A DNA stretch of 64,000 bases. Origin: Promethearchaeota archaeon. Its GTDB lineage: Archaea; Asgardarchaeota; Heimdallarchaeia; Hodarchaeales; Hodarchaeaceae. The stretch's first letter is position 1, and every line of letters begins with the position of its first letter. Below are positions 1 to 64,000 of the stretch, piece by piece. The stretch lies in contig JBHLMN010000015.1 in assembly GCA_048938105.1 (NCBI GenBank), positions 64,001-128,000 on the forward strand, given 5' to 3'. A program made the translations under genes and the position numbers. The notes below the pieces were generated by a model that had not been told where the DNA came from, did not search any database, and saw only the letters and a program-made list of their open reading frames with translations.

Positions 1-70
1 ACATAAGTTAAAAAAAGAACTTAGTTTTTCCTTAAGTTCAAAAAAACTAAACTCACTTGAAACAGCAGAA

Positions 71-1882
71 GTGTGTGCTCGTTTATGCCAAAAACATGTT
101 GGATATGAAATACTAGCCTTTGAAGAAGAGATTCGTATCCGAATATCAAAGAAAAAAAGTCATGGCAGAGGAGGATGGTCAGCTCCACGATATGAGCGGA
201 TTAGTCGTGCTGCAGTCACCCATGCAGCAGATGAAGTTGAATTGATCTTACGTGAGAAAGAAATTACTTGGGAAGTGTTTGAATATCCTCAACGTCGAGT
301 TTACATTGCCCATCTCGAAAAAGAAATCATTCCTGATATTCTAGCCCTGATTAAACCTCTAACAACAGAACTTGTTCGAGTTACTTTAGAACGTATAACG
401 AAAGCTAATCTTGATTTCCAACCACTTGATGTAAGTATAGCTCCAACAAGCCGTTCCCTTAAAAATATCATTTTAGGAGTCGACCCTGGCACAACAACAG
501 GAATTGCTATTGTGGATTTAATGAAAGGTCATGTACTATATCTAAAGTCGAAACGGGAATGTGGAGTTTCAGAGATTATAAGGACTGCATCCAAATTTGG
601 GAAGATCTGTTGTGTCGCCGCTGATGTGACTCCAATTCCCGCGACCGTCGAAAAAATTGCTAGAATTACAGGTGCAAAATTAATTTCCCCCACTGTATTG
701 GTATCTGCAGCTGCTAAGCGGGAATATTTGCATAATTACAGAGATATTACAGTTAACTATAGTCATTTGGATTCTCATGAGCGGGATGCACTTTTTGGAG
801 CAATTAAAGCGTTTAATTCTTTAAAAGAACAGTTATCTAAGATTAATCATATAGTTCAAGATTCATACCCAGAATTGATTTCTCAATTATCAGAAATTCA
901 AAGACTTGTGTTGGCAGGGAATAGCGTTTCTAATGCAATTGAGATGATACGAGGAAAGCTGAGTACTCAAAAGGTCATCGTGACTGAAGAAGAGCCAGAT
1001 CCATTGACTATATCACTAAAACACGAGAATGAGATTTTGCAAGCTAAAATTGAGGCGATACATGAAGAAATGGACAAATTAGATACAGAAATATTATTCT
1101 GGCGAAAACAAGCACGGGAAAGTACAAAACAAATAAAAAAATGGAAAGATAAGTTTGAACGTGAACAACTGAAACACTCAAAATTGATGCAAAAAAGAAT
1201 TTCTGCTGCTGTGGATCGAGAAGTAGGGAGAATAAGAGAGGAAAATCAAGAGATTAGGCGAATTCTTCGTCAAAATCAACGAGAAATGGAAAAGTTAAAA
1301 CAAATCAAAAATTTCTGGGTACAGGGACGAGAAATACCTTTGAAGGTTGTTAAATCCTTTTCTGATTCTGCAATTCGGGAAACAGAAAGAAATTATGGTT
1401 TAAATAACGGAGATATAGTGTTTGTTCTCGACCCGAGCGGCGGTGGGGCTCAAACGGCTCAAAAAATGATTGATATTGGAATAAGAGGAGTAATAATTTC
1501 AGAGGGATCAGCTAATTTCTCTGATCAAGCTTTAAGCCAGTTTGAAGATAATTGTATTCCGTGTCTTCAGTTACCCATCAAGGATTTTTCAGGTCGTATT
1601 GAAGGCTTGAATCAACCAAAGCTTGAAATCTGGGTTTATGATGGACTTTATCTTACAGACATAGGGGTTAAGGAAGAAATTAGGAAAAAAGAACTAAAAC
1701 TTCGTGAAAAACTTCGTCAAAAAAGAATGGCTTTGATTTCACAGACTAAGAAGGCATCTAAGAAGCATATGAACACTGAATTAGATATTAAGAAAATGCT
1801 AGATGATTTCAAGGAAGATTATATAGCTCAATATCATTCTGATTATGAAGAAAAACTTGATCATTCATCAGAAGAGGAATGA
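71..1882 (+). CDS. DUF460/COG2433-type protein (RNase H-like fold plus coiled coil)
   Basis: ILGVDPGTTTGIAIVD RNase H-like motif, HERDAL motif, long coiled-coil region; start uncertain at window edge. Confidence 0.8.
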   Translation: MCARLCQKHVGYEILAFEEEIRIRISKKKSHGRGGWSAPRYERISRAAVTHAADEVELILREKEITWEVFEYPQRRVYIAHLEKEIIPDILALIKPLTTELVRVTLERITKANLDFQPLDVSIAPTSRSLKNIILGVDPGTTTGIAIVDLMKGHVLYLKSKRECGVSEIIRTASKFGKICCVAADVTPIPATVEKIARITGAKLISPTVLVSAAAKREYLHNYRDITVNYSHLDSHERDALFGAIKAFNSLKEQLSKINHIVQDSYPELISQLSEIQRLVLAGNSVSNAIEMIRGKLSTQKVIVTEEEPDPLTISLKHENEILQAKIEAIHEEMDKLDTEILFWRKQARESTKQIKKWKDKFEREQLKHSKLMQKRISAAVDREVGRIREENQEIRRILRQNQREMEKLKQIKNFWVQGREIPLKVVKSFSDSAIRETERNYGLNNGDIVFVLDPSGGGAQTAQKMIDIGIRGVIISEGSANFSDQALSQFEDNCIPCLQLPIKDFSGRIEGLNQPKLEIWVYDGLYLTDIGVKEEIRKKELKLREKLRQKRMALISQTKKASKKHMNTELDIKKMLDDFKEDYIAQYHSDYEEKLDHSSEEE

Positions 1883-1989
1883 CTCCCATAAATCTTTTCA
1901 AAAATGAAGAAAAATTTTTAGAATTAAATTTTATGAGGACTGAATTAAATAGATTTCCACAATTAGATCTTCAATGAGGAATTATTACA

Positions 1990-2208
1990 ATGTCACAACC
2001 ATTGCAAACGTTAGAAAAATCCGTAGGAAAAATAATAACTGTTCAACTGAAAAGTAATCAGCTTTATACTGGACGTCTCCGAATCACAGACCAATACATG
2101 AATCTGATCTTAGAGGACTGTTCCGAAGTTGAAGAGGGTAAAATTAGCAAGCGTTATGGTCAGGCATTCCTCCGAGGAAACAACATTCTGTTTATTAAAA
2201 TAGAATAG
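1990..2208 (+). CDS. Sm/LSm-family RNA-binding protein (SmAP)
   Basis: Sm1 motif (G-L---D-YMNLIL) and Sm2 motif (FLRGNNI), 72 aa. Confidence 0.93.
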   Translation: MSQPLQTLEKSVGKIITVQLKSNQLYTGRLRITDQYMNLILEDCSEVEEGKISKRYGQAFLRGNNILFIKIE

Positions 2209-2285
2209 ATTATGATTTCATACCTTTTTTAAAGTATTATTACTTGTATTTATTTCCTCTAATAAATGAATATGGGGAATTTTTC

Positions 2286-3005
2286 ATGAGTAGGGAATTA
2301 ATTCCGATCGGTGTACCAGTGATAGATGAATTCATAACGGGTATTCCTCGTGATGCCCTTATTTTGATAATTGGCGACCCAGGATCAGGATTTATTACAT
2401 TTATGCATCAATTATTGGTCAATCGTGCTAAAAATGGTATTCCTGCTATTTATACCTCGCTAGACAGACCTGAAAGTGAAATACGTCATGATTTAGCTAC
2501 ATTTGGATGGAAATTAGATAGTCTCACTTGGCAATTCAATGATCTCAGTCAATCTTCAAGACAAAAACAATCTAAAACACTTCAATGGGAAGGAGACGCC
2601 GTGAATATAGTTTCTCATAATCTTTTTCGAAAAATAATAGAATTTAAAGGGGATAGAGCTATTCCTGCACTCGATTCTGCAGTCAACACAGTCACCTACA
2701 TGTTGATTCAGTCTAGCTTAAAATCAGTCTTACGATTTCTAAATGAATACTCCACAGTGATCAAAGGTACAAATGGATGGCATTTTTTGACCATGGTACG
2801 AGGAGTTCATGGTCATGATGTCGAAAACCTTTTTTCTCATTATAGTGATGTGGTATTAGAGTTTGCTATGTCTCTCAATACAGAAACGAGGCTATATGAA
2901 CGGGTGCTAGGGATTAAGAAATTATTGGGTGTTGATTCTAGAGTTTTTCCTATAGAGTTTGGAAAATCCGGAATAAGACCAATTACCACGTCAAAAATTC
3001 AATGA
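2286..3005 (+). CDS. KaiC/RAD55-like RecA-fold protein, degenerate Walker A
   Basis: IPIGVPVIDE N-terminus, GDPGSGFIT (Walker A Lys missing), C-terminal R-L-IKKL-G motif; ATG at 2286 preferred over the upstream TTG. Confidence 0.75.
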   Translation: MSRELIPIGVPVIDEFITGIPRDALILIIGDPGSGFITFMHQLLVNRAKNGIPAIYTSLDRPESEIRHDLATFGWKLDSLTWQFNDLSQSSRQKQSKTLQWEGDAVNIVSHNLFRKIIEFKGDRAIPALDSAVNTVTYMLIQSSLKSVLRFLNEYSTVIKGTNGWHFLTMVRGVHGHDVENLFSHYSDVVLEFAMSLNTETRLYERVLGIKKLLGVDSRVFPIEFGKSGIRPITTSKIQ

Positions 3006-3957
3006 TCTTGCTTCGAATCTTTCCTTGTCTTAAAGCGATTGATTCTTTGGTGAATTTCCCCTTAAATCTCTTTTGCTCAAGGAAGAGTGAAGTAACACTT
3101 GTAGCAAAAGCGATTGCGTCTAATTCATTCTTAAAGGTCAGAAAATGAGTAACAAAGGCGAAGAGGAAAATATCACCTGCTCCTGTTTCATCAAGAATTG
3201 TACCTTCTGTAAATGCAGGAACATCATAAATATGGATATCAGGATTTTTTACACCTAATATAGAGCCATTCACTCCTCGAGTAATAAGAACAGTCGTTAT
3301 TGATGTTTCTAAAACCTTAATCACGATTTCCTCAAGGTTAGTTCCCACCTCTAACAATTCTGCTTCCGCTTCTGATACTTTGAGACAATTGACATTCTTA
3401 ATGATGTTAGAATCCCACCAATTGTAGAATTTTATCTCACCTTTTTCTGTAATTTGACGGAAACATCCTTGCGGATCAAATGCTATATAAGAACAGATCT
3501 TCCGTAATGAAGAAAAGATCGTATGATCTGAAAATTCATGATAAACAGAGCCTACTAAAGCAACTGGGGGATTTCCAAACTTCCAATTGAAATCAGCCAG
3601 ATCAAACCGCTTAGGAGGATTTTTTAGTACCAAAGTTCTTTCATTCTTATCACTGGAGTACACTAAACGAAATTGAGGGCATTTGTCTTGAATCATCAGG
3701 TTTTTCGAAATTAAATTGTAATCTGGAAATTCTCTCAACAGTGAAATTATCTTAGGGCATGTATAAGCGTAAATTAATGGTGGGGCCATCCATGGGAACA
3801 TTTTTGAGAGCATCAAACCTGAAATTCCTGCAAAAGAAGGTGGCCCTCCTATTAACAGGCTGTTTTGATCCTTGATGAAAGGAGTACCCTGATGGTCATG
3901 AATCACGTTATCTAGGACCATTTGACCAAGAGCTAACGTAATTATCTTCTTTCTCAC
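2983..3957 (-). CDS. PfkB-family carbohydrate kinase
   Basis: GGPP N-terminal motif, DETGAGDIF PfkB signature. Confidence 0.85.
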   Translation of the reverse strand: MRKKIITLALGQMVLDNVIHDHQGTPFIKDQNSLLIGGPPSFAGISGLMLSKMFPWMAPPLIYAYTCPKIISLLREFPDYNLISKNLMIQDKCPQFRLVYSSDKNERTLVLKNPPKRFDLADFNWKFGNPPVALVGSVYHEFSDHTIFSSLRKICSYIAFDPQGCFRQITEKGEIKFYNWWDSNIIKNVNCLKVSEAEAELLEVGTNLEEIVIKVLETSITTVLITRGVNGSILGVKNPDIHIYDVPAFTEGTILDETGAGDIFLFAFVTHFLTFKNELDAIAFATSVTSLFLEQKRFKGKFTKESIALRQGKIRSKIIEFLTW

Positions 3958-4100
3958 AGAGATCAGCTCTATTGAATTAAGTAGGAAATACAGTAAGGTT
4001 TAAATTTTTGCTTAAGGTTAGTCTTCATATTAATAGATTGTAGTTGTATTAGTCAGAAAATTAATAGGTTTTTAACACAGGTTTCTCCGAAGGTGGAAAA

Positions 4101-4535
4101 ATGGCTTTCGCGCTTACAGTAGAACAGAAGAAGAAATTAATAAAATTATTACAAGAAATCGTTCGATATGCAGACCTAGAAGCATTAGCATTAGTAACAC
4201 GCACAGGAATGAGTGTTGCGTTTTTCTCAGAGAAAGATGCCGATCCAGATTTATTTTCCGCGTTATCCGCAGCTGTTCTATCAACTGGTGGGATGGTTGT
4301 TGACAGAATGGATCATGGGCACTTATGGGAGGTCTTAGTTCGCGGTGAAAAAGGGTATACCGTGTTAAGTTCAGCGGAAGACTTTATCTTAATAGGAGCG
4401 TCTAATGAAGCCCATTCTTTAGGATTAGCTATTCGAGTACTACGTCGTTACAGCCGGAAAATACCAGAAATATTCCGAGAAGAGGAAAAAGATATTTCTA
4501 GTCTTGTCTCTGAGCTTAAAGATCTTTTAAGTTAA
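4101..4535 (+). CDS. Roadblock/LC7 domain protein
   Basis: ALALVTRTG, SALSAAVLS, VLVRGEKGY roadblock pattern. Confidence 0.85.
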   Translation: MAFALTVEQKKKLIKLLQEIVRYADLEALALVTRTGMSVAFFSEKDADPDLFSALSAAVLSTGGMVVDRMDHGHLWEVLVRGEKGYTVLSSAEDFILIGASNEAHSLGLAIRVLRRYSRKIPEIFREEEKDISSLVSELKDLLS

Positions 4536-4566
4536 CCAACGATTTACTAATTGAGGGAAAAATCTC

Positions 4567-5223
4567 TTGCCTTCCCTTTTCCTTTTCCTTTTTTGCGTAA
4601 ATTTTGCTTTCATTTGGGTTGTAAGCTCATTAGATGGGTATATATTACTTTTTCTAATCATTCCTTGGACTTTATTCATTTATACAACATTATGTTTTAG
4701 AGGAATACGATTTTCAGCGAATGATCTCCTTGAACAGCTGGCAGGAAAGCTGTATTGGCTCAGTCAAGGTGTTTTTCAAGCTACTGTGATAGCTGTCCTA
4801 AATATTATTCTAGGGTTATTAATTATTCCTGATTCAGCTTTAACTCAATTTAATCAAAATTTTGGATTATTTAGCTCAGTTATAATATTCATGTTGTTAC
4901 CATTTCCCAGTTTTTTCATCCTTAGTTTAAAAAAAGAGGATCAAGAACGATTATATAGCCTAATCTATCAAGAAATGGTTCAAAGAGGTGAGGCTCCCGA
5001 ATTTATCGAGTTAACTTCAGAGCTCCTCGCCACAACAGAACGTTACACAAAGGAGTACGCTCAAAAGCTAGAAAAGGTTCGAGAATATGCCTATCAATAT
5101 ATAGAGCAAAACTTCATGCAGATATCGCCGTTTTTTCAACAAAATCAATCAGTCCGTCTGAATTTGGAGAGTTTAGCAATTTTCCTTACAAAGAAAGCAA
5201 CTTTAACGGAAAATAATTTGTAG
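4567..5223 (+). CDS. Hypothetical membrane protein
   Basis: About 4 hydrophobic segments then a soluble helical tail. Confidence 0.55.
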   Translation: MPSLFLFLFCVNFAFIWVVSSLDGYILLFLIIPWTLFIYTTLCFRGIRFSANDLLEQLAGKLYWLSQGVFQATVIAVLNIILGLLIIPDSALTQFNQNFGLFSSVIIFMLLPFPSFFILSLKKEDQERLYSLIYQEMVQRGEAPEFIELTSELLATTERYTKEYAQKLEKVREYAYQYIEQNFMQISPFFQQNQSVRLNLESLAIFLTKKATLTENNL

Positions 5224-5428
5224 AAAAATCATTAATATAAAATAACATAATTTCATTGTGAATGAGTATCTAAAGGCTTCTGAGCTGTTTGTCCTCTTTT
5301 TTACTTTTTAAAGTGGAAAATCTTGTCGAGTAATAAGTTTTGACTTCTATAATATTCATAAAAAATTAATTAATGTTTATTGAAAATGTCAATATAAGAT
5401 TTTTTCGACGATAAATGGGGTTTCCTCT

Positions 5429-5704
5429 TTGGGTAAGAAACGTAAGTCTGGTGGCCGCAGTAAAGGGAAAAAAGGTACTCTCTCCAAGGTTCAATGTTCA
5501 GCATGTAAACGAATGATACCACGTGATAAAGCTAAACGTAAAACTAGTTATAAAACTCTGGTTGATTATGCAGTTGGAAAGGAATTGCGACAACAAGGAG
5601 CCCATATCGCTCGTGTACCATATGTAAGGTATTATTGTGTATCATGCGCAATTCACAGGCATCATGTAAAAATTCGTGCTGAAGATGAGCGAAGAGACCG
5701 GTAG
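5429..5704 (+). CDS. rps26e: 30S ribosomal protein S26e
   Basis: KKRKSGGRSK, CxxC...PRDKA, YCVSCAIH. Confidence 0.96.
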   Translation: MGKKRKSGGRSKGKKGTLSKVQCSACKRMIPRDKAKRKTSYKTLVDYAVGKELRQQGAHIARVPYVRYYCVSCAIHRHHVKIRAEDERRDR

Positions 5705-5808
5705 AATGATCAGTTACTACTACCCATATTTCCGATAAGAATTTAAAACTGCTTACTATACCCCCTTTGAATCAAGTCAACTCTAGTAAATACAGTCTGG
5801 AACTCCCT

Positions 5809-5927
5809 GGATCCGTGGCTCAGCCTGGATAGAGCGTCTGGCTTCGGAAGGTAAAACCTGATGAATGAAAATCAGGGGGATACCTGAAGTAACCAGAATG
5901 TCGTGGGTTCAAATCCCTCCGGATCCG
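5809..5927 (+). tRNA. tRNA-Arg(UCG) with 44-nt intron at canonical 37/38 (5848-5891)
   Basis: GGATCCG/CGGATCC acceptor stem, TCTGG/CCAGA anticodon stem, TTCAAAT T-loop; BHB with CTTC/GAAG central helix and GGA/TAA bulges. Confidence 0.93.
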
Positions 5928-6050
5928 TTACCTCCGTTTTCCACTTGGATTTAGTACGTTATTCTTGTCACTACTAGTTAGAAATCAGAAGAAAAAGGAT
6001 AGAGGAAGGACTATAACAACTATCCTTGATTAGAAAAATATTGTTGAAAT

Positions 6051-8495
6051 CTACAGTTTATCATAGTAATCTTCTGGTTTAGGTGGAAGTGGGTTATGAA
6101 ATCCTTTACGTTTTCTTGTTGCTAATACATATTGTCGTGCCAAACTTCCTCCTTCTTCTTCAGGTTTTGTTGGATCTCCTGGCACTTTTTGCCAGTGGTC
6201 AAAAACCATTTGACTGAACGCAAAACCTGATGTTTCGGAGCGGAGTTCCGTAGTAATGCCAAATGACTCAGTGACTGGTATCTCAGCAATGATGATGTTC
6301 AAAGGTGTTCCTTCTCGCTTCTGGGTGTCAATTACTCGTCCCCGTCGTTTAGTGAGGACTTTGTAAACATTACCAAGGTATTGCTCGGGAACTTGGACTT
6401 GGACTTTATAGATGGGTTCCAAGAGTATGGGTTCGGCCATTAGTGCTGCCCCAAAGCATGCCCTACGGGAAACTGGCATAATTTGACCTGCCCCTCGATG
6501 AACTGGATCTTCATGAAGCTTAACATCCTCCAACATAAACCTTATTCCATAAAATGGTTCGCCGCAAAGCGGTCCTTCTTTAGCTGCCCAGCGGAATCCT
6601 TGAACTATATAGTCTTTTACTTCACGCAAGTACTGAACCCCCTTTGTTGCATCGATATAAAAATTTGGATCATCTTCTTCAGGCCCCATTCCCCATACTT
6701 TTCTTCCAGCTTTAGCTTCCCACCCAGCTTCATCTCTAAGTATTTGAGCCATCTCTTTTCTATCCGTATATTGATGGATTTTACCTTCTTCAATTAACTT
6801 TATACTTGCGGCATCAAGTGGTCCAGCTCGAACCCAGAGACGATTATGCTTATTTGGAGATTTTGCTAGAGATTGTTGATATGATTCACTTTGGACTGAT
6901 TCTCGAAAAACAACGATAGGTTCACTCTGTGTTACCTCAATATGTTGAAGATCCTGTAGATCTTTAACTGCTATTTCTAAATGAAGTTCCCCTGTTCCTG
7001 AAAGGAGATATTCACCTGTTTCTTCATTGATTTTGGTTTTCAATGAAGGGTCAACTAGCTCCATTAGTTGCATCCCTTCTGCTAATTTTGGTAGTTCACT
7101 AGGGGATTTTGCTTCAATAGCAATAGTGACAACTGGTTCAACCGCATAGGAAAGTGCATGAAAAGGCATCGTCGTTTCAAGGCTAGTTATGGTACTACTT
7201 GCTGTAGCGCCACGTAATCCCTGTAATGCAACGATATTTCCAGCAGGAATAGTGTCAACTTTCTCTGTTTTCCCTCCCATAAGCATAGAAACCTGTTGGA
7301 TATTGGTGGTAAATCGCCTCTCTTTTCCACCTGGCTTATATCCTGGAAGTAAAGCTGTGATTTTTTGACCAGTGGTTACCGTCCCTGAAAAGATTCTTCC
7401 CATGGCAATAATTCGTTTAGCTTTTCCCGGAATCATTTTAGAAATAGCGATCATCACAGGTCCTTTTTCATCACATTCTAACATCCCCTTCCCTTCCTTT
7501 TTCTCATAATTTCCAGTCCAGAAACTCTTAAACCGATATTTTTGAGCCTCGATGGGTGATGGGCAAAATTGAACAACCATATCTAAAACAGCTTTTTCTA
7601 CTGGAAGCCATTTTTCTAATAGTGCTTTTGCTATTCTTTTCGGCGGTTCAAGCCATACATCTTCATCTAAACGTAATCCTAGTTGTTGGGCTACTTTTTT
7701 AAGGGAATCTAGATCATTATCTTCAGCTTTTTGATATATCTCATAAGTTGGCTTTAGAACCCCATTAACAAAGTTATTTTTCATCCAGAGGTTTTTAATT
7801 AGTTTATCAATTGGTTGTCCTGTTTTTTCATGCCAAATCTCCGCTAAAGCTGGAATTGTTAATCCAAATCTATGGATTGCCGAACCAAAAGCCACAGTGC
7901 CTTGTCGTGGATCTACACGCCAAATTTTCTTGTATTCTGGATGTGCATAGGTTTCGATAAGTATATTAAAGTCATTAATAATAGTCTTGAATTTTTCATA
8001 TGCATCATCAGGAGTCATCCGCATCTCAGTAATTAAGCGGTCTACTTTATTGATTATCAAAACAGGGCGAACTCGCTCAGCTAGAGCTTGTTGAGTAACA
8101 ACTTCAGTTTGAACCATAACTCCCTCAACAGCATCAACAAGAACGAGGGCTCCATCCACTACCCGTAATGCTGAAGTAACTTCTCCTGAAAAATCAACGT
8201 GTCCAGGGGTATCCTGAAGATTAATAAGATATGTTTTTTGGTTGAATTCATGAACTAGTGAAATTCCTGTGGTTTTAATCGTGATTCCGCGTTCTTGTTC
8301 GTCTTCCCGCGTGTCTGTAGCTCGGGCTTCACCTGCGACTTTTTCAGCTAGAAGCCCACAAGCTGCAAGGAGAGAATCAGTTAACGTGGACTTGCCATGA
8401 TCTATATGGGCGATCACACCTAAATTTCGAACTAGATCTCGATTATAAAGTAATTTCTGTGCTTCTTCAACAGTGAATTTTGGCATGTATTTCAC
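6051..8495 (-). CDS. fusA: Translation elongation factor EF-2 with intact diphthamide motif
   Basis: AHIDHGKST, RGITI, DTPGH, NKVD, GELHLE, HEDPVHRGAGQ. Confidence 0.96.
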   Translation of the reverse strand: MKYMPKFTVEEAQKLLYNRDLVRNLGVIAHIDHGKSTLTDSLLAACGLLAEKVAGEARATDTREDEQERGITIKTTGISLVHEFNQKTYLINLQDTPGHVDFSGEVTSALRVVDGALVLVDAVEGVMVQTEVVTQQALAERVRPVLIINKVDRLITEMRMTPDDAYEKFKTIINDFNILIETYAHPEYKKIWRVDPRQGTVAFGSAIHRFGLTIPALAEIWHEKTGQPIDKLIKNLWMKNNFVNGVLKPTYEIYQKAEDNDLDSLKKVAQQLGLRLDEDVWLEPPKRIAKALLEKWLPVEKAVLDMVVQFCPSPIEAQKYRFKSFWTGNYEKKEGKGMLECDEKGPVMIAISKMIPGKAKRIIAMGRIFSGTVTTGQKITALLPGYKPGGKERRFTTNIQQVSMLMGGKTEKVDTIPAGNIVALQGLRGATASSTITSLETTMPFHALSYAVEPVVTIAIEAKSPSELPKLAEGMQLMELVDPSLKTKINEETGEYLLSGTGELHLEIAVKDLQDLQHIEVTQSEPIVVFRESVQSESYQQSLAKSPNKHNRLWVRAGPLDAASIKLIEEGKIHQYTDRKEMAQILRDEAGWEAKAGRKVWGMGPEEDDPNFYIDATKGVQYLREVKDYIVQGFRWAAKEGPLCGEPFYGIRFMLEDVKLHEDPVHRGAGQIMPVSRRACFGAALMAEPILLEPIYKVQVQVPEQYLGNVYKVLTKRRGRVIDTQKREGTPLNIIIAEIPVTESFGITTELRSETSGFAFSQMVFDHWQKVPGDPTKPEEEGGSLARQYVLATRKRKGFHNPLPPKPEDYYDKL

Positions 8496-8761
8496 CTTTA
8501 TAAAAAAATCTCTGTTATTTGGATGTATCAGACAAATCTCAAGATAAATTTGGGAAGCTTTATCTAACGTCCATCATAGCGAAATGATTTTTACAGAGAT
8601 GACTTATTTTCTTTCAAGTGGCTATGATTGGGCGTTCTAGGAAGAAATTATCAACCTTTCCAAATTGACTTTTGCCTGTGTCAGTAAAAATAGGAATCAT
8701 TAAGAAAAACAAAAGAGATATCAAAAACCTTTTTTATTACGTTAATCGTGGGATATATGTC

Positions 8762-8989
8762 ATGTCGATCGAAAAGGACAAGGTAAATATAATTCTTCGA
8801 GAATTTCAAGAGATTTTAAAGAAGTACCGTCCAAATACATCTGAATTACAATTAATCACTTCAAAAATTTCTCAAATGACAGCCAGAAACATTGAAAAAC
8901 AATTCAGATCTTCCAGTTCCCAGCGTTCCAAGAAAGCTCCCACTCCTAAGCCTCAGAAAAAAGTTTGGCATAAGATTAAAATAGATTAG
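8762..8989 (+). CDS. Small basic hypothetical protein
   Basis: ORF with ATG at 8762; no recognised motif. Confidence 0.5.
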   Translation: MSIEKDKVNIILREFQEILKKYRPNTSELQLITSKISQMTARNIEKQFRSSSSQRSKKAPTPKPQKKVWHKIKID

Positions 8990-9094
8990 ACGGTAAAAAC
9001 ATTGATTTGATAAGATTTTTTTCAGAACATATAATTTTATTTTATGTATAAGATTGGGAGTTAATAGATTTTGTAGGCTGGTAGGCTGTGTATT

Positions 9095-9772
9095 ATGGCC
9101 AAAATTCGAATAAAATATATGTTACATTTATATGCTATCCCAATTTTGCTTACATTTTTTCATCTCTGTTATCGAATAAAAGTGTGGGGAAAAGAAAACG
9201 TTCCTGCTAAAGGATGGGACAATAAAGGAATTATTATAATGGCCAACCACAGGTCTCATTTAGATCCATTTTTAATCGGTTTGACTGCATTCCCACGTTA
9301 TTACAAGCCTTTTTTTTATCCTGCTGATGCCAAATTATGGAAACTCCCATTTTTCCGTCCAATCTTGCACGGTATGAATTGTTTTCCTGTTTTCAAAGGA
9401 TCTAAAAAATTGGATATCATAAAATATCACATTGCTGTAATTAAAAGCGGAGGATCAGTTTGTTATTTTCCTGAAGGAGCTCGGACCAAAGATGGAAGAT
9501 TACAGCCTGGTAAGTTAGGTGCAGGACTGATAGCTCATTCAACCCGAGCTTTGGTTATCCCCTGTGCTGTTCAGAATACAGACATTGCTATGCCTGTGGG
9601 AAAACCGTTCACATTGGGAGGTGGGCCTCGAAAAATCACATTAAAGGTAAAATTTGGTCCTCCCCTTGATTTGAAGAAATTCTATAAACTTCCTAGTTGT
9701 AAAGAGACATCTCAACAGATTAGCGACTATATCATGATGAAGATTGCAGAGTTATTGAAAACGAACCATTAA
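9095..9772 (+). CDS. plsC: 1-acyl-sn-glycerol-3-phosphate acyltransferase family protein
   Basis: NHRSHLD (NHxxxxD) and FPEGART motifs. Confidence 0.85.
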   Translation: MAKIRIKYMLHLYAIPILLTFFHLCYRIKVWGKENVPAKGWDNKGIIIMANHRSHLDPFLIGLTAFPRYYKPFFYPADAKLWKLPFFRPILHGMNCFPVFKGSKKLDIIKYHIAVIKSGGSVCYFPEGARTKDGRLQPGKLGAGLIAHSTRALVIPCAVQNTDIAMPVGKPFTLGGGPRKITLKVKFGPPLDLKKFYKLPSCKETSQQISDYIMMKIAELLKTNH

Positions 9773-10320
9773 TTTATAACAAAAAAATCTTCAGAAAGGA
9801 TTTTTTGTTGTCTATCACAAAAAACAACAGAAAGGTTCCAATCCGAAGTAAATGTAACACCGCATAATATTATGTCAAAATTAAGCTTCTGACATTCGAC
9901 TAACATTTCTTCTTGGTTTGGAGAGAATGAGAACCGAAATGGTGCCCAAGAATTTGTAGATGTGCGAGATTTTACCTCAATAACAAATCCTTTAAGTTGA
10001 TTAAAATGGGTTTCATTTCTCAAATATCGATTTAATCCTTCTTCCTCATTGAAGAACTTGTATATTGTTTCTTTAGGTGTCAGTTGAAATTCTTCACGTT
10101 GAAAATATGGAGTAATTCCTAGAAAATCCATTGTTTTTTGGTTTTTTTGCAAAAAATCAATATTTCTTCCTTGAATTGATGTTGTTTCCAAATATCTTAG
10201 TGCTGCGGCCGGTCGTATGACTAGAATTGGAAATCGTTGAGAAAGAATATAACGAGCAAATTCTTCTGCAATCAAGCCTCTAAGAACTGTATTCTCTCCC
10301 TTTATTAGGTTATAAAACAT
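9769..10320 (-). CDS. Putative PD-(D/E)xK nuclease-fold protein
   Basis: G-IAEE helix, MDF, IEVKS arrangement typical of restriction-endonuclease-like folds. Confidence 0.5.
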   Translation of the reverse strand: MFYNLIKGENTVLRGLIAEEFARYILSQRFPILVIRPAAALRYLETTSIQGRNIDFLQKNQKTMDFLGITPYFQREEFQLTPKETIYKFFNEEEGLNRYLRNETHFNQLKGFVIEVKSRTSTNSWAPFRFSFSPNQEEMLVECQKLNFDIILCGVTFTSDWNLSVVFCDRQQKILSEDFFVIN

Positions 10321-10551
10321 GAAATTACCTCAGTTTTCGATCCTTGGAATAGTAACCGTCCCTATAAGAATATTAACTTTGATGGCTCTGAAATTTCCAA
10401 AGCATATTGGACAGCATGAAATCTTAAAAACATTCACTCCCCCTTTTTGCAAATATTTCTTTTTTCTTTTATTCTTAATTAGCGGGCCATTCTTTTATTC
10501 TTTATATTCATTATTCCCTTGATTTGAGATGATTTAGCAGCTTCAAACTGA

Positions 10552-11343
10552 TTATTCCGTCTTATTCCTAAGAAGATATACAGTGCCATTAGAAATTTTT
10601 ACTTTATCAGAGTCTGGAATTTCCAATATCAATTGGCCATATGGAGAAATGTCAACTGCTCTCCCCTGATACTTACACTCTGGTCCCTGAACAATAATAT
10701 CCATTCCAAGGATATTATCCTTTTGTTTCCATTCATTACAGATGGGTTGGGCACCGTAAATATTTAAGGTTTCAAAAGAATTCTCAATTTGAAAAATGAT
10801 TCTCTGTAATAATAATTCTAGGTCAAGTTCGTATTTAATCTCTTCGTAGATGGTTGTAATATGATCTTGAAGTGCTGAAGAGTATTGACCTAATGTATTA
10901 TTAATATTTAGACCGATCCCAATGATTAAATAGTCTAAAAAATATTGTGAAACCTTACTTTCTGCTAGAATTCCTCCAATTTTCCTTAGATTGTGCCTAA
11001 TCAAAATATCATTAGGCCATTTTAACATAGTTTTGATGTTAAAGGTCTCTAAAGCATTCGAGATAGCTACAGCTGAGAGAATTGGAACTAGTCTTAATAG
11101 TGTTAAATCAATTTTAGGTTGAATGGCTATCGAACACCACAATCCTCCCTTTGGTGACTCCCAAACTCTCTCATTTTGTCCTTTACCAGCTGTCTGTGTT
11201 ACTGCGACAATCACAAATCCAATATCATTTTTGTTTTCAATAAGTTTCCTTGCTAGATAGTTGGTTGAACCTACTTCGTCATAACTGTAGATTTTTGGGC
11301 ATAATTTAGATTTTAGCATTATTTTTTTTGTAAAATCAGGCAT
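10552..11343 (-). CDS. birA: Biotin-protein ligase
   Basis: STN, QTAGKG, WESPKGG, KWPND, KIGGIL. Confidence 0.93.
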   Translation of the reverse strand: MPDFTKKIMLKSKLCPKIYSYDEVGSTNYLARKLIENKNDIGFVIVAVTQTAGKGQNERVWESPKGGLWCSIAIQPKIDLTLLRLVPILSAVAISNALETFNIKTMLKWPNDILIRHNLRKIGGILAESKVSQYFLDYLIIGIGLNINNTLGQYSSALQDHITTIYEEIKYELDLELLLQRIIFQIENSFETLNIYGAQPICNEWKQKDNILGMDIIVQGPECKYQGRAVDISPYGQLILEIPDSDKVKISNGTVYLLRNKTE

Positions 11344-11651
11344 TATACATACCTATTCCAGGCCAAGATGTTCAAGATTAAATATATTGACTATGGATCT
11401 AAATTATTTACTTTTCGACACTTTCTTTATTCTGAAGGCTAATGATGATTCATCATAAAATACTATAGATTGGTAAGAATGGACATCTATGAATTTTTTA
11501 ATAATGAATCTATTCCTAAAAGAGCTAGTAAGAGTTTCCGTGATCAATCTGTAATAATTGGCTGAGATTAAATAAACAATAAACTGAAATTTCGGTATGA
11601 ATAATGGATGATTTCCTAGACCAAGTTTCGTGTTAATTATTTAAAAAAGAT

Positions 11652-12107
11652 TCATTTTATGAAAATAGTTTTGGCTTTATATACCATAACAGTAAATAAT
11701 CCGTCTAATGTCAATGCTAGCGCCATTGCAGAAAAATATCTCTGAGTTGGATCCAAATCAGCGAATTCTGGAGGGAAAAACGGTTCGAGGAGGAAAAAAA
11801 GGAAAAATCCAAAAATAAAAATAAAAATTAGAGAAAGAGAGGACGTAGTTACACTTTTTAGGTTGGGGACAGTTGTATCATCCCAATCCTCTGCTAGTGA
11901 ACAAGAAATTGTAGCTAGAATGATAGTTGTTCCTAGAGTGGTTCCAATCATGGCAATAGAATATTTTTCAATATCTAAATAGAGTAAAGCAAAAGTGAAA
12001 AATACAGGGGGTAATTGAGCTAAAAATCCCAAACCTAGGGCAACAGCAATCAAACCCAATCCCTCTAATCGTGACCAAGAGAATTGAACAACCGTTACCA
12101 TGGGCAA
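11652..12107 (-). CDS. Hypothetical membrane protein (about 4 TM)
   Basis: Four hydrophobic segments; downstream of the PDCD5-family gene. Confidence 0.55.
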   Translation of the reverse strand: MPMVTVVQFSWSRLEGLGLIAVALGLGFLAQLPPVFFTFALLYLDIEKYSIAMIGTTLGTTIILATISCSLAEDWDDTTVPNLKSVTTSSLSLIFIFIFGFFLFFLLEPFFPPEFADLDPTQRYFSAMALALTLDGLFTVMVYKAKTIFIK

Positions 12108-12118
12108 TAACCTTGAAA

Positions 12119-12460
12119 TTATCTGCGTTTGAAAGTGATTTTGCTTTCTCGTTTTGTTTTGGTTAATTGTTGTAAGAGTTGTTTTAATTGAGTATCAGTA
12201 ATTTTGTCAGAGACCCTTCTTGTTTGAGCAAGTTGAATTAATTGGTTTTCTAATGTTATTGCGTAATCTGGTTTCGCTAACTTGATATTAGCAAGTCTTT
12301 CTCGGGCTTCATTGGTTAATATTCCTTTTAAAATTGCTTGACGCTGATTTTCAATTTGTCGTTGTTGCTCCTCCGCCTGTTGTTGTACCAGTTGTTCATT
12401 CTTTAGTTGCGCAAGGCGTCTTTTCCGAAGTGCTTCCAATTCAGGATCTTCTTCAGCCAT
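12119..12460 (-). CDS. PDCD5-family dsDNA-binding protein
   Basis: ELEALRKRRLAQL, LTNEARERL, ENQLIQLA; conserved position next to S19e. Confidence 0.93.
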   Translation of the reverse strand: MAEEDPELEALRKRRLAQLKNEQLVQQQAEEQQRQIENQRQAILKGILTNEARERLANIKLAKPDYAITLENQLIQLAQTRRVSDKITDTQLKQLLQQLTKTKRESKITFKRR

Positions 12461-12627
12461 TGATTTTTAGCCTCTTCTAGGGACTATTAAATTCTCCCAT
12501 TATCCACTTACTTCAGATTACAGCATTTCTTTTGGACATTTATTATTTTCTCTGATTGTGAATTATTAAGATTTTCTAACATCTTTATATTTTAAAGGAA
12601 ATCGAATTGATTAGCTTTATTCTCAAA

Positions 12628-13074
12628 CTAATATTTTGAAAGTTCAGGAAGTTGTTGTTTAACCTTATGAGCCATACTATCGACAAAACTTCGGCCAGCT
12701 GGAGTAACAATCCTTCCCTCTCCCGTAACTAATTTAACATACCCTCCTTTTTCTAACTGATGAATCGCATGTCGAATAATGGCACCAGATCCTCTAGCTG
12801 TCCTTTCTGGCTTACCTCCTCTATTCCGTCTTCCCCCATACATTTTTCTTATGTGCATCACTCCCACAGGCCCATTTAGGTAGATTTTTCTCAAAACTGA
12901 AGCAACACGGACAAACCACCAATCTTTTCTTTGTTCTGGTGCATTTTCTCGTGTAACACTGAGTTTAACGAAATCAGCCCATTTAGGTGGTTGAAAGATC
13001 TTATTATTCGACTTTAGTTCCTCGGAGATTGCTTCTATCAGCAATTCACTGGGAACCATTTGTGCAGTAACCAT
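12628..13074 (-). CDS. rps19e: 30S ribosomal protein S19e
   Basis: PKWADFVK, WWFVRVAS-LRKIY, GSGAIIR. Confidence 0.96.
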   Translation of the reverse strand: MVTAQMVPSELLIEAISEELKSNNKIFQPPKWADFVKLSVTRENAPEQRKDWWFVRVASVLRKIYLNGPVGVMHIRKMYGGRRNRGGKPERTARGSGAIIRHAIHQLEKGGYVKLVTGEGRIVTPAGRSFVDSMAHKVKQQLPELSKY

Positions 13075-13323
13075 ATTTTTTTCTCCAACTGGTTTTCTTT
13101 GGATAGTTTTGATCTAATAAGTATATATTTGCCTTAATTCCTTTTTTAAATCAACTAGAGATGAATTCGTTGTTATTTTTAGTTGTTGTTATTTAGAGTT
13201 GTCTACAATTCTTACAAAGAAAAGACACAAAAGATAATATCTTTTTACCTCTTTTTTGAAAATTCAACCTCCAACTGGAGTATCTCGATCAATAAGATTT
13301 ATTAAAACGTCGAGGAAGATACT

Positions 13324-14511
13324 GTGTACGTAAGATCCAAAGATATTCTCCTTTACGCAATAATATGTATCATACTTAGTTTTAATAATGTACTTATAGT
13401 GGGAGCTAATGATTCAGCCATAGAAGATCCAATTATCGTCTTATTTGATGAAGGGCATGGGCAATTCTTCAATCACTCAATATATAATCAAGCAATTTCA
13501 GATTTAATTGTCAACAAATCAATGAGGGTGGTTTTTATTAGAGGAGAAATCAACAATACTAGTCTTGAAGGGGTTGATATATTCGTTTCTACAAATCCAC
13601 AAGAACATTATTTAGAAGCAGAACAACATTATATTAACAGGTTCATTACTCAAGGAAAGGCAATGATGCTGTTGACAAACCCATTGGATGAAGATAATAA
13701 AACTTTAAATGGTCGAGGAGACATCTTTAATGATCTTTTAGAATCTCTTGAGTTTGGATGGCAAATGGGAAAATTTTGGGCTCGTACTGCCTATGTTGAA
13801 GATTACATACCGACTGATGTCGTTTATAATGAATTTTCTAATGTGGGGATTTCTAAGTACTTACTCATCAAACTGAATAGTTCCGATCATAGAATTTTGT
13901 CAATTGGCAAAAATGTTACTTCTATTGTTACTTATTCAAGTTCTATAGAAGAAGCCGATACGGAAGTCGTTGTAGCTCCTCCCGAGGCCATTGCTAAGAC
14001 CACCTCAGGTGAAATTAGTTCTGGTTCTTCAGATATAGTGTTATTCGGAGCCTCTGGGGAAGAAATAGAAATTGATGCTCGAATTTTGCTGGGAGGGTCT
14101 AGTATCATGTTCAGTGATTTAACTCCGGAAGGAAAGCCTTTCGGAAATTCATCTTGGTATAACAGCGAAAACAATTCACTCCTTTGGTTAAATATTTTTG
14201 ATTGGTTAGCTGAAGCGGGTCCAGAGACTCCTTCTCCCTCAGTTATATCAGATCAAGACTTATTCCTTATAATAATGCTGTTAGTTACTGTAGCAATTAT
14301 CTTCTTACTAGGTGGAAGCTTATCTTTTTTAATTGGATCTGGACAAAAAATATTGATTGTGAAATCAGGAGAAGAAGTGGTAGCTGCACCAGAGCTCGGT
14401 GATAAAGCTATAGAACCAACATCTGTTCCAACTATGTCTTCTTCTAAGGAATCACGACGTGATAGAAGATTAAAACAAATCAAGAAACATCATCGTCGAA
14501 GGAAAAAATAG
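13324..14511 (+). CDS. Membrane-anchored extracellular protein with GldG/IFT52 (GIFT/DUF4350)-like domain
   Basis: Signal peptide, VLFDEGHGQ motif, GSSIMFSD...N..LWLNIFDWL, C-terminal TM and polybasic tail. Confidence 0.6.
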   Translation: MYVRSKDILLYAIICIILSFNNVLIVGANDSAIEDPIIVLFDEGHGQFFNHSIYNQAISDLIVNKSMRVVFIRGEINNTSLEGVDIFVSTNPQEHYLEAEQHYINRFITQGKAMMLLTNPLDEDNKTLNGRGDIFNDLLESLEFGWQMGKFWARTAYVEDYIPTDVVYNEFSNVGISKYLLIKLNSSDHRILSIGKNVTSIVTYSSSIEEADTEVVVAPPEAIAKTTSGEISSGSSDIVLFGASGEEIEIDARILLGGSSIMFSDLTPEGKPFGNSSWYNSENNSLLWLNIFDWLAEAGPETPSPSVISDQDLFLIIMLLVTVAIIFLLGGSLSFLIGSGQKILIVKSGEEVVAAPELGDKAIEPTSVPTMSSSKESRRDRRLKQIKKHHRRRKK

Positions 14512-14523
14512 GAGTAACACCTG

Positions 14524-14805
14524 TTGGGTCGAAAAAGAAAAAGAATAGTTCGAACCAAACCAATTCCAACACTACCAACTGTATTTGATTGCCCTATATG
14601 CGGAACTGGAAAGTCAGTTCACATTGAGGTTGATAGAAAAATTAGAACAGCGGTAATTCGATGTGGAAAGTGTAAAGTTCAAGCAGCTCGACCGATACGT
14701 CCTATTGAAGAACGTGTTGACGTATTTGGTGATTGGCTAGATGAGTTATTAATGGAACAGGATGACTCTAATGATTTTACTGACTCCGAAAATGCTGAAA
14801 AATAA
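14524..14805 (+). CDS. elf1: Transcription elongation factor Elf1
   Basis: MGRKRK...LPTVFDCPICG...CGKC...VDVFGDWLD. Confidence 0.9.
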   Translation: MGRKRKRIVRTKPIPTLPTVFDCPICGTGKSVHIEVDRKIRTAVIRCGKCKVQAARPIRPIEERVDVFGDWLDELLMEQDDSNDFTDSENAEK

Positions 14806-14823
14806 GCAAGTACATAAGTTTTA

Positions 14824-15414
14824 ATGATGCCTTTAATCCATCTAATACCTATTTCGGGCAGACCAAATGCAGGTAAAACCTCCTTAGTAAATTATCTAAG
14901 TCAGGCAAGAAGGCCGGTTGGAAAACACGCTGGGACAACTCTACGAATAGCATCAGTTCCGCTAGTTAAGAATTTATTTCTAATAGATCTTCCAGGATTT
15001 GGAAGGATAGTAAAACGGTCTAAGGATTTTGAAGACCAAATTAAAGATGAAATAATCCTTTTTTTGGAGGATCCCTCAAATCAGCTACTGTTTGCTATCC
15101 ATATTATTGATATATCTACTTTCCATCACATGGTAGCAAGCTTAGAGAAAAAAAGTATCATCCCTTTAGATATTGAAATGATTCGATTTATGAGAGAAAG
15201 AACAAATCTCCCTCCAATAATAGTTCTAAACAAAATTGATAAAATAAGGAATACAATGGTAGATCAAAATTTAAGATTACTAAAGTCATACGATCTTCCT
15301 GAGTTTGAAATTTTCCTTTTATCACTAAAAACTAAGAAAGGATGCCGTACATTGCGAAATAGAGTTAAAAAATTGGTAGTTCAGGAACTGGGGTCAAGTT
15401 ACCAGCATTGGTAA
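14824..15414 (+). CDS. engB: EngB/YihA-family GTPase
   Basis: GRPNAGKTS, DLPGFG, NKID. Confidence 0.85.
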   Translation: MMPLIHLIPISGRPNAGKTSLVNYLSQARRPVGKHAGTTLRIASVPLVKNLFLIDLPGFGRIVKRSKDFEDQIKDEIILFLEDPSNQLLFAIHIIDISTFHHMVASLEKKSIIPLDIEMIRFMRERTNLPPIIVLNKIDKIRNTMVDQNLRLLKSYDLPEFEIFLLSLKTKKGCRTLRNRVKKLVVQELGSSYQHW

Positions 15415-15537
15415 TAATTTTTATGAATATAAAAGAGAATTATATCAATCATTGGATGAAAATAATTGAAAATAATTTTTCAACATTAGGAAAGCTGATT
15501 TAAATTTATGTTGAGGTGAAATTCAATAATAAAATGA

Positions 15538-17706
15538 ATGTCTTTTCATTATAACAAAAATGAGGAGCTTAATTTGAGCAATATAGAAGAATTAATACAA
15601 AAAATTTCTCAAAAAACGGGACTTTCCAGAGCCGAAATAAAGAAGCAAATTGAAGAAAAACAAAAAGAATTAGGATTCTTTGTAAATGACATTGCTGCTG
15701 CTCACATTATTGCTAAAGATCTAAATGTCTCGCTTGGGCGTCCTGAGTTAAAAAAAAGGCCTAAACTTACAATTAAAAGCCTTAAAAAGATGGAACCAGG
15801 TTTATCAGGGGTAAGCCTTACCGCAATAATATTACGAATTTATCATCCTATTGAATTCGTTAGAGAGGGTACTAAAGGAATTTTGGCTCCTATTCTGTTA
15901 CATGATGGAACCGATAGTATTCGTACTGTTCTCTGGGGAGCAATGGCTCGTCGTATTACAGGAAAACAAATTGAAAGAGGCTCCATCATTAATATTAAAC
16001 AAGGATACACGAAGTTAGGGAGGAACCAAGAATTAGAGCTTCACATAGGAGACCGGAGCTTGCTAGAATTGGAAACTGAGACAAAAATTGAAAATCTTCC
16101 CAATCCTGACGATGAAATCTTAAGCTTAGACTCTCTAGATGAGGAAATACTGGAGATTGATGTCAAAGCTACAATCAATAAGGTAGGAAAACTTGTTACT
16201 TTTAATCGCTCAGATGGAACCGAGGGTCGTGTATCAAACTTGTTTCTCAAAGGTGAAAGGGTAACACGCCGTATGGTACTTTGGAATGATCGTGCAGAAG
16301 AAGCATTTAATTTTACACGGGGAGATGTAATCTTAGTCCAAGCTGCAAATGTTAAATTAGATCGAGATGGGAGACCTGAAATTCATACAACACGAGCGAC
16401 TTATATCACCAAAATAGACCATGTAACATTACCAGACATTGACGAAGTAGTTGTTCCAGAAAGAGTTGAAACTGAAGCAATAGAAAAAAAACTGGCTGAA
16501 ATAGAACCAGTTGATGGATTTGTTACAGTTGAAGCTCGAAAGGGTCCTGTATCTAAAACAAGTAACTTTACCAGAAATGATGGTTCAACTGGTTCTGTGA
16601 AAAGAGCAGCAATATTTGATGAAACAGGTGTGTCAACATTGGTACTTTGGAATGATGCACTTCCAAGGTTCGATGATTTAGGGGATGAAGCTTTCCAGAT
16701 AAAGAAATTACGGGTCAATATATCAAGATATAAGACAATAGAACTTCACACAATAACTGAAACCGAATTTATTCCATTTGATGCTTCACAAATTCCTGAA
16801 GATCCCCCACTTCAAAATATTGTAGAGATAAAACCCCAACAAGGTTTAGCGTGTGTTCAAGGAATCATTCAAAACGTTTCAGAAGAGAGGGAGTTCGGTC
16901 GTTCGGATGGGAGCACTGGACGAGTTGCTTCAATGTCAATACAAGATAATACTGGATCAATTCGAGTGGTTGCATGGGATGATAATATTGAACACTTAAC
17001 TTCGATTCAAGAAAACGAGATGAAATTTGTTAAGATATTTTTTGGCAGGATTCGGCAAAAAGACGCTGATACAATAGAAATTCATCTTTCACCTCAAAGT
17101 CATGTTCGTCCATCTTCACGAATACCTGTTGCTTTAAGGAATATAGAAATCGTTGAAGAAGTACAAACGACCACTCAATCACTACCTGAATATCAAAAGA
17201 TTCAACTATCGGAATTATTAGAGAATGAAGACGGAGTTATGATAGAAGTCCTAGGAAAAGTAGTCAGGCTTTATCAGCAGAGTCCTTATTATCGTTCCTG
17301 CCCTGAATGTCGTAAAAAAGTAACAGAAACAGACGAGGGATGGTTCTGTCAGGAACATCAAATCGTGGAGTCGCAAATACGATTTAGACTTTCTGGAACA
17401 CTAGATGATGGGACTAGCACAATAAGAACAGTATTTTTCGGGTTATCGGGAGAAATTCTTACAGGAATGGGAAGCAATGATATTCAGAAGCTCTTAGATA
17501 GTGGTTTGTCTGATGATGAAATATTTACGATTGTACAACAAGAAGTTGAAGGCAAAACTGTTCTTATTCAAGGACGAGTTCAATTGCAAACTCAAGAGGT
17601 GCAAGGAGAAACAATTCAGCGCCAAGAACTGTTCGCTAATCGGGTTAGATTTCCTTCACCCAAAACAATTGCAGAAGAATTAGTAAACGAACTTCAAGAA
17701 GTTTAA
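15538..17706 (+). CDS. rpa: Replication protein A, large multi-OB-fold subunit with C-terminal zinc finger
   Basis: Repeated F-R-DG--G-V...D-TG---LW OB folds; CPECRKK...CQEH zinc finger. Confidence 0.92.
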   Translation: MSFHYNKNEELNLSNIEELIQKISQKTGLSRAEIKKQIEEKQKELGFFVNDIAAAHIIAKDLNVSLGRPELKKRPKLTIKSLKKMEPGLSGVSLTAIILRIYHPIEFVREGTKGILAPILLHDGTDSIRTVLWGAMARRITGKQIERGSIINIKQGYTKLGRNQELELHIGDRSLLELETETKIENLPNPDDEILSLDSLDEEILEIDVKATINKVGKLVTFNRSDGTEGRVSNLFLKGERVTRRMVLWNDRAEEAFNFTRGDVILVQAANVKLDRDGRPEIHTTRATYITKIDHVTLPDIDEVVVPERVETEAIEKKLAEIEPVDGFVTVEARKGPVSKTSNFTRNDGSTGSVKRAAIFDETGVSTLVLWNDALPRFDDLGDEAFQIKKLRVNISRYKTIELHTITETEFIPFDASQIPEDPPLQNIVEIKPQQGLACVQGIIQNVSEEREFGRSDGSTGRVASMSIQDNTGSIRVVAWDDNIEHLTSIQENEMKFVKIFFGRIRQKDADTIEIHLSPQSHVRPSSRIPVALRNIEIVEEVQTTTQSLPEYQKIQLSELLENEDGVMIEVLGKVVRLYQQSPYYRSCPECRKKVTETDEGWFCQEHQIVESQIRFRLSGTLDDGTSTIRTVFFGLSGEILTGMGSNDIQKLLDSGLSDDEIFTIVQQEVEGKTVLIQGRVQLQTQEVQGETIQRQELFANRVRFPSPKTIAEELVNELQEV

Positions 17707-17857
17707 CTAGATTAATTCAATGTTGAACAAGGTATAATTCAAGAAATTTTCTTAGAGAGAATGGAACCTATCTAGTACTTACTTAATTTTTCATCGTGCT
17801 ATTCATATTGACTTCGAGGTAACAATACCAGTTATTAGAGAAAAGAATTACTTAAAA

Positions 17858-17964
17858 TAGGGATGGTGGGATTTGAACCCACGACCACCTGATCCCAAAT
17901 CAGGAATCATCTAGTCACCGTATTTGCCAGAAATATGGCGATAACCATGCTAGACCACATCCCT
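17858..17964 (-). tRNA. tRNA-Pro(UGG) with 32-nt intron at non-canonical D-arm position 21/22 (17910-17941)
   Basis: AGGGATG/CATCCCT acceptor, CCTGA-TTTGGGA-TCAGG anticodon arm; TGGT/ACTA central helix with 3-nt bulges; removal gives 75 nt. Confidence 0.9.
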
Positions 17965-18100
17965 GGGCCGATCTCTATCTATTATTTTCACTATAAAGGT
18001 ATATTTCTCTTAGAAATATAACCTTTTTTTCACTCTGGTCTGTCCAACTCTCTCAAGATTTCTTGTTATTTTAGATTTTTCTTTGAAATCTAATTCAGGA

Positions 18101-19279
18101 TTAAGGTTTTAATGATTTAATGACTGAACATAATTCAGCTTCGTTGGCATCAGTTTTAAGACTGGATCCCGAAAAATGGGTTTTATAACATTTATAACCT
18201 CTTTCTTTCAAGATTTTCATAATCTGTGTTATCGAGGGAACCGTAACCCTAACTTCTTTAGCTAATTTTGGTATATCAAATGACCAAGGAATATCTAATG
18301 ATGACTCATCTATCATCAAGGGTAATATTTTGACTAATCTTTTTCTAGTCCCCATTTTTTGCAGGTGTTCATCAAGAAGTATTGAAGATAAGTATTCTGA
18401 ATTGTGTATTCTGCCTAGATATATAGGTCCTATTTTCATTTCATCAGGTTCACCACAAGCAGGACAACTGGTTCTTTTCTCCCCTAAAAGGCTGGTGTAT
18501 CTAGCCTGACATCTTTTACAGAGATGAATGAATCCTGTTTGATTAATGACAGTGTCAACACCTCTATTACGAACTAGAAAACATCTCATAAAATGTCTAT
18601 GGTAAAGAGTTGCAATAGGTATAAGGGATTGACTTAGGGTTAATCCTATATGCTGAATGCCCGTTATTAAGGCCCGAGCAGCTATCTCATGAACATTCCC
18701 AATACGAATATCAAAATGGCTAAGACCATATTTTGCATAAAGAGCTTTAGGGTATAATCCAACGAGGCTAGCGAGATCTGTTGCTGTAAAAGCAAGAAGA
18801 CCTTCAAGAGTAACCAACCTAATGCTGTATTGAACGAAAGGAATAGGTGTCCCGAAAGGATCAATATCTATAAAATCAAAAACAAAATTTTCTACATTGA
18901 GTTTCTGAAGGAAGGAGTTACAATCCATGTTGAAGAGCTGAACTCTTTTTGCAGTTGGACTTGGAAGGCGATTAATATTTTTTTGGGCAATATGAACAGC
19001 TTTGGAGTTTATATCATTACAATAAAGACTAGAAGTTGGTGTTTCCAGCGCATAACGAGCACTACGTATCCCTGAACCGCATAAAGGTTCACAGACTCTC
19101 AGATCATTCTTTGAATTGATATCTCCATAAGCACGTAATAGTAAAACGGAAAAATCACGATTTATTTCCTGATGAAAATTGAAGAACACTTCATTAGATC
19201 GCCTAGGGATTTGATCATTTATGAGTGATTCTGGAACAAGAAAAGTTCCTACGCCTTCTTGGATTTCAACAAGTTTCAT
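18101..19279 (-). CDS. trm1: tRNA (guanine-26-N2)-dimethyltransferase
   Basis: VFFN, NRD, GSGIRS-RY, DIDPFGTP, TATD, THF. Confidence 0.93.
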   Translation of the reverse strand: MKLVEIQEGVGTFLVPESLINDQIPRRSNEVFFNFHQEINRDFSVLLLRAYGDINSKNDLRVCEPLCGSGIRSARYALETPTSSLYCNDINSKAVHIAQKNINRLPSPTAKRVQLFNMDCNSFLQKLNVENFVFDFIDIDPFGTPIPFVQYSIRLVTLEGLLAFTATDLASLVGLYPKALYAKYGLSHFDIRIGNVHEIAARALITGIQHIGLTLSQSLIPIATLYHRHFMRCFLVRNRGVDTVINQTGFIHLCKRCQARYTSLLGEKRTSCPACGEPDEMKIGPIYLGRIHNSEYLSSILLDEHLQKMGTRKRLVKILPLMIDESSLDIPWSFDIPKLAKEVRVTVPSITQIMKILKERGYKCYKTHFSGSSLKTDANEAELCSVIKSLKP

Positions 19280-19301
19280 AAACTAGCCTACCAACGACTT
19301 A

Positions 19302-19952
19302 CTAGTCTTCAACGAGATGATTACGATTATATCGTTCTGCCCCCTTATTCTTATTGTTTATTGCAATGATATATATTTCTGCACTCTGTTTACGAGATGT
19401 TGGGGGTTTGTAAGTCTTAACATTCTGATAGGATGCTTTGATTTTCTCTAAAAGCTCCTCTAAATATTCTCCTTGGAAAACCTTGGTTAAGAATTTTTCA
19501 GCCAGAAAATAGTTTGATATTCCTAAAGCTACTTCTGCCAACCATATTTGCCGTGCATGATCGGTTACCCAGTGTCCTGAGACATTCGGAGAACAATCAG
19601 CTAATACAATAATTTCATTGGTATCTGCTTCATGTTTTTCAAGATTTTTTTGTAATTGAAGAATTGTATTTAATTCTGTGATATCTCCCTTAATGATTTC
19701 AGTAATATTCGGAATTGATTTGATACGAGCAATGTCCACCAAAAAGATTTGCGATTTTCCTCTTGATCTGTCTCGTGCTATTTGGGAGAATCCTCCAGGA
19801 GCCCCACACAAATCAATAACAGTCTGGTTACTGTGAAATAATTTGAATTTCTTATCAATCTGAAGGAGTTTATAGGCAGCCCGGCTTCTGTAACCTTCAG
19901 ATTTAGCTTTTTTAGTGTATTTGTCACGTTTTTTTGGCAGTATAAACACCAT
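19302..19952 (-). CDS. rlmE: 23S rRNA Um2552 methyltransferase RlmE/FtsJ
   Basis: GYRSRAAYKL, DLCGAPGG, KVFQG, KP--SR--SAEIY. Confidence 0.93.
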   Translation of the reverse strand: MVFILPKKRDKYTKKAKSEGYRSRAAYKLLQIDKKFKLFHSNQTVIDLCGAPGGFSQIARDRSRGKSQIFLVDIARIKSIPNITEIIKGDITELNTILQLQKNLEKHEADTNEIIVLADCSPNVSGHWVTDHARQIWLAEVALGISNYFLAEKFLTKVFQGEYLEELLEKIKASYQNVKTYKPPTSRKQSAEIYIIAINNKNKGAERYNRNHLVED

Positions 19953-19988
19953 TTTTTCATTAATGGTGATTCTAACTAAGAAATCATG

Positions 19989-20405
19989 TTATTTTCTTCG
20001 TTTTGGACGAAATTTCTTAGGTTTTCCTTTATCTTCCACTTTCTTTCGAGGAGTATATTTGACACTCTTCCGTTTTTTTGCCTCTTTTGCTAATTCTTTC
20101 TTTTGTTTTTCTAAAGCTGGACGGATGTAGGTCTTTATTTCTTTACTAAGTTCTTTCAGCGTGTGTAATTTTGAGTTTTTTTTCTCAATTAGAATGAGGC
20201 CCTTTCTTTCCCACCATTGACGGGGATAAGCAGCATATTTCTGGACTTCGTAATTATATTCTAATTTTTCTGCTGCTAATCGTATTTCTGTGATCGTAGG
20301 ATTCTCAACCGCAAGGTCTAGAGATAATCGGCGCCCTTCCTTCCGTGTGAGTGATTTGTCAAGATATTCTGGAAATATAAAATAATGTGTATTGTCTCGT
20401 CTCAA
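19989..20405 (-). CDS. srp19: Signal recognition particle 19 kDa protein with basic C-terminal tail
   Basis: IFPEYLD--LTRKEGRR, YPRQWW. Confidence 0.92.
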   Translation of the reverse strand: MRRDNTHYFIFPEYLDKSLTRKEGRRLSLDLAVENPTITEIRLAAEKLEYNYEVQKYAAYPRQWWERKGLILIEKKNSKLHTLKELSKEIKTYIRPALEKQKKELAKEAKKRKSVKYTPRKKVEDKGKPKKFRPKRRK

Positions 20406-20648
20406 TGATGATTCAATCTCCGTTTTATCAAAGGAACTTCTGATTTTATCAAGTTAGCTTAACTGAGTAAGAAATTATATTTTTTACGATTGCTAGTTGG
20501 AAAAGAAAAAAATATAGATCGCATTGTAATTTAACAGATATAGTAATATCGCAGTCCTTCATTAATTTACAATAGACTAGCTGCTCTATAACACCTTTGT
20601 CAACATCTTCTGTATTGATCTTCAAAACAAAGATGAAATAAATGTAAT

Positions 20649-21935
20649 ATGACGCGAGGGATAGCTCAGACATTGAAGAAACATCTTGACAAACGTACAA
20701 TTATTGCGGTCGCTCTTGCTTTAGTTGCGTGGGGAACAATCTCTTTTGGGGTAGTCTATCTAAAAATACCCATTATATTATACCTCGAACTCTCAGATAA
20801 TCCATGGCAACCAGTCAACTCAGAAACATATCCTGAAACAGGAGTGGCCGCTATTGACTTTGTAGACTCTTATCATGGCTGGATAGCGGGGGAAGACGGA
20901 ATGATAATGGCCACTACAGACGGGGGTATATCATGGGAAGAACAACAATCTGGAATCAATATTAATATCAGAGCTATTGACTTCTTTAATGCTGATATTG
21001 GGGTTGCTATTAGTGAAAAGGATGACATTCTCATCACGCAAAATGGAGGCGTTTCATGGATATCGCTAGAAAAAGCTAAGTACCAAACATCTTCTGGGTG
21101 GAAAAGCACAATATTATGGGATGTGGTGACGTGTGATGAATATACAGCTTGGGTACTAGGAAATATGGGGAAATTTTTTAGGATCAATATAAAGAATCAA
21201 AGTTGGTCTTTTATCTCAGATATTTCTCATTATATTGGCCATCTAGCCATGTTAAACAACTCACATGGTTGGGCAACAGGGGGTTTTGGTACAATCGTTA
21301 AAACTACGGATGGTTGGCAATCTTATGACGTTCAGGATGCTGGAGTTTCAACAAACTTTCGTGGAATCTTTTTCTGGGACTTTTATAAAGGTTGGATTGT
21401 GGGTTTTGATAATACAATTATAGCTACAACTGATGGAGGGAAAGATTGGCATGTTCAATACACTTACCATCCATTCCTGGCAGACTTTGGTTCTGTTGCG
21501 TTACTTGACATTTATTTCATTACAGAGTCGAAGGGTTGGGCTGTTGGGAGCTATGGTATCCATTATACTAAGGACGGAGAAAAATCGTGGTATAATCTGG
21601 GAGAAGAGACATGGGGGCCTTCCAGAATTGCTTTTGCAAACGAAACACATGGATGGGCTGTAGGATATCGAAAAGACCGCAGTTATATCACCTCAGTGGG
21701 AGGTGTACCCGCAATTGATGAAAACCTGTTGAATCTTTTTGTTAGTATCTGCATCTTCATTGGAATCTTTACTCCAATTCTCATTGTGGTCGCTTTGGTT
21801 CAATTTCAAAAACACCAAGCCCAAAAGAAGGGTTCAACCAATTTCTCGGAAAGATTATGTCCCATGTGTGGTTGTCAGACCCCCTCTGAGGCTAAATTTT
21901 GCGTTAATTGTGGCGAGCCATTTCCTAATGAATAA
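20649..21935 (+). CDS. YCF48/BNR-repeat beta-propeller membrane protein with C-terminal zinc ribbon
   Basis: Repeated F---HGW-G...T-DGG-SW units, N- and C-terminal TM, CPMCG...FCVNCG. Confidence 0.85.
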   Translation: MTRGIAQTLKKHLDKRTIIAVALALVAWGTISFGVVYLKIPIILYLELSDNPWQPVNSETYPETGVAAIDFVDSYHGWIAGEDGMIMATTDGGISWEEQQSGININIRAIDFFNADIGVAISEKDDILITQNGGVSWISLEKAKYQTSSGWKSTILWDVVTCDEYTAWVLGNMGKFFRINIKNQSWSFISDISHYIGHLAMLNNSHGWATGGFGTIVKTTDGWQSYDVQDAGVSTNFRGIFFWDFYKGWIVGFDNTIIATTDGGKDWHVQYTYHPFLADFGSVALLDIYFITESKGWAVGSYGIHYTKDGEKSWYNLGEETWGPSRIAFANETHGWAVGYRKDRSYITSVGGVPAIDENLLNLFVSICIFIGIFTPILIVVALVQFQKHQAQKKGSTNFSERLCPMCGCQTPSEAKFCVNCGEPFPNE

Positions 21936-22436
21936 TCACTAGCGAGAGAAATTAGTGGTGGGCATGCAGGAAACATTGCAGCAAGAGAATATCTTCTTGA
22001 TTTTTTCAAGTCAATTGGTAATGTTAATGATGAAACTGGAGTAATTAAGTTCCAATTAGAACTTATTCCTAAAGGAGAAACTTTAGGAGGATTATTTAGT
22101 GATAAACTACATGAAAATCTTTATATCATTAGCTATTGGAGTAAGAGTACAAAAGAAATTCAGAGAATTGGTGAAATAACAAACGCTTTTGTACTTGGAA
22201 GATTTGGGGGAAATCTTACTTCTAAAGACGAATTAGTTAATTTCATTATTTCTAAACTTAACCAGGGAGAAACTACTTTAAATGGAATAAAATTAGAATC
22301 AGTTGATAAGGAAGTTATTGATAGATATGTATCATCTTTAGAACCGCTAAAAAAACTTACTCCAACAACATTTTACAAAGATTGGTTTATCGAAATTATT
22401 AGAAGATATGAGACTGATCTCAAATCTAAAATTTAG
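21936..22436 (+). pseudogene. Startless 166-codon open frame (gene fragment or read-through extension)
   Basis: Hand translation SLAREISGGHAG...ETDLKSKI* shows no stops and no ATG/GTG/TTG, in frame right after the TAA of the previous gene. Confidence 0.55.
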
Positions 22437-22620
22437 TATCAATTAACAAATATTTATAGATTGTAGACAAAAACACTGTAAATTTATCTATAGTTTAAAT
22501 AAGTGAAAACTTTTTTCATTATTAATTCACTAGAAGTTTACGAAAAGAAAAAAATTTCAAAAGACTCTAATTAGGTTTAGTATAAAGGTAAATCTAATTT
22601 TTAACGGAGACATTTCAATA

Positions 22621-24414
22621 ATGGCTAAGGAGCAGCAGGAAGAAAAGCCTATTCGGAGTCCAATTGCAGTCATTTTAGGACATGTTGATTCTGGTAAAAC
22701 TAGCTTATTAGATAAAGTTCGCGGAACAGCTGTCCAAGCACGTGAATCTGGAGGAATCACTCAACACATTGGTGCGAGTTTCTTTCCTATTGAAACTATT
22801 AATGCTCTCTGTGGCCCATTGTTGAAACAATCGAAGAAAAAAATGAAAATACCTGGAGTTCTGATTATTGACACACCTGGACATTCATCTTTTTACAATC
22901 TCAGGAGACGCGGCAGCCAAAGTGCGAACTTCGCTATTTTAGTAGTTGATGTCCGCAGAGGGATTCAACCACAAACAGTTGAATCATTACGGATTCTAGT
23001 AAAACAAAAAGTACCTTTTCTGATAGCTGCCAATAAAATCGATCGTCTCCCTGGGTGGAAAAGTTTTCCTGACCTTACCTTGATGAAATCACTTTCAAAA
23101 CAATCAAGTGGGTCATTAGAAGCTCTTCAATCAATTATTTATGAAATTATGACTGAATTGAGTCATTTCAATCTTGAACCAGATAGGTTCGATCGAATCG
23201 AAAATTTTGCGAAGAAAATTGCTATTATTCCTACTTCTGCGATAACAGGTGAGGGAATCCCTGAAATGTTCCTAGTTTTAGCCAGTCTTACAGAACAGTA
23301 CTTGAGAAAACAATTGGAATTGCATTTGGATAAAGGAAAAGGGGTAGTTCTAGAGGTAAAGAAGGAAGTAGGAATGGGTACAACACTAGATGTGATTCTT
23401 TTTGATGGGATCATTAAACAAGATTCTCAGATCGTCTTAGCTGGAACGGATGGTCCAATCTTAACATCAGTTCGCGCAATATTAGTACCCAAGGAATTGG
23501 ACGAAATTCGTGATCCGCGCAATAAATTTGATAGTGTTGATCACGCGATAGCAGCAGTTGGTGTAAAATTAGCTGCCCCCAATATAGATGAGGCTATTGC
23601 AGGATCTTCGCTTTATGTAGTAACTGAAAACGAGGTTAAAGAAGCAATAACGAAAATTAAAGAGGAATTAGCTAGCATTCTAGTTGAAACTGATAAAGCT
23701 GGAGTTGTTGTAAAAGCCGACACCCTAGGATCCCTAGAAGCATTGGTAAATTTCCTTCGGGATTCCAATATTCAAATCCGTTTTGCTGCTGTAGGTAATG
23801 TATCTAAGAAAGATGTCTATCAAGCATCATTATCCAAAGAGAAGAATGAATATTATGGTGTTATCCTAGGATTTCGAACAGCTATCCTATTGGATGCTCA
23901 AGAGGAGGCCAATAAGTTACAGATCCCCATAATCCAGAATGATATTATATATCGTTTATCAGAAGAGTACGAGTCCTATCAATATGAAGTTCAGCAACGT
24001 CTTGAAGCAGCAGCACTTAAGGATATAGTACGACCTAGCAAAATAAAAATTCTCCCTTATGTGTTTAGACAAAGTAAACCTTGTATTTTGGGAGTTGAGG
24101 TACTAGCTGGGGTTTTAACTCCTCAAAATGACTTAATCAATCGGGAGAATAAAAAAATCGGGCATCTATTACAAATTCAGGACCGTGGAAATACTATTCC
24201 GCAAGCTAAAGTAAGTGATCAAGTAGCAGTAGCCATTCGAGGACCAACTGCAGGACGTCAGATTAGGGAGGGGGATGAATTATGGGTAGATGTTCCTGAA
24301 TCTGATGCTCGGAAAATTACTGAACAAAAGATACTTTCTGGAACAGAGATGGATGCACTTACAGAAATAATTGAAATAAAAAGACGAACTGTAAACAAGT
24401 ACTGGGCTTTATAA
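22621..24414 (+). CDS. infB: Translation initiation factor aIF5B (IF-2)
   Basis: RSPI-VILGHVDSGKT, GGITQHIGA, DTPGH, TLGSLEAL. Confidence 0.97.
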   Translation: MAKEQQEEKPIRSPIAVILGHVDSGKTSLLDKVRGTAVQARESGGITQHIGASFFPIETINALCGPLLKQSKKKMKIPGVLIIDTPGHSSFYNLRRRGSQSANFAILVVDVRRGIQPQTVESLRILVKQKVPFLIAANKIDRLPGWKSFPDLTLMKSLSKQSSGSLEALQSIIYEIMTELSHFNLEPDRFDRIENFAKKIAIIPTSAITGEGIPEMFLVLASLTEQYLRKQLELHLDKGKGVVLEVKKEVGMGTTLDVILFDGIIKQDSQIVLAGTDGPILTSVRAILVPKELDEIRDPRNKFDSVDHAIAAVGVKLAAPNIDEAIAGSSLYVVTENEVKEAITKIKEELASILVETDKAGVVVKADTLGSLEALVNFLRDSNIQIRFAAVGNVSKKDVYQASLSKEKNEYYGVILGFRTAILLDAQEEANKLQIPIIQNDIIYRLSEEYESYQYEVQQRLEAAALKDIVRPSKIKILPYVFRQSKPCILGVEVLAGVLTPQNDLINRENKKIGHLLQIQDRGNTIPQAKVSDQVAVAIRGPTAGRQIREGDELWVDVPESDARKITEQKILSGTEMDALTEIIEIKRRTVNKYWAL

Positions 24415-24724
24415 TCCAATGTGGATTGATATGATTTTTTAGCTTTGAAATCTATTTAGTAAGAGGAAAATAGAAAGTACGAGATTCACTTTCAGGAGTT
24501 CGATAAGTTTCTTGTAGTTTTTCCTTTTTTAACAATAACAAGAGTCTTAACTAACATATCTCAAGATTGAAAATCACGAGACAAAATCCTCGAGAATTAT
24601 CATAACTATTAAGAATAGAAAGAGATTTGACCCGATATGACTCGTATAACCCCATGAATATCTGGATACAGATCACCACGGTTATTCTAATAGGTTATTT
24701 GATATAAAGACATGAGACGATAAA

Positions 24725-25105
24725 ATGGTTAGATTTCAACTTAATTTAGCTGATGACAAGCAGAGTTACAAAAAAGAAATCGATGATGATAGTATGACAC
24801 GTCATCTAATCGGTAAAGAGGTTGGAGATGAGCTAGATGGAAAATTCATCGGTTTTGAAGGTTACTTATTCAAAATTACAGGGGGTTCTGATCATGCTGG
24901 GTTTCCTATGGTTCCTGGTGTTGAAGGAGCGATGCCCAAGCGAATTCTTATAGGCCATAGAGGAGTAGGATATAAACCTGACAGAAAAGGAAAAAGACGG
25001 AGAAAACGTGTTCGAGGTAGATTGATTAGTGAGGATATCTACCAGATAAACATTAAAATTCTTGAACGAGATAAAAGTAGTAAAGCTATAGAAGAGTTAT
25101 TATGA
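24725..25105 (+). CDS. rps6e: 30S ribosomal protein S6e
   Basis: KITGGSD-AGFPM, RRRKRVRG. Confidence 0.95.
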   Translation: MVRFQLNLADDKQSYKKEIDDDSMTRHLIGKEVGDELDGKFIGFEGYLFKITGGSDHAGFPMVPGVEGAMPKRILIGHRGVGYKPDRKGKRRRKRVRGRLISEDIYQINIKILERDKSSKAIEELL

Positions 25106-25124
25106 ATCATATCCGAGGATTTCA

Positions 25125-26435
25125 ATGCCAGCAAAGAAGAAGAGGCGCCCAGCAAAAAAGAAGGCTCCACCCAAGAAGAAGAAAACCCCCTTAAAGTATC
25201 CCAATCAAGCGGAAATTTCAATAGGGATGATTGGGCACGTTGATCATGGAAAATCAACCCTGACAGAAGCACTAACTGGAAAATTCCCTGATACCCATAG
25301 TGAAGAAATTCGTCGAGGAATATCAATCCGGCTGGGATATGCTGAAACCGAGTTTCGTGAGTGTCCAGAATGTGAAAGTCCAGCTAAGTATACTACTTTA
25401 AAGAAATGTCCTGTTTGTGGTAATGAAACCATTCTCCTCCGACGAGTTGCTTTTGTTGACGCTCCTGGACATGAAGTATTAATGGCAACCATGTTATCTG
25501 GAGCAAGTATAATGGATGGAGCACTACTTGTCGTAGCAGCCAATGAAAGAGTCCCTATGCCTCAAACTCGCGAACACCTTGCTGCCATGGAGATTATAGG
25601 TATGGAAAAGGTGATTTTTTGCCAAAATAAAATTGAATTGGTTTCCGAGAAGGCCGCTCTTCAGAATTATAGAGATCTAAAGAAATTCATTTCAACAACT
25701 AGTACAAAGGACTCTCCTATTATTCCAATTAGTGCTATCCACCATACAAACATTGATATGTTGATACAGAACATCGAGGAGCATTTACCGACACCAAAAC
25801 GTGATGAAAGTCTCACTCCCAGAATGCTCGTAGCTCGATCTTTCGATGTAAATAAACCAGGACATTCTCCAACTAAACTACAAGGAGGAGTTGTAGGAGG
25901 AAGTATTGTTCAAGGAGAATTTTCTGTCAAAGATGAGATTGAAATTCGGCCAGGGAACCGAAAAGGTAGTAAATGGCAAGTTATTAACACGAAAATAGTA
26001 AGTTTACGATCTGGATTCGGTAAGCTAGAAACTGCACTATCAGGGGGACTTATTGGTATAGGAACAAATATAGATCCCTCGTTAACGAAAAGCGATTCAC
26101 TTGTAGGACAAATTGTCGGATACCCTGATGAGCTCCCACCAGTTTGGGATATGTTGGAATTTGATGGTCATCTACTTGAGCGTGTTGTGGGTAGCGAAGT
26201 TCAAACATTAGTTCACGCAATTGAATTAAATGAAAACCTTATGTTAAGTGTGGGTACTGCTAAAACCGTAGGAAAAGTAGTAAAAGCTAGTAAAAAGGGC
26301 ATTCAAGTGAATCTTCGTCTTCCTGTATGTACAGATTTAGGCACTCGTATCGCTATAAGTCGTCAGATTGATCGAAGATGGAGATTAATTGGGTGGGGTG
26401 TAATCAAAGGTGGGGAAGAACAACGGCAAAAGTAA
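25125..26435 (+). CDS. eif2g: Translation initiation factor aIF2 gamma
   Basis: GHVDHGKST, RGISIRLGYA, DAPGHE-LMATMLSGA, WRLIGWG; Lys-rich N-terminal extension. Confidence 0.97.
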   Translation: MPAKKKRRPAKKKAPPKKKKTPLKYPNQAEISIGMIGHVDHGKSTLTEALTGKFPDTHSEEIRRGISIRLGYAETEFRECPECESPAKYTTLKKCPVCGNETILLRRVAFVDAPGHEVLMATMLSGASIMDGALLVVAANERVPMPQTREHLAAMEIIGMEKVIFCQNKIELVSEKAALQNYRDLKKFISTTSTKDSPIIPISAIHHTNIDMLIQNIEEHLPTPKRDESLTPRMLVARSFDVNKPGHSPTKLQGGVVGGSIVQGEFSVKDEIEIRPGNRKGSKWQVINTKIVSLRSGFGKLETALSGGLIGIGTNIDPSLTKSDSLVGQIVGYPDELPPVWDMLEFDGHLLERVVGSEVQTLVHAIELNENLMLSVGTAKTVGKVVKASKKGIQVNLRLPVCTDLGTRIAISRQIDRRWRLIGWGVIKGGEEQRQK

Positions 26436-26848
26436 CACCCCCATTTTCAAGCAAACAGCAGTCATTGATATTTTTAGATACTAATTTTCTTATGGCACTA
26501 GGTCAGATTCCGAATTTCAACATATCATATGAACTAGATAGAGTTATTCCTGGAAATCGATTATTAATCGTTATAGACCCGATTTTTTCAGAACTAAAAA
26601 AGATACAATTGAAAGGAAATCCTAAAGAAAAAATGGAATCTCGCATTGCTATTGAATTTATAAATAAATATTGTCAAAAATGGCCTTCCGAATACAAACA
26701 TCGGAATATTGACTTTATCTTGTTACATTATGGGAAAGAAAGAAATGGAATAATAGCTACGAATGATCGTAAATTAAAAAGGACGGCCCGTAAAAAAGGA
26801 ATCCAAATCCTTTATATTCGAAACCAGCAATTTCTTGAATTAGAATGA
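26378..26848 (+). CDS. PIN-domain protein (Fcf1/Utp24-like)
   Basis: FLDTNFL, ATNDRKL; conserved location after aIF2 gamma; true start probably further downstream. Confidence 0.85.
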   Translation: MEINWVGCNQRWGRTTAKVTPPFSSKQQSLIFLDTNFLMALGQIPNFNISYELDRVIPGNRLLIVIDPIFSELKKIQLKGNPKEKMESRIAIEFINKYCQKWPSEYKHRNIDFILLHYGKERNGIIATNDRKLKRTARKKGIQILYIRNQQFLELE

Positions 26849-26949
26849 AACAAATTTAAATTTATCCAAAAAGGGAGGAATTTGAAATAAGGTGTGTAAA
26901 TATCACTCTAGAATTTCTTATATGACAAATGAATATTAAAAAAACCAAC

Positions 26950-27053
26950 GCCGCTGTGGCTTAGTTGGTAGAGCGACAGACTTGTAATCTGTTGGCCGTG
27001 GGTTCAAGATATAGGATCCTGATGGATTGTATATGGAATTCCCACCAGCGGCT
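26950..27053 (+). tRNA. tRNA-Thr(UGU) with 31-nt intron in the T-loop, position 59/60 (27009-27039)
   Basis: GCCGCTG/CAGCGGC acceptor, ACAGA-CTTGTAA-TCTGT; BHB with TTCA/TGGA helix and AGA/ATT bulges; removal gives 73 nt. Confidence 0.92.
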
Positions 27054-27111
27054 ATTGGAGCTACTTCGGAAAGCATACTTAAACTAAACAATAAATGTTA
27101 TGTGACAAGAA

Positions 27112-27534
27112 ATGGAATCATCACAGTTAAGTACTACTTGGAAATACCTTGCTGACGGACAATGCGCTTTTAAATCAGCTGCAACGTCTCCAAAAATGCG
27201 CTGCAATCATCTTTTTACCATTACAGGAACTTGTAGATATATAGATTGCCCTCTTGTTCAACCTGAATTCTACGCATTCCAACAACAAGAAAGCTCAGTT
27301 TATTTGATTAAAAAGGATCCTAAAGCACCCCCTGTTTCGACATGGGGTTTCACCGAGTTACCTGAAGACCGTGAGAAAGCAAGAAAAGTAGTAGAAAAAG
27401 CCATCAAAAAGCTCAATGAAAACTTAAAAGTAGCTATTTGGCGGAAGTTTGAACAACAATTCGATGCTGCAGCCATAATTAAAGCCTCTCAAGAGCTCGC
27501 AGAAGAAGAAGAGGAAGAACTAGATAAAGATTGA
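27112..27534 (+). CDS. mak16: Mak16/L28e-family ribosome biogenesis protein
   Basis: W-x7-C...C-x7-TG-C-x4-CPL...YL-K...W---L pattern matches the N-terminal domain of eukaryotic Mak16; acidic tail. Confidence 0.82.
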   Translation: MESSQLSTTWKYLADGQCAFKSAATSPKMRCNHLFTITGTCRYIDCPLVQPEFYAFQQQESSVYLIKKDPKAPPVSTWGFTELPEDREKARKVVEKAIKKLNENLKVAIWRKFEQQFDAAAIIKASQELAEEEEEELDKD

Positions 27535-27556
27535 GAAATTCCATATCATGGTTATT

Positions 27557-27631
27557 CAGCGGCGAAATGATGAAACCTGACAAGGATGAGCTGAGCAATG
27601 AAATCTTATAGTTACTCTGATTCGCACGTTG
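27557..27631 (+). ncRNA. Box C/D methylation guide sRNA (double guide)
   Basis: GCGAA/TTCGC terminal stem, C box ATGATGA (27567-73), D box CTGA (27617-20), guide TTATAGTTACT antisense to LSU rRNA helix 69. Confidence 0.85.
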
Positions 27632-27714
27632 TTTTGAGGATTAATGACCTCCCAAATATGGAGTTCACATAAAATTTCACCTACTTCCTTTAATTTCCCA
27701 AGAAAGTCTTTAAT

Positions 27715-28836
27715 ATGGTTTCTTTTACCAATAACTCTTTTTTAATAGATAAAAATGTTCTTTTAGTACGGTTTGGCGGCGAAATAGGGATTAAAAGTCG
27801 ACAAACTCGTCGCCGTATGGTAGAGCAGCTACGTAGGAATATTGAGAGCTTTTTAGATCAATATCCTACTTTTAAAGTCCTTGAATTTAGAGACCGTTTA
27901 CTCATTTATTTTGAATCGGATTTAAATCTCAATAAGGTATCACATCTCATTGTTACTTCAATTAGTGGTATTTCTTCAGTCAGTCCAGCATTTGTTATTG
28001 AAGCCACAGAAAAAGCTATCGTCTCTAAAGGATTAGATAGCGTAATTAATGTCATTCAACCTTGCAGTAGTTTTGCTGTTCGTGTTCGCAGAGAAGGGAA
28101 TCATCCTTTCTCTTCGATAGATATTGCGCGCATTTTAGGTGCAAAAATTTTATCAACAGAAATTGAAGGCATTAAAGTCGATCTTGAAACCCCTGATTAT
28201 CAAATTTTTCTTGATATTCGAGGTTCCTTAGCTTTTATTTTTACCGAAGTTATCAAAGGGATTGATGGAATTCCCTCTCAAACTCAAGGAACTGCAATTG
28301 CTCTGATTCGACCTAATTTCAACTCTATTTTGGCAGCTTGGTTAATGAAGAAGAGGGGAGTGAGAGTAATACCTGTATTTTTCAGAACAGGAAAATCATC
28401 AGAAGAGAAATTTCTAAATCATGTTCGATCTCAATTCAATGAAGATCCTATTATCGTGTCAATAAAAGGCCTATTAGTTTCCTTCAAAAATCATTCTTCT
28501 CTATGTTTCCTCTGTCAAGTATTTTGTGAGACCATGTGTCAGAAAGTAGCAAACGAACAGAAAATCTCTGTTATTATATCTCCAACATGTTTTAATTTTA
28601 ATAATGAAACAATGTCACTCGAAGCATTAGAATTCATTGAAGAACGTGTTCTTCCCTCAGTAATCAGGCCAATTCAGTTTGGATTCTTCGCCCGCCAGGG
28701 GATAAGAATGGATCAGTTAGACCAGATCCCTTGTTGTCCCTTCCGAGAAAAGGTTTCTATTGAAATCTTTAATGACTTTAATGATCTTGGTCTGGAGAAG
28801 GTTTTATCCAAACTCGAAGAATATTCAGTTAGTTGA
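27715..28836 (+). CDS. THUMP-domain ThiI-like protein with degenerate PP-loop
   Basis: VRFGGEIGIKS, SFAVRVRR, VDL-TPD, AAWLMKKRG; SGGxDS is replaced by RPNFNS. Confidence 0.8.
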   Translation: MVSFTNNSFLIDKNVLLVRFGGEIGIKSRQTRRRMVEQLRRNIESFLDQYPTFKVLEFRDRLLIYFESDLNLNKVSHLIVTSISGISSVSPAFVIEATEKAIVSKGLDSVINVIQPCSSFAVRVRREGNHPFSSIDIARILGAKILSTEIEGIKVDLETPDYQIFLDIRGSLAFIFTEVIKGIDGIPSQTQGTAIALIRPNFNSILAAWLMKKRGVRVIPVFFRTGKSSEEKFLNHVRSQFNEDPIIVSIKGLLVSFKNHSSLCFLCQVFCETMCQKVANEQKISVIISPTCFNFNNETMSLEALEFIEERVLPSVIRPIQFGFFARQGIRMDQLDQIPCCPFREKVSIEIFNDFNDLGLEKVLSKLEEYSVS

Positions 28837-29443
28837 TCTTTTTCTGTTCGATAATACCATTTGGAGATTCTTCTGAGAAAATTAAGCCTTCAAATCGTGA
28901 AATTTTTGTATTTAAATCTGTCCATGCATTATTGGGAAGACCAGCCTTCAAACAGACATAATTGAGGTATTCTTGGAGATCCCAATTTTGGTCAACGGGC
29001 ACTTGTGGCAAGAGAAGCCCTCTTTGATATGATCCTCGTTCTGCTATTAAGCCATGTTTTCCGATTTCAATTAAGTTAAAATATTCTTGAGAATTTTTAA
29101 CATTGAGTGGCTCTGGAACGGTTAAAATAGTGACTTCAATAGTGATTGATTTCATTTCATCATAAACAACTGGAGGAAAGCGTGGATCACGGACAGCGGC
29201 ATCTATTGCTGAATCAATAGTTGATTGAATTAATGTGCTATGAGGGCTTTCAATTCGTCCAATACAACCTCTCAAAGTTGGTTCCTTTCCTCTTATAACA
29301 CGATGAAGTGTTACAAAGACACCAGAGTGATCAAAAAGATTTCTTGGTGCATCATCAGGGATTTTAATTTTTCTTTTTTCTTTGAGATAAGTTTCAATAG
29401 TTCTACGGGCTAACTTGACAAGATATTCCCCAGAGTAACTCAT
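28829..29443 (-). CDS. AMMECR1-domain protein
   Basis: GVFVTL, LRGCIG, DPRFPP, GLLLPQV, CLKAG. Confidence 0.93.
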   Translation of the reverse strand: MSYSGEYLVKLARRTIETYLKEKRKIKIPDDAPRNLFDHSGVFVTLHRVIRGKEPTLRGCIGRIESPHSTLIQSTIDSAIDAAVRDPRFPPVVYDEMKSITIEVTILTVPEPLNVKNSQEYFNLIEIGKHGLIAERGSYQRGLLLPQVPVDQNWDLQEYLNYVCLKAGLPNNAWTDLNTKISRFEGLIFSEESPNGIIEQKKIN

Positions 29444-29623
29444 AATAATCCTCTCTATTGAATTAATTAATAAAATGTAATTCTATATTGAAATTTTAAC
29501 GATAAGAAGCTTCCAAAAACAAACAGACCTTACTTATTCAGAAGTATATTAATATCGTTGTGACTAGAATTAAACCACTTTTAATCTTATATCTAAGATG
29601 TGGGGGGGATGTATTCTTGATTA

Positions 29624-29683
29624 CTCTTAAAAGAAGCATAGATCTCTTAAAAAAAACATAGATCTTAATAGTTTACATAGACT
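29624..29683. repeat. Three imperfect ~20-bp tandem repeats (CTCTTAAnnnnnnCATAGAT) in a divergent intergenic region
   Basis: ctcttaaaagaagcatagat / ctcttaaaaaaaacatagat / cttaatagtttacatagact. Confidence 0.55.
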
Positions 29684-29843
29684 AACTTAATAAAGGTATT
29701 AAATGTCTCTTTCTTTCTTGAAAACATGAATAGTAGAAATAAAGCTTACTTTTGCTTTTTAAGTCAGTAAAAAGGATTATTATTAAATTGTAAGAGGAGT
29801 GGTACTAAGCTACTTTTCGGAAAGCTCGAATCATTGTAAATAA

Positions 29844-30245
29844 GTGTTGAAATTGAGTAAAGAGCGGCGGTATATCAGTCAGCGTAAGATTCGTAGAATC
29901 AAACGTACCACTGATGATTCTTCTTTTGAGCTAGAGTCTGAACCAAGCCTATCAAAACCCCAAGGTCTTACGCCCAATACAAAAATGTATTATACGAAGG
30001 TTTGTTTTGGCGTAGGTAGCGGAACAGCCACAGGGTTACTTTTTCTACTGTTAAATATATCTCCAGAATTTTGGATCTTGATTCTTATTGGGAGTTTGAT
30101 TATTTGTGTTACTTTTGTGCGGTATGTCCTTAAGATCCCATATGATCAGATTGATCAGAAAAGATTATGGTTATCTGGGACATTTACATTTGTCATTCTA
30201 TTCATCGTTTTTACTTCTTTAGTCTGGATGTTACAAGTACTTTAG
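29844..30245 (+). CDS. EMC6-like 3-TM membrane protein
   Basis: YYTK...SGTATGLL and LWLSGTFTFVILFI-F resemble the EMC6/Rab5ip pattern. Confidence 0.55.
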   Translation: MLKLSKERRYISQRKIRRIKRTTDDSSFELESEPSLSKPQGLTPNTKMYYTKVCFGVGSGTATGLLFLLLNISPEFWILILIGSLIICVTFVRYVLKIPYDQIDQKRLWLSGTFTFVILFIVFTSLVWMLQVL

Positions 30246-30997
30246 ATTGACCAATCTTCACCAGCAACAAAAACACGACTAATTTGAGCACTGAGTAATT
30301 CTAATCCCTCACCTGAGAGAGCACTTACAGGAATTAAGGGAATATGACTCATTCCTTCAATTATCTGGCCTGCTTGTACCGAGAATTCACGAGTTAACCC
30401 ATGAAGTTCCTCGATAGCTTCATATGGATCCTCTCGCCATGCTAATATTTCATCAATCTGATAAGGTTTCAGCAAATCAATCTTTGTAACAATGTGAGAG
30501 ATAGGAAGATTGAGACGTATTTGAACTGATGTTGCAAGCAAACTGATTGAAACAAAACCTGATATTTGAGAGACAAGGCTGGAATCAAATAAGAACGCTA
30601 GAAAGGATGTGTCTTTGGGAAAACTCTCTGCAATTTTTAAACCAGAGTTACGATAAGCAAAAAGCTCCATTTGCCCAGGAGTATCAACTAACACTACGGC
30701 AGAGCTCTCACCTAATTCCTCGATATCCTCGCGAATTTCAGTTATATAATCTGCTATTAAATCAGCTGCCGCAATCATAGCACCATTTGGGCCTAGTTTA
30801 TATTCATCTACTAATCGATCATAATCAATATAATCTCGAATGTCGATATCAGCTTTATAAGGGATATATTGGACAGCTGGGTCAAGATTTACTGTGGTAA
30901 GAGATGCTCCTTTAGTAGTTAAATATTGTTGAAGGGATGAAGTAAGCATTGTCTTACCTGATCCAGCGGTACCAACCAAATAACATATGTTAGTCAT
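30242..30997 (-). CDS. GPN-loop GTPase
   Basis: GTAGSGKT, NLDPA, LGPNGA, DTPGQME. Confidence 0.93.
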   Translation of the reverse strand: MTNICYLVGTAGSGKTMLTSSLQQYLTTKGASLTTVNLDPAVQYIPYKADIDIRDYIDYDRLVDEYKLGPNGAMIAAADLIADYITEIREDIEELGESSAVVLVDTPGQMELFAYRNSGLKIAESFPKDTSFLAFLFDSSLVSQISGFVSISLLATSVQIRLNLPISHIVTKIDLLKPYQIDEILAWREDPYEAIEELHGLTREFSVQAGQIIEGMSHIPLIPVSALSGEGLELLSAQISRVFVAGEDWSI

Positions 30998-32124
30998 GAT
31001 TTACATCCTAAACTTCGTAAGGTGATTGAGAACGAATGAGCTTGGGGAGATGAAGCGAGTAATCCTCGTGAAAATAAGGTTACAGAAACCGAAGCATTAG
31101 TTATTGTATTACTTTCCATAGCTGCTATAATCGCTCCTTTAAAAATACGAGTTCCAATGAAGTTATATACAGTAGTCCAACGATAAAGTCCTTTGGTCTC
31201 ATTAACACGAATTTCAATTCGATCAATATTGTTGAAAATACCACCAGATTGAATCTCGATTTGTATAGTGAAGAAAAAAATAGTCTGATTAGTAAGATCT
31301 TGCCAACAATAGCTAGTGGAGAGAGGTGAAGACGCTAATATAAGATTAGTAACTCGTGATTCATCTTCAATACGATAAAGTTTGATTGAAGGGGAATAAA
31401 CAAAAGAGCTTAGCAGATTACTACCTAGAAATAATGTAATAATCATTAGAGTGATGATAGCATATGAGTAACTCCTTTTTTGTATCACTTTGGTAAATAT
31501 AGCTTTAATTTTTAAAATCACTCTAAAATCTTCTTCATGTTGGTCAACACTCTGTTCCTTCACATTAGGTGAAGTTTCCTCTTCTGACTCGTCTCCAACA
31601 AATAAAATGAGTATTGCAAGTATAAGAATGATTATTTTTCCTAAAGTGGTTTGGACGACTAACAAGAACCAACCAATATGAGGAATCCGAAAAACAACGA
31701 CTCCAATAACATCGTTTCCTGTTGTTTTAAAATTTCTATCAGGATACCCATTATTATCTCCCCATGTTTCAAAGAAATATTCACTGCCATTATACCGAGT
31801 TGCTACGACCCGATGAACTATAGGAGGTTCATTATCATCATTGCTAATGTTAAAGACAATAACATCTCCAACTTTTATCGATTCAATAGGAACATTTTTA
31901 ACTAGAAGGATGTCTCCACGAAAGGGGTAGATATCTGTGTTTACATTATCTTGAAAACCATTGTAAATGGGGAGCATGCTGCCTGTGGTTACTGCAACAG
32001 TCGGGTGTCTAGATCCACCCAAGAAGAACGTGATACCAGCAGAAACAGTTATTGCAATTAAAATCGCGAAGCCCAAAAGAAGACCTAGTTCAATAATCGT
32101 TTTGTATTTTGGATTTAAGGGCAA
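30994..32124 (-). CDS. Signal peptidase I (S26B/Sec11-type) with extra TM and C-terminal domain
   Basis: TGSMLP, RGD, GDVIVF, IVHRV, TWGDNN, IPHIG. Confidence 0.88.
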   Translation of the reverse strand: MPLNPKYKTIIELGLLLGFAILIAITVSAGITFFLGGSRHPTVAVTTGSMLPIYNGFQDNVNTDIYPFRGDILLVKNVPIESIKVGDVIVFNISNDDNEPPIVHRVVATRYNGSEYFFETWGDNNGYPDRNFKTTGNDVIGVVVFRIPHIGWFLLVVQTTLGKIIILILAILILFVGDESEEETSPNVKEQSVDQHEEDFRVILKIKAIFTKVIQKRSYSYAIITLMIITLFLGSNLLSSFVYSPSIKLYRIEDESRVTNLILASSPLSTSYCWQDLTNQTIFFFTIQIEIQSGGIFNNIDRIEIRVNETKGLYRWTTVYNFIGTRIFKGAIIAAMESNTITNASVSVTLFSRGLLASSPQAHSFSITLRSLGCKS

Positions 32125-32324
32125 TATTGATCAAGGAAAAGGATTATGAAATAGCTTTAAGAAGTATCGCTAAATGATCATTATAGTTCTGTTTAATGGG
32201 AATGGCTAAAGGCTTATATTTCTCTAAACATTTGATTTTTAACATAAGTATAGAAATGGATAAATAATATCCTTCGACTTAATGAAAGTTATAGATGCCT
32301 TTATAGGAATGGAGATAACCTAGG

Positions 32325-32627
32325 ATGAAAATTCCTGCTAAAATGCGAACATTCTGTCCAAATTGTAATTCTCACACCATTCAGGAGGTAAAAGTAGAAA
32401 AACCACGTCAAAGAGGAGGAGGAATGAGTCAGGGGAGTAGACGTATGGCTCGTTGGACAAGTCGTATAGGCAACCATGGAAGATATTCTCGTAGGCCGAT
32501 AGCTGCAAGAAATATGACCTCAAAAACTACAAAGAAGGTTGATCTCCGCATTACATGCTCCGAATGTGGAAAAAAATGGATTCGTAGTCGGCCAAGAGCT
32601 AGAAGAACTGAAATAGCTCGAGTATGA
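32325..32627 (+). CDS. rpl44e: 50S ribosomal protein L44e
   Basis: MKIP----TFCP-C--HT, KTTKK-DL---C-ECG. Confidence 0.95.
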   Translation: MKIPAKMRTFCPNCNSHTIQEVKVEKPRQRGGGMSQGSRRMARWTSRIGNHGRYSRRPIAARNMTSKTTKKVDLRITCSECGKKWIRSRPRARRTEIARV

Positions 32628-32637
32628 GGAAAAAATA

Positions 32638-32967
32638 ATGGCCGAGAAAGAATTTGAGGACACTATAGATACTGAAGTACAGAGCTCAGATCCCACCAAG
32701 GTCATTGAAAGACTCGGGAGAACCAAAAAACGCATTCTAATTGAGCTATATCGGGATTCAGTCGGCTACAAACGGCTTAGTAAAATAATTGGTGTGGGAT
32801 TAGATACCATTAGAAGTCATATACGAACAGGGAAGTATAGTAGATCACTACTTGAGCTTGGTTTAGTCGAACGAGGAGAACAAGGTTGGCAATTAACGCC
32901 CCTTGGCTTACAGGTGACTGAATTATTGCAGCAGGATGCAGAATTCAAAGCTTTTTTCTTTGAATGA
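32638..32967 (+). CDS. Winged helix-turn-helix protein
   Basis: LSKIIGV-LDTIRSHI...LLELGLVE...WQLTPLG. Confidence 0.75.
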   Translation: MAEKEFEDTIDTEVQSSDPTKVIERLGRTKKRILIELYRDSVGYKRLSKIIGVGLDTIRSHIRTGKYSRSLLELGLVERGEQGWQLTPLGLQVTELLQQDAEFKAFFFE

Positions 32968-33216
32968 TCCTCAAATTATTTATACATACATGCTTATAGT
33001 TAGATTTTCTTTATGTTCAGATTTAAAAATCCTATAAGTTCTTGTTTCTGATGCAAGCAGTTACATTCTCATTCGTGTAGATGCAAATGTGAAAAAATTT
33101 AAAACTAATTACGATCTTAAACTATTACGTAATTTTAACAATGGATCAGAAAATAAGTGAGAGTTTATAAATAAAAAGAGAATTATTATAAATGGAGCGA
33201 ATAGACCAAATAATTG

Positions 33217-33311
33217 AGCGGCCTAGGGTAGCTAGGTTATCCCGCGGGGCTCATAAAGAAATTTATCTTGAGAAACCCCGAGATCGGATGGTTCAAATCC
33301 TCCGGCCGCTA
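33217..33311 (+). tRNA. Initiator tRNA-Met(CAU) with 19-nt intron at 37/38 (33256-33274)
   Basis: A1-U72 pair, GGG/CCC anticodon stem, BHB with CTCA/TGAG helix and TAA/AAA bulges. Confidence 0.92.
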
Positions 33312-33539
33312 TCAACCTTTTTTTAAATTTCTTATTTTCTTAATGAGGGAACCATAGTAATACTCATTTAAACAATGATTTTTCCTTAATGGATTATCAT
33401 AGGGTTCAAAATGCATGAATTGGTGCTTTTCTCACAATTTCTGGGAAGGTTCTGAATTGTACTAGTTCTGTGATAATAAGATTTTTTAAGTAGATGAGAC
33501 TTTTTTTAATTAGAATATATGATAAATGTGGTGAAATAA

Positions 33540-33773
33540 ATAGTTGAAGTAAAAGAGCCTGGCCGGCCTCAGAAAAAGAAAAAGAAATCATTTTGGTTTG
33601 AGTATGCAAAGGACAAAGGTGTTGATCCTCATAAATCAGCGTGGCGGGATTTTTCTGAAGATGAGAAAGAAATACCTAGTAAAATGATTCGTTTTTGTAG
33701 AAAATGTGGTGCTTCAATACATTCAGAGGGAAAATTTTGCGAGCGTTGTGGCCAACGGATACAATCGCGATAA
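33540..33773 (+). CDS. Small zinc-ribbon protein, probable ATA start (absent from ORF track)
   Basis: 77-codon frame ending FCRKCG...KFCERCG; GGTGA Shine-Dalgarno-like motif just upstream of ATA; in-frame stop directly before. Confidence 0.6.
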   Translation: MVEVKEPGRPQKKKKKSFWFEYAKDKGVDPHKSAWRDFSEDEKEIPSKMIRFCRKCGASIHSEGKFCERCGQRIQSR

Positions 33774-33795
33774 ATTAATGAAATTATAATACTGA

Positions 33796-33981
33796 TTACC
33801 TAAGGCTCTCGCTTCGCCTGAATTCAGGTTGGCCTGTTGGCATCCCTCTTTCCACACGCTTGAAGAAATTCTTCTTATTTCGCAAGCTTGGTGTAAGACC
33901 TTTCCGAGGCCTGGCTTCGACTCTAGGGGTTTGATTTCTTACTTTTCCAGCTTTTGTAAGCGAACCATGACTACCTGCCAT
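33796..33981 (-). CDS. rps30e: 30S ribosomal protein S30e
   Basis: [16 protein letters not shown]. Confidence 0.95.
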
Positions 33982-34258
33982 TTTTATATTCTTCCAGTGT
34001 TAGTTAAGTCATGGAGACCTTACTCATCATTAATTCAAAAGTTTTACTATATAATTCTAGAATAAAAACCCAAAATATGTTGATTAAAACAAACCAAATC
34101 ATTTATGTATTCTTTGCATTGAAAACTAAATCATTGTAATGCTTGAGAGTTTTTCATGTCTTACCCTCTAATAAAGCCAGAATACTGAGATAAAATCTGA
34201 TGAAAGAAAGTTTTATGCAAGATTTCTTAAAAAATAAGAAAGGAGTTGTATTAATCTA

Positions 34259-35128
34259 ATGGATATTGATTTTAAAGGTTTCAAACTTGATATTACTCCA
34301 GCCCAAATGGCTCAATTGATAGATCATACAAAATTATCAGCATGGGAAGGGCCTCAAGCGATAAAAAATTTATGTCAAGAAGCTATTCAATACCATTTTT
34401 ACTCTGTTTGTATTAATTCTTCCTATATTCCGTTAGCCGTTGAAATACTTGAGAATACTGACATCAAAGTCTGTTCTGTTGTTGGTTTCCCCCTAGGGAT
34501 GATGGACACCGATTCAAAAGCTTATGAAACAAAAAATGTAGTCAAAAATGGCGCTGATGAAGTCGATATGGTCATTAATGTTGGTATGTTAAAAAGTGGT
34601 GAGTATAAATATGTCCAAACTGAAATCGAAACTGTAGTGAGTGCTGCAGATAAGGCATTAGTAAAAGTCATTCTTGAAACTTGTTATCTTACTGATGAAG
34701 AAAAGATTAAGGCGAGTGAACTCTGTAAAGATGCTGGTGCAGAATTTGTAAAGACTTCAACAGGATTTGGCGCATATGGTTCATTCCCTTATGATGTAAA
34801 ATTGATGAGGAAAACAGTAGGACCTGATATGGGGGTAAAAGCAGCTGGGGGAATTAGAAACTATACTGATGCTGCCCGAGTCATAATTGCCAGTGGGCTT
34901 ATTCTTGATCCTCTTAAATTTAGGATCGGCGCTAGTGCAGGTATTAACATCATTAATAACTTGAAATGGATGTCTTTAAGCGAAGATTGGATTATAGATG
35001 AGATACCCTGCCACTTGTGTCCAGTGAGAGCAGCAATTTTTGGAAAAATGACCGAGAAACATTATTCATATCATAAAAGCAAGTGTCATACATGTCAATA
35101 TAATAATTATAACCAATTCTATGATTAA
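34259..35128 (+). CDS. deoC: Deoxyribose-phosphate aldolase with Cys-rich C-terminal extension
   Basis: IDHT, GFPLG, VKVILET, FVKTSTG, KAAGGIR, RIGAS. Confidence 0.94.
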   Translation: MDIDFKGFKLDITPAQMAQLIDHTKLSAWEGPQAIKNLCQEAIQYHFYSVCINSSYIPLAVEILENTDIKVCSVVGFPLGMMDTDSKAYETKNVVKNGADEVDMVINVGMLKSGEYKYVQTEIETVVSAADKALVKVILETCYLTDEEKIKASELCKDAGAEFVKTSTGFGAYGSFPYDVKLMRKTVGPDMGVKAAGGIRNYTDAARVIIASGLILDPLKFRIGASAGINIINNLKWMSLSEDWIIDEIPCHLCPVRAAIFGKMTEKHYSYHKSKCHTCQYNNYNQFYD

Positions 35129-35163
35129 AATCATTTTATAAGGATAGTTAAGAGGTTTATAAA

Positions 35164-36933
35164 ATGGAAAAACAGTTTTTACTCCGATGTAACTTGCATA
35201 ACGGTAAAATTACAAAGGAAGAAATACCAGAAAGGATCTTGGAACAATATATTGGGGGAAGAGGTTTGGGCGTAAGATACATGTGGGAAGAGGTTTCTCC
35301 TGATGTTGACCCATTAAGTCAAGCCAATAAAATGATATACGCTGTTGGTCCATTGACAGGGAGCTATGCCCCAACTTCTGGACGATATTGTGCTGTATCA
35401 AAATCACCATTAACTAAAACAATATTTGATACTCATTCAGGGGGAAGATTTGGTTCAGAATTGAAGAATCTTGGAGTCATGGCCCTAATCGTTGAGGGTA
35501 TGGCCTCAGACCTTAGTTACCTCTACTTGGATGCTGAGGATGATATCTTTGAATTAAGGGATGCTTCCCAGCTGAAAGGGAAAACCACCTGGGAAACAAC
35601 TGATATACTTACAAAGATAACAAAAACACAGGCAAGAGTTGCCTGTATTGGGCCTGCAGGCGAGAATATTGGCCTTATGTCTTGTGTCATCAATGATAAA
35701 GGTCACGCACTTGGCCGTGGTGGGATGGGTGCAGTTATGGGTTCAAAGCAATTGAAAGCCATAGTAGTCAAGGGACAAAAACCTCAAAAGAACAAAGAAT
35801 TGAAAGATCTATCAGAACAGTTAAATTTAGCCGTAAGAAAAAATCCAGTTACTAAATCTGCGTTACCCGTTTTTGGTACATCTGTTTTAGTAAATATTGT
35901 CAACGAATTAGGAATGTTTCCCACTAATAATTTTAAAGAAGGGACATTTGATGACGCTCAAGGTATTTCAGGGGAAAAACTTAAGGAATTGTACGTTATT
36001 AAAAATCATGCTTGCGCAGGATGCAGCATTGCGTGTGGGCGAATAACAAAGGTAACCGAAGAGGAACAAGGAAAAGGACCAGAATTTGAAACTATTTGGG
36101 CTTTTGGATCTCAAATTGGAAACAATGACCTAGCATTAATTTGTAAAGTCAATTATCTTTGTAATCAATTAGGTTTAGATACTATATCCACAGGAAATAC
36201 CATTGGTTGTGCCATGGAATTGTCTGAGAGAAATAAAATATCAAGTTTTCCCAGATTTGGCGAGGTTAACTCATTAAAGAAAATTATCACCCAAATTGCT
36301 TACAAAGAAGGAATAGGAGCAGAATTGAGTAAAGGGTCTAGAAAATTAGCAGAAAAATTTGGAGAACCAGATCTCTCAATGACTGTAAAATCCCTTGAGC
36401 TACCTGCATATGATCCTAGAGGTGCTCAAGGTCAAGGGTTATCATATGCGACATCTAATAGAGGGGGTTGTCACCTTCGTGCTTATATGGTTAGTACTGA
36501 AGTATTGGGGACACCAATTCCAATGGATCGTTTTTCTTCTTCAGGAAAGGCAAGGATTGTTCGAGTATTCCAAGATCTTTCTGCAGTAGTGGATTCACTG
36601 GTTTTATGCAGGTTCTCAACCTTTGCTCTTTCTGCTATTGATTATGCGAGTATGTTATCAATAGTACACCAAAAAGAATATTCACAAAGTGAATTCATGA
36701 AAATTGGTGAGAGAATTTGGAATTTAGAACGTATATTTAATCTAAAAGCTGGTTTTAATGCGAAAGATGACTCATTACCTAAACGATTATTAGAAGAACC
36801 CTTAACGGTTGGTAGTTCACGAAATCGAGTAGTTAAACTGCATGAAATGCTTCCAGAATATTATGAAATCAGAGGTTGGGATGAAAACGGTGTACCAACT
36901 AAGGAAAAAATAGCTCAACTTGAAATAGATTAA
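35164..36933 (+). CDS. aor: Tungsten aldehyde:ferredoxin oxidoreductase family
   Basis: IGGRGLG, KSPLT, GRGGMGAVMGSK, CxxCxxxC, PEFET, DTIS. Confidence 0.93.
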   Translation: MEKQFLLRCNLHNGKITKEEIPERILEQYIGGRGLGVRYMWEEVSPDVDPLSQANKMIYAVGPLTGSYAPTSGRYCAVSKSPLTKTIFDTHSGGRFGSELKNLGVMALIVEGMASDLSYLYLDAEDDIFELRDASQLKGKTTWETTDILTKITKTQARVACIGPAGENIGLMSCVINDKGHALGRGGMGAVMGSKQLKAIVVKGQKPQKNKELKDLSEQLNLAVRKNPVTKSALPVFGTSVLVNIVNELGMFPTNNFKEGTFDDAQGISGEKLKELYVIKNHACAGCSIACGRITKVTEEEQGKGPEFETIWAFGSQIGNNDLALICKVNYLCNQLGLDTISTGNTIGCAMELSERNKISSFPRFGEVNSLKKIITQIAYKEGIGAELSKGSRKLAEKFGEPDLSMTVKSLELPAYDPRGAQGQGLSYATSNRGGCHLRAYMVSTEVLGTPIPMDRFSSSGKARIVRVFQDLSAVVDSLVLCRFSTFALSAIDYASMLSIVHQKEYSQSEFMKIGERIWNLERIFNLKAGFNAKDDSLPKRLLEEPLTVGSSRNRVVKLHEMLPEYYEIRGWDENGVPTKEKIAQLEID

Positions 36934-37001
36934 ATATGAATATGAAGAACATTTCAACAACAGTTACTAAAAACTCATAAAATGAAAGGTCGACGAAAGG
37001 A

Positions 37002-37961
37002 GTGTATGGGATGATGAGAATCATCCGAGGTTTTTCACCAGTTACAGGTTACTTTTGTTTGGAATGTCTTAGTAAATGTTGTGCTACAGAATATGAACTA
37101 CCATTATTAGCCCAGGAAACTGAAATATTACGCCAAGAATATCCTTTTTGTAATATTTTTTTACACCACTCAGTAGAAGGAAGTTGGTTACTTCGGGGAG
37201 ATAGATGTCCTTTTCTAAATTCTAAAGGACTTTGTATACTGCATAATACTCCGTACAAACCAATGATATGTCAAATTTATCCTTTAATCTTCTGGAAAGT
37301 GAGACCAAATCTTTCATTAGCGTGGATAAACCCTTGTCGGGGAAATGGATTTCAGTGGATATCAAATCCTAACAATCGTATTACGGATCAAGAAATTGAA
37401 AGACTATTTAACAAATCAAAATTAAATTTCACAAATTATATCGGAGAAGAGATTGATAAACAAAATCCATTCAATGAGATTCCAATGAAACGACTCAATG
37501 AAGAGCTTACGTTTTTTGATTGTATAGATACACAAGATTTACTTAATGAAATTAAAAACTTGGATCTTATTCCCCAATCCTTAGAGAAAATTCTCTTACT
37601 AACAGAAGATTTTACAACAAATGAAATGTTTGCAATAATGAATGCGGTCATTTATTGGTTATGTTGGAGTCCTATTGGATTACAACTCTCTTTTAATAAT
37701 TCAAAATTACTTTTTTTAGTAGCTGCTATCTGGATTGACTTTATTAACCGTCCAATTCTTTCTCAATCTGTCTTACCTTTAAGTCGTGGCCAAATCCTTC
37801 AACAATTGGGATCTTTCCTCGCTACAGCAATAATTCCCTCCTTTTGGAAACAAATGGCGCTTAAAACAGAATCTGAAGAATTAAGGAAGTTTGCTAAGAA
37901 CGCTTATAGAGTACTGAGGGGAGAAATTACTCAAGAAGAGTTTGAGTATTCAAATCCTTGA
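37002..37961 (+). CDS. YkgJ-family cysteine-cluster protein
   Basis: CLECLSKCC...CPFL---G-C--H---KP-ICQIYP. Confidence 0.8.
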   Translation: MYGMMRIIRGFSPVTGYFCLECLSKCCATEYELPLLAQETEILRQEYPFCNIFLHHSVEGSWLLRGDRCPFLNSKGLCILHNTPYKPMICQIYPLIFWKVRPNLSLAWINPCRGNGFQWISNPNNRITDQEIERLFNKSKLNFTNYIGEEIDKQNPFNEIPMKRLNEELTFFDCIDTQDLLNEIKNLDLIPQSLEKILLLTEDFTTNEMFAIMNAVIYWLCWSPIGLQLSFNNSKLLFLVAAIWIDFINRPILSQSVLPLSRGQILQQLGSFLATAIIPSFWKQMALKTESEELRKFAKNAYRVLRGEITQEEFEYSNP

Positions 37962-37991
37962 GAAAATCATGAAACTGAAGGATTTAATCAT

Positions 37992-39128
37992 TTAAGATTC
38001 GAAATCATCAGGGAGCCCTATCTGCTTAACAAGAATATCACTTAATTTATCGGATCGCGGCCGAGATTCGATGAGAAAGTCTTCTAGATTAGTTTCAAGT
38101 TGTTTAAGTTTTATTCTTTCATCAGGATCAAGATTTTTCTTATCAATATGATACTCAAAGTATTTACACGCTAATTGTGGACTCTTTGTCATTGCAGAGA
38201 GTTCCTCATCAGATAGGCTTCGAATTCGATATACTGTTTGATTAACTCTTGGATCAAAGATATTACTTTTAAGATGAATAATTGCCGTCAAATAACTTCG
38301 ACCCTTAGTTATTTCGTCTTCTTCCATCCAAATGTCTGACCCTAAAGCCCACATCTCATAATCAATCCCCCATATTTTTTCTGCTTGCTTTCCTTCGTTG
38401 AATTGGACTAAATAATTCCCTGCATTTCTATCTGGGTCATTCAACCAAACATCAAAAGGTAAGAGGGTGTATCCGTCATTTATTTGCCGAACAATTTGAA
38501 ATGCCTCATCTAGATCTTTGTAAGAATCTAAAAACTCGTCAAGATTGATGGTGTTTGGGATTTTTTCCAGAAGAAGGGCTAAGACTAAAGAGGGGTCACC
38601 ACGCCCACTTTTTGCGGATAAAATTTGTTCAAATTTGGCTGATGTTTCCAAAGTATAAGGTTCTCGTTCAGAATATTGATAGTATTCTTCAGCTGTCTCA
38701 CCTTCTTCATCCTCATCAAAAACGATCACATCCCCAAGAGGTAACGTCGAGGTTTGCTTGAGAGGTTGGTCTGCAATTTGTTGAGAACATACAATAATTG
38801 CTTCGGGAACATTAAGACGTAAACGACGTCCCAAACGAGAAGCTGTAAGTTCACTAAAAGTTCGCCATAAGTGCATCCTGTCACGACTATCTTCTGGAGA
38901 TTCCTTTAGATCAACCTCTAGATCTTGAACCTCCTTTAATTCAAAATCAATAATATTAGAAAAAGTTTTAAGAAGCCATTCCTTACCACTCTCGTCTTCC
39001 AAAACAGTAGCTTTTCCATGTTGTCCTGCTGCAGTCATTGTTTTCTCTGTGAGGCGAAAACGATTACGAACAGCTTTTTTATCAGAAGTATCAAAAATAA
39101 CCAGATCCCAGTCGTTCATTATTATCAA
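37992..39128 (-). CDS. HipA/PI3-PI4-kinase-like atypical kinase
   Basis: WLLK, SEL-AS-LG--L-L-VP, FDVWLNDPDRNAGNYL catalytic loop, IDYE. Confidence 0.7.
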   Translation of the reverse strand: MIIMNDWDLVIFDTSDKKAVRNRFRLTEKTMTAAGQHGKATVLEDESGKEWLLKTFSNIIDFELKEVQDLEVDLKESPEDSRDRMHLWRTFSELTASRLGRRLRLNVPEAIIVCSQQIADQPLKQTSTLPLGDVIVFDEDEEGETAEEYYQYSEREPYTLETSAKFEQILSAKSGRGDPSLVLALLLEKIPNTINLDEFLDSYKDLDEAFQIVRQINDGYTLLPFDVWLNDPDRNAGNYLVQFNEGKQAEKIWGIDYEMWALGSDIWMEEDEITKGRSYLTAIIHLKSNIFDPRVNQTVYRIRSLSDEELSAMTKSPQLACKYFEYHIDKKNLDPDERIKLKQLETNLEDFLIESRPRSDKLSDILVKQIGLPDDFES

Positions 39129-39251
39129 ATTCCTACTAATTCTTATTAATGCAAGAATATTGTCTCTCGGATTCTTCTTAAGAGTGTTGTTTGTATGATT
39201 TAAAGAATTGAATGAGTAAAAGAAAAGAGGTTAAAAAAGCTAGCTTGATAC

Positions 39252-41348
39252 TTAGGTCACTCGAGTGCCATCAGATACGTCTTGATCAGGAATTAACAAG
39301 CTTAACTCTTCCCCGTCAACAGCAGCCAATAGCATTCCCTCAGAACGAACTCCTCGAATAATAGCAGGTTCTAAATTTACAATCACAGTTATTCGCTGGC
39401 CAATAAGTGCCTCCACTTCTCTAAAAGTAGCTAATCCAGCAACTAATTGGTGCTGACCAATTTCAGAACCAAGTTCAACTTTAAGTTTTAATAAGTTCTT
39501 CGTTTTCGGGATTTTTTCAGCAGATATTATGGTTCCAATTCTAATATCAAGCTTTTGAAAATCTGCAAACGGAACAGTTGTTTGTTTCTTGTCAGACACG
39601 GGTAATTCCTCAGATGAGTCAATTTGAGTCTTGATCCTCAATTCCTTAAGTTTTATTTGAAGTTCTTCAATGTCAATTTTTGAGAAGAGGGGATCAGACT
39701 CTTTAATCAGAGTCCCTGGTTGAAGTTTCAATTTACCTGCTTCATCGAAATCCTGTTCCTCAGCTTTTCCTGATTGAGCAAGAGTAAGCCAGATTTTCTC
39801 ACTAGTTTCGGGTAAAATGGGGGATAGTAGAATACTTAATGTAAGAAGAGATTGAGCACAGAGATATAACGATGTCTCAACAGCGCTAAAATCTGTTTTT
39901 ACTAGTTTCCAAGGTTCCTTTGTACTGAGATAAGTATTAGCAGCCCTAGCAAAATCGATAATCGAAGACACCGCCTTTTTAAACTCAAAACGGTCGAAAA
40001 AATCCGCCATAACGTTAGGAGTCTTGTGAATCGCGGTGACAAAGTCCCTATCAATGTCATCAAGACGGTGACATTCTGGAATCTTCCCATCACAATATTT
40101 GTGGATCAAAATAATGATTCGATGAATATAATTCCCTAAGACGTCATTAAGATCATTATTAATACGTTGTTCGAATTCATCCCAAGTAAAGTTAGTATCT
40201 TTAATTTCAGGCCGCGTTGCCGCTAAATAGTATCTCCAATAATCCGTAGGAAGAAGAGCAGCCGCATCATCAATCCAAATGCCAATACCTTGCGATTTAC
40301 TGAACTTTTTCCCCTCAAAAAGCAAAAATTCAGTCGTACTCACATTGTACGGGAGAACAAAAGGTTTACCATAGCTCTCCTTTGTTCCAAGGATGAGAGC
40401 AGGGAATAATAAAGTATGGAAAAAAATATTGTCCTTACCAATAAAAAAAATGGTTCGAGTGTCTTGATCTAGCCAATATTTTTTCCAAAAATCAGGATTG
40501 TTATGTTCTCGTTCCCCTAATTCCGCAGAAGCAGAAACATAGCCAAGAACTGCTTCAAGCCAGACATAAATGGATTTATTCGTAGCATCGGGGATAGCTT
40601 TATCAGCAGGAATACCCCAAGCTAAATCTCGGGTCAAAGTACGTGCCTGTAATCCCTCGTCCAGAATATTAACAGAAAATTTTCGGGCATTTTCAGGCAG
40701 TTGTTTATTCTGGCGAATATATTTAGCTAGAGGTTCCTGAAATGCAGAAAAATCATAAAACCATTGAGTTGTCGATTTGATAATGGGGGGATGAGAACAG
40801 ATTTTACACAAAGGATCTATTAATTCGACAGGACTCAAGGGTTTACCACAATCAGGGGCATCACATTGGTCTCCTCGAGCACCAGAAGCACCACAATGGG
40901 GACATGTGCCCTCGACAAATCTATCGGGGAGAAATCGCTTATCATGTTCACAATAGAGCTGTTCGACCTCTTTAGAGAAAATAAACCCATGGTTAAAACA
41001 ACGACGATAAAAATCTTGAACCCACTTATAATGGAAAGGATTCGCCGTCTTGGAATAATTTAAGCGGATGTTCCATTTTTCTAACAAAGTCAGAATTTGA
41101 GCATGGTTTTTATCAACCAATTCCTGAGGAGAGATATTCGCATCAATCGCAGCTACCGCAATAGGGGTGCCATGACAATCAGAGCCAGTAGCAGAGATCA
41201 CGTCCGCTCCGCGCAATTTTAAATAACGAACATAAATATCAGCACCCAATAAATGTAAAACCGTCCCAAGATGAGGAACTGCATTAACATAAGGCCACGC
41301 AGGGCAGATGACATACTTTTGATTATGTAAGGTTTCCACATTAATCAC
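39252..41348 (-). CDS. metG: Methionyl-tRNA synthetase with C-terminal tRNA-binding domain
   Basis: WPYVN--PHLG, zinc knuckles, GKDNIFFH, KFSKS, SEGMLLA. Confidence 0.97.
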   Translation of the reverse strand: MINVETLHNQKYVICPAWPYVNAVPHLGTVLHLLGADIYVRYLKLRGADVISATGSDCHGTPIAVAAIDANISPQELVDKNHAQILTLLEKWNIRLNYSKTANPFHYKWVQDFYRRCFNHGFIFSKEVEQLYCEHDKRFLPDRFVEGTCPHCGASGARGDQCDAPDCGKPLSPVELIDPLCKICSHPPIIKSTTQWFYDFSAFQEPLAKYIRQNKQLPENARKFSVNILDEGLQARTLTRDLAWGIPADKAIPDATNKSIYVWLEAVLGYVSASAELGEREHNNPDFWKKYWLDQDTRTIFFIGKDNIFFHTLLFPALILGTKESYGKPFVLPYNVSTTEFLLFEGKKFSKSQGIGIWIDDAAALLPTDYWRYYLAATRPEIKDTNFTWDEFEQRINNDLNDVLGNYIHRIIILIHKYCDGKIPECHRLDDIDRDFVTAIHKTPNVMADFFDRFEFKKAVSSIIDFARAANTYLSTKEPWKLVKTDFSAVETSLYLCAQSLLTLSILLSPILPETSEKIWLTLAQSGKAEEQDFDEAGKLKLQPGTLIKESDPLFSKIDIEELQIKLKELRIKTQIDSSEELPVSDKKQTTVPFADFQKLDIRIGTIISAEKIPKTKNLLKLKVELGSEIGQHQLVAGLATFREVEALIGQRITVIVNLEPAIIRGVRSEGMLLAAVDGEELSLLIPDQDVSDGTRVT

Positions 41349-42343
41349 GTCCTATCGATAGTGAGGAGAAAAAAAGGCTGTTGAAATGATAAACCAAAGG
41401 GGCACTCGGGAAGGGAATAGGAGGAAGATCCAAAGAAGATTGAAAAAGATGACGAAAACATAAGCGGGTGAGCGAGAAAAGAAATGAAAATTCAGCTTGA
41501 GTGCGCCATTTGGTAATCCCACATTGTTTATCGCCTCAGATCGTTCCGCTCAGAGACAATATAAATGGCTTTCGATACAAACAAGCCAATTCAGAGAAAC
41601 ATGAGAACCATGAGAAGAATAAATAAATACATAAAATCAAGAAAAACGGAAATGAGAGAACAAAATAGGAAAAAGAGAAGGATCATTTAAATAAAAATAT
41701 TCAAAATATCGATGAAACAAGACAAAGAAAGAAATTAAAAATAAAAATGCACTAGGGAAGAAAATATAGTTTAAAAAGTCCTTATAAAGAAAAATAAAAC
41801 CCAGAGGCAAGACGAGATAGGTGGAAAAACTCCAAAAAAGATGGAGTAGGAATCAATCCAACGACAGGACACAGAAACTAAAAGGATTTGACAAGAAAAG
41901 TCCAAGAAAAAAAACAGGAAAAGAATACAAAAAGGTTATTTTTAAAAATTGTTACCGTAAAGGCAAGAACAGAGACAATCGTAAGACAAAGGTTATAATG
42001 GAAAAGCGAAAATGTAGGATACGAACCCAAAAGGACGAAGGGAAATATACACGAAACATAGAAACAACAAAATTAATATTATAGCCGCTGAACGATGAAA
42101 AGAGTACAGTGGCGACAGAAAAAAAATAGAAAGCCATGGGCATCCAACGAATCGAAAAAACCTTTTTTCTAAACGTTGGGTGCCCCTCCCTCCCCCCTTA
42201 TTCATCTCTATTAATGGGGTTGGCTGCTCTCCTCTGTATTTTTTGGCATTCTAGTCTCATAGCTTAAGTTAGAGTCAGTCCTCTCCTCCTTGAATTGCTT
42301 TTTCTTCATCTATCCTTTTTTTCCACCCCCAGTCTCTTTTTCA

Positions 42344-42586
42344 TTATTCTTTCTGGTTCTTCCCCTTCCGTTTCAGTTTCTCCAGTGAGAATTCTTCCTT
42401 GTTCCTTATGTATTCTCGGATCGCGGCTTCTATGAATTTCACATAGCCTGGGTTTTCTCCCTTTTTAAATTCGTTTTCCACCTCAGGGAACTCCTCAAAT
42501 AGCCTTTGAATTCGTCGTTGTAGTTCTCGTGGCAGTGATACCGAGTAATAGTCATATTTCTTCTTCATTGTTGTCCTCTCGCTCAT
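42344..42586 (-). CDS. Ribbon-helix-helix (CopG/Arc-like) DNA-binding protein
   Basis: YYSVSLPREL beta-strand/helix A and FIEAAIREYI helix B. Confidence 0.7.
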   Translation of the reverse strand: MSERTTMKKKYDYYSVSLPRELQRRIQRLFEEFPEVENEFKKGENPGYVKFIEAAIREYIRNKEEFSLEKLKRKGKNQKE

Positions 42587-42677
42587 TATCTGTTGTTTTC
42601 GTCATTTTCGTTTTTCCCTAGTATTGATTGAATATTAATGCAAACTTTATATAGCTTTTGGTTTTCTAATCTCTTAG

Positions 42678-43064
42678 ATGGTTTTCATGTTTTCTTCCGA
42701 TAAACCACCTCTTGATATGCTTCAGCATGTTATTGACGATATTTTGTTAATTGATGGGGTCAAGTTTGCTTTTCTTATTGATCCTGTTAGGCCTTCCCTT
42801 ATTGTTGTTAACCCTTTCTCTGTTGATTCTCAGACCAAAGAGCTTTTATTACCTATTTTCCTCAAGCTCATTTCTGCTTCTCGAACTGCCTACGCCTGCA
42901 TGGATTTAGATCCTGAGTTTGATGAGTTTTGTTTCTGGACCGATACAATTGCAGGGTACCTCTATCGAATCCAACAAGTGTTTCTTGTTGTTATTACTAA
43001 CCTCTATGTAAAAATTAAAGACATATACTCATTAATTCACGATAAACTAGGTGTTTTATCATAA
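42678..43064 (+). CDS. Divergent roadblock/LC7-like protein
   Basis: IDGVKFAFLID, central helix, C-terminal strands (FLVVIT). Confidence 0.6.
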   Translation: MVFMFSSDKPPLDMLQHVIDDILLIDGVKFAFLIDPVRPSLIVVNPFSVDSQTKELLLPIFLKLISASRTAYACMDLDPEFDEFCFWTDTIAGYLYRIQQVFLVVITNLYVKIKDIYSLIHDKLGVLS

Positions 43065-43066
43065 AG

Positions 43067-43492
43067 GTGATACAATTGCATGATCCAGATGATGAAAAGA
43101 ATTATCTACTTTCCAGGTTGAAAATGTTTCTTCTCCATTTATCTGCTCCTGGGGTCAAGTATGTCCTCTTTGTCAACACACATGATGGCACGGTCTTATC
43201 CTCACCTGAAAGGCCCATTACAAAGCTGAACAAATCCCGATTAGCGTCAGCTTTAAAGGAGATCAAATCAAACACTGCTCAAATCTTCTCATGTCTCGAC
43301 CTAGATGGGAGTAGTCATGTTAGAATAGAATTATCAGCGCTGACTGGTTGGAGTCTTATCGATTTAGATGTAAATTGGATCATCTCTGTTTTTGGTTATC
43401 CTCCCGAAGATTTTCGCCCAGAAATCTCTGGGAGAATGGCAGGAATGTGGGATCTGATTAGTGAATACTATTCATCTTCTGGCCAATTTTAA
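43067..43492 (+). CDS. Divergent roadblock/LC7-like protein
   Basis: PGVKYVLFVNTHDGTVLSS, helix, HVRIEL, IISVF. Confidence 0.55.
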   Translation: MIQLHDPDDEKNYLLSRLKMFLLHLSAPGVKYVLFVNTHDGTVLSSPERPITKLNKSRLASALKEIKSNTAQIFSCLDLDGSSHVRIELSALTGWSLIDLDVNWIISVFGYPPEDFRPEISGRMAGMWDLISEYYSSSGQF

Positions 43493-43835
43493 GTACTGTA
43501 ACAGCCTACTCCTCATCAATCCTCATAAATTTTGTTCTTAACATTGTTCTTTTTCTTCGTTTTCTATTATTAGTGACTAATCACACTATCAAAGGCCATC
43601 ATTTTTCATTTCCTAGGATTTTTTTGTCTTCAATAAATGTGAATAAAGTAAAACCCTACCATTAGCAGTATTAGACCAAAACTAGTGATTATAACACTAT
43701 TATAAAGGTCTGAAAGCCCACACGTTCTTTATAGCAAAAAAAGACCTTTCCAATCCTTAACAATTCATATTCAAGGGAAAAAATCCCCCCTCACGTGTCT
43801 CCCCTAGTATTTTTTCTATTGTAGGTTATGGCTTA

Positions 43836-44390
43836 GTGATGTCTATGGACAATGGGGACGATCAATGGGCTCCAACCAATGAAGGTGGTAGGGCATGGAG
43901 TCAACCCCGATAAGCAGCCACAGGCCAGTTCACCGTTATTGTTGAGAATGACCCAGATAATGTCAAGATGAGCCGCTGGAACTTCTCCTATTCTGTTCCT
44001 GTTTCGTTTAGTTCGGGAAATGCCAGTTTTGAAGACGGATCTGTTGCTTCTGATTACTGGGAGAAATTTTTGAATAGTTTCCTTCCAGTTATCGTCATTA
44101 TAGCCTTGATCATTGAAATCATTGCAGCCATTGTCATCTTGAATGTTGTTGGAACCATTCTACTTGGGGGTACTACAATGATGATATTAGATATCCTAGC
44201 AATATCTGCTTTAGGATTCGAATTGCTTTACACTCATAGATTGGGGGATTTTGAAGGATGTGATGAATACAATTCAAATTGGCTAGCTCGTTTCCTGTAC
44301 CATTATATCTGTGATTGGGATGGTACTACTGTCCGTATTGTGGTGATGAATGATAAATTTGACCCTTTTACTATCAGATTTACTGAATAA
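43836..44390 (+). pseudogene. Cassette 1 gene A: truncated C-terminal fragment with hydrophobic hairpin; in-frame TAA at 43911
   Basis: The frame of ORF 43968 continues upstream across one stop; paralog of 47718-48017. Confidence 0.55.
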
Positions 44391-44431
44391 TCTTTTAAAC
44401 AACAAAAATAATAATTCTTGAGGTATATTTA

Positions 44432-44923
44432 ATGGTCATTTGTAAATACTGCCAGGCGAAAGAAGCAATTGCCAGACATAGTTCAGTGTTTTTTGATTAT
44501 TGTTCTCTCAATTGCTGGATTCGTGGTAATGCATGGTTTAACATTCTCGCTGGAGTGGTAATTATCTTCATTGATTTGATCGCGTTAATCTCTAACATTG
44601 GATTACTCGCTGTGATGTTTTCCTATTTTGCTGTTGGCGCACCTATCCTCATTATTATAGGGATCATTGGTCTAATACTCAAAGCAGTCAAACCTATGCA
44701 CCTTAATTCCGACCAAATATCAAATCAAATTACTGAGTTAAGAAATAGCCTTGAACAGGATATCCAACGTTTAGATTTCACTGATTTAGAGTCTAAGCAA
44801 TTGGTCGAGAGGTTTAATAACCAAAAATCACAATTTATCGAAAAGAAAATTCCCCCACAATTCTATCTCAAATGGTTACGTGATTTTAAAAAAACTATCG
44901 GCACCAAACTTCAGGAATTTTAA
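44432..44923 (+). CDS. Cassette 1 gene B: zinc-finger (CxxC...YCSxxC), 2-TM protein with helical tail
   Basis: Paralog of 48028-48549 with identical last 19 aa. Confidence 0.75.
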   Translation: MVICKYCQAKEAIARHSSVFFDYCSLNCWIRGNAWFNILAGVVIIFIDLIALISNIGLLAVMFSYFAVGAPILIIIGIIGLILKAVKPMHLNSDQISNQITELRNSLEQDIQRLDFTDLESKQLVERFNNQKSQFIEKKIPPQFYLKWLRDFKKTIGTKLQEF

Positions 44924-44988
44924 TCTTTTTTTACCGTTTGAATGAATCTCCTCTTTTTAAATTCGTTTCCCTTCTTTTTCCTACTTCC

Positions 44989-45117
44989 TTACTCCCTTTC
45001 TCGTCGTTTTTCTTTTTCAAGGGCGACTTTTTCTTTGTCCCTGATGTATTCTCGGATCGCTGCTTCTATAAATTCGTCTTGTACATCGGTCTGTCTTCTC
45101 GTTTGTGGGCATTGCAC
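44989..45117 (-). pseudogene. Remnant of the RHH gene 3' half
   Basis: EFIEAAIREYIRDKEKVALEK versus FIEAAIREYIRNKEEFSLEK in 42344-42586. Confidence 0.7.
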
Positions 45118-45175
45118 TCATTAACGAATAGATTTGCTCCCTTACCACTGTTATTGTTTATATCTGTAGATTCCA

Positions 45176-45320
45176 TTACTGAAATAAATACACATCAACA
45201 TCTATGATTGGTTTGTACCCAATGGTTTGATAGATTTTATTCGATGTTGGATTGGCTAAATCAGTAAAAAGAAAACAATATGTTTTTCCTTCATCTAGTA
45301 TATTTTGACTTAATTTTGCT
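45176..45320 (-). pseudogene. Duplicated 3' end (145 nt) of the GNAT gene
   Basis: One mismatch seen versus 48792-48936. Confidence 0.9.
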
Positions 45321-45544
45321 TTAAAAAGCACACATCCTAACATTACTTATGATTCAGATCAAATTCGCGATGTATATGGTCTGGACAAACGGATTTATCC
45401 TAGAAAGTATTCAAGAATCAATGAGAATAATCGAAAATAATCTAGTAAATTGAGTTGCAGAGACAGTTATCTGGGTCAAACCGGTAATCCTGATTTCATC
45501 AGCTTTTAATTGACCAAAAAAAATGAAAGAAAGGAATGTGCTTT

Positions 45545-45581
45545 GGAAAACTCATCTCTGGACTATAGTCTAGGGTTTTCC
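45545..45581 (-). terminator. Hairpin downstream of the Cys-rich gene
   Basis: GGAAAAC...GACTATAGTC...GTTTTCC inverted repeat, with a T-rich run further along the minus strand. Confidence 0.4.
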
Positions 45582-45590
45582 TCCTGCTTC

Positions 45591-46853
45591 TTAATCGTAC
45601 TCCTCGTACTCATGCCAATACGGCCTTTCACAGTTTTCTCCACACTCTTCAGTGGCTTCCCATACCGCAGCAGCAGCAAGACCTTCTGCAACAAGGCAGG
45701 CAACATGCGCGCCTAGGCAGCAACCAGCTGAAACGTGACACTTGATTGCTGCAGCAACGACGCCAGCAATTCCTAAAATTCTAAAAGCGTCGCAACAAGC
45801 TTTGCAAAGTGTCTCGCTCTCGAATGCAGAACATCCTGCTCGTCCCGCACTAGCCTCGGGCCCATACATAATCTGGCCAGTGGGACCTTCTTCCCCTGTT
45901 CCCTCACCTACGGTTGTATGGAATAGGTGTCCAGCAACTCCGAGTTTTTTAATATCCACAGTATTAGCCACAGTTGCCATAACAGAATGTAATGTACCGT
46001 GTACGTTATCTATTGTTTCTTCTTCCTCCTCCTCTTCCTCTTCTGGTGCATAGACAACATAAGTATTCCAATGGAAGATTTTTCTCAAAGATGTCTTTTT
46101 TAAAGCAACTTCTTTGAATCCTAGGATTAAGGTTTTTTTTCTGTCTGTAAATCTTTCAAGCTGCTTTAATTTTACTGGTCTCCATTTGCCGTTTTTCAAA
46201 GCAAGAACCTTATTGTAAAAACCTGTAAATCGTTTGCTTCTATCTGGAATCATTTTGTTGAGTCTGCTAACAATTTTATCTTTTTTTATTTTTTCTAATT
46301 CCTTTGGACGTATATGCTTGTAAAATAGTGTATCAAATCCAGTATTATCAAGAGTATAGATTCCATATCTGGATCTTTTCTTTATGTCATAAGTGTTGAT
46401 GAGAATAAATTCTCTATATCCGAAGGCAAAGGCACCAACTCGCCGAGACATTCTAGGGTCGAATGTTCTACGAGTAAGGAATGCTGCACGTGTGTTGTTA
46501 GGTGTAACATGAAATGAAAGCTTTTTTGAGATATATTCAATAAGCTCCTTACTTCTCTCCATATCTATCGCTGAAATTGTGAACGAATCGTTCAATGAGA
46601 CCCCTCCTAGGTCATAGGTAAATTCCTCAATCAATTTGAATGGGAGTGCTGAACCATTTACCTCAAATTCATTAGATCTTGTCTTTAGAGTTGTTAGATA
46701 CTCCTGATCCTCAATTGGTGATTCGACATACGATGCAATACTGTCCCCATAAGAAATTCGTACTAGATCTGTGAATGGTGAATCACTAGTCTCAGCAATT
46801 TTTTCAAATAGTGGTTTTCCACCTTCAATATTTTTTTCGTCTTTTTTTTCCAT
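45591..46853 (-). CDS. Hypothetical protein with poly-Glu linker and 10-Cys hydrophobic C-terminal domain (possible archaeocin/toxin precursor)
   Basis: All ten Cys lie in the last ~80 aa around an Ala/Gly/Val-rich hairpin; GGAGG Shine-Dalgarno motif. Confidence 0.6.
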   Translation of the reverse strand: MEKKDEKNIEGGKPLFEKIAETSDSPFTDLVRISYGDSIASYVESPIEDQEYLTTLKTRSNEFEVNGSALPFKLIEEFTYDLGGVSLNDSFTISAIDMERSKELIEYISKKLSFHVTPNNTRAAFLTRRTFDPRMSRRVGAFAFGYREFILINTYDIKKRSRYGIYTLDNTGFDTLFYKHIRPKELEKIKKDKIVSRLNKMIPDRSKRFTGFYNKVLALKNGKWRPVKLKQLERFTDRKKTLILGFKEVALKKTSLRKIFHWNTYVVYAPEEEEEEEEETIDNVHGTLHSVMATVANTVDIKKLGVAGHLFHTTVGEGTGEEGPTGQIMYGPEASAGRAGCSAFESETLCKACCDAFRILGIAGVVAAAIKCHVSAGCCLGAHVACLVAEGLAAAAVWEATEECGENCERPYWHEYEEYD

Positions 46854-46877
46854 TCAAGGTTCCTCCATTCCAATTAC

Positions 46878-47231
46878 TCAATCAACTAATGCTAGAAGTC
46901 TCGACATATCATTCAGACTTGAATCATCCCTGATCTTAGACTTTAGCTTTCCATTCATGAAAGCTCTCATGGGGGATAATTTTCCATCTATTATATCTTG
47001 GATTGATTTAGTTGTAGTAGTGATTGTAAATTCAGGATTCTCTGTAGTACCTCCCTTGACAGAACCAGTTCCGTCTTGGAAGATAATATAACAAGCAGCA
47101 CTTGGATTATCGATGAAATCAAACTGGAGAGTCCTGTTGAAATCCATAAACCGTACTTTAAGTTTCTCATCATCTAATTTTACTACCATTTTTCCAATGA
47201 ACTCCATAATCTCTTCTTTTGATAATGACAT
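46878..47231 (-). CDS. SCP2 sterol/lipid-binding domain protein
   Basis: TLQFDF, PEFTIT, IIDGKLSPMRAFMNGKLK; AAGGAGG upstream of ATG at 47231. Confidence 0.88.
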   Translation of the reverse strand: MSLSKEEIMEFIGKMVVKLDDEKLKVRFMDFNRTLQFDFIDNPSAACYIIFQDGTGSVKGGTTENPEFTITTTTKSIQDIIDGKLSPMRAFMNGKLKSKIRDDSSLNDMSRLLALVD

Positions 47232-47481
47232 TTTTCGCATCCTCCTTGAATTTTGCAATCTTGGGAGTGTGAGTGATTCCCAATGCATTCTTCAAAAACA
47301 CATCTACATTAAATGTAGGCATTTTTTATACCACAAAGATCTATATAAGGATTGTTACTAACACTAGAGAGCCACTTTTTTAATGGTCCTTAAATTTAAA
47401 AATGAAGTATAAAGAAAAATAAGAATCAATTACAAGCAGATAAGAAAAATCACAATCCCAATAATTATTTTAGATTTTACA

Positions 47482-47736
47482 GTGACATTTCTTACCTCAT
47501 TAGTCCCAGAAGATCCCAGTTCTATTTTTTATCATATAAAATTCTTTTCTGCTATAATTTTCTATATTGGAACAATTATTCTTGTTTGGCCAATCATTGA
47601 AAGGGTAAATAGACCTTTTAAAGAGCGAGAAAGAAGAAAAAAAGAAGAGGAAGAAATTAAGAGACTTCTTTATGAATTCCAACACCCAATAAAAAATGAT
47701 GTAGAGGGATCAGATGATTGGTTAAAAAGAGAATAA
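47482..47736 (+). CDS. Small single-TM protein
   Basis: One TM followed by a charged tail. Confidence 0.45.
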   Translation: MTFLTSLVPEDPSSIFYHIKFFSAIIFYIGTIILVWPIIERVNRPFKERERRKKEEEEIKRLLYEFQHPIKNDVEGSDDWLKRE

Positions 47737-48017
47737 ACAAATGCTGGTCCATTAATATCATCCAAAAAGTTTTGAATGTAGGTGCAGCAGCTATCTCTGC
47801 TAAATTAGCTTTAACCATAGATCTTATTACTGTCGGATTCATGTTTAATGAAATAGTTGTTACCCATGAACTTGGAGGATATGAAGGTAGTGACGAGTAC
47901 AACCAATCTTGGTGGTTCCGTGTGTTTTATCATTATATTTATGACTGGGATGACACAATTGCACGGATTGTAATTTATGGCGACAGTTTTGATCCGTTTA
48001 ATGTTCGGTTTATTTAG
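47718..48017 (+). pseudogene. Cassette 2 gene A: shorter fragment paralogous to 43968-44390
   Basis: Shared TH-LG--EG-DEYN--W--R--YHYI-DWD----RIV---D-FDPF--RF. Confidence 0.6.
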
Positions 48018-48027
48018 GTGAGGAAAA

Positions 48028-48549
48028 ATGACCACTTGTCAGTATTGTCATTCAAAAGACGCTGTTAGAAGGTGGAGTCTGTTCATCTTTGATAGAAATT
48101 ATTGTTCCTTTTCCTGTTGGTTTCGTGGAAGCGCGCCTCTTTGTTTATCAGCTGGGGTGGTAGTCTTAATTAATGGTCTTTTACTAGATATCTTTTCAGT
48201 ACTATTAACAGGAGGGGAACCCCTTTCTTTCTCAGGGATGTTAATAATTGGATTTTTCAATTTAGTTGGATTTTTATTGATTTTCTTTGGCATAATCGGA
48301 CTAATAACCAGAAAAATCGCCCCTAGTACCCCTCCTGAAATGATCAGTGAACAGATCACCGAGCTAAAAGACGAGATCGATCTAAAAATTCAACAACTAG
48401 ATTTAACACAATTGGACTTTAAGCAATGGGTTGAGAGGTATAACAATATGAAGGTTGAATTTATAGAGGGAAAGATTCTACCCCAATATTATCTCAAATG
48501 GTTACGTGATTTCAAAAAAACCATCGGTACCAAACTTCAGGAATTTTAA
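48028..48549 (+). CDS. Cassette 2 gene B: zinc-finger 2-TM protein
   Basis: CQYC...YCSFSCW, two TMs, paralog of 44432-44923; GTGAGG Shine-Dalgarno motif. Confidence 0.75.
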   Translation: MTTCQYCHSKDAVRRWSLFIFDRNYCSFSCWFRGSAPLCLSAGVVVLINGLLLDIFSVLLTGGEPLSFSGMLIIGFFNLVGFLLIFFGIIGLITRKIAPSTPPEMISEQITELKDEIDLKIQQLDLTQLDFKQWVERYNNMKVEFIEGKILPQYYLKWLRDFKKTIGTKLQEF

Positions 48550-48936
48550 TCGTTTTTTTCCGTTTGAATGAATCTCCTCTTTTTAAATTCGTTTTCCTTC
48601 TTTTTCCTACTTCCTTACTCCTTTTCTCGCCGTTTTTTTTTTCAAGGGCGAATTCTTCCTTGTCCCTGAAGTATGATCCCTCTTCTATTTTGTATAGGAC
48701 TTCCTGCTGTTTTTTCATTCATATTCATTACGCTCATTAATGAATAGATCTGCTCCCTTGCCACTGTTATTGTTTATTTCTGTAGATTCCATTACTGAAA
48801 TAAATACACATCAACATCTATGATTGGTTTGTACCCAACGGTTTGATAGATTTTATTCGATGTTGGATTGGCTAAATCAGTAAAAAGAAAACAATATGTT
48901 TTTCCTTCATCTAGTATATTTTGACTTAATTTTGCT
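48490..48936 (+). repeat. Direct repeat copy 2
   Basis: Matches 44864-45320. Confidence 0.92.
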
Positions 48937-49649
48937 ACTACTTCCGTCCCATATCCGTGTCTTCGATGTTTTGGAGGAGTATACACAGCATTAATTGTCT
49001 GGCCGTTGGGTGTGGTTCCTGCTTTTCTTGCCATGGACACAATTTTATTATTGACTTTGAGGAAATAGATCATTCTTCGCTCGATGGCTTGATCGATCCG
49101 TTTCTGTGTTATTGTTGGCTCTTCAGGAGGTTGGTTCGGGACTGCCTCCTTTACAAAAGCCCTCATCCATTCAAGAATAAGTGGTTTATCACGTCTTGTT
49201 GCTGGTACAAATTCATGGGAGCCTAATGTTTTGGAGTTTACTTCCTCTAGCTGATATATACGTTCATTCATATCGAGATGAAGTTTCTTACCATGTCTCT
49301 TTGCCCATAATTGGCCAAATTTCAGTGCTCCATCTTTAAATCCGAGAATACCTGGAATATCTGGGATTTTGTTCGACAGTTCTTCCACAAGTGAAGGAAT
49401 GGTTGCCAGATCTTCGGTATAAGATATCAACTGATTATAAGGTGGTGTTCGTATGGATATTAATTTCAATACATTGTCATCAGCAATTGAAATCAATATT
49501 GGGCTGTATTCTTCACTGTATGTGTGAGGATTTTTTCTCAGGTTCTTTAGAATGCCAAAAAGTAAATTATTCTCTGCTTCATTTTTTGCTAAGAAAGGAA
49601 AGCATAAGTCACAAAATTTGCGTATATCTGAATAGAAGGTAATTTTCAC
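48792..49649 (-). CDS. GNAT-family acetyltransferase
   Basis: VYTPPKHRRHGYG, LFTDLANPTSNKIYQTVGY. Confidence 0.9.
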   Translation of the reverse strand: MKITFYSDIRKFCDLCFPFLAKNEAENNLLFGILKNLRKNPHTYSEEYSPILISIADDNVLKLISIRTPPYNQLISYTEDLATIPSLVEELSNKIPDIPGILGFKDGALKFGQLWAKRHGKKLHLDMNERIYQLEEVNSKTLGSHEFVPATRRDKPLILEWMRAFVKEAVPNQPPEEPTITQKRIDQAIERRMIYFLKVNNKIVSMARKAGTTPNGQTINAVYTPPKHRRHGYGTEVVAKLSQNILDEGKTYCFLFTDLANPTSNKIYQTVGYKPIIDVDVYLFQ

Positions 49650-49735
49650 AGTTTTTCAACTTATTAAAATCCTAGCTGCCATGTTTTTGAATCTAGTTTA
49701 GTGATCGCTGATAGAGAGTCAGTTAGATAAATCTA

Positions 49736-50029
49736 TTATTTCATCACCTTATTTACTTCTGATGCAAAAATGAGTGTGGCGGCGATATCATCAACACTCT
49801 CCCCTAGATCTTTAAAATTCTCTAATTTCTCCCTCATTGTTTGGATCATTGCTTTGTACACTGCATATTGCTTATCAAGTGGATATTTTGAGTATAAGCT
49901 CGCCATTGCAAGTAATGAGGCAATTCTTGCCGTCTTTCGCGGGTCTTTACGAAACTTTTTATCATCTGCTTTCATAAATTCCTGAAGTTTGCTAAAACGA
50001 TTAAAAACATCTAAGTAGGCTTCGGACAT
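49736..50029 (-). CDS. Small helical hypothetical protein
   Basis: ATG start with GAGG upstream; no recognised motif. Confidence 0.55.
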   Translation of the reverse strand: MSEAYLDVFNRFSKLQEFMKADDKKFRKDPRKTARIASLLAMASLYSKYPLDKQYAVYKAMIQTMREKLENFKDLGESVDDIAATLIFASEVNKVMK

Positions 50030-50328
50030 TTTCTTTTATCCTCTCTTATCAGCTTCTATTTATGTATGTTCTGAATAAAGTCATTAGTAAGGATTTTAAT
50101 AAAGTATTAGCCCTTTTTATTTATAGTTCTGAGATTTGGTAACTGACTTAAACCGAATATAAAAAATTTTATTGTATTATCATATATAATATTTAGCCAA
50201 TAATAAGTACCAGCCATCATAAGATACATTGATATTTATTTTTGCGATTGAGGCAGAAGGATACCACATGGATCTTCTCGGATTTCCTTAAATTATCAGT
50301 AAATTGGGTAAAAAAGCGGGATTAAATC

Positions 50329-50784
50329 ATGCTTACAGAGGACGAATGGTTAGATAGACTAGCAATCGAAGCACAAGAGCTCGCGCGTGAGCAACCAACT
50401 TTTCGTACAGTTGATAATAATTTAACACATTGGCGGGGAGAGATATTAGGCTCGGGTTTGTATGAAGGGGGAGTATTTTTCATTGAAATTCATATTCCTC
50501 GGAAATATCCATTTGAACCCCCCAAAGTTCGTTTTAAAACTCCAATTTGGCATGTCAACATCTTTAAAGAGAAGGTATGTGTTGGAATCTTGGGGAAGGA
50601 ATGGAGTCCCGCGTATAGTCTTGTTCAGATTGTTGAAACCATCAGATTCCTGTTAAATAGCCCGAATCCTGATGATCCGCTAAATGCCACGGCATCTCGT
50701 CAATGGAAGAAAGATCGGGAGCAATTCAGGCAACAAGCAGTGGATTATGTTAAAAGATATGCCCACTGGAATCAGCAGTACTGA
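50329..50784 (+). CDS. Ubiquitin-conjugating enzyme E2 (active-site Cys retained)
   Basis: YEGG-F, YPFEPPKVRF-T-IWHVNI...VC, WSPA, PNPDDPLN. Confidence 0.95.
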   Translation: MLTEDEWLDRLAIEAQELAREQPTFRTVDNNLTHWRGEILGSGLYEGGVFFIEIHIPRKYPFEPPKVRFKTPIWHVNIFKEKVCVGILGKEWSPAYSLVQIVETIRFLLNSPNPDDPLNATASRQWKKDREQFRQQAVDYVKRYAHWNQQY

Positions 50785-50786
50785 AT

Positions 50787-51803
50787 CTAGACGCCACGAT
50801 GGATTTCTCGTTTTACAGTGTACTTCGGAGGATGTTCTAATCGGGCAAAGATATGGTCTGCGTTGACCTCTTCTTTCAACCTATCCAACCAATCGACGTC
50901 CTCTTCGTTTTCCAAGCCCCAAATAAAAAGAGCTTTTTTGTAACCACTTTCTTCATATAAAGTAGAACTTCTAATTGATCGCAATAATATGTCCCAACCT
51001 GAAGTATCAGGTTCAGGGTACATTGGAGAGTAAGGCATGAGATGAAAGACAATGTAACCACTAATTTCAATAATTGCATCAAGATTGATTCCAAAATGAC
51101 GAATGAATCCCTCACTCCAATCAGTTTCAGGATCAACTGGAACTATCATCCCAACATCCAGATCTGGATGTTCACCTTTAGCCATTTCTGTTGCCTCTCG
51201 AAAGGCTGTGGTAATAAGATCGGCGCGCCATTCTTCAAAAATTCTCTGGATCGCAGGATCCTTCTGAATGTCGAGGTACGTAATGTCTAGGCTTGATCCA
51301 GAGATTTCAGCAAATTTTCTCACACTTCGTCGGGAAAATGAGTACTCTTGTCTGGGGAATAAAAATTCTTGTAAGATCAGTGATTTGATGGGTTTTGTGG
51401 CTACCTCGCGGGCAATATGGTTCAAGTGTTTCCAATAGCCTTCCATTGATGGGTCTACATAATCGTGTATTGCAGTTCCGTCAGATCGGCCAATGGAATA
51501 ATTAGGATCTGCGCCAAGATATGAATCACCAAATGCATAAGATATTGCATGAGTTCTAATACCCAGATCACTAGCTAATTCAGTAAAATCTGTGAAAAAA
51601 TTTTCATAATTACGATCACTGGGAGCAGCTCCAGATCGATAAGTCACTAATCCATCTTCTTTTTTACAAACTAGAGCCACTTCCTCGACTAAACCACCAT
51701 ACTCGGCTAAAAAAGCGTTTGCACCCTTTTCTGCTGGAGAATCTTTGGCTGTGGGATCAATAACGGGAATATAATTATGGTCGATTAATTGGTCAATCTT
51801 CAA
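50787..51803 (-). CDS. Putative glycoside-hydrolase-like TIM-barrel protein
   Basis: Resembles DUF4015/GHL families (YVDPS---YW, LMPYSP); weak. Confidence 0.45.
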   Translation of the reverse strand: MKIDQLIDHNYIPVIDPTAKDSPAEKGANAFLAEYGGLVEEVALVCKKEDGLVTYRSGAAPSDRNYENFFTDFTELASDLGIRTHAISYAFGDSYLGADPNYSIGRSDGTAIHDYVDPSMEGYWKHLNHIAREVATKPIKSLILQEFLFPRQEYSFSRRSVRKFAEISGSSLDITYLDIQKDPAIQRIFEEWRADLITTAFREATEMAKGEHPDLDVGMIVPVDPETDWSEGFIRHFGINLDAIIEISGYIVFHLMPYSPMYPEPDTSGWDILLRSIRSSTLYEESGYKKALFIWGLENEEDVDWLDRLKEEVNADHIFARLEHPPKYTVKREIHRGV

Positions 51804-52001
51804 TTCTCACATCTACCAACTTTGCTTAGAAGATACTTGGTTATTAGAATCTTTCTTTTTGCATTGCTTTTTAAAAATTATCCTTTCTTTTGATTTTAGT
51901 ACTTAAGAACGATTAATTATCTCCTCAAACACAAACCATTAAAAATTCGAAGATTAGAAAGGGAATAAATAATAACAAATCTCGAATCATGGTGAAACTA
52001 G

Positions 52002-52952
52002 ATGACTAATTTTGTAGAATGGGCTTCGGGAATCTATCGGGTAGTAGATGATGTTGGAAAACAGGGTGAAGAATATGCCAGCTATCTTGTTCTGGGTGAT
52101 GAAAAAATCGCTATTATCGATCTTCCTTCACGCTCTATCGGAAAAGATATCATTTCCTTTGTGAAAAAAGCTGGTCGTGACCCTTCGACAGAAATTCGAT
52201 ATCTTATTCTTACTCACACTCACCCCGATCATTGGGCTGGGATTGATTCATTAAAAAAAATCCAACCACAAGTGTGGCTTCATGAATCTGGGGTAGACGC
52301 ATTAAAAGAAGGGAAGAAATATATATTGGAGAAGCAGTTTCCTAACCCCTCTAAATTCAGCTTAGCAATGAAATCTTCCCTTTTCTCTAAAATTGGAAAA
52401 GTAAAAGAGGAGCTTATCCACCCATTTGATAAAAGTGAGACACTTGATTTGGGGGGCGAAGAACTCATTTTACAAAATTCTGGTGGCCACTCTGCCGATT
52501 CTATATTAATTCAAGCTTATCGCGGAGGATGTACTTTTATTGGAGATGAAGGTAATATATATCCAGAGAAACCAGCTGCCTTCTTTATTGACAGCACAGG
52601 AAGCCCAGACAGAAGATTAAAACTGTTAGAGTTGTTGAGCAACCTTAAAACGGAAGTAATCTGTCCTACCCATCAAAGTCCAGTCCCAAAACCCGTTGAA
52701 CTTTATATTAACGATTTAATCTTTGAACATAAGCATACCAAAGATACAATCTATGATCTGGTAGTTAGTGCAGGTGAAGCTAAAGGATTCTATATTGCAG
52801 AGGAATATCAACGCATTTTAGGTTTTAATTGGGAAACACCATTTAAAGAGTTGGGTGTTGCCGAAACAACTGTGACTGCGTTCCTTAAACAGCTAGAGAA
52901 AGAGGGAAGAGTTCGTTACGAATCCCATACTCAACGTTGGTGTATCCTCTAA
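52002..52952 (+). CDS. Metallo-beta-lactamase-fold hydrolase with C-terminal winged helix
   Basis: THTHPDH, GGHS, GD, CPTH. Confidence 0.88.
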   Translation: MTNFVEWASGIYRVVDDVGKQGEEYASYLVLGDEKIAIIDLPSRSIGKDIISFVKKAGRDPSTEIRYLILTHTHPDHWAGIDSLKKIQPQVWLHESGVDALKEGKKYILEKQFPNPSKFSLAMKSSLFSKIGKVKEELIHPFDKSETLDLGGEELILQNSGGHSADSILIQAYRGGCTFIGDEGNIYPEKPAAFFIDSTGSPDRRLKLLELLSNLKTEVICPTHQSPVPKPVELYINDLIFEHKHTKDTIYDLVVSAGEAKGFYIAEEYQRILGFNWETPFKELGVAETTVTAFLKQLEKEGRVRYESHTQRWCIL

Positions 52953-53114
52953 TATGCTTTATTTTCCTACACTTTTCATTTAAATAATAGCATAGTCTAC
53001 TTCATGTAAAAACAAAGTATAGTAAAGAAAAAATAGAGTTAGAGGTTTGAAAGTTCTATTTTCCTAATTTTTGGCCTAACTCTCCTGATTTAACCTTAAA
53101 CATATAACACATGG

Positions 53115-53564
53115 TTAATTAACAAACCATGCAGATTCTTTCATAATATCAATGTCAATGGAGATCCATTTATCTTGGGGTTGAGCTATACGCGATTCAT
53201 AGAGAAGTCGGAGATAAATGTAGGTCTCTGGTTCATATAAATATAACTCCCAAATTTTCCCTGTGTGGATTTGAAACTCCTGAACACGATTATCCCGAAT
53301 TGTACCATTAATCAGATTACATTGGATTATTTCCCCATTAATATCAGAGACATTCTTTTCAATGGTTTGAGTAAGTATCTGCAATAAATCGTCAAGATCT
53401 ATATCTTTTGTCGGATAAATGTTCCAAGTAACTGTGATGTTTTGTTTTCGGCTATTGATCCTTACTGGCAATGTTTTTGATCTATCTGAATAATAGGAAT
53501 CGATTATGCTTTCGATTTTTGGAATTAATTGTTGAAGAACCTTAGGTAGGATTTCTAAGTTCAA
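53115..53564 (-). CDS. Hypothetical protein downstream of the RING gene
   Basis: Likely TTG start at 53564 just after the RING stop; no motif recognised. Confidence 0.55.
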   Translation of the reverse strand: MNLEILPKVLQQLIPKIESIIDSYYSDRSKTLPVRINSRKQNITVTWNIYPTKDIDLDDLLQILTQTIEKNVSDINGEIIQCNLINGTIRDNRVQEFQIHTGKIWELYLYEPETYIYLRLLYESRIAQPQDKWISIDIDIMKESAWFVN

Positions 53565-53568
53565 AGAA

Positions 53569-53898
53569 TCACAACTTCCCGCGACAATAAGGACAAGTAT
53601 GGTGTTTGGCAAGCCAACGCAGCATATGATCTTGATGGGCTTTTTGATGACAATGGGGACATTCCATATATGAACTAGCATCTATTCCATAAATATCGAT
53701 TGGTTTCCAACATATCATGCATTTGACAAGTTCAAAAGGATTCCATTCTCCTATGTTTTTGCTGATCAGTTTGATATTAGATGTACTGGAGACAGGAAAT
53801 TTACTTGGAATATGAATACGATTATTATTAGTGCCTTTATCGACAGGGGATGATTGAAGACGAATCTTAGTAGGAAGCTTGAATACCTCAGGGCTCAT
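53569..53898 (-). CDS. RING-finger protein (putative E3 ligase)
   Basis: CMIC...CPHC---AH--H---WL----TCPYCR. Confidence 0.88.
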   Translation of the reverse strand: MSPEVFKLPTKIRLQSSPVDKGTNNNRIHIPSKFPVSSTSNIKLISKNIGEWNPFELVKCMICWKPIDIYGIDASSYMECPHCHQKAHQDHMLRWLAKHHTCPYCRGKL

Positions 53899-54292
53899 TT
53901 TCGGTCACATGATCCTTCAACTGTTCTAAAATATTCGATAGGTCTTCTTTTAAAGCCACCAAGTCAGCTTTTTCTACAAGTAATTGTTTCTTTGAAAAAT
54001 CTCGATTATACTCTTGTTGAGACTCAATTTTCGTTAAGATAACAATGAGATCTGCAAATGTTTCGCTCAGTCCTCCCAGTTTCTTACTGTATTTCGCCAA
54101 TTGCGAATTTATATCCACTAAGGCTTGACGGATTTGGTCCTGAAACTGGTTAATTTGTGAGAGATGATTGTTTAATGAAGCCATTTCCGCATAAACAGTG
54201 TTTATTGTAGTTTCAAGACCTTTAACTGTAGGAATGTCACCTTTAGGAGTTTTAAGGGTCTCAATCTCTACTTTTCGGGGTTCATTGGACAT
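53888..54292 (-). CDS. Coiled-coil protein
   Basis: Long heptad pattern; overlaps the RING gene start. Confidence 0.6.
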   Translation of the reverse strand: MSNEPRKVEIETLKTPKGDIPTVKGLETTINTVYAEMASLNNHLSQINQFQDQIRQALVDINSQLAKYSKKLGGLSETFADLIVILTKIESQQEYNRDFSKKQLLVEKADLVALKEDLSNILEQLKDHVTENEP

Positions 54293-54418
54293 TGTCTTTC
54301 ACATGAATCCTTTTATCTTTTGATTTGATAAATACAATCTAATTAATAAAATTCGTACCCCCAGGGGAAAAATCTTTGTATTTGATATCTGTGTATTTCG
54401 AAGATGTTATAAACGTCT

Positions 54419-55093
54419 ATGTCTAAGAATATCAATCGATACCCTGTATTTAGAGTTTTAATTAACGATGATGCTTTTCTCACGACCCCATATCGAACAA
54501 TCCACAAAAGGATCTATCATCGGATGCAAAGCAGTTTAAAAGACATCTATTCGGTGGTACTATTAGGAACAAGCGGTGTAGGGAAATCTACAATTGCTTT
54601 TTATCTAGAACATGGGTATCCTCCTCCGCGTGATATTAAACCTACGATTGCGTTCGGTATCACTCACGTAGTTATCCAAAAAACCGTGATGGGCTTGATC
54701 GATGTGGGAGGTCAGCGTAAATTCTTGGATATGCGTTATCACGAGCGTTTTGTACGCACTGCAGATGGTATGGTCTTTATTGTTGATAGCTCGAGAAGAA
54801 ATTTCAGATATGATGAGCAATGGTTTGATGACGCTCTACAATTGGTATCGAACCGGGTACCGATTCTTGTAATTGCTAATAAGCAAGATCTTCCAGGTGC
54901 TCTCTCCCCTGAATTCTTGAAAACACATTTCTTTGAAGAATTGCTGAAAAATAATGTCTATAATGTCTTTGGTACTGTGGCTGCCGACCCAGGAGGGATT
55001 AGAAGTGGTGAGAATATCCAGGTGGCTTTTCAGTACCTCATTGACCAAATGAAACTGAATCGTAAGTTTTTGATTAAACAAAGTCAAATCTAA
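54419..55093 (+). CDS. Arf-family-like small GTPase
   Basis: GTSGVGKST, PTIAF, DVGGQ, FIVDS, ANKQDL. Confidence 0.88.
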   Translation: MSKNINRYPVFRVLINDDAFLTTPYRTIHKRIYHRMQSSLKDIYSVVLLGTSGVGKSTIAFYLEHGYPPPRDIKPTIAFGITHVVIQKTVMGLIDVGGQRKFLDMRYHERFVRTADGMVFIVDSSRRNFRYDEQWFDDALQLVSNRVPILVIANKQDLPGALSPEFLKTHFFEELLKNNVYNVFGTVAADPGGIRSGENIQVAFQYLIDQMKLNRKFLIKQSQI

Positions 55094-55115
55094 TCTTAGA
55101 TAATAGAAGAAAAAC

Positions 55116-55922
55116 GTGCGTGGTATTTTGTTCGAGCAAATTACTCGTGTAACCTCAGGTGTTCCTTATTTAGATGCATTAACCTCAGGTGGTTTTATCA
55201 AGGGGACAACCAATCTGGTAATTGGTCCTGCAGGGGCTGGTAAAACCATTTTTGGCTTACATTTTCTACATGAGGGTGCACGACGGAATGAAAATGGCCT
55301 ATTGGTAGCTATGCAAGAACCCCCTTGGGCTATTCGTCGGGATGCAAGTTCTTTCTCCTTTTTTGACCATAACTTCTTTGCTGAACCAGAGAAAATTGTT
55401 ATGCTTGATTTTACTCCCTCGGGTTGGGAATTATGGGATCCCGATAGTTTAACATATACTGAAGAGTCTGAACTGATGTTAGAGGCGGAGGGGGTTCCCT
55501 ATAACGAAACCTCTCTACCTACTTTTCTTCATAAAGTGTTCTATCACATTAGTCAAGTGGTAGAAGAAAAAAAGATAGAACGTATTGTTATAGATCCCTT
55601 GGCAGCATTTCAGTTCTATGACTATGGAAATGACTTTGGATTCCTTAGAAAACTTACAACAGGATTTTTAACAAATATTTCAGCATTGAATGTTACTACT
55701 CTTGCTATATCCGAGGTTTCAGGTGGCATGGAGCATTCACTTTTCGGAGAAGAATATATTGCGGATTCTATTATTCATTTAGATACACTTTCAGTTAGAG
55801 GTGAAATGATTCGTATCTTAAGAATTGGGAAGATGCGAGCGACCAATCATACTAAACAAACGTTACGGTTTGAAATCAATCATCATGGAATCACTTTTCT
55901 TGATTCTGAAGACACAGATTGA
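55116..55922 (+). CDS. Single-domain KaiC/RAD55-like ATPase
   Basis: SGVPYLD, GPAGAGKT, RIVID, EEYIAD, KMRAT-H. Confidence 0.85.
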   Translation: MRGILFEQITRVTSGVPYLDALTSGGFIKGTTNLVIGPAGAGKTIFGLHFLHEGARRNENGLLVAMQEPPWAIRRDASSFSFFDHNFFAEPEKIVMLDFTPSGWELWDPDSLTYTEESELMLEAEGVPYNETSLPTFLHKVFYHISQVVEEKKIERIVIDPLAAFQFYDYGNDFGFLRKLTTGFLTNISALNVTTLAISEVSGGMEHSLFGEEYIADSIIHLDTLSVRGEMIRILRIGKMRATNHTKQTLRFEINHHGITFLDSEDTD

Positions 55923-56079
55923 GCTATTAACAGTATAATTCTGTTTTAAACAATTTTATAAAAGTATCACAATCCTCGATACAGAAAATCGTTGAAGAAC
56001 AGAAGGGATAAAAGATTTGGGTTCCCCATTCAATATATTTTAAAAGAGGAACTTATATGGGGTAGATCAAGTAGATCAA

Positions 56080-56334
56080 ATGAAGGAATTCATGATGCAG
56101 ATAAATGTAGTTCAAGCTATTGGAGGCGGGGAGATCACAATGACTTGTGATAAGACAGATTCGGTTGCTGCTATCAAAGAAAGAGTAGCCCAACAAAAAA
56201 GGATACCAGCTAGATCGGTCATCCTCGTATTTCAGGGAAAACAACTCGATGAAAGTGAGACCCTAAAGTCTGCTGGGATCGAAGATATGGATAAGTTATA
56301 TATGATCACACGAACTACAGGTGGCTCAACCTAA
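56080..56334 (+). CDS. Eukaryote-like ubiquitin precursor (GG plus ST extension)
   Basis: D-V--IKE-V------IP...LVFQGKQL---ETL---GI...RTTGG. Confidence 0.92.
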   Translation: MKEFMMQINVVQAIGGGEITMTCDKTDSVAAIKERVAQQKRIPARSVILVFQGKQLDESETLKSAGIEDMDKLYMITRTTGGST

Positions 56335-56434
56335 CCTAAAATTCCGTTCCCAAGATAGAACTTCGTAACTGACTTCGTAAATCCAGTGAAGCACTTTTAA
56401 ATTCTTTAGCTGGGATGGTGGTTGGGATTGTCAT

Positions 56435-57430
56435 ATGAGTGAGCGGTATAATCGTCAACTTTTGATAGAACACTGGGATCAGAAAAAAATCCAGCAAAGT
56501 ACCGTGACATTGGTTGGGCTAGGAGCATTGGGGAGTGTGGCTGGTACATCATTAGCAATGGCAGGAGTAGGAACACTCATTCTAGTTGATTTAGACACCA
56601 TCGAATTGAGTAACCTGAATAGACAATTGCTTTTTCGGGCTGCAGATATAGGAAAACCGAAGGTTAAAGTCTGTGCAAACGTATTACAGGAAATTAATCC
56701 AGACGTTAATGTTATTACGTTATACATGCCTATTGAAAAGGCTCCACGCCATGTCCTAGAAACTTCGAGTGTCATCCTTGATGGTTTAGACACATTTCAA
56801 GCTCGTCGATGGGTAAACTCATTTGCAGTAGGGGCAAACATTCCTTTGATCTCTGGAGGGATGTATAGCTTTCTAGGAAATCTTCAAGTTGTTGTCCCCC
56901 AAAAAACTCCCTGTTTAGAATGCCAGTCACTAATTCCTGAAGAAGAGCTTCAAAAAGCCTGTACACCATTTGGAGAAGTGAGAAAAGAAACTCGACCTGC
57001 TGAAAACGAAAACGAATACATTCCATACGTTTCTAGTGTATCTTTTGTCATAGGGGGTCTTATGGCTCAAGAGGCTTTAAAAATCATTCTTGGATTACCC
57101 CCCTTGAAAGAGTATCTGTTTTGGGATGGAAAGACCGAGTTGTTCACATCGGTACCTCTTGAACGTCGTGAAGATTGTATTGTTTGTTCACCACGTTACC
57201 AGTTGCAAGCTATTCCTATTCGTTCTCCTATTGACCAACAACTAGGAGATTTTATAGCTCAACTACGATACTCATTCAATCTGAGTTCTGAAATGGCATT
57301 GTTGTTTCAAACTCAGAGATTAACTGCCTCTGAAGAAAAGATAGGAAGTATCTTTCAATCAGGAGCTATTTTCAGGGTTGTTGATCCCACATTATCTACT
57401 CCCCTAAAATTCGTGATTAATATAGACTGA
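56435..57430 (+). CDS. Ubiquitin-activating enzyme E1-like (ThiF domain plus C-terminal beta-grasp-like domain)
   Basis: RYNRQ, GLGALG, D-DTIELSNLNRQ, CLEC, ACT putative catalytic Cys, CIVC. Confidence 0.9.
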   Translation: MSERYNRQLLIEHWDQKKIQQSTVTLVGLGALGSVAGTSLAMAGVGTLILVDLDTIELSNLNRQLLFRAADIGKPKVKVCANVLQEINPDVNVITLYMPIEKAPRHVLETSSVILDGLDTFQARRWVNSFAVGANIPLISGGMYSFLGNLQVVVPQKTPCLECQSLIPEEELQKACTPFGEVRKETRPAENENEYIPYVSSVSFVIGGLMAQEALKIILGLPPLKEYLFWDGKTELFTSVPLERREDCIVCSPRYQLQAIPIRSPIDQQLGDFIAQLRYSFNLSSEMALLFQTQRLTASEEKIGSIFQSGAIFRVVDPTLSTPLKFVINID

Positions 57431-57486
57431 AATCTGTGATTTAATCAACAGGTAATTGGTACAATTCTGTATCTTTTTTCTTCACG

Positions 57487-58239
57487 TTAAATAAAGTTTG
57501 GTAATAAAAAAAGAACAATGTAGACAAGGGTGAGGATACCACTAATGCCATATGAATAATATTCGTTGAGTAAATGAGCTGTACGAATACCATTTCCACA
57601 ATGATAAGCAACGAGGCCCAAAAAGGGGATGTAAAGGAGTTCAAATATAGCATAATTAGTCCAAGTTGTAGTAGTAATGGTTGCACTTTCTAATCCTGGT
57701 CCCAAAAAGGCAATTAAAATGCTGATTATTATTGAAGCAGGAATGAGAGGACCAAGTGAGTAGCCAACAATTCCTTGTGTATCCCGAAAACTAGCTTTTC
57801 CTCCAAGGGTTTTTGCTATTAGCCAAACAATAAGACTACTAATGAGCCACCCGAATATCGCTAGGATAATAAAGGCTATAGCAACAATCCAAGGAGCAAT
57901 CACGAAATATAAGAAGTGCCAATCATGCCAAGATGTATCTGCACCTTTAAAAAAGAATGCACTTAATCGAAAACCATATGCTACAGAAACAAAATATAGT
58001 ACAATTATGGCGCCAAAACGATCAGGGTTGACTCCAATCTCATTAAAAAGGCGTTTACTTTCTCTGGGGTCGAATAAACTTCGCCAAATTCGTAAAAACT
58101 TCTCTCTAATCGTGACACGAACTCGTTCTCTTGCCCGAACAATTTTTGTTAAGTCGAAGCCACAATAAGGGCAGAGAATGTAACCTGCTGGACTTCTTTC
58201 ACTACAATTGGGACAGACGAGGGATTCAGACTCAGACAT
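57487..58239 (-). CDS. Yip1-family membrane protein with N-terminal zinc ribbon
   Basis: CPNC...CPYCG; five TMs with AK-LGGKASF-D---IVGYSL-P. Confidence 0.82.
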   Translation of the reverse strand: MSESESLVCPNCSERSPAGYILCPYCGFDLTKIVRARERVRVTIREKFLRIWRSLFDPRESKRLFNEIGVNPDRFGAIIVLYFVSVAYGFRLSAFFFKGADTSWHDWHFLYFVIAPWIVAIAFIILAIFGWLISSLIVWLIAKTLGGKASFRDTQGIVGYSLGPLIPASIIISILIAFLGPGLESATITTTTWTNYAIFELLYIPFLGLVAYHCGNGIRTAHLLNEYYSYGISGILTLVYIVLFLLPNFI

Positions 58240-58448
58240 ATGTTTTCTCTCACGGAAGAGTTTTATCTTCGTGGTTCTCTACGCTTAAATTACTTTTCAC
58301 ACAGTTATTCTTAACTATTTTCTTTTGGATTCTCATTTCTATTAGATAAATTCTAAAACCCTTCGGAAGTCATTCAACCAACTGAGAAGTTTCATTATTA
58401 AAGGATCCCTCCCATTAATTATTCTTAGTTTATTTTCTTTAGGACATA

Positions 58449-59444
58449 TTACTCGACTGAAAAGGAGGAAGTCTGGTCTAATGAGAGTTTCTCTTCAATG
58501 AATTTAAACAACCACGGGACGCAAAAAATACCGAAAAACGACAAAATCGCATATCGTAAAAATCGTGCAATTAGATAAAGAGGAAATTCTTTGAAAAGCA
58601 TTCCAGCTATAGCACTCGAGCCAAAATATATGATAAAAATAATTATGAGGCCTAAAACAGCACGATAGATAAGTATTTTCTTATTTGATCTGACTTCTTT
58701 CACTTTCAGATTGATATAACGACTTTCAAGTATATAACCAGTTGATAAACCTAGAAGTAATCCTGCATATGAACTGGTGTCAGCAAGTTCAAAATCATGA
58801 CCCATTAAAACAGTGATTAAATATGACATTACTACTGCTATTATAGGAGCTATTACTGCAATTATAAAAAGAAAGGAAGGAGAAGAATTCGCAATAAATT
58901 GTTCTATTTTAGGTAAGAGGATGATATAGAGCAGTGCAATTAATATTCCGAACAATACACCAACAATTACATCTGTCGGCCAATGGACACCAAGGTAAAT
59001 TCGGGAAAGAGGAACCATAACTATCATGAAGACACTTATTATCCAAAGACCAAGGCAGCGCCAACGGGTTGCTAAAAATGTCCAAAACGACCCTACACTT
59101 GATGAATGTCCACTTGGAAATGTATAATCTGTTGGAAGTTGGCCTAGTATATCCTTGATCCCTTTTATTTCAGTTTTATTCAATCTATCATATTCAAGAT
59201 AAGGTCTTTCAAGACCAAAAAAGCCTTTTATTGTGTATGTGATGATAGCAGTAAAAATTGCTAAAAAAGCAACATGGATAGCCAGTTTTTTATCAATACA
59301 GAAGAAAAGTACAATAATTATTCCAACGACAAAGAGTTTATCGCCAAAAAGAGTGATGAATCCAAAAATAAGATCAAGATATGGACTGAAAGTTTGTAGG
59401 AAAATTATTATTTGATCATCTAAAGAACCAAGTGATTCACCCAT
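58449..59444 (-). CDS. PAP2-family lipid phosphate phosphatase
   Basis: K------RP, FPSGHS, SRIYLGVHWPTD; multi-TM; ATG at 59444 preferred. Confidence 0.9.
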   Translation of the reverse strand: MGESLGSLDDQIIIFLQTFSPYLDLIFGFITLFGDKLFVVGIIIVLFFCIDKKLAIHVAFLAIFTAIITYTIKGFFGLERPYLEYDRLNKTEIKGIKDILGQLPTDYTFPSGHSSSVGSFWTFLATRWRCLGLWIISVFMIVMVPLSRIYLGVHWPTDVIVGVLFGILIALLYIILLPKIEQFIANSSPSFLFIIAVIAPIIAVVMSYLITVLMGHDFELADTSSYAGLLLGLSTGYILESRYINLKVKEVRSNKKILIYRAVLGLIIIFIIYFGSSAIAGMLFKEFPLYLIARFLRYAILSFFGIFCVPWLFKFIEEKLSLDQTSSFSVE

Positions 59445-59661
59445 TTTTTTCCTTCCAAGAGTAATGTCAAGTTTAGAGAGAAGACAGGAAATCATCTTAC
59501 TTATTAAAGTTTTAGTTTCTTTTTAAAGATTGGATAAAACACAACTTCATAATTATAGACTAGCCTTTAAAGAGGGTGAAGGGTCATATCTTTATTAGTG
59601 AGGAATTAAAAAACCGAATGTTTGTTAAAAATTTTTCAGAGAATATCGGAAGGCCAACCCA

Positions 59662-60885
59662 TTGGAAGATAATAATAAGTCTTCACAATCCAAAAAATCG
59701 AAGGAAGAGAAATCTCTGGAAGAAAAGGTTCTTGATGAAGCCAGATCCGATGAAATGGAAGAATTCTACCATAAAGTTCAAGTAGACCTTGAAAAAGCAA
59801 CATCGGGGCGCAGTGATTATCTAACGATTTTGGAAGAAGCTTATGCACAAGCTGAAAGAACCGAGAAAGATTACATCGAAGACTTTAGACGGTTTGGTTT
59901 AGAAAGAGCGGAAAAAACAGAAGATATATACTTGATTTCCTGTTTTATGAGAAATGGACAACCATTGTTTGATTATCCTCTGTCTAAGAAGATTAATCTG
60001 CAAGAATCTTTAAGCTTTATTTTGAACACTATAACAAACTATGTCCAATACAAACTAGGAGAATTACTTGAAGTTCTTACCCTTGAATCCCAAACCATTC
60101 ATTTTTTCGTGATTGAACAGATCATTATTGCAATTGTTACTTCAAAATTTATCCCCCGAGATAAAATCTATATGTTAGCTATTCAAATCGGACAAATTAT
60201 AAATCAATATCCGAATAAAAATCCTCAAAACAGTCCAGATTTACGTATTGATCTAGATAATGCGATTACAACAGCTAAATCAACACTTGTTCAGGAACAT
60301 CACACTTTGAAGGTAATCCTGATTGGTGATGGCGCTGTAGGGAAAACTTCAATAAGAAGGCGCTATCTTGGAGAAGGGTTTCAGATTGATTATCAAATGA
60401 CTATAGGGGCAGATCTAGCTGCTAAAACATCTGATATAGTCTATACTGGCGGTAAACAGATAAAATACCTAATCTGGGATCTCGCTGGCCAACCCCGCTT
60501 TACTAATGTGAGAAAAATCTATTACATGTCTGCGGTAGGAGCCCTGGTTGTCTTCGATATCACACGTCCTGAGAGTTATCAGAATATTGTGAAATGGATG
60601 AATGAGCTCTGGCGCAATAACGGACGTGGCCCAGTACCATTAATTGTATTAGCTAACAAAACAGATTTATGCAAGGCTGGTTTACCCTGTGTTTCTAAAG
60701 AAAAAATACAGGCTTTTGTATCTCGTTTGTCACAAATTTCAGAGAAATACCGCGGTTTCAAGATATACTTTCTTCCAACAAGTGCAAAAACAGGCCAAAA
60801 TATAGAACAAGCATTTGAGCTGTTAGGTGAGTCTATCGTTGACTTTTTATCTTCTGTGAAAGTCTCTGGAGGAAAAAAATCGTAA
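59662..60885 (+). CDS. Longin-like domain fused to Rab-like small GTPase
   Basis: YLISCFMRNGQPLFD longin-like start; GDGAVGKTS, Y--TIG, WDLAGQ, NKTD, TSAK. Confidence 0.88.
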   Translation: MEDNNKSSQSKKSKEEKSLEEKVLDEARSDEMEEFYHKVQVDLEKATSGRSDYLTILEEAYAQAERTEKDYIEDFRRFGLERAEKTEDIYLISCFMRNGQPLFDYPLSKKINLQESLSFILNTITNYVQYKLGELLEVLTLESQTIHFFVIEQIIIAIVTSKFIPRDKIYMLAIQIGQIINQYPNKNPQNSPDLRIDLDNAITTAKSTLVQEHHTLKVILIGDGAVGKTSIRRRYLGEGFQIDYQMTIGADLAAKTSDIVYTGGKQIKYLIWDLAGQPRFTNVRKIYYMSAVGALVVFDITRPESYQNIVKWMNELWRNNGRGPVPLIVLANKTDLCKAGLPCVSKEKIQAFVSRLSQISEKYRGFKIYFLPTSAKTGQNIEQAFELLGESIVDFLSSVKVSGGKKS

Positions 60886-61193
60886 TATTGCTGAAATAAA
60901 ACTAATTATTGGGGATAAATGTCTCAAGGATATCATATAATAAGATTTTTAGATTTTTAAAGAATGCTCATGAGATTTTAAGAAATAAATCAGCGTTAGT
61001 CGGATTTATAGAGATGATTGGGACTGAAAAAAAGAATGATGCACTATCTATCCCGATGATATAAGAGAAAAGACAATATGGGACAAGGGAGTATCTTTTT
61101 AAGGTTCCTTATTGTGAGGCTTTTTTAAGAGGTTTCACACAGATGTACATAAACCGAAGGAAACACCTATCTGGGTTAAATATATTTACATGA

Positions 61194-61970
61194 ATGTTTA
61201 AGCCTACAATTCAAAGAAAGGAGCCAGAAAAAAAAATGGATAGAGATTTTATTTTAGCACGAGAGGCACAGCTGGTTTATTCTAATTCCGCAGCCTCAGG
61301 ATTCAATCCTGTAGGAGAATCCTTAGCTCGATGGCAAGGGACATTAACTTATACAACCAGTAGGGGTCGAAACATGTTCACTTTCGAGATTTTTTTACCA
61401 GAATATTTTCCAAATGTCCCCCCCGTGGTTACAGCAGTTGGCTACATGGATCACCCAAACATCGATGAGGATAGCTTTATCCAATTACGAATCCTAGATA
61501 ATTGGCGTGCGGAGTTTCATCTATATCAAGTGATTATAGCATTAAAGAACCTTATGTCTAGGGTGCCTCCAACTCCCAAAGGTGAGGCTGCTAAGACAGT
61601 TCGCGAGACAGTCGCCCGTTTAACAGAAACACCCCCAGTAGCCGAACCTCAGACAACCTCCGCAGAAACCACAGCCTTGAGAACAGAGATATCTTCTTTG
61701 ACACATAAAATGCAGGAAAAAGATGAGGAATTAGCCCGATTACGCGCACAGCAAATGGTTCAAGTACAATCCTCTCAAAGAGATGAACATTTAAGCCTTT
61801 CAGCTCAAGATAACCTCGAATCAGAACGTATTGCCCTCTCAGAATTATTAGCATCACTTGAAGATCGCTATGCAGCTGGAGAGATTTCAATTTTCGAATA
61901 TTCACGTTTATATAAAAAATATACAAAAGAACTCTATACAATTCGAAAACAATTAAGTTATTTGGGATAG
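61194..61970 (+). CDS. vps23: ESCRT-I Vps23/TSG101-like protein (UEV, coiled coil, steadiness box)
   Basis: E2 fold with HPNID but Gln in place of the catalytic Cys; coiled coil; LASLEDRY--GEIS--EY hairpin. Confidence 0.88.
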   Translation: MFKPTIQRKEPEKKMDRDFILAREAQLVYSNSAASGFNPVGESLARWQGTLTYTTSRGRNMFTFEIFLPEYFPNVPPVVTAVGYMDHPNIDEDSFIQLRILDNWRAEFHLYQVIIALKNLMSRVPPTPKGEAAKTVRETVARLTETPPVAEPQTTSAETTALRTEISSLTHKMQEKDEELARLRAQQMVQVQSSQRDEHLSLSAQDNLESERIALSELLASLEDRYAAGEISIFEYSRLYKKYTKELYTIRKQLSYLG

Positions 61971-61980
61971 GATAAACTTC

Positions 61981-62601
61981 ATGACTTTTCCTCCAAATTT
62001 AGCAAAGCGTTGGGAATTGGAAGGGCATCTATATGCAAGTATTGGGACTCTTGACTTATTATCTCGAACTTTTGAGCGAGGTGAGTTAGATCCGAATATT
62101 TTCCATAAACAACACAAGAATCTCTTATCAACAATTGTCGCGATTCGAGCAAAGTTAGAGAACTATAATTTTGACTTGGATGACTTCATTCAAACTGAAC
62201 AGATCCAAAAATTATTCCCTTATGGTCTTGAAAAACTCCATAAGACTGAGGGTACAGATGAATCTCCTGGAAATCGCATTGATTATAGCCAAATTAAAAA
62301 ACTCCCCAGTATTGCTGCCGAATTCGTAGCTAATGCTATTGAATTACTAGATCTTCTTCGTTTAGAAGCCATTGCAACTGTAGACCGAGTTTTACCTTAT
62401 TTAGATGAGCTTTATGCAATCCTAATCAAATCTCATGTATATGGAGCTGACCATTGGGTAACCCAAGATATTAATGAGTGGATAAGATGGATGGACAGAC
62501 AAAAACCAGGCCAACTCTTAAAGCAAGACGAACTACGAAAGTTAGAATTGCAAGCTGCAAGATGGTTATCTGATTTTCGACGAGAATTGAGTAATCTTTA
62601 A
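61981..62601 (+). CDS. vps28: ESCRT-I Vps28
   Basis: LYASI-TLD-L---F--G, FV-----LD-LRL, L------R-L---------F. Confidence 0.9.
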   Translation: MTFPPNLAKRWELEGHLYASIGTLDLLSRTFERGELDPNIFHKQHKNLLSTIVAIRAKLENYNFDLDDFIQTEQIQKLFPYGLEKLHKTEGTDESPGNRIDYSQIKKLPSIAAEFVANAIELLDLLRLEAIATVDRVLPYLDELYAILIKSHVYGADHWVTQDINEWIRWMDRQKPGQLLKQDELRKLELQAARWLSDFRRELSNL

Positions 62602-62617
62602 GGTATTCTAAAGTCTA

Positions 62618-63967
62618 TTAAGTGAAAAGATTAGTTTTCCCTGTTCGAACAAGCAATTCAGTAATTGCATCATTTATTTTAGCAAGCTCTAATTCGAATT
62701 GCTTGATTAACTCGAAATAATCTCGACTTGATACTTTTTTTCTGCCTTCTTTGAGTTCCTGTAATGCCTTTTCGTTTGCTAATTTTCGTAACCGTAGATC
62801 GCGTAGGCGGTCGTCTAGAACTCCTGTTACAAAATCAGGTTCCCTTTCTTGATCGGAAGTTGACTCAGTCGTTCCCTTTGTATTTCCAATTATATTTGAA
62901 TTAAAATTAAGAGCTGATAGGATTTTTTCCTGATAAATTTCGGAAGACCAATCTCGGAAAGGTTCATGGACATATATATCACTGGGACGTCCGTAATAAC
63001 TAAGTTGGAGTGCATCAAATATTCGCATTAGGGTTTGACAATCAGCTCGTAGTTCATAATCATGTTTAATGGTTGTTATTTGAAGCTTATCTCGTTTAAG
63101 AAATCCAACGCTTGTTTTTTGAACATCAATCAGATCTTCAGGTGGAAATTCATCATTTACAACAATTTTGCGAGCTAGGATATTATGTCTTTTTTTACTA
63201 AGTATAACAATTCTATCAGTTGTGATTACTAAATCAATAGAACTTTTTCTAATACCACCATTTGGTAATCCAATATTTGGGAAAAAACCAATAGCTAATT
63301 CCCCAGGTACAAAAACAAAGACATCAAAGCACCGTCCAAGATGTCGTGCCATCTCTTCAAACTGATCGCACTGATTTTCTATATCCTCAATTAGATCATG
63401 AATCGGTTGAAGTTTATCATGGACCGTTTGATCGAAACTGGTAATTTGCTTCTGGAAAAGACTAAGTTGAAGCGAAAGATTACGATAATCAGTAAAAGAG
63501 GAGTCTAATCCCATTAAACTGCGATAGAGTCGATTTAATTTCGAAGCATATTCTTGAAATTCTGATAAGGTAAAATTTTCGATTTTTTTGGTGTCAAGAA
63601 AGATTTTATCGATCTGATTTCCTGGGATTAAAAACTGTTTTCTAAAAGATCGTAGTCTAGATTCAAGATGCCCCGTACGTTTAAGTACGATTACTGGACG
63701 ATAAGCTACTTGTTTAAGCGAGCGCTTCAACTCAAAAATATGTTCCAAAGTTTCAGTTTTCAAGTTTTGTGAAGGAGAACCCATTTCTACGTTCATTGAA
63801 CCACAAGGACATTTAAACTGGGCATCATCGGTCTGTAGTTGAGAAGCGCACTTGGAACAGAATGCTGCACCGCAATCATAACACTTTTGGGAATCTAATT
63901 CGCGAATCATGGTGCCACAAAACGAACAATAAAAGCTTGACATCCCGGAAGGCATCTTGAGCACCAC
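62618..63967 (-). CDS. FYVE-like zinc finger, coiled coil, PH-like domain and steadiness-box-like hairpin protein
   Basis: 8-Cys CxxC/CxxC/CxxC/CxC finger; LVITTDRIVI PH-like strands; C-terminal LANEKALQEL-----KVS--DYFEL-KQF. Confidence 0.7.
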   Translation of the reverse strand: MVLKMPSGMSSFYCSFCGTMIRELDSQKCYDCGAAFCSKCASQLQTDDAQFKCPCGSMNVEMGSPSQNLKTETLEHIFELKRSLKQVAYRPVIVLKRTGHLESRLRSFRKQFLIPGNQIDKIFLDTKKIENFTLSEFQEYASKLNRLYRSLMGLDSSFTDYRNLSLQLSLFQKQITSFDQTVHDKLQPIHDLIEDIENQCDQFEEMARHLGRCFDVFVFVPGELAIGFFPNIGLPNGGIRKSSIDLVITTDRIVILSKKRHNILARKIVVNDEFPPEDLIDVQKTSVGFLKRDKLQITTIKHDYELRADCQTLMRIFDALQLSYYGRPSDIYVHEPFRDWSSEIYQEKILSALNFNSNIIGNTKGTTESTSDQEREPDFVTGVLDDRLRDLRLRKLANEKALQELKEGRKKVSSRDYFELIKQFELELAKINDAITELLVRTGKTNLFT

Positions 63968-64000
63968 GTACTATCCCAGTGGGTAAAAACTTTAGCTCTT

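Follow-up and report, generated by a model that had tools for sequence, protein, structure and literature searches.

Guides to helices 69 and 71 in archaea and eukaryotes

The central intersubunit bridge of the ribosome is built by helices 69 and 71 of the large-subunit rRNA, where A1913 (Escherichia coli numbering) contacts both the A-site tRNA and the decoding helix. Together with helix 68, the two helices constitute a methylation hotspot in archaea (PMC4644070). The closest described counterpart of the RNA presented here is sR91 of the crenarchaeal hyperthermophile Ignicoccus hospitalis, whose D and D′ guides are directed at A2179 and G2211, respectively (Dennis et al. 2015, BMC Genomics 16:632, PMC4644070, Additional file 1). 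These are alignment positions, A2178 corresponding to E. coli A1912 (Additional file 3 has an E. coli row), so that sR91 addresses E. coli A1913 and G1945, the same pair as the Asgard sRNA. The same work lists Thermoproteus tenax sR30 and Pyrobaculum calidifontis sR54 with the targets U2233 and G2211, the latter through the D′ guide. Both, as well as S. acidocaldarius sR125 and sR20 and Tte/Pca sR40, are double guides to two nearby domain IV sites; they have G2211 in common with the Asgard sRNA and differ from it in the partner site and hence in the target pair. The G1945 equivalent is a predicted target in three crenarchaea. A preliminary description of the Asgard locus had implied that a double guide of this kind was new, which was overstated, as sR91 had already been published with the exact target pair: the Asgard sRNA is a new example of an RNA type and a target pair that are already catalogued. 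Among the papers searched, none dealt with Asgard C/D sRNAs, and none gave modification data for this lineage.

The eukaryotic equivalents can be assigned from published numbering. Yeast Ψ2258 and Ψ2260 correspond to E. coli 1915 and 1917, and yeast Am2256, guided by snR63, lies in the helix 69 loop and contacts the A-site tRNA (PMC2794176); the resulting offset of 343 makes Am2256 the equivalent of A1913. Gm2288, guided by snR75 (PMC8307265), lies 32 nt beyond Am2256, which matches the spacing of the two sRNA targets, and a methylation pair with this spacing has been reported in human, Arabidopsis, tomato, tobacco and Ostreococcus (PMC11542601) and in Dictyostelium (PMC8817022). The assignment to Am2256 and Gm2288 made in the preliminary description thus agrees with the literature, and so does its proposal that one archaeal double guide covers the sites of two eukaryotic snoRNAs. 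The snoRNAs snR63/U46 (SNORD46) and snR75/AtU15/Dictyostelium CD14 are aimed at the same two rRNA nucleotides as the archaeal sRNA; they are two separate and longer RNAs with one guide each for these sites and work in a Snu13/Nop56/Nop58/fibrillarin snoRNP, whereas the archaeal sRNA carries both guides.

A candidate double-guide sRNA in a Hodarchaeales genome

The window, a 64-kb stretch of DNA from a Hodarchaeales genome, contains the full set of archaeal box C/D sRNA parts at positions 27557–27631 on the forward strand, within a 180-nt spacer between the end of one ORF (27534) and the start of the next (27715). The two ends of the RNA pair over 10 bp in the predicted fold, the 5′ strand of this terminal stem (27557–27566) facing a 3′ strand (27621–27631) that carries one bulged A and is also recovered by duplex folding. 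The C box AUGAUGA (27567–27573) is followed by a 12-nt D′ guide (27574–27585) and a D′ box AUGA with a degenerate first base (27586–27589). A 2-bp stem with a triloop (27590–27596) then closes the internal C′/D′ kink-turn, and the C′ box AUGAAAU, whose 3′ half is degenerate (27598–27604), leads into the 12-nt D guide (27605–27616) and the D box CUGA (27617–27620). The arrangement of the D′ AUGA, a G-C and a C-G pair, a 3-nt bulge and the GA of the C′ box has the geometry of a kink-turn, and the two spacers, C to D′ and C′ to D, are of optimal length at 12 nt each. All these parts (stem, C box, both guides, D′ AUGA and D box CTGA) were found where the preliminary description had placed them. 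As an alternative D′ box, the CTGA at 27591–27594 was considered and rejected; it varies among relatives, lies inside the closing mini-hairpin and would imply a 17-nt spacer with no gain in pairing.

The whole RNA folds no more stably than shuffled sequences (z +1.1), as expected for a guide RNA, since the guides must remain single-stranded. No bulge-helix-bulge splice motif was seen around the sRNA; one bulged nucleotide is all that interrupts its stem. When the 64 kb were scanned with a loose C/D pattern that includes a terminal stem, two matches were obtained, at the sRNA and at a weaker site on the reverse strand (38668–38719) with weak boxes and a 4-bp stem, which is probably a chance match. 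The stem of the sRNA is followed by the T-run TTTT (27632–27635), probably an archaeal terminator, and at least four T residues follow the stem in 11 of 21 homologues from the same genus.

The Asgard sRNA and sR91 are alike in the order of their guides and in the single free base next to D′. They differ in that sR91 belongs to a hyperthermophile, has guides that follow its own GC-rich 23S rRNA and joins D′ to C′ by a simple loop, whereas the Asgard sRNA comes from a sediment/mangrove host, has an internal motif closed by a 2-bp stem and a terminal stem extended to 10 bp. With the eukaryotic snoRNAs, the target sites alone are common: similarity beyond guide and box was not detected, neither the SNORD46/snR63 nor the snR75 family of Rfam matched the sRNA at E ≤ 10, and Rfam returned sub-threshold matches to generic C/D snoRNAs, one of which shares the end of the D guide and the D box only.

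The proteins for a box C/D RNP are encoded in the same genome. Contig C38 carries adjacent genes for fibrillarin (262.7 bits) and a Nop protein (Nop5, 221 bits), and the L7Ae family is represented twice. Among the other products of the genome are an almost complete actin (442 bits) and a pair of ESCRT-II EAP30 proteins.

Complementarity to 23S rRNA

In the host assembly, the 23S rRNA is represented by model positions 16–1422, which lie where contig C9 ends, and by a pair of isolated 3′ fragments on contig C8. The helix 69–71 strings are absent from this assembly, the 23S rRNA being unassembled there, and the 23S rRNAs of relatives were used instead, so that pairing was observed with relatives and is inferred for the host itself. 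The fragments on C8 (C8:27759–28068 and C8:46367–46669 (−)) lie 18 kb apart and correspond to the last 250–300 nt of the 23S rRNA (model positions 2721–2973); similar lone 3′ fragments occur in several relatives of the genus, and they could represent fragmented rRNA, pseudo-copies or assembly artefacts. A complete 23S rRNA in another genome of the genus, G001 (L004, G001:C57:307–3242), was set aside as probably foreign: its helix 69–71 strings are unlike the other genus copies, it has no significant BLAST match to the 5′ part of the host's 23S rRNA, and its contig is probably a contaminant of the G001 MAG. Metagenome contigs of three DNA runs that fall on the helix 69–71 stretch of a relative were short unitigs from mixed organisms and did not yield the host's 23S rRNA.

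Both target strings are present in the 23S rRNA of two genomes of the same genus (L011 of G005 and L014 of G016). Against these, each guide forms 11 contiguous pairs that start beside its own box and are Watson-Crick at the N+5 position. In the D′ guide the N+5 base is the C at 27581, opposite the G of CCUUG in 23S helix 71, and in the D guide it is the T at 27612, opposite the second A of a GUAAC string that lies in the loop of helix 69; in the numbering of PMC4644070, these targets are E. coli G1945 and A1913, respectively. The two nucleotides named in the preliminary description are hence upheld by the 23S rRNAs of the genus. The sites are 32 nt apart. Since complementarity to the 23S reference of the genus is found for 11-mers of the window at a rate of 8.3e-4 per position, and yet both guides match with targets 32 nt apart, the complementarity is more than chance.

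Selection on the pairing is most strongly indicated by the sequence covariation of guide and target, which was checked in eight genomes for which both the sRNA and the 23S rRNA were available (G005, G016 and six further ones). Helix 71 reads GUCAGGU, GUCAGAU, GUCGGAU or GCCGGGU, three of these strings occurring in three lineages and the fourth in two further families, and each is matched by the guide of the same genome. Likewise, the variants UAUAA, UAUGA and UGUGA of helix 69 are guide-matched, an A-to-G change in helix 69 being accompanied by a U-to-C change in the D guide. The N+5 pair is Watson-Crick in every genome checked. It has also to be asked whether the main targets are RNAs other than the 23S rRNA, such as tRNA or mRNA. 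The target of the D-guide 11-mer does occur seven more times in the genome; this is approximately the number expected by chance, and the adjacency of the two targets in the 23S rRNA, together with guides that track 23S changes in other lineages, leaves such a reading with a negligible likelihood.

Conservation within the genus

Each of the genus's 21 species-level genomes contains a homologue of the sRNA. In their alignment, which is gap-free across the guide spacers, column identity reaches 99% in the C box (six of seven columns invariant), 99–100% in the 11-nt guide cores and 100% in the D box; 10 of 11 columns of the D′ guide and 11 of 11 of the D guide are invariant. The base next to D′ drops to 43% and the outer flanks to 48–59%, so that the conserved blocks end exactly where the complementarity to rRNA ends, and the proteins encoded by the neighbouring genes are down to 44–55% identity across the genus. 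The terminal stem is retained at 6–11 bp in 21 of 21 homologues, each time from differing sequence, as established by duplex folding of each sequence separately. This procedure was used because register shifts weaken a count of pairs in fixed columns. RNAalifold on the ungapped genus alignment returned a meaningless internal fold of −0.95 kcal/mol. In the stem that closes the internal motif, the G-C pair is present in 21 of 21 genomes and the C-G pair in 19 of 21, with one A-U compensation, and 97.6% of the cells are paired.

These data bear on an alternative, namely that the locus is a set of chance motifs in an AT-rich spacer, or a hairpin that belongs to the 3′-UTR or terminator of the upstream gene and does not act as a guide. 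The position of the RNA, which starts 22 nt past the upstream stop codon and ends at a T-run, would suit such an element, and among public sequencing runs none of RNA is listed with the locus, whereas guides that are invariant across 21 species while their flanks decay would not. The covariation with the 23S rRNA extends to families in which the upstream gene is missing next to the sRNA, and a strict layout pattern is found far more often in archaea than in bacteria (about 53 against about 7 matches; see below). We therefore regard a chance or 3′-UTR origin as extremely improbable.

The internal boxes are less regular than the terminal ones. Outside UGA, D′ and C′ are degenerate: the D′ box reads NUGA in 19 of 21 genomes, and the C′ box has an invariant AUGA followed by three variable positions. 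Two genomes, G016 and G001, have a D′ box that is lost or displaced by 2 nt, and the guide is still invariant; judged from the sequence, such a displacement would redirect the arm to C1947 or inactivate it. Methylation by the D′ guide is for these reasons less certain than methylation by the D guide. The same features could be read to mean that the RNA forms a genuine C/D RNP whose main role is that of a folding chaperone for rRNA, the D guide alone directing methylation (at A1913) and the D′ arm tethering helix 71. In Pyrobaculum, about 45% of the sRNAs have two target sites no more than 100 nt apart, an arrangement that has been interpreted as chaperone action (PMC6009581). Against a mere tether, the GA dinucleotides of D′ and C′ that the kink-turn needs are kept in 19 of 21 genomes along with the closing stem, the D′ guide has the optimal 12-nt spacing and an N+5 pair that is Watson-Crick throughout, and G1945, besides being a predicted target in crenarchaea, is methylated across eukaryotes. 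Hence, we consider it unlikely that the D′ arm serves for tethering in place of methylation, and favour a double guide in which both arms direct modification.

Distribution beyond the genus

With covariance models trained first on the genus and later on a broader set, the sRNA was detected in 2 of 2 sampled genomes of a sister family, in 9 of 12 genomes of another family of the class and, across a sample of the phylum, in 58 of 150 genomes and 24 of 52 genera. A strict layout pattern, which admitted one guide order only (D on A1913 and D′ on G1945), gave 60 matches in 185,579 prokaryote genomes, of which about 53 were archaeal and about 7, presumably chance matches, bacterial. Many of the archaeal matches are in MAGs labelled Hod- or Heimdallarchaeota, the others in further Asgard archaea, Desulfurococcales, Ignisphaera and Sulfolobales; none of the 60 carries a euryarchaeal label. 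Sequences identical to the sRNA of genus members occur in public records with the labels Heimdallarchaeota or Hodarchaeota, one of them Candidatus Hodarchaeum mangrovi, which accords with a host of the Hodarchaeales type known from metagenomes of sediment or mangrove. On these sequence matches, the sRNA family spans the Asgard archaea and the Thermoproteota. As the target determines what the guides must be, and a single guide order was scanned, common descent of its members is plausible, not established.

The homologues of one family, f4 (L066–L075 and L079), have a distinct architecture. A conserved hairpin of 26–32 nt, not the 7-nt mini-hairpin, connects D′ to C′, and the C and D boxes take the relaxed forms UGAAGA and CCGA/CGGA, respectively; the longer internal stem recalls eukaryotic snoRNAs. 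In one genome of this family (G027), the 23S rRNA (L007) contains an insertion of about 880 nt (approximately positions 3541–4418) with an ORF for a LAGLIDADG homing endonuclease (Pfam E 4e-19). The insertion sits between helix 69 and helix 71 and thus between the two target sites of the sRNA, so that the splice junction of this genome is bridged by the double guide. Close to this point of the 23S rRNA, the metagenome unitigs of run X1 break as well.

Genomic neighbourhood

The ORF upstream of the sRNA (27112–27534, forward strand) encodes an L28e/Mak16-like protein, matching Pfam Ribosomal_L28e with E 1.2e-5 and 26.2 bits, which is below the curated cut-off of 33.2, and the ORF that starts downstream at 27715 encodes a ThiI/THUMP protein. 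The order aIF2-gamma, PIN, tRNA, L28e/Mak16-like, sRNA, ThiI/THUMP and AMMECR1 is the same in all 21 genomes of the genus, as is the fixed distance of about 110–125 nt between the L28e/Mak16-like ORF and the sRNA guide. From this arrangement, co-transcription of the L28e/Mak16-like gene and the sRNA is possible. In families f2 and f4 no L28e/Mak16-like gene lies beside the sRNA. Because the neighbouring genes differ outside the genus, the sRNA is an independent unit and its linkage to Mak16 is local synteny. The location behind mak16 given in the preliminary description is therefore correct for the genus (21 of 21 genomes) and does not extend beyond it, and a functional link to Mak16 was rejected.

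The tRNA of this cluster is a tRNA-Thr(UGU) at 26950–27053 on the forward strand. Its acceptor, D and anticodon arms are readable, its T-stem halves are approximately 38 nt apart, and it seems to hold an intron of about 30 nt at a non-canonical site in the T-loop; Rfam detects it with 29 bits by skipping the T arm, and it was missed by ARAGORN.

Proposed mechanism and implications

Taken from its sequence features, 27557–27631 is, with a probability that we put at about 0.88, a double-guide archaeal box C/D sRNA that directs 2′-O-methylation at the equivalents of A1913 and G1945. We hypothesize that the 3′ end of the L28e/Mak16-like transcript gives rise to it or, alternatively, that it is transcribed from its own promoter, and that transcription would probably end at the T-run. 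L7Ae is predicted to bind both the terminal C/D kink-turn and the internal C′/D′ kink-turn closed by the 2-bp stem, upon which Nop5 and fibrillarin would assemble on the L7Ae-bound kink-turns. Within such an RNP, the D guide would base-pair with the loop of helix 69 to place a 2′-O-methyl group on the A1913 equivalent, and the D′ guide with the 5′ strand of helix 71 to place one on the G1945 equivalent, 32 nt downstream. As both guides bind one short stretch of the nascent 23S rRNA, the RNP would probably also aid the folding of this intersubunit-bridge region.

More speculatively, the sRNA could descend from the common ancestor of Thermoproteota and Asgard archaea and have been split to give rise to U46/snR63 and snR75/U15, with the RNP possibly also holding two exons together while the 23S rRNA matures, given that in at least one relative a LAGLIDADG intron lies between the two targets; we regard this scenario as rather doubtful, if worth keeping in mind.

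Few known archaea are more closely related to eukaryotes than the Hodarchaeales. The host lineage and the wide conservation of the sRNA lend the finding a modest evolutionary interest. For the first maps of Asgard ribosome modification, A1913 and G1945 provide a concrete pair of sites. Hodarchaeales and crenarchaea carry a guide for precisely those two riboses that are methylated in all sampled eukaryotes, and a guide common to these archaea supports the view that both modifications were inherited from archaea and are not eukaryotic inventions.

Follow-up and report, generated by a model that had tools for sequence, protein, structure and literature searches.

The ESCRT Locus and Its Neighboring Genes

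The window (the whole 64,000-nucleotide stretch of DNA that was analyzed) carries a full ubiquitin-ESCRT locus, and the gene studied here lies in the middle of it, between vps23-vps28 on one side and vps22-snf7-snf7-vps4-vps25 on the other. According to the ORF list and its translation, the coding sequence (P0001) covers 62618..63967 on the minus strand and encodes 449 aa with a GTG start. This ORF is real and its conservation is far above chance: 52 close homologues are free of stops, and synteny holds across all 12 of the genus loci. The ortholog is present in 19 of the 20 genomes of the same genus. The neighboring Vps23-like gene (61194..61970, plus strand) encodes a UEV/E2-variant domain, a stalk and a steadiness box (Pfam UQ_con 8e-13, UEV 0.006). 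Translation of this neighbor probably begins in fact at M15 (61236); its relatives are 244 aa long, and one of them bears Pfam Vps23_core. The adjacent vps28 gene (61981..62601, plus strand; Pfam VPS28 1.2e-11) is arranged tail-to-tail with the studied gene, their 3' ends being 16 nt apart (62601 vs. 62618), which agrees with the convergent orientation toward vps23-vps28 described in the earlier note; in one relative the two 3' ends overlap. Two small GTPases, one Rab-like (59662-60885) and one Arf-like (54419-55093), and a separate RING protein (53569-53898) are also encoded in this locus, which has in addition its own ubiquitin (56080-56334), E1 and E2.

The adjacency to vps28 and the overall layout are conserved in all 12 genus loci, and the same layout was found in two more distant Hodarchaeales contigs, where the relatives share 32% and 23% identity with the studied protein, so the linkage to ESCRT-I genes is a conserved feature. 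The gene and vps22 point away from each other at 11 of the 12 genus loci and have in common an intergenic region of about 300 nt. In the LC_3-like clade it lies about 7 kb from vps22 and away from vps28. Relatives in other families also adjoin Vps4, Snf7, Vps25 or Vps28 genes, which bears out the expected ESCRT linkage across relatives, and in the loci of family f20 (presumed Lokiarchaeia) the adjoining gene is an ESCRT-III gene, not vps23 or vps28.

Searches with the protein itself were largely negative. For the whole protein, Pfam gave nothing above cut-off and a search of PDB sequences gave no significant match, and the PH piece and the hairpin piece, each searched alone against Pfam, gave zero matches. 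A profile built from the genus only, run against 1.84 billion representatives and against 399 Asgard genomes, recovered nothing beyond Hodarchaeales; reaching distant relatives took a broader Hodarchaeales alignment than the genus-only one.

Modular Organization of the Protein

AlphaFold2 models (pLDDT 78 for the whole protein and 85.8 for residues 66-345) and fold searches confirmed the four-module architecture that had been read from the sequence. The N-terminal zinc module (residues 11-60; 63788..63937, minus strand) was delimited by cysteine conservation, alignment and AlphaFold2. Its eight cysteines (C14, C17, C29, C32, C37, C40, C53 and C55) are all present and probably form a cross-brace with two zinc sites; among the 24 full-length relatives of the genus, 22-24 retain them, as do almost all of the distant relatives. 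Of all parts of the protein, this module is the least well conserved, and the relative from Heimdallarchaeota LC_3 lacks cysteine pair 2 as well as C55, one half of pair 4, while pairs 1 and 3 are kept. The cysteine spacing, C-x2-C-x11-C-x2-C-G-x2-F-C-x2-C, is FYVE-like: the FYVE domains of Hrs/Vps27 and EEA1 likewise have eight cysteines, identically spaced about the C-x2-C-G-x2-F-C-x2-C core, and one relative reaches 21.9 bits on Pfam FYVE. However, the studied module scores 13.7 bits on FYVE (PF01363) against a Pfam cut-off of 27.8, and the sequence has none of the PI3P-binding motifs WxxD, R(R/K)HHCR and RVC; the earlier note had already remarked on the missing RRHHC patch. The FYVE-like finger proposed there therefore holds for the cysteines and their spacing, which is not diagnostic, but not for membership of the FYVE family. 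RING-like and B-box-like models match the module as well as FYVE does, and the Pfam FYVE, RING-like, B-box-like and zinc-ribbon models all stay under cut-off on it.

The helical region (residues 69-212; 63332..63763, minus strand) had been taken for a coiled coil of about 130 aa. It is indeed helical, but AlphaFold2 predicts an antiparallel three-helix bundle of 144-147 aa (helices 69-106, 116-151 and 161-212) and not a long two-stranded coil, and the last helix of the bundle continues into the next domain.

That domain (residues 220-326; 62990..63310, minus strand) is a beta sandwich of the PH/GRAM type, as indicated by AlphaFold2, VIA-align and weak Pfam matches. Residues 225-325 were modeled as a beta sandwich of seven strands ending in a helix, and in VIA-align the PH-GRAM domain of MTMR2 was matched with Z 13.0 and an rmsd of 2.6 A over 108 aligned residues, followed by many other PH domains, which upholds the earlier assignment of a PH/GRAM-like domain. 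The conserved basic residues (R240, K241, R252, K259, R260, K284, K291 and R292) differ from the canonical beta1-beta2 phosphoinositide motif. In relatives, the PH region gives weak Pfam matches to bPH_3, GRAM and Vps36 GLUE. With Vps36 GLUE and the PH-GRAM domains of myotubularins and Lam/GRAMD proteins it has in common the PH-fold beta sandwich, an L-x-[IL]-T-T-x-R-[IL] strand motif, the association with zinc fingers, and a proposed anchoring of an early ESCRT complex on the membrane. An identity as Vps36 GLUE was nevertheless rejected. The NZF fingers of Vps36 are inserted in a split PH domain, while here an uninterrupted PH domain comes after zinc fingers at the N-terminus; the EAP30 winged-helix domains of Vps36 are missing from the studied protein, and a separate EAP30/Vps22 gene lies nearby. 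The top 50 structural matches of VIA-align did not include GLUE, and its Pfam match was a single weak one in one relative (0.017).

A linker (residues 358-377; 62837..62896, minus strand) follows, with pLDDT below 50, predicted disorder and variable, poorly conserved alignment columns; in relatives it is longer and often proline-rich. The C-terminal helical hairpin (residues 378-442; 62642..62836, minus strand) is formed by AlphaFold2 helices 378-407 and 415-442. The two hairpin strings that the earlier note had set in parallel were located, one in the studied ORF and one in the neighboring ORF at 61194..61970. The family hairpin profile (A9) aligned with the profile of the neighboring Vps23 steadiness box (A8) at 93.0% and E 3.4e-7, the hairpin is included in the full-length hhalign alignment to the three-zinc-ribbon relatives described below, and one of these relatives (L017) matches Pfam Vps23_core right at the cut-off (5.3e-6). 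When Hodarchaeales sequences alone were compared, the match was weak (20%, E 1e-3), and against PDB sequences the hairpin profile gave, among its top matches, yeast Vps23 headpiece chains at E 0.06-0.3 amid unrelated coiled coils, which is no more than suggestive. Judged from the profiles, the hairpin is a steadiness box of the Vps23 type, as the earlier reading of the tail had it.

Relationship to the Znr_CC_PH_SB Family

The family Znr_CC_PH_SB (= Znr_PH_CC_SB; asCOG cog.011556) was described by Makarova, Tobiasson, Wolf and Koonin (2024, mBio; PMC10936438), who inferred a likely ESCRT-I component with a membrane-associated PH domain. A profile (A3) was built from seven proteins of about 500 aa with three zinc ribbons, coiled coil (CC), PH and steadiness box (SB) from other Asgard families, Hodarchaeales being excluded. 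Hhalign aligned the genus profile (A1) with A3 over its full length (99.1%, E 1.2e-18, 418 columns), and A3 recovered the gene of the window at E 2.7e-14. A3 also found proteins of 620-740 aa, with E down to 4e-68, in family f20 (presumed Lokiarchaeia), where 39 of the 41 genomes gave such a match, and a 668-aa member from f20 was aligned with the A2 profile at 96.7% and E 3.6e-10. The exemplar of cog.011556 in Lokiarchaeum GC14_75 has the gene order L35Ae, family gene, MetE and Vps20-type Snf7 (PMC10936438). Two f20 loci jointly reproduce this order, with L35Ae upstream in L036, MetE downstream in L035 and a convergent Snf7 in both. The studied protein is thus homologous over its full length to recognized members of the family, and it shows the family's succession of a helical (coiled-coil) region and a PH domain (AlphaFold2; PH fold at Z 13.0) as well as the C-terminal steadiness box (model, profiles and a relative at the cut-off).

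The three N-terminal zinc ribbons of the family are not found here. In the alignment the relatives have six cysteine pairs and the studied protein has four, the middle two CxxC pairs being deleted. The pairs that remain fall column by column on those of the relatives, and we therefore read the zinc module as a reduced variant of their three-zinc-ribbon module. The studied gene encodes a divergent and zinc-reduced member of Asgard Znr_CC_PH_SB, most likely its Hodarchaeales ortholog. This protein and the published members have the module order zinc, helical, PH, linker and steadiness box, occur in Asgard archaea only, are encoded beside ESCRT genes and share the same proposed role. The Hodarchaeales member differs in its two zinc sites, in its length (449 aa, against about 470-510 aa for the relatives from other Heimdallarchaeia and 620-740 aa for those of f20, presumed Lokiarchaeia), in its short and non-proline-rich linker, in a strongly diverged sequence, and in a gene position between vps28 and vps22 and not beside a Vps20-type ESCRT-III gene.

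Hatano et al. (2022; PMC9192718) had referred to the same proteins under the name 'steadiness box protein'. In their Supplementary Figure 8, RING, CC and PH are listed as domains that occur in ESCRT-I-like proteins of Asgard archaea, and the Thorarchaeota member ThorAB25_08990|SB was put into yeast two-hybrid assays; by eye, this sequence has a 15-residue identical stretch with the A3 member L019. In the accessible part of Table S2 of Makarova et al. (PMC10936438), the homologue from LC_3 (Hodarchaeota) carries no ESCRT flag. The proposal of an extra membrane-binding ESCRT-I subunit was therefore already published in 2022-2024 and is not new here, and the protein cannot be called undescribed, given that the same architecture and inference are in Makarova et al. 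(2024) and a Thor member was assayed by Hatano et al. (2022). The earlier note is thus partly supported: its domain reading was right, its claim of novelty was not. The value of the present analysis lies in annotation and construct choice, not in discovery. Znr_CC_PH_SB is the standing candidate for completing Asgard ESCRT-I and bringing the complex to membranes, and the Hodarchaeales version is handy for reconstitution and liposome work, being the shortest and simplest, encoded between vps28 and vps22, and from the lineage nearest to eukaryotes.

Possible Role in ESCRT-I

The best explanation, which we consider probable, is that this Znr_CC_PH_SB ortholog serves as a modular adaptor that joins an ESCRT-I headpiece and anchors it to the membrane, with interactions and lipid binding that we infer. 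The adaptor would begin with a cross-brace finger with two zinc sites, continue with a three-helix bundle that packs on a PH/GRAM-type domain, and end, after a flexible linker, in a Vps23-type steadiness-box hairpin. The hairpin would pack with the steadiness-box hairpins of the neighboring Vps23 and Vps28, forming an ESCRT-I-like headpiece in which the studied protein would stand where eukaryotes have Vps37; the conserved basic surface of the PH domain would hold the complex on the membrane; and the zinc finger may give a further protein contact, e.g., to ubiquitin, the C-terminal domain of Vps28 or ESCRT-II. Yeast two-hybrid signals suggest that Vps28 may be a binding partner of the steadiness box proteins from Loki and Thor, and Vps22 a partner of the Loki one (Hatano et al., 2022; PMC9192718). 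In the same study, Odinarchaeal ESCRT-I was reconstituted from two Vps23 and one Vps28 with no third protein. This two-protein complex argues against the headpiece role, as do the missing stalk helix, the weak hairpin match from Hodarchaeales alone, and the position of the f20 (presumed Lokiarchaeia) gene beside an ESCRT-III gene and not vps23/vps28. Against the PH domain as a membrane anchor stand its non-canonical basic residues and the difference between archaeal and eukaryotic lipids.

Like Vps37, the studied protein is non-UEV and would add a helical hairpin to the Vps23/Vps28 headpiece. However, the AlphaFold2 model has a disordered linker before the hairpin and no stalk helix of the Vps37/Vps23 kind, there is no sequence match to Mod_r, and the zinc and PH modules of the studied protein have no counterpart in Vps37, a homologue of which was not found in Asgard archaea by Hatano et al. 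(2022; PMC9192718). A further and rather improbable extension is that one Hodarchaeales protein does the jobs of both Vps37, as the third hairpin of the headpiece, and the GLUE domain of Vps36, as a PH-fold anchor with zinc fingers for membrane and ubiquitin, reflecting an ancestral, PH-tethered Vps23-Vps28-ZCPS trimer whose modules would later have been redistributed into eukaryotic ESCRT-I and ESCRT-II. Among Asgard groups, Hodarchaeales have been placed nearest to eukaryotes, and to our knowledge Asgard archaea are without Vps37, full-length Vps36 and ESCRT-0.

An alternative, which we judge unlikely, is that the protein is a membrane anchor that recruits Vps22 (ESCRT-II) or Vps20-type ESCRT-III directly, parallel to Vps23-Vps28 and outside the headpiece, with its hairpin acting like that of CdvA in TACK archaea. 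CdvA is likewise a membrane-proximal adaptor upstream of ESCRT-III whose hairpin is related to the steadiness box, and a likeness of the two was noted by HHpred (Makarova et al., 2024; PMC10936438), with a weak Pfam CdvA match (0.0098) in one relative. The Loki Vps22 interaction cited above points the same way, as do the divergent vps22 of 11 genus loci and the Snf7/Vps20-type genes convergent or adjacent in L035, L036, L015 and L022 (f20, presumed Lokiarchaeia, and some other families). However, the hairpin fits Vps23_core better than CdvA and matches the neighboring Vps23 box at 93%, and the tightest neighbor in Hodarchaeales is vps28. Moreover, CdvA has a PRC-barrel and an ESCRT-III-binding C-terminal peptide, with no zinc finger or PH domain, and no winged-helix-binding peptide of the CdvA kind occurs here.

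Two other readings, which depart from the headpiece adaptor in making the protein a regulator or an enzyme, are both very improbable. The helical bundle and PH domain might together be a DH-PH-like regulator or effector of the Rab-like and Arf-like GTPases of the locus, coupling GTPase state to ESCRT recruitment: RhoGEF tandems head both Foldseek lists (E 1e-5 to 8e-8), DH-PH chains reach Z 11-12.4 in VIA-align, and a Rab-like GTPase is encoded no more than a few kb from the family member in 4 of 10 other-family loci as well as in this window. Despite this top rank, the RhoGEF identity was set aside as unlikely, because the superposition is poor (TM 0.3-0.38 with an rmsd of about 20 A in Foldseek, rmsd 10-20 A in VIA-align); DH-PH matches are no better than PH-only ones, so the helical part contributes nothing, three helices are found in place of the roughly six-helix DH fold, and Pfam RhoGEF has no sequence match. 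The zinc module might also make the protein a RING/B-box E3 that ubiquitylates ESCRT-I (e.g., the Vps23 steadiness box) and is not a structural subunit, in line with the label 'RING' given by Hatano et al. (2022; PMC9192718), the sub-threshold RING and B-box Pfam matches in the studied protein and its relatives, and a 2023 preprint in which the steadiness box of an Asgard Vps23 is ubiquitylated by an E1/E2/RING E3 cascade; however, the finger is all-Cys and under cut-off for all zinc-finger models, it is the part of the protein that varies most, one of its two zinc sites is gone in the LC_3 relative, and the locus has its own separate RING protein.

Membership of the Znr_CC_PH_SB family

The gene at 62618-63967 (minus strand) encodes a product of 449 aa. 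A homologue search returned 52 close homologues at 52-93% identity; every one comes from a Hodarchaeales/Heimdallarchaeia metagenome, and Pfam annotation was found for none of them (0/52). A genus-level profile (A1) alone reached nothing beyond Hodarchaeales. A broader Hodarchaeales alignment (A2) matched ~500-aa proteins of other Asgard families (E-value down to 6e-22), which contain six CxxC pairs, a helical region, a PH-like region, a proline-rich linker and a Vps23-like hairpin. When seven such proteins with three zinc ribbons were built into a profile containing no Hodarchaeales sequences (A3), A1 and A3 aligned end to end (99.1%, E-value = 1.2e-18, 418 columns, hhalign), and A3 recovered the gene studied here (E-value = 2.7e-14). 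With A3, every genome of the class's remaining families also yielded a member of ~470-510 aa (1/1, 31/31, 3/3, 12/12 and 12/12 genomes), and proteins of 620-740 aa were identified in 39/41 genomes of a further family, f20. This family is taken as Lokiarchaeia, because two of its loci together match the order L35Ae, cog.011556 gene, MetE, Vps20-type Snf7 of the Lokiarchaeum GC14_75 exemplar, as given in the Table S2 entries drawn on here (PMC10936438): L036 has L35Ae upstream and a convergent Snf7, and L035 has MetE downstream and a convergent Snf7.

Makarova et al. (2024, PMC10936438) present Znr_CC_PH_SB (cog.011556) as Asgard-specific, with three zinc ribbons, a coiled coil, a PH domain and a steadiness box; they regard it as a likely part of ESCRT-I and expect its PH domain to associate with membranes. 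By the A1 and A3 matches the Hodarchaeales proteins belong to this family; judged from sequence, they are divergent members in which the middle zinc ribbon has been lost, so that a two-zinc form in Hodarchaeales contrasts with the three ribbons of the published family. This branch may have escaped the catalogue of Makarova et al., because among the Table S2 entries consulted (PMC10936438) the homologue in Heimdallarchaeota LC_3 (Hodarchaeota) carries no ESCRT flag.

The earlier note had suggested that the protein may be undescribed, which does not hold: the same family and the ESCRT-I inference were published in 2024 (PMC10936438) and partly anticipated in 2022, and what is new is the divergent two-zinc Hodarchaeales member. 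In Hatano et al. (2022, PMC9192718), the domains named for Asgard ESCRT-I-like proteins in the legend of Supplementary Fig. 8 include RING, CC and PH. The printed sequence of their construct ThorAB25_08990|SB has, by eye, the same architecture and an identical 15-residue stretch in common with an A3 member (L019).

Domain architecture

AlphaFold2 was run on the whole protein with A1 (pLDDT 78) and, using a broader alignment, on residues 66-345 (pLDDT 85.8, pTM 0.75). In the models, residues 11-60 form a small zinc module. Three long helices in antiparallel arrangement follow (69-106, 116-151 and 161-212), then a seven-strand beta sandwich with a capping helix (225-325), a disordered linker (358-377) and a helical hairpin (378-407 and 415-442). 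Together with structural comparison and family profiles, the models bear out the initial reading of a finger, a coiled coil, a PH/GRAM-like domain and a terminal hairpin; the 449-aa ORF and both hairpin strings quoted then were likewise found, one string here and the other in the neighbouring ORF.

The N-terminal finger has the FYVE-like cysteine spacing proposed earlier, and PI3P motifs are absent from it, also as proposed. Pfam models for FYVE, FYVE_2, RING, B-box-like and zinc-ribbon domains all scored under cut-off, here and in relatives. The finger is less conserved than the helical, PH and C-terminal parts (A1, 28 sequences), and each of its eight cysteines is retained in 22-24 of 24 full-length sequences. 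The LC_3 relative retains Cys pairs 1 and 3 but has lost the whole of pair 2 and one member of pair 4 (C55), a pattern of loss that fits a cross-brace topology.

In an exhaustive comparison with VIA-align, the best match was to myotubularin-related protein 2, in its PH-GRAM domain (Z 13.0, rmsd 2.6 A, 108 residues), followed by many further PH domains, including those of Bcr, TAPP1, Exo84, Sec3 and Lam6. The Foldseek lists were dominated by DH-PH RhoGEF tandems. Because these matched at TM 0.3-0.38 and rmsd 10-20 A and scored no better than PH-only matches in VIA-align, a DH domain in the helical region was set aside, and the modelled resemblance is read as a common arrangement in which a long helix enters the PH domain.

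For the C-terminal hairpin, a profile of the whole family (A9) matched one built from the steadiness boxes of the neighbouring gene's Vps23 family (A8) at 93.0% (E-value = 3.4e-7, 61 ungapped columns), in line with the parallel drawn in the earlier note; with Hodarchaeales sequences only, the match was weak (20%). One A3 member hit Pfam Vps23_core exactly at the gathering score (E-value = 5.3e-6), in a stretch aligned to residues ~397-440 of the protein studied here, and yeast Vps23 headpiece chains (2P22, 2F66 and 2CAZ) were among the top PDB sequence hits (E-value 0.06-0.3). At the level of sequence profiles, the hairpin was thus shown to be a steadiness box. For some other f20 proteins the profile match is confined to the steadiness-box end (E-value ~1e-4), namely L020:4903-6915 (G172:C25) and ~414-aa ORFs in many genomes; one of 670 aa combines a repetitive, Lys-rich N-terminus with helical repeats. 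These matches suggest that further, different steadiness-box-bearing proteins exist in f20 genomes.

The ubiquitin-ESCRT locus and possible role

A complete ubiquitin-ESCRT locus lies within the window and the following 14 kb of the contig. In map order, it includes a RING finger protein (53569-53898), an Arf-like GTPase (54419-55093), a KaiC-like ATPase (55116-55922), ubiquitin (56080-56334) and E1/ThiF (56435-57430), followed by a zinc-ribbon-Yip1 membrane protein (57487-58239, minus strand) and a PAP2 lipid phosphatase (58449-59495, minus strand). The set from RING to PAP2 was found again on the L025 contig of a relative, with copies only ~30-55% identical. Next is a Rab/Ras-like GTPase (59662-60885, plus strand; Pfam Ras 5.6e-38, residues 217-392), whose ~205-aa N-terminal extension has no match in Pfam; Rab-like GTPase genes also lie no more than a few kb from Znr_CC_PH_SB genes in 4/10 loci of other Asgard families (L015, L018, L021 and L024). 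The Vps23-like ORF (61194-61970, plus strand) probably starts at its second Met (61236), orthologs being nearly all 244 aa and starting with MDRDF. It is followed by vps28 (61981-62601, plus strand) and, on the opposite strand, the Znr_CC_PH_SB gene; past the window end are Vps22/EAP30, two Snf7 genes, Vps4 and Vps25.

The linkage to ESCRT genes is conserved in relatives: vps23-vps28 facing the Znr_CC_PH_SB gene is retained in 12/12 same-genus loci and on two contigs with copies only 32% and 23% identical. Additionally, vps22 is the divergent upstream neighbour in 11/12 genus loci; ~7 kb separate the gene from vps22 in the LC_3-like clade. The intergenic region common to the gene and vps22, and the adjacency of Snf7 to family members in other lineages, support a CdvA-like role directed at ESCRT-II or ESCRT-III, the main rival, which we consider unlikely. 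That the protein is an ESCRT-I subunit is a reasonable hypothesis. Besides the architecture, family membership, steadiness-box identity and conserved ESCRT linkage established here, we propose that the hairpin would join those of Vps23 and Vps28 to form the headpiece, that the PH domain may bind membrane via its conserved basic residues (R240, K241, R252, R260, K291 and R292) and that the zinc finger may contact a protein partner. Yeast two-hybrid results pointed to possible binding of Vps28 by the steadiness-box proteins of Loki and Thor, and suggested binding of the Loki protein to Vps22 (Hatano et al., 2022, PMC9192718); Odinarchaeal ESCRT-I was reconstituted from two Vps23 and one Vps28, with no third protein (PMC9192718).

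The 3' ends of vps28 and the Znr_CC_PH_SB gene are 16 nt apart here (62601-62618), and in a distant relative (L025:6387-6394) they overlap by 8 nt, so the convergent genes must share or overlap termination signals. Just past the right end of the window (L013:2151-4488, contig C11 128150-130487), an insert separates the Znr_CC_PH_SB gene from vps22. It carries a TnpB-like gene (OrfB_IS605 and Cas12f1-like TNB) and a multi-pass membrane ORF of 197 aa that matches nothing in Pfam or in the related genomes (11/12) where vps22 directly adjoins the gene as its divergent neighbour. A mobile element thus appears to have entered the ESCRT locus recently.
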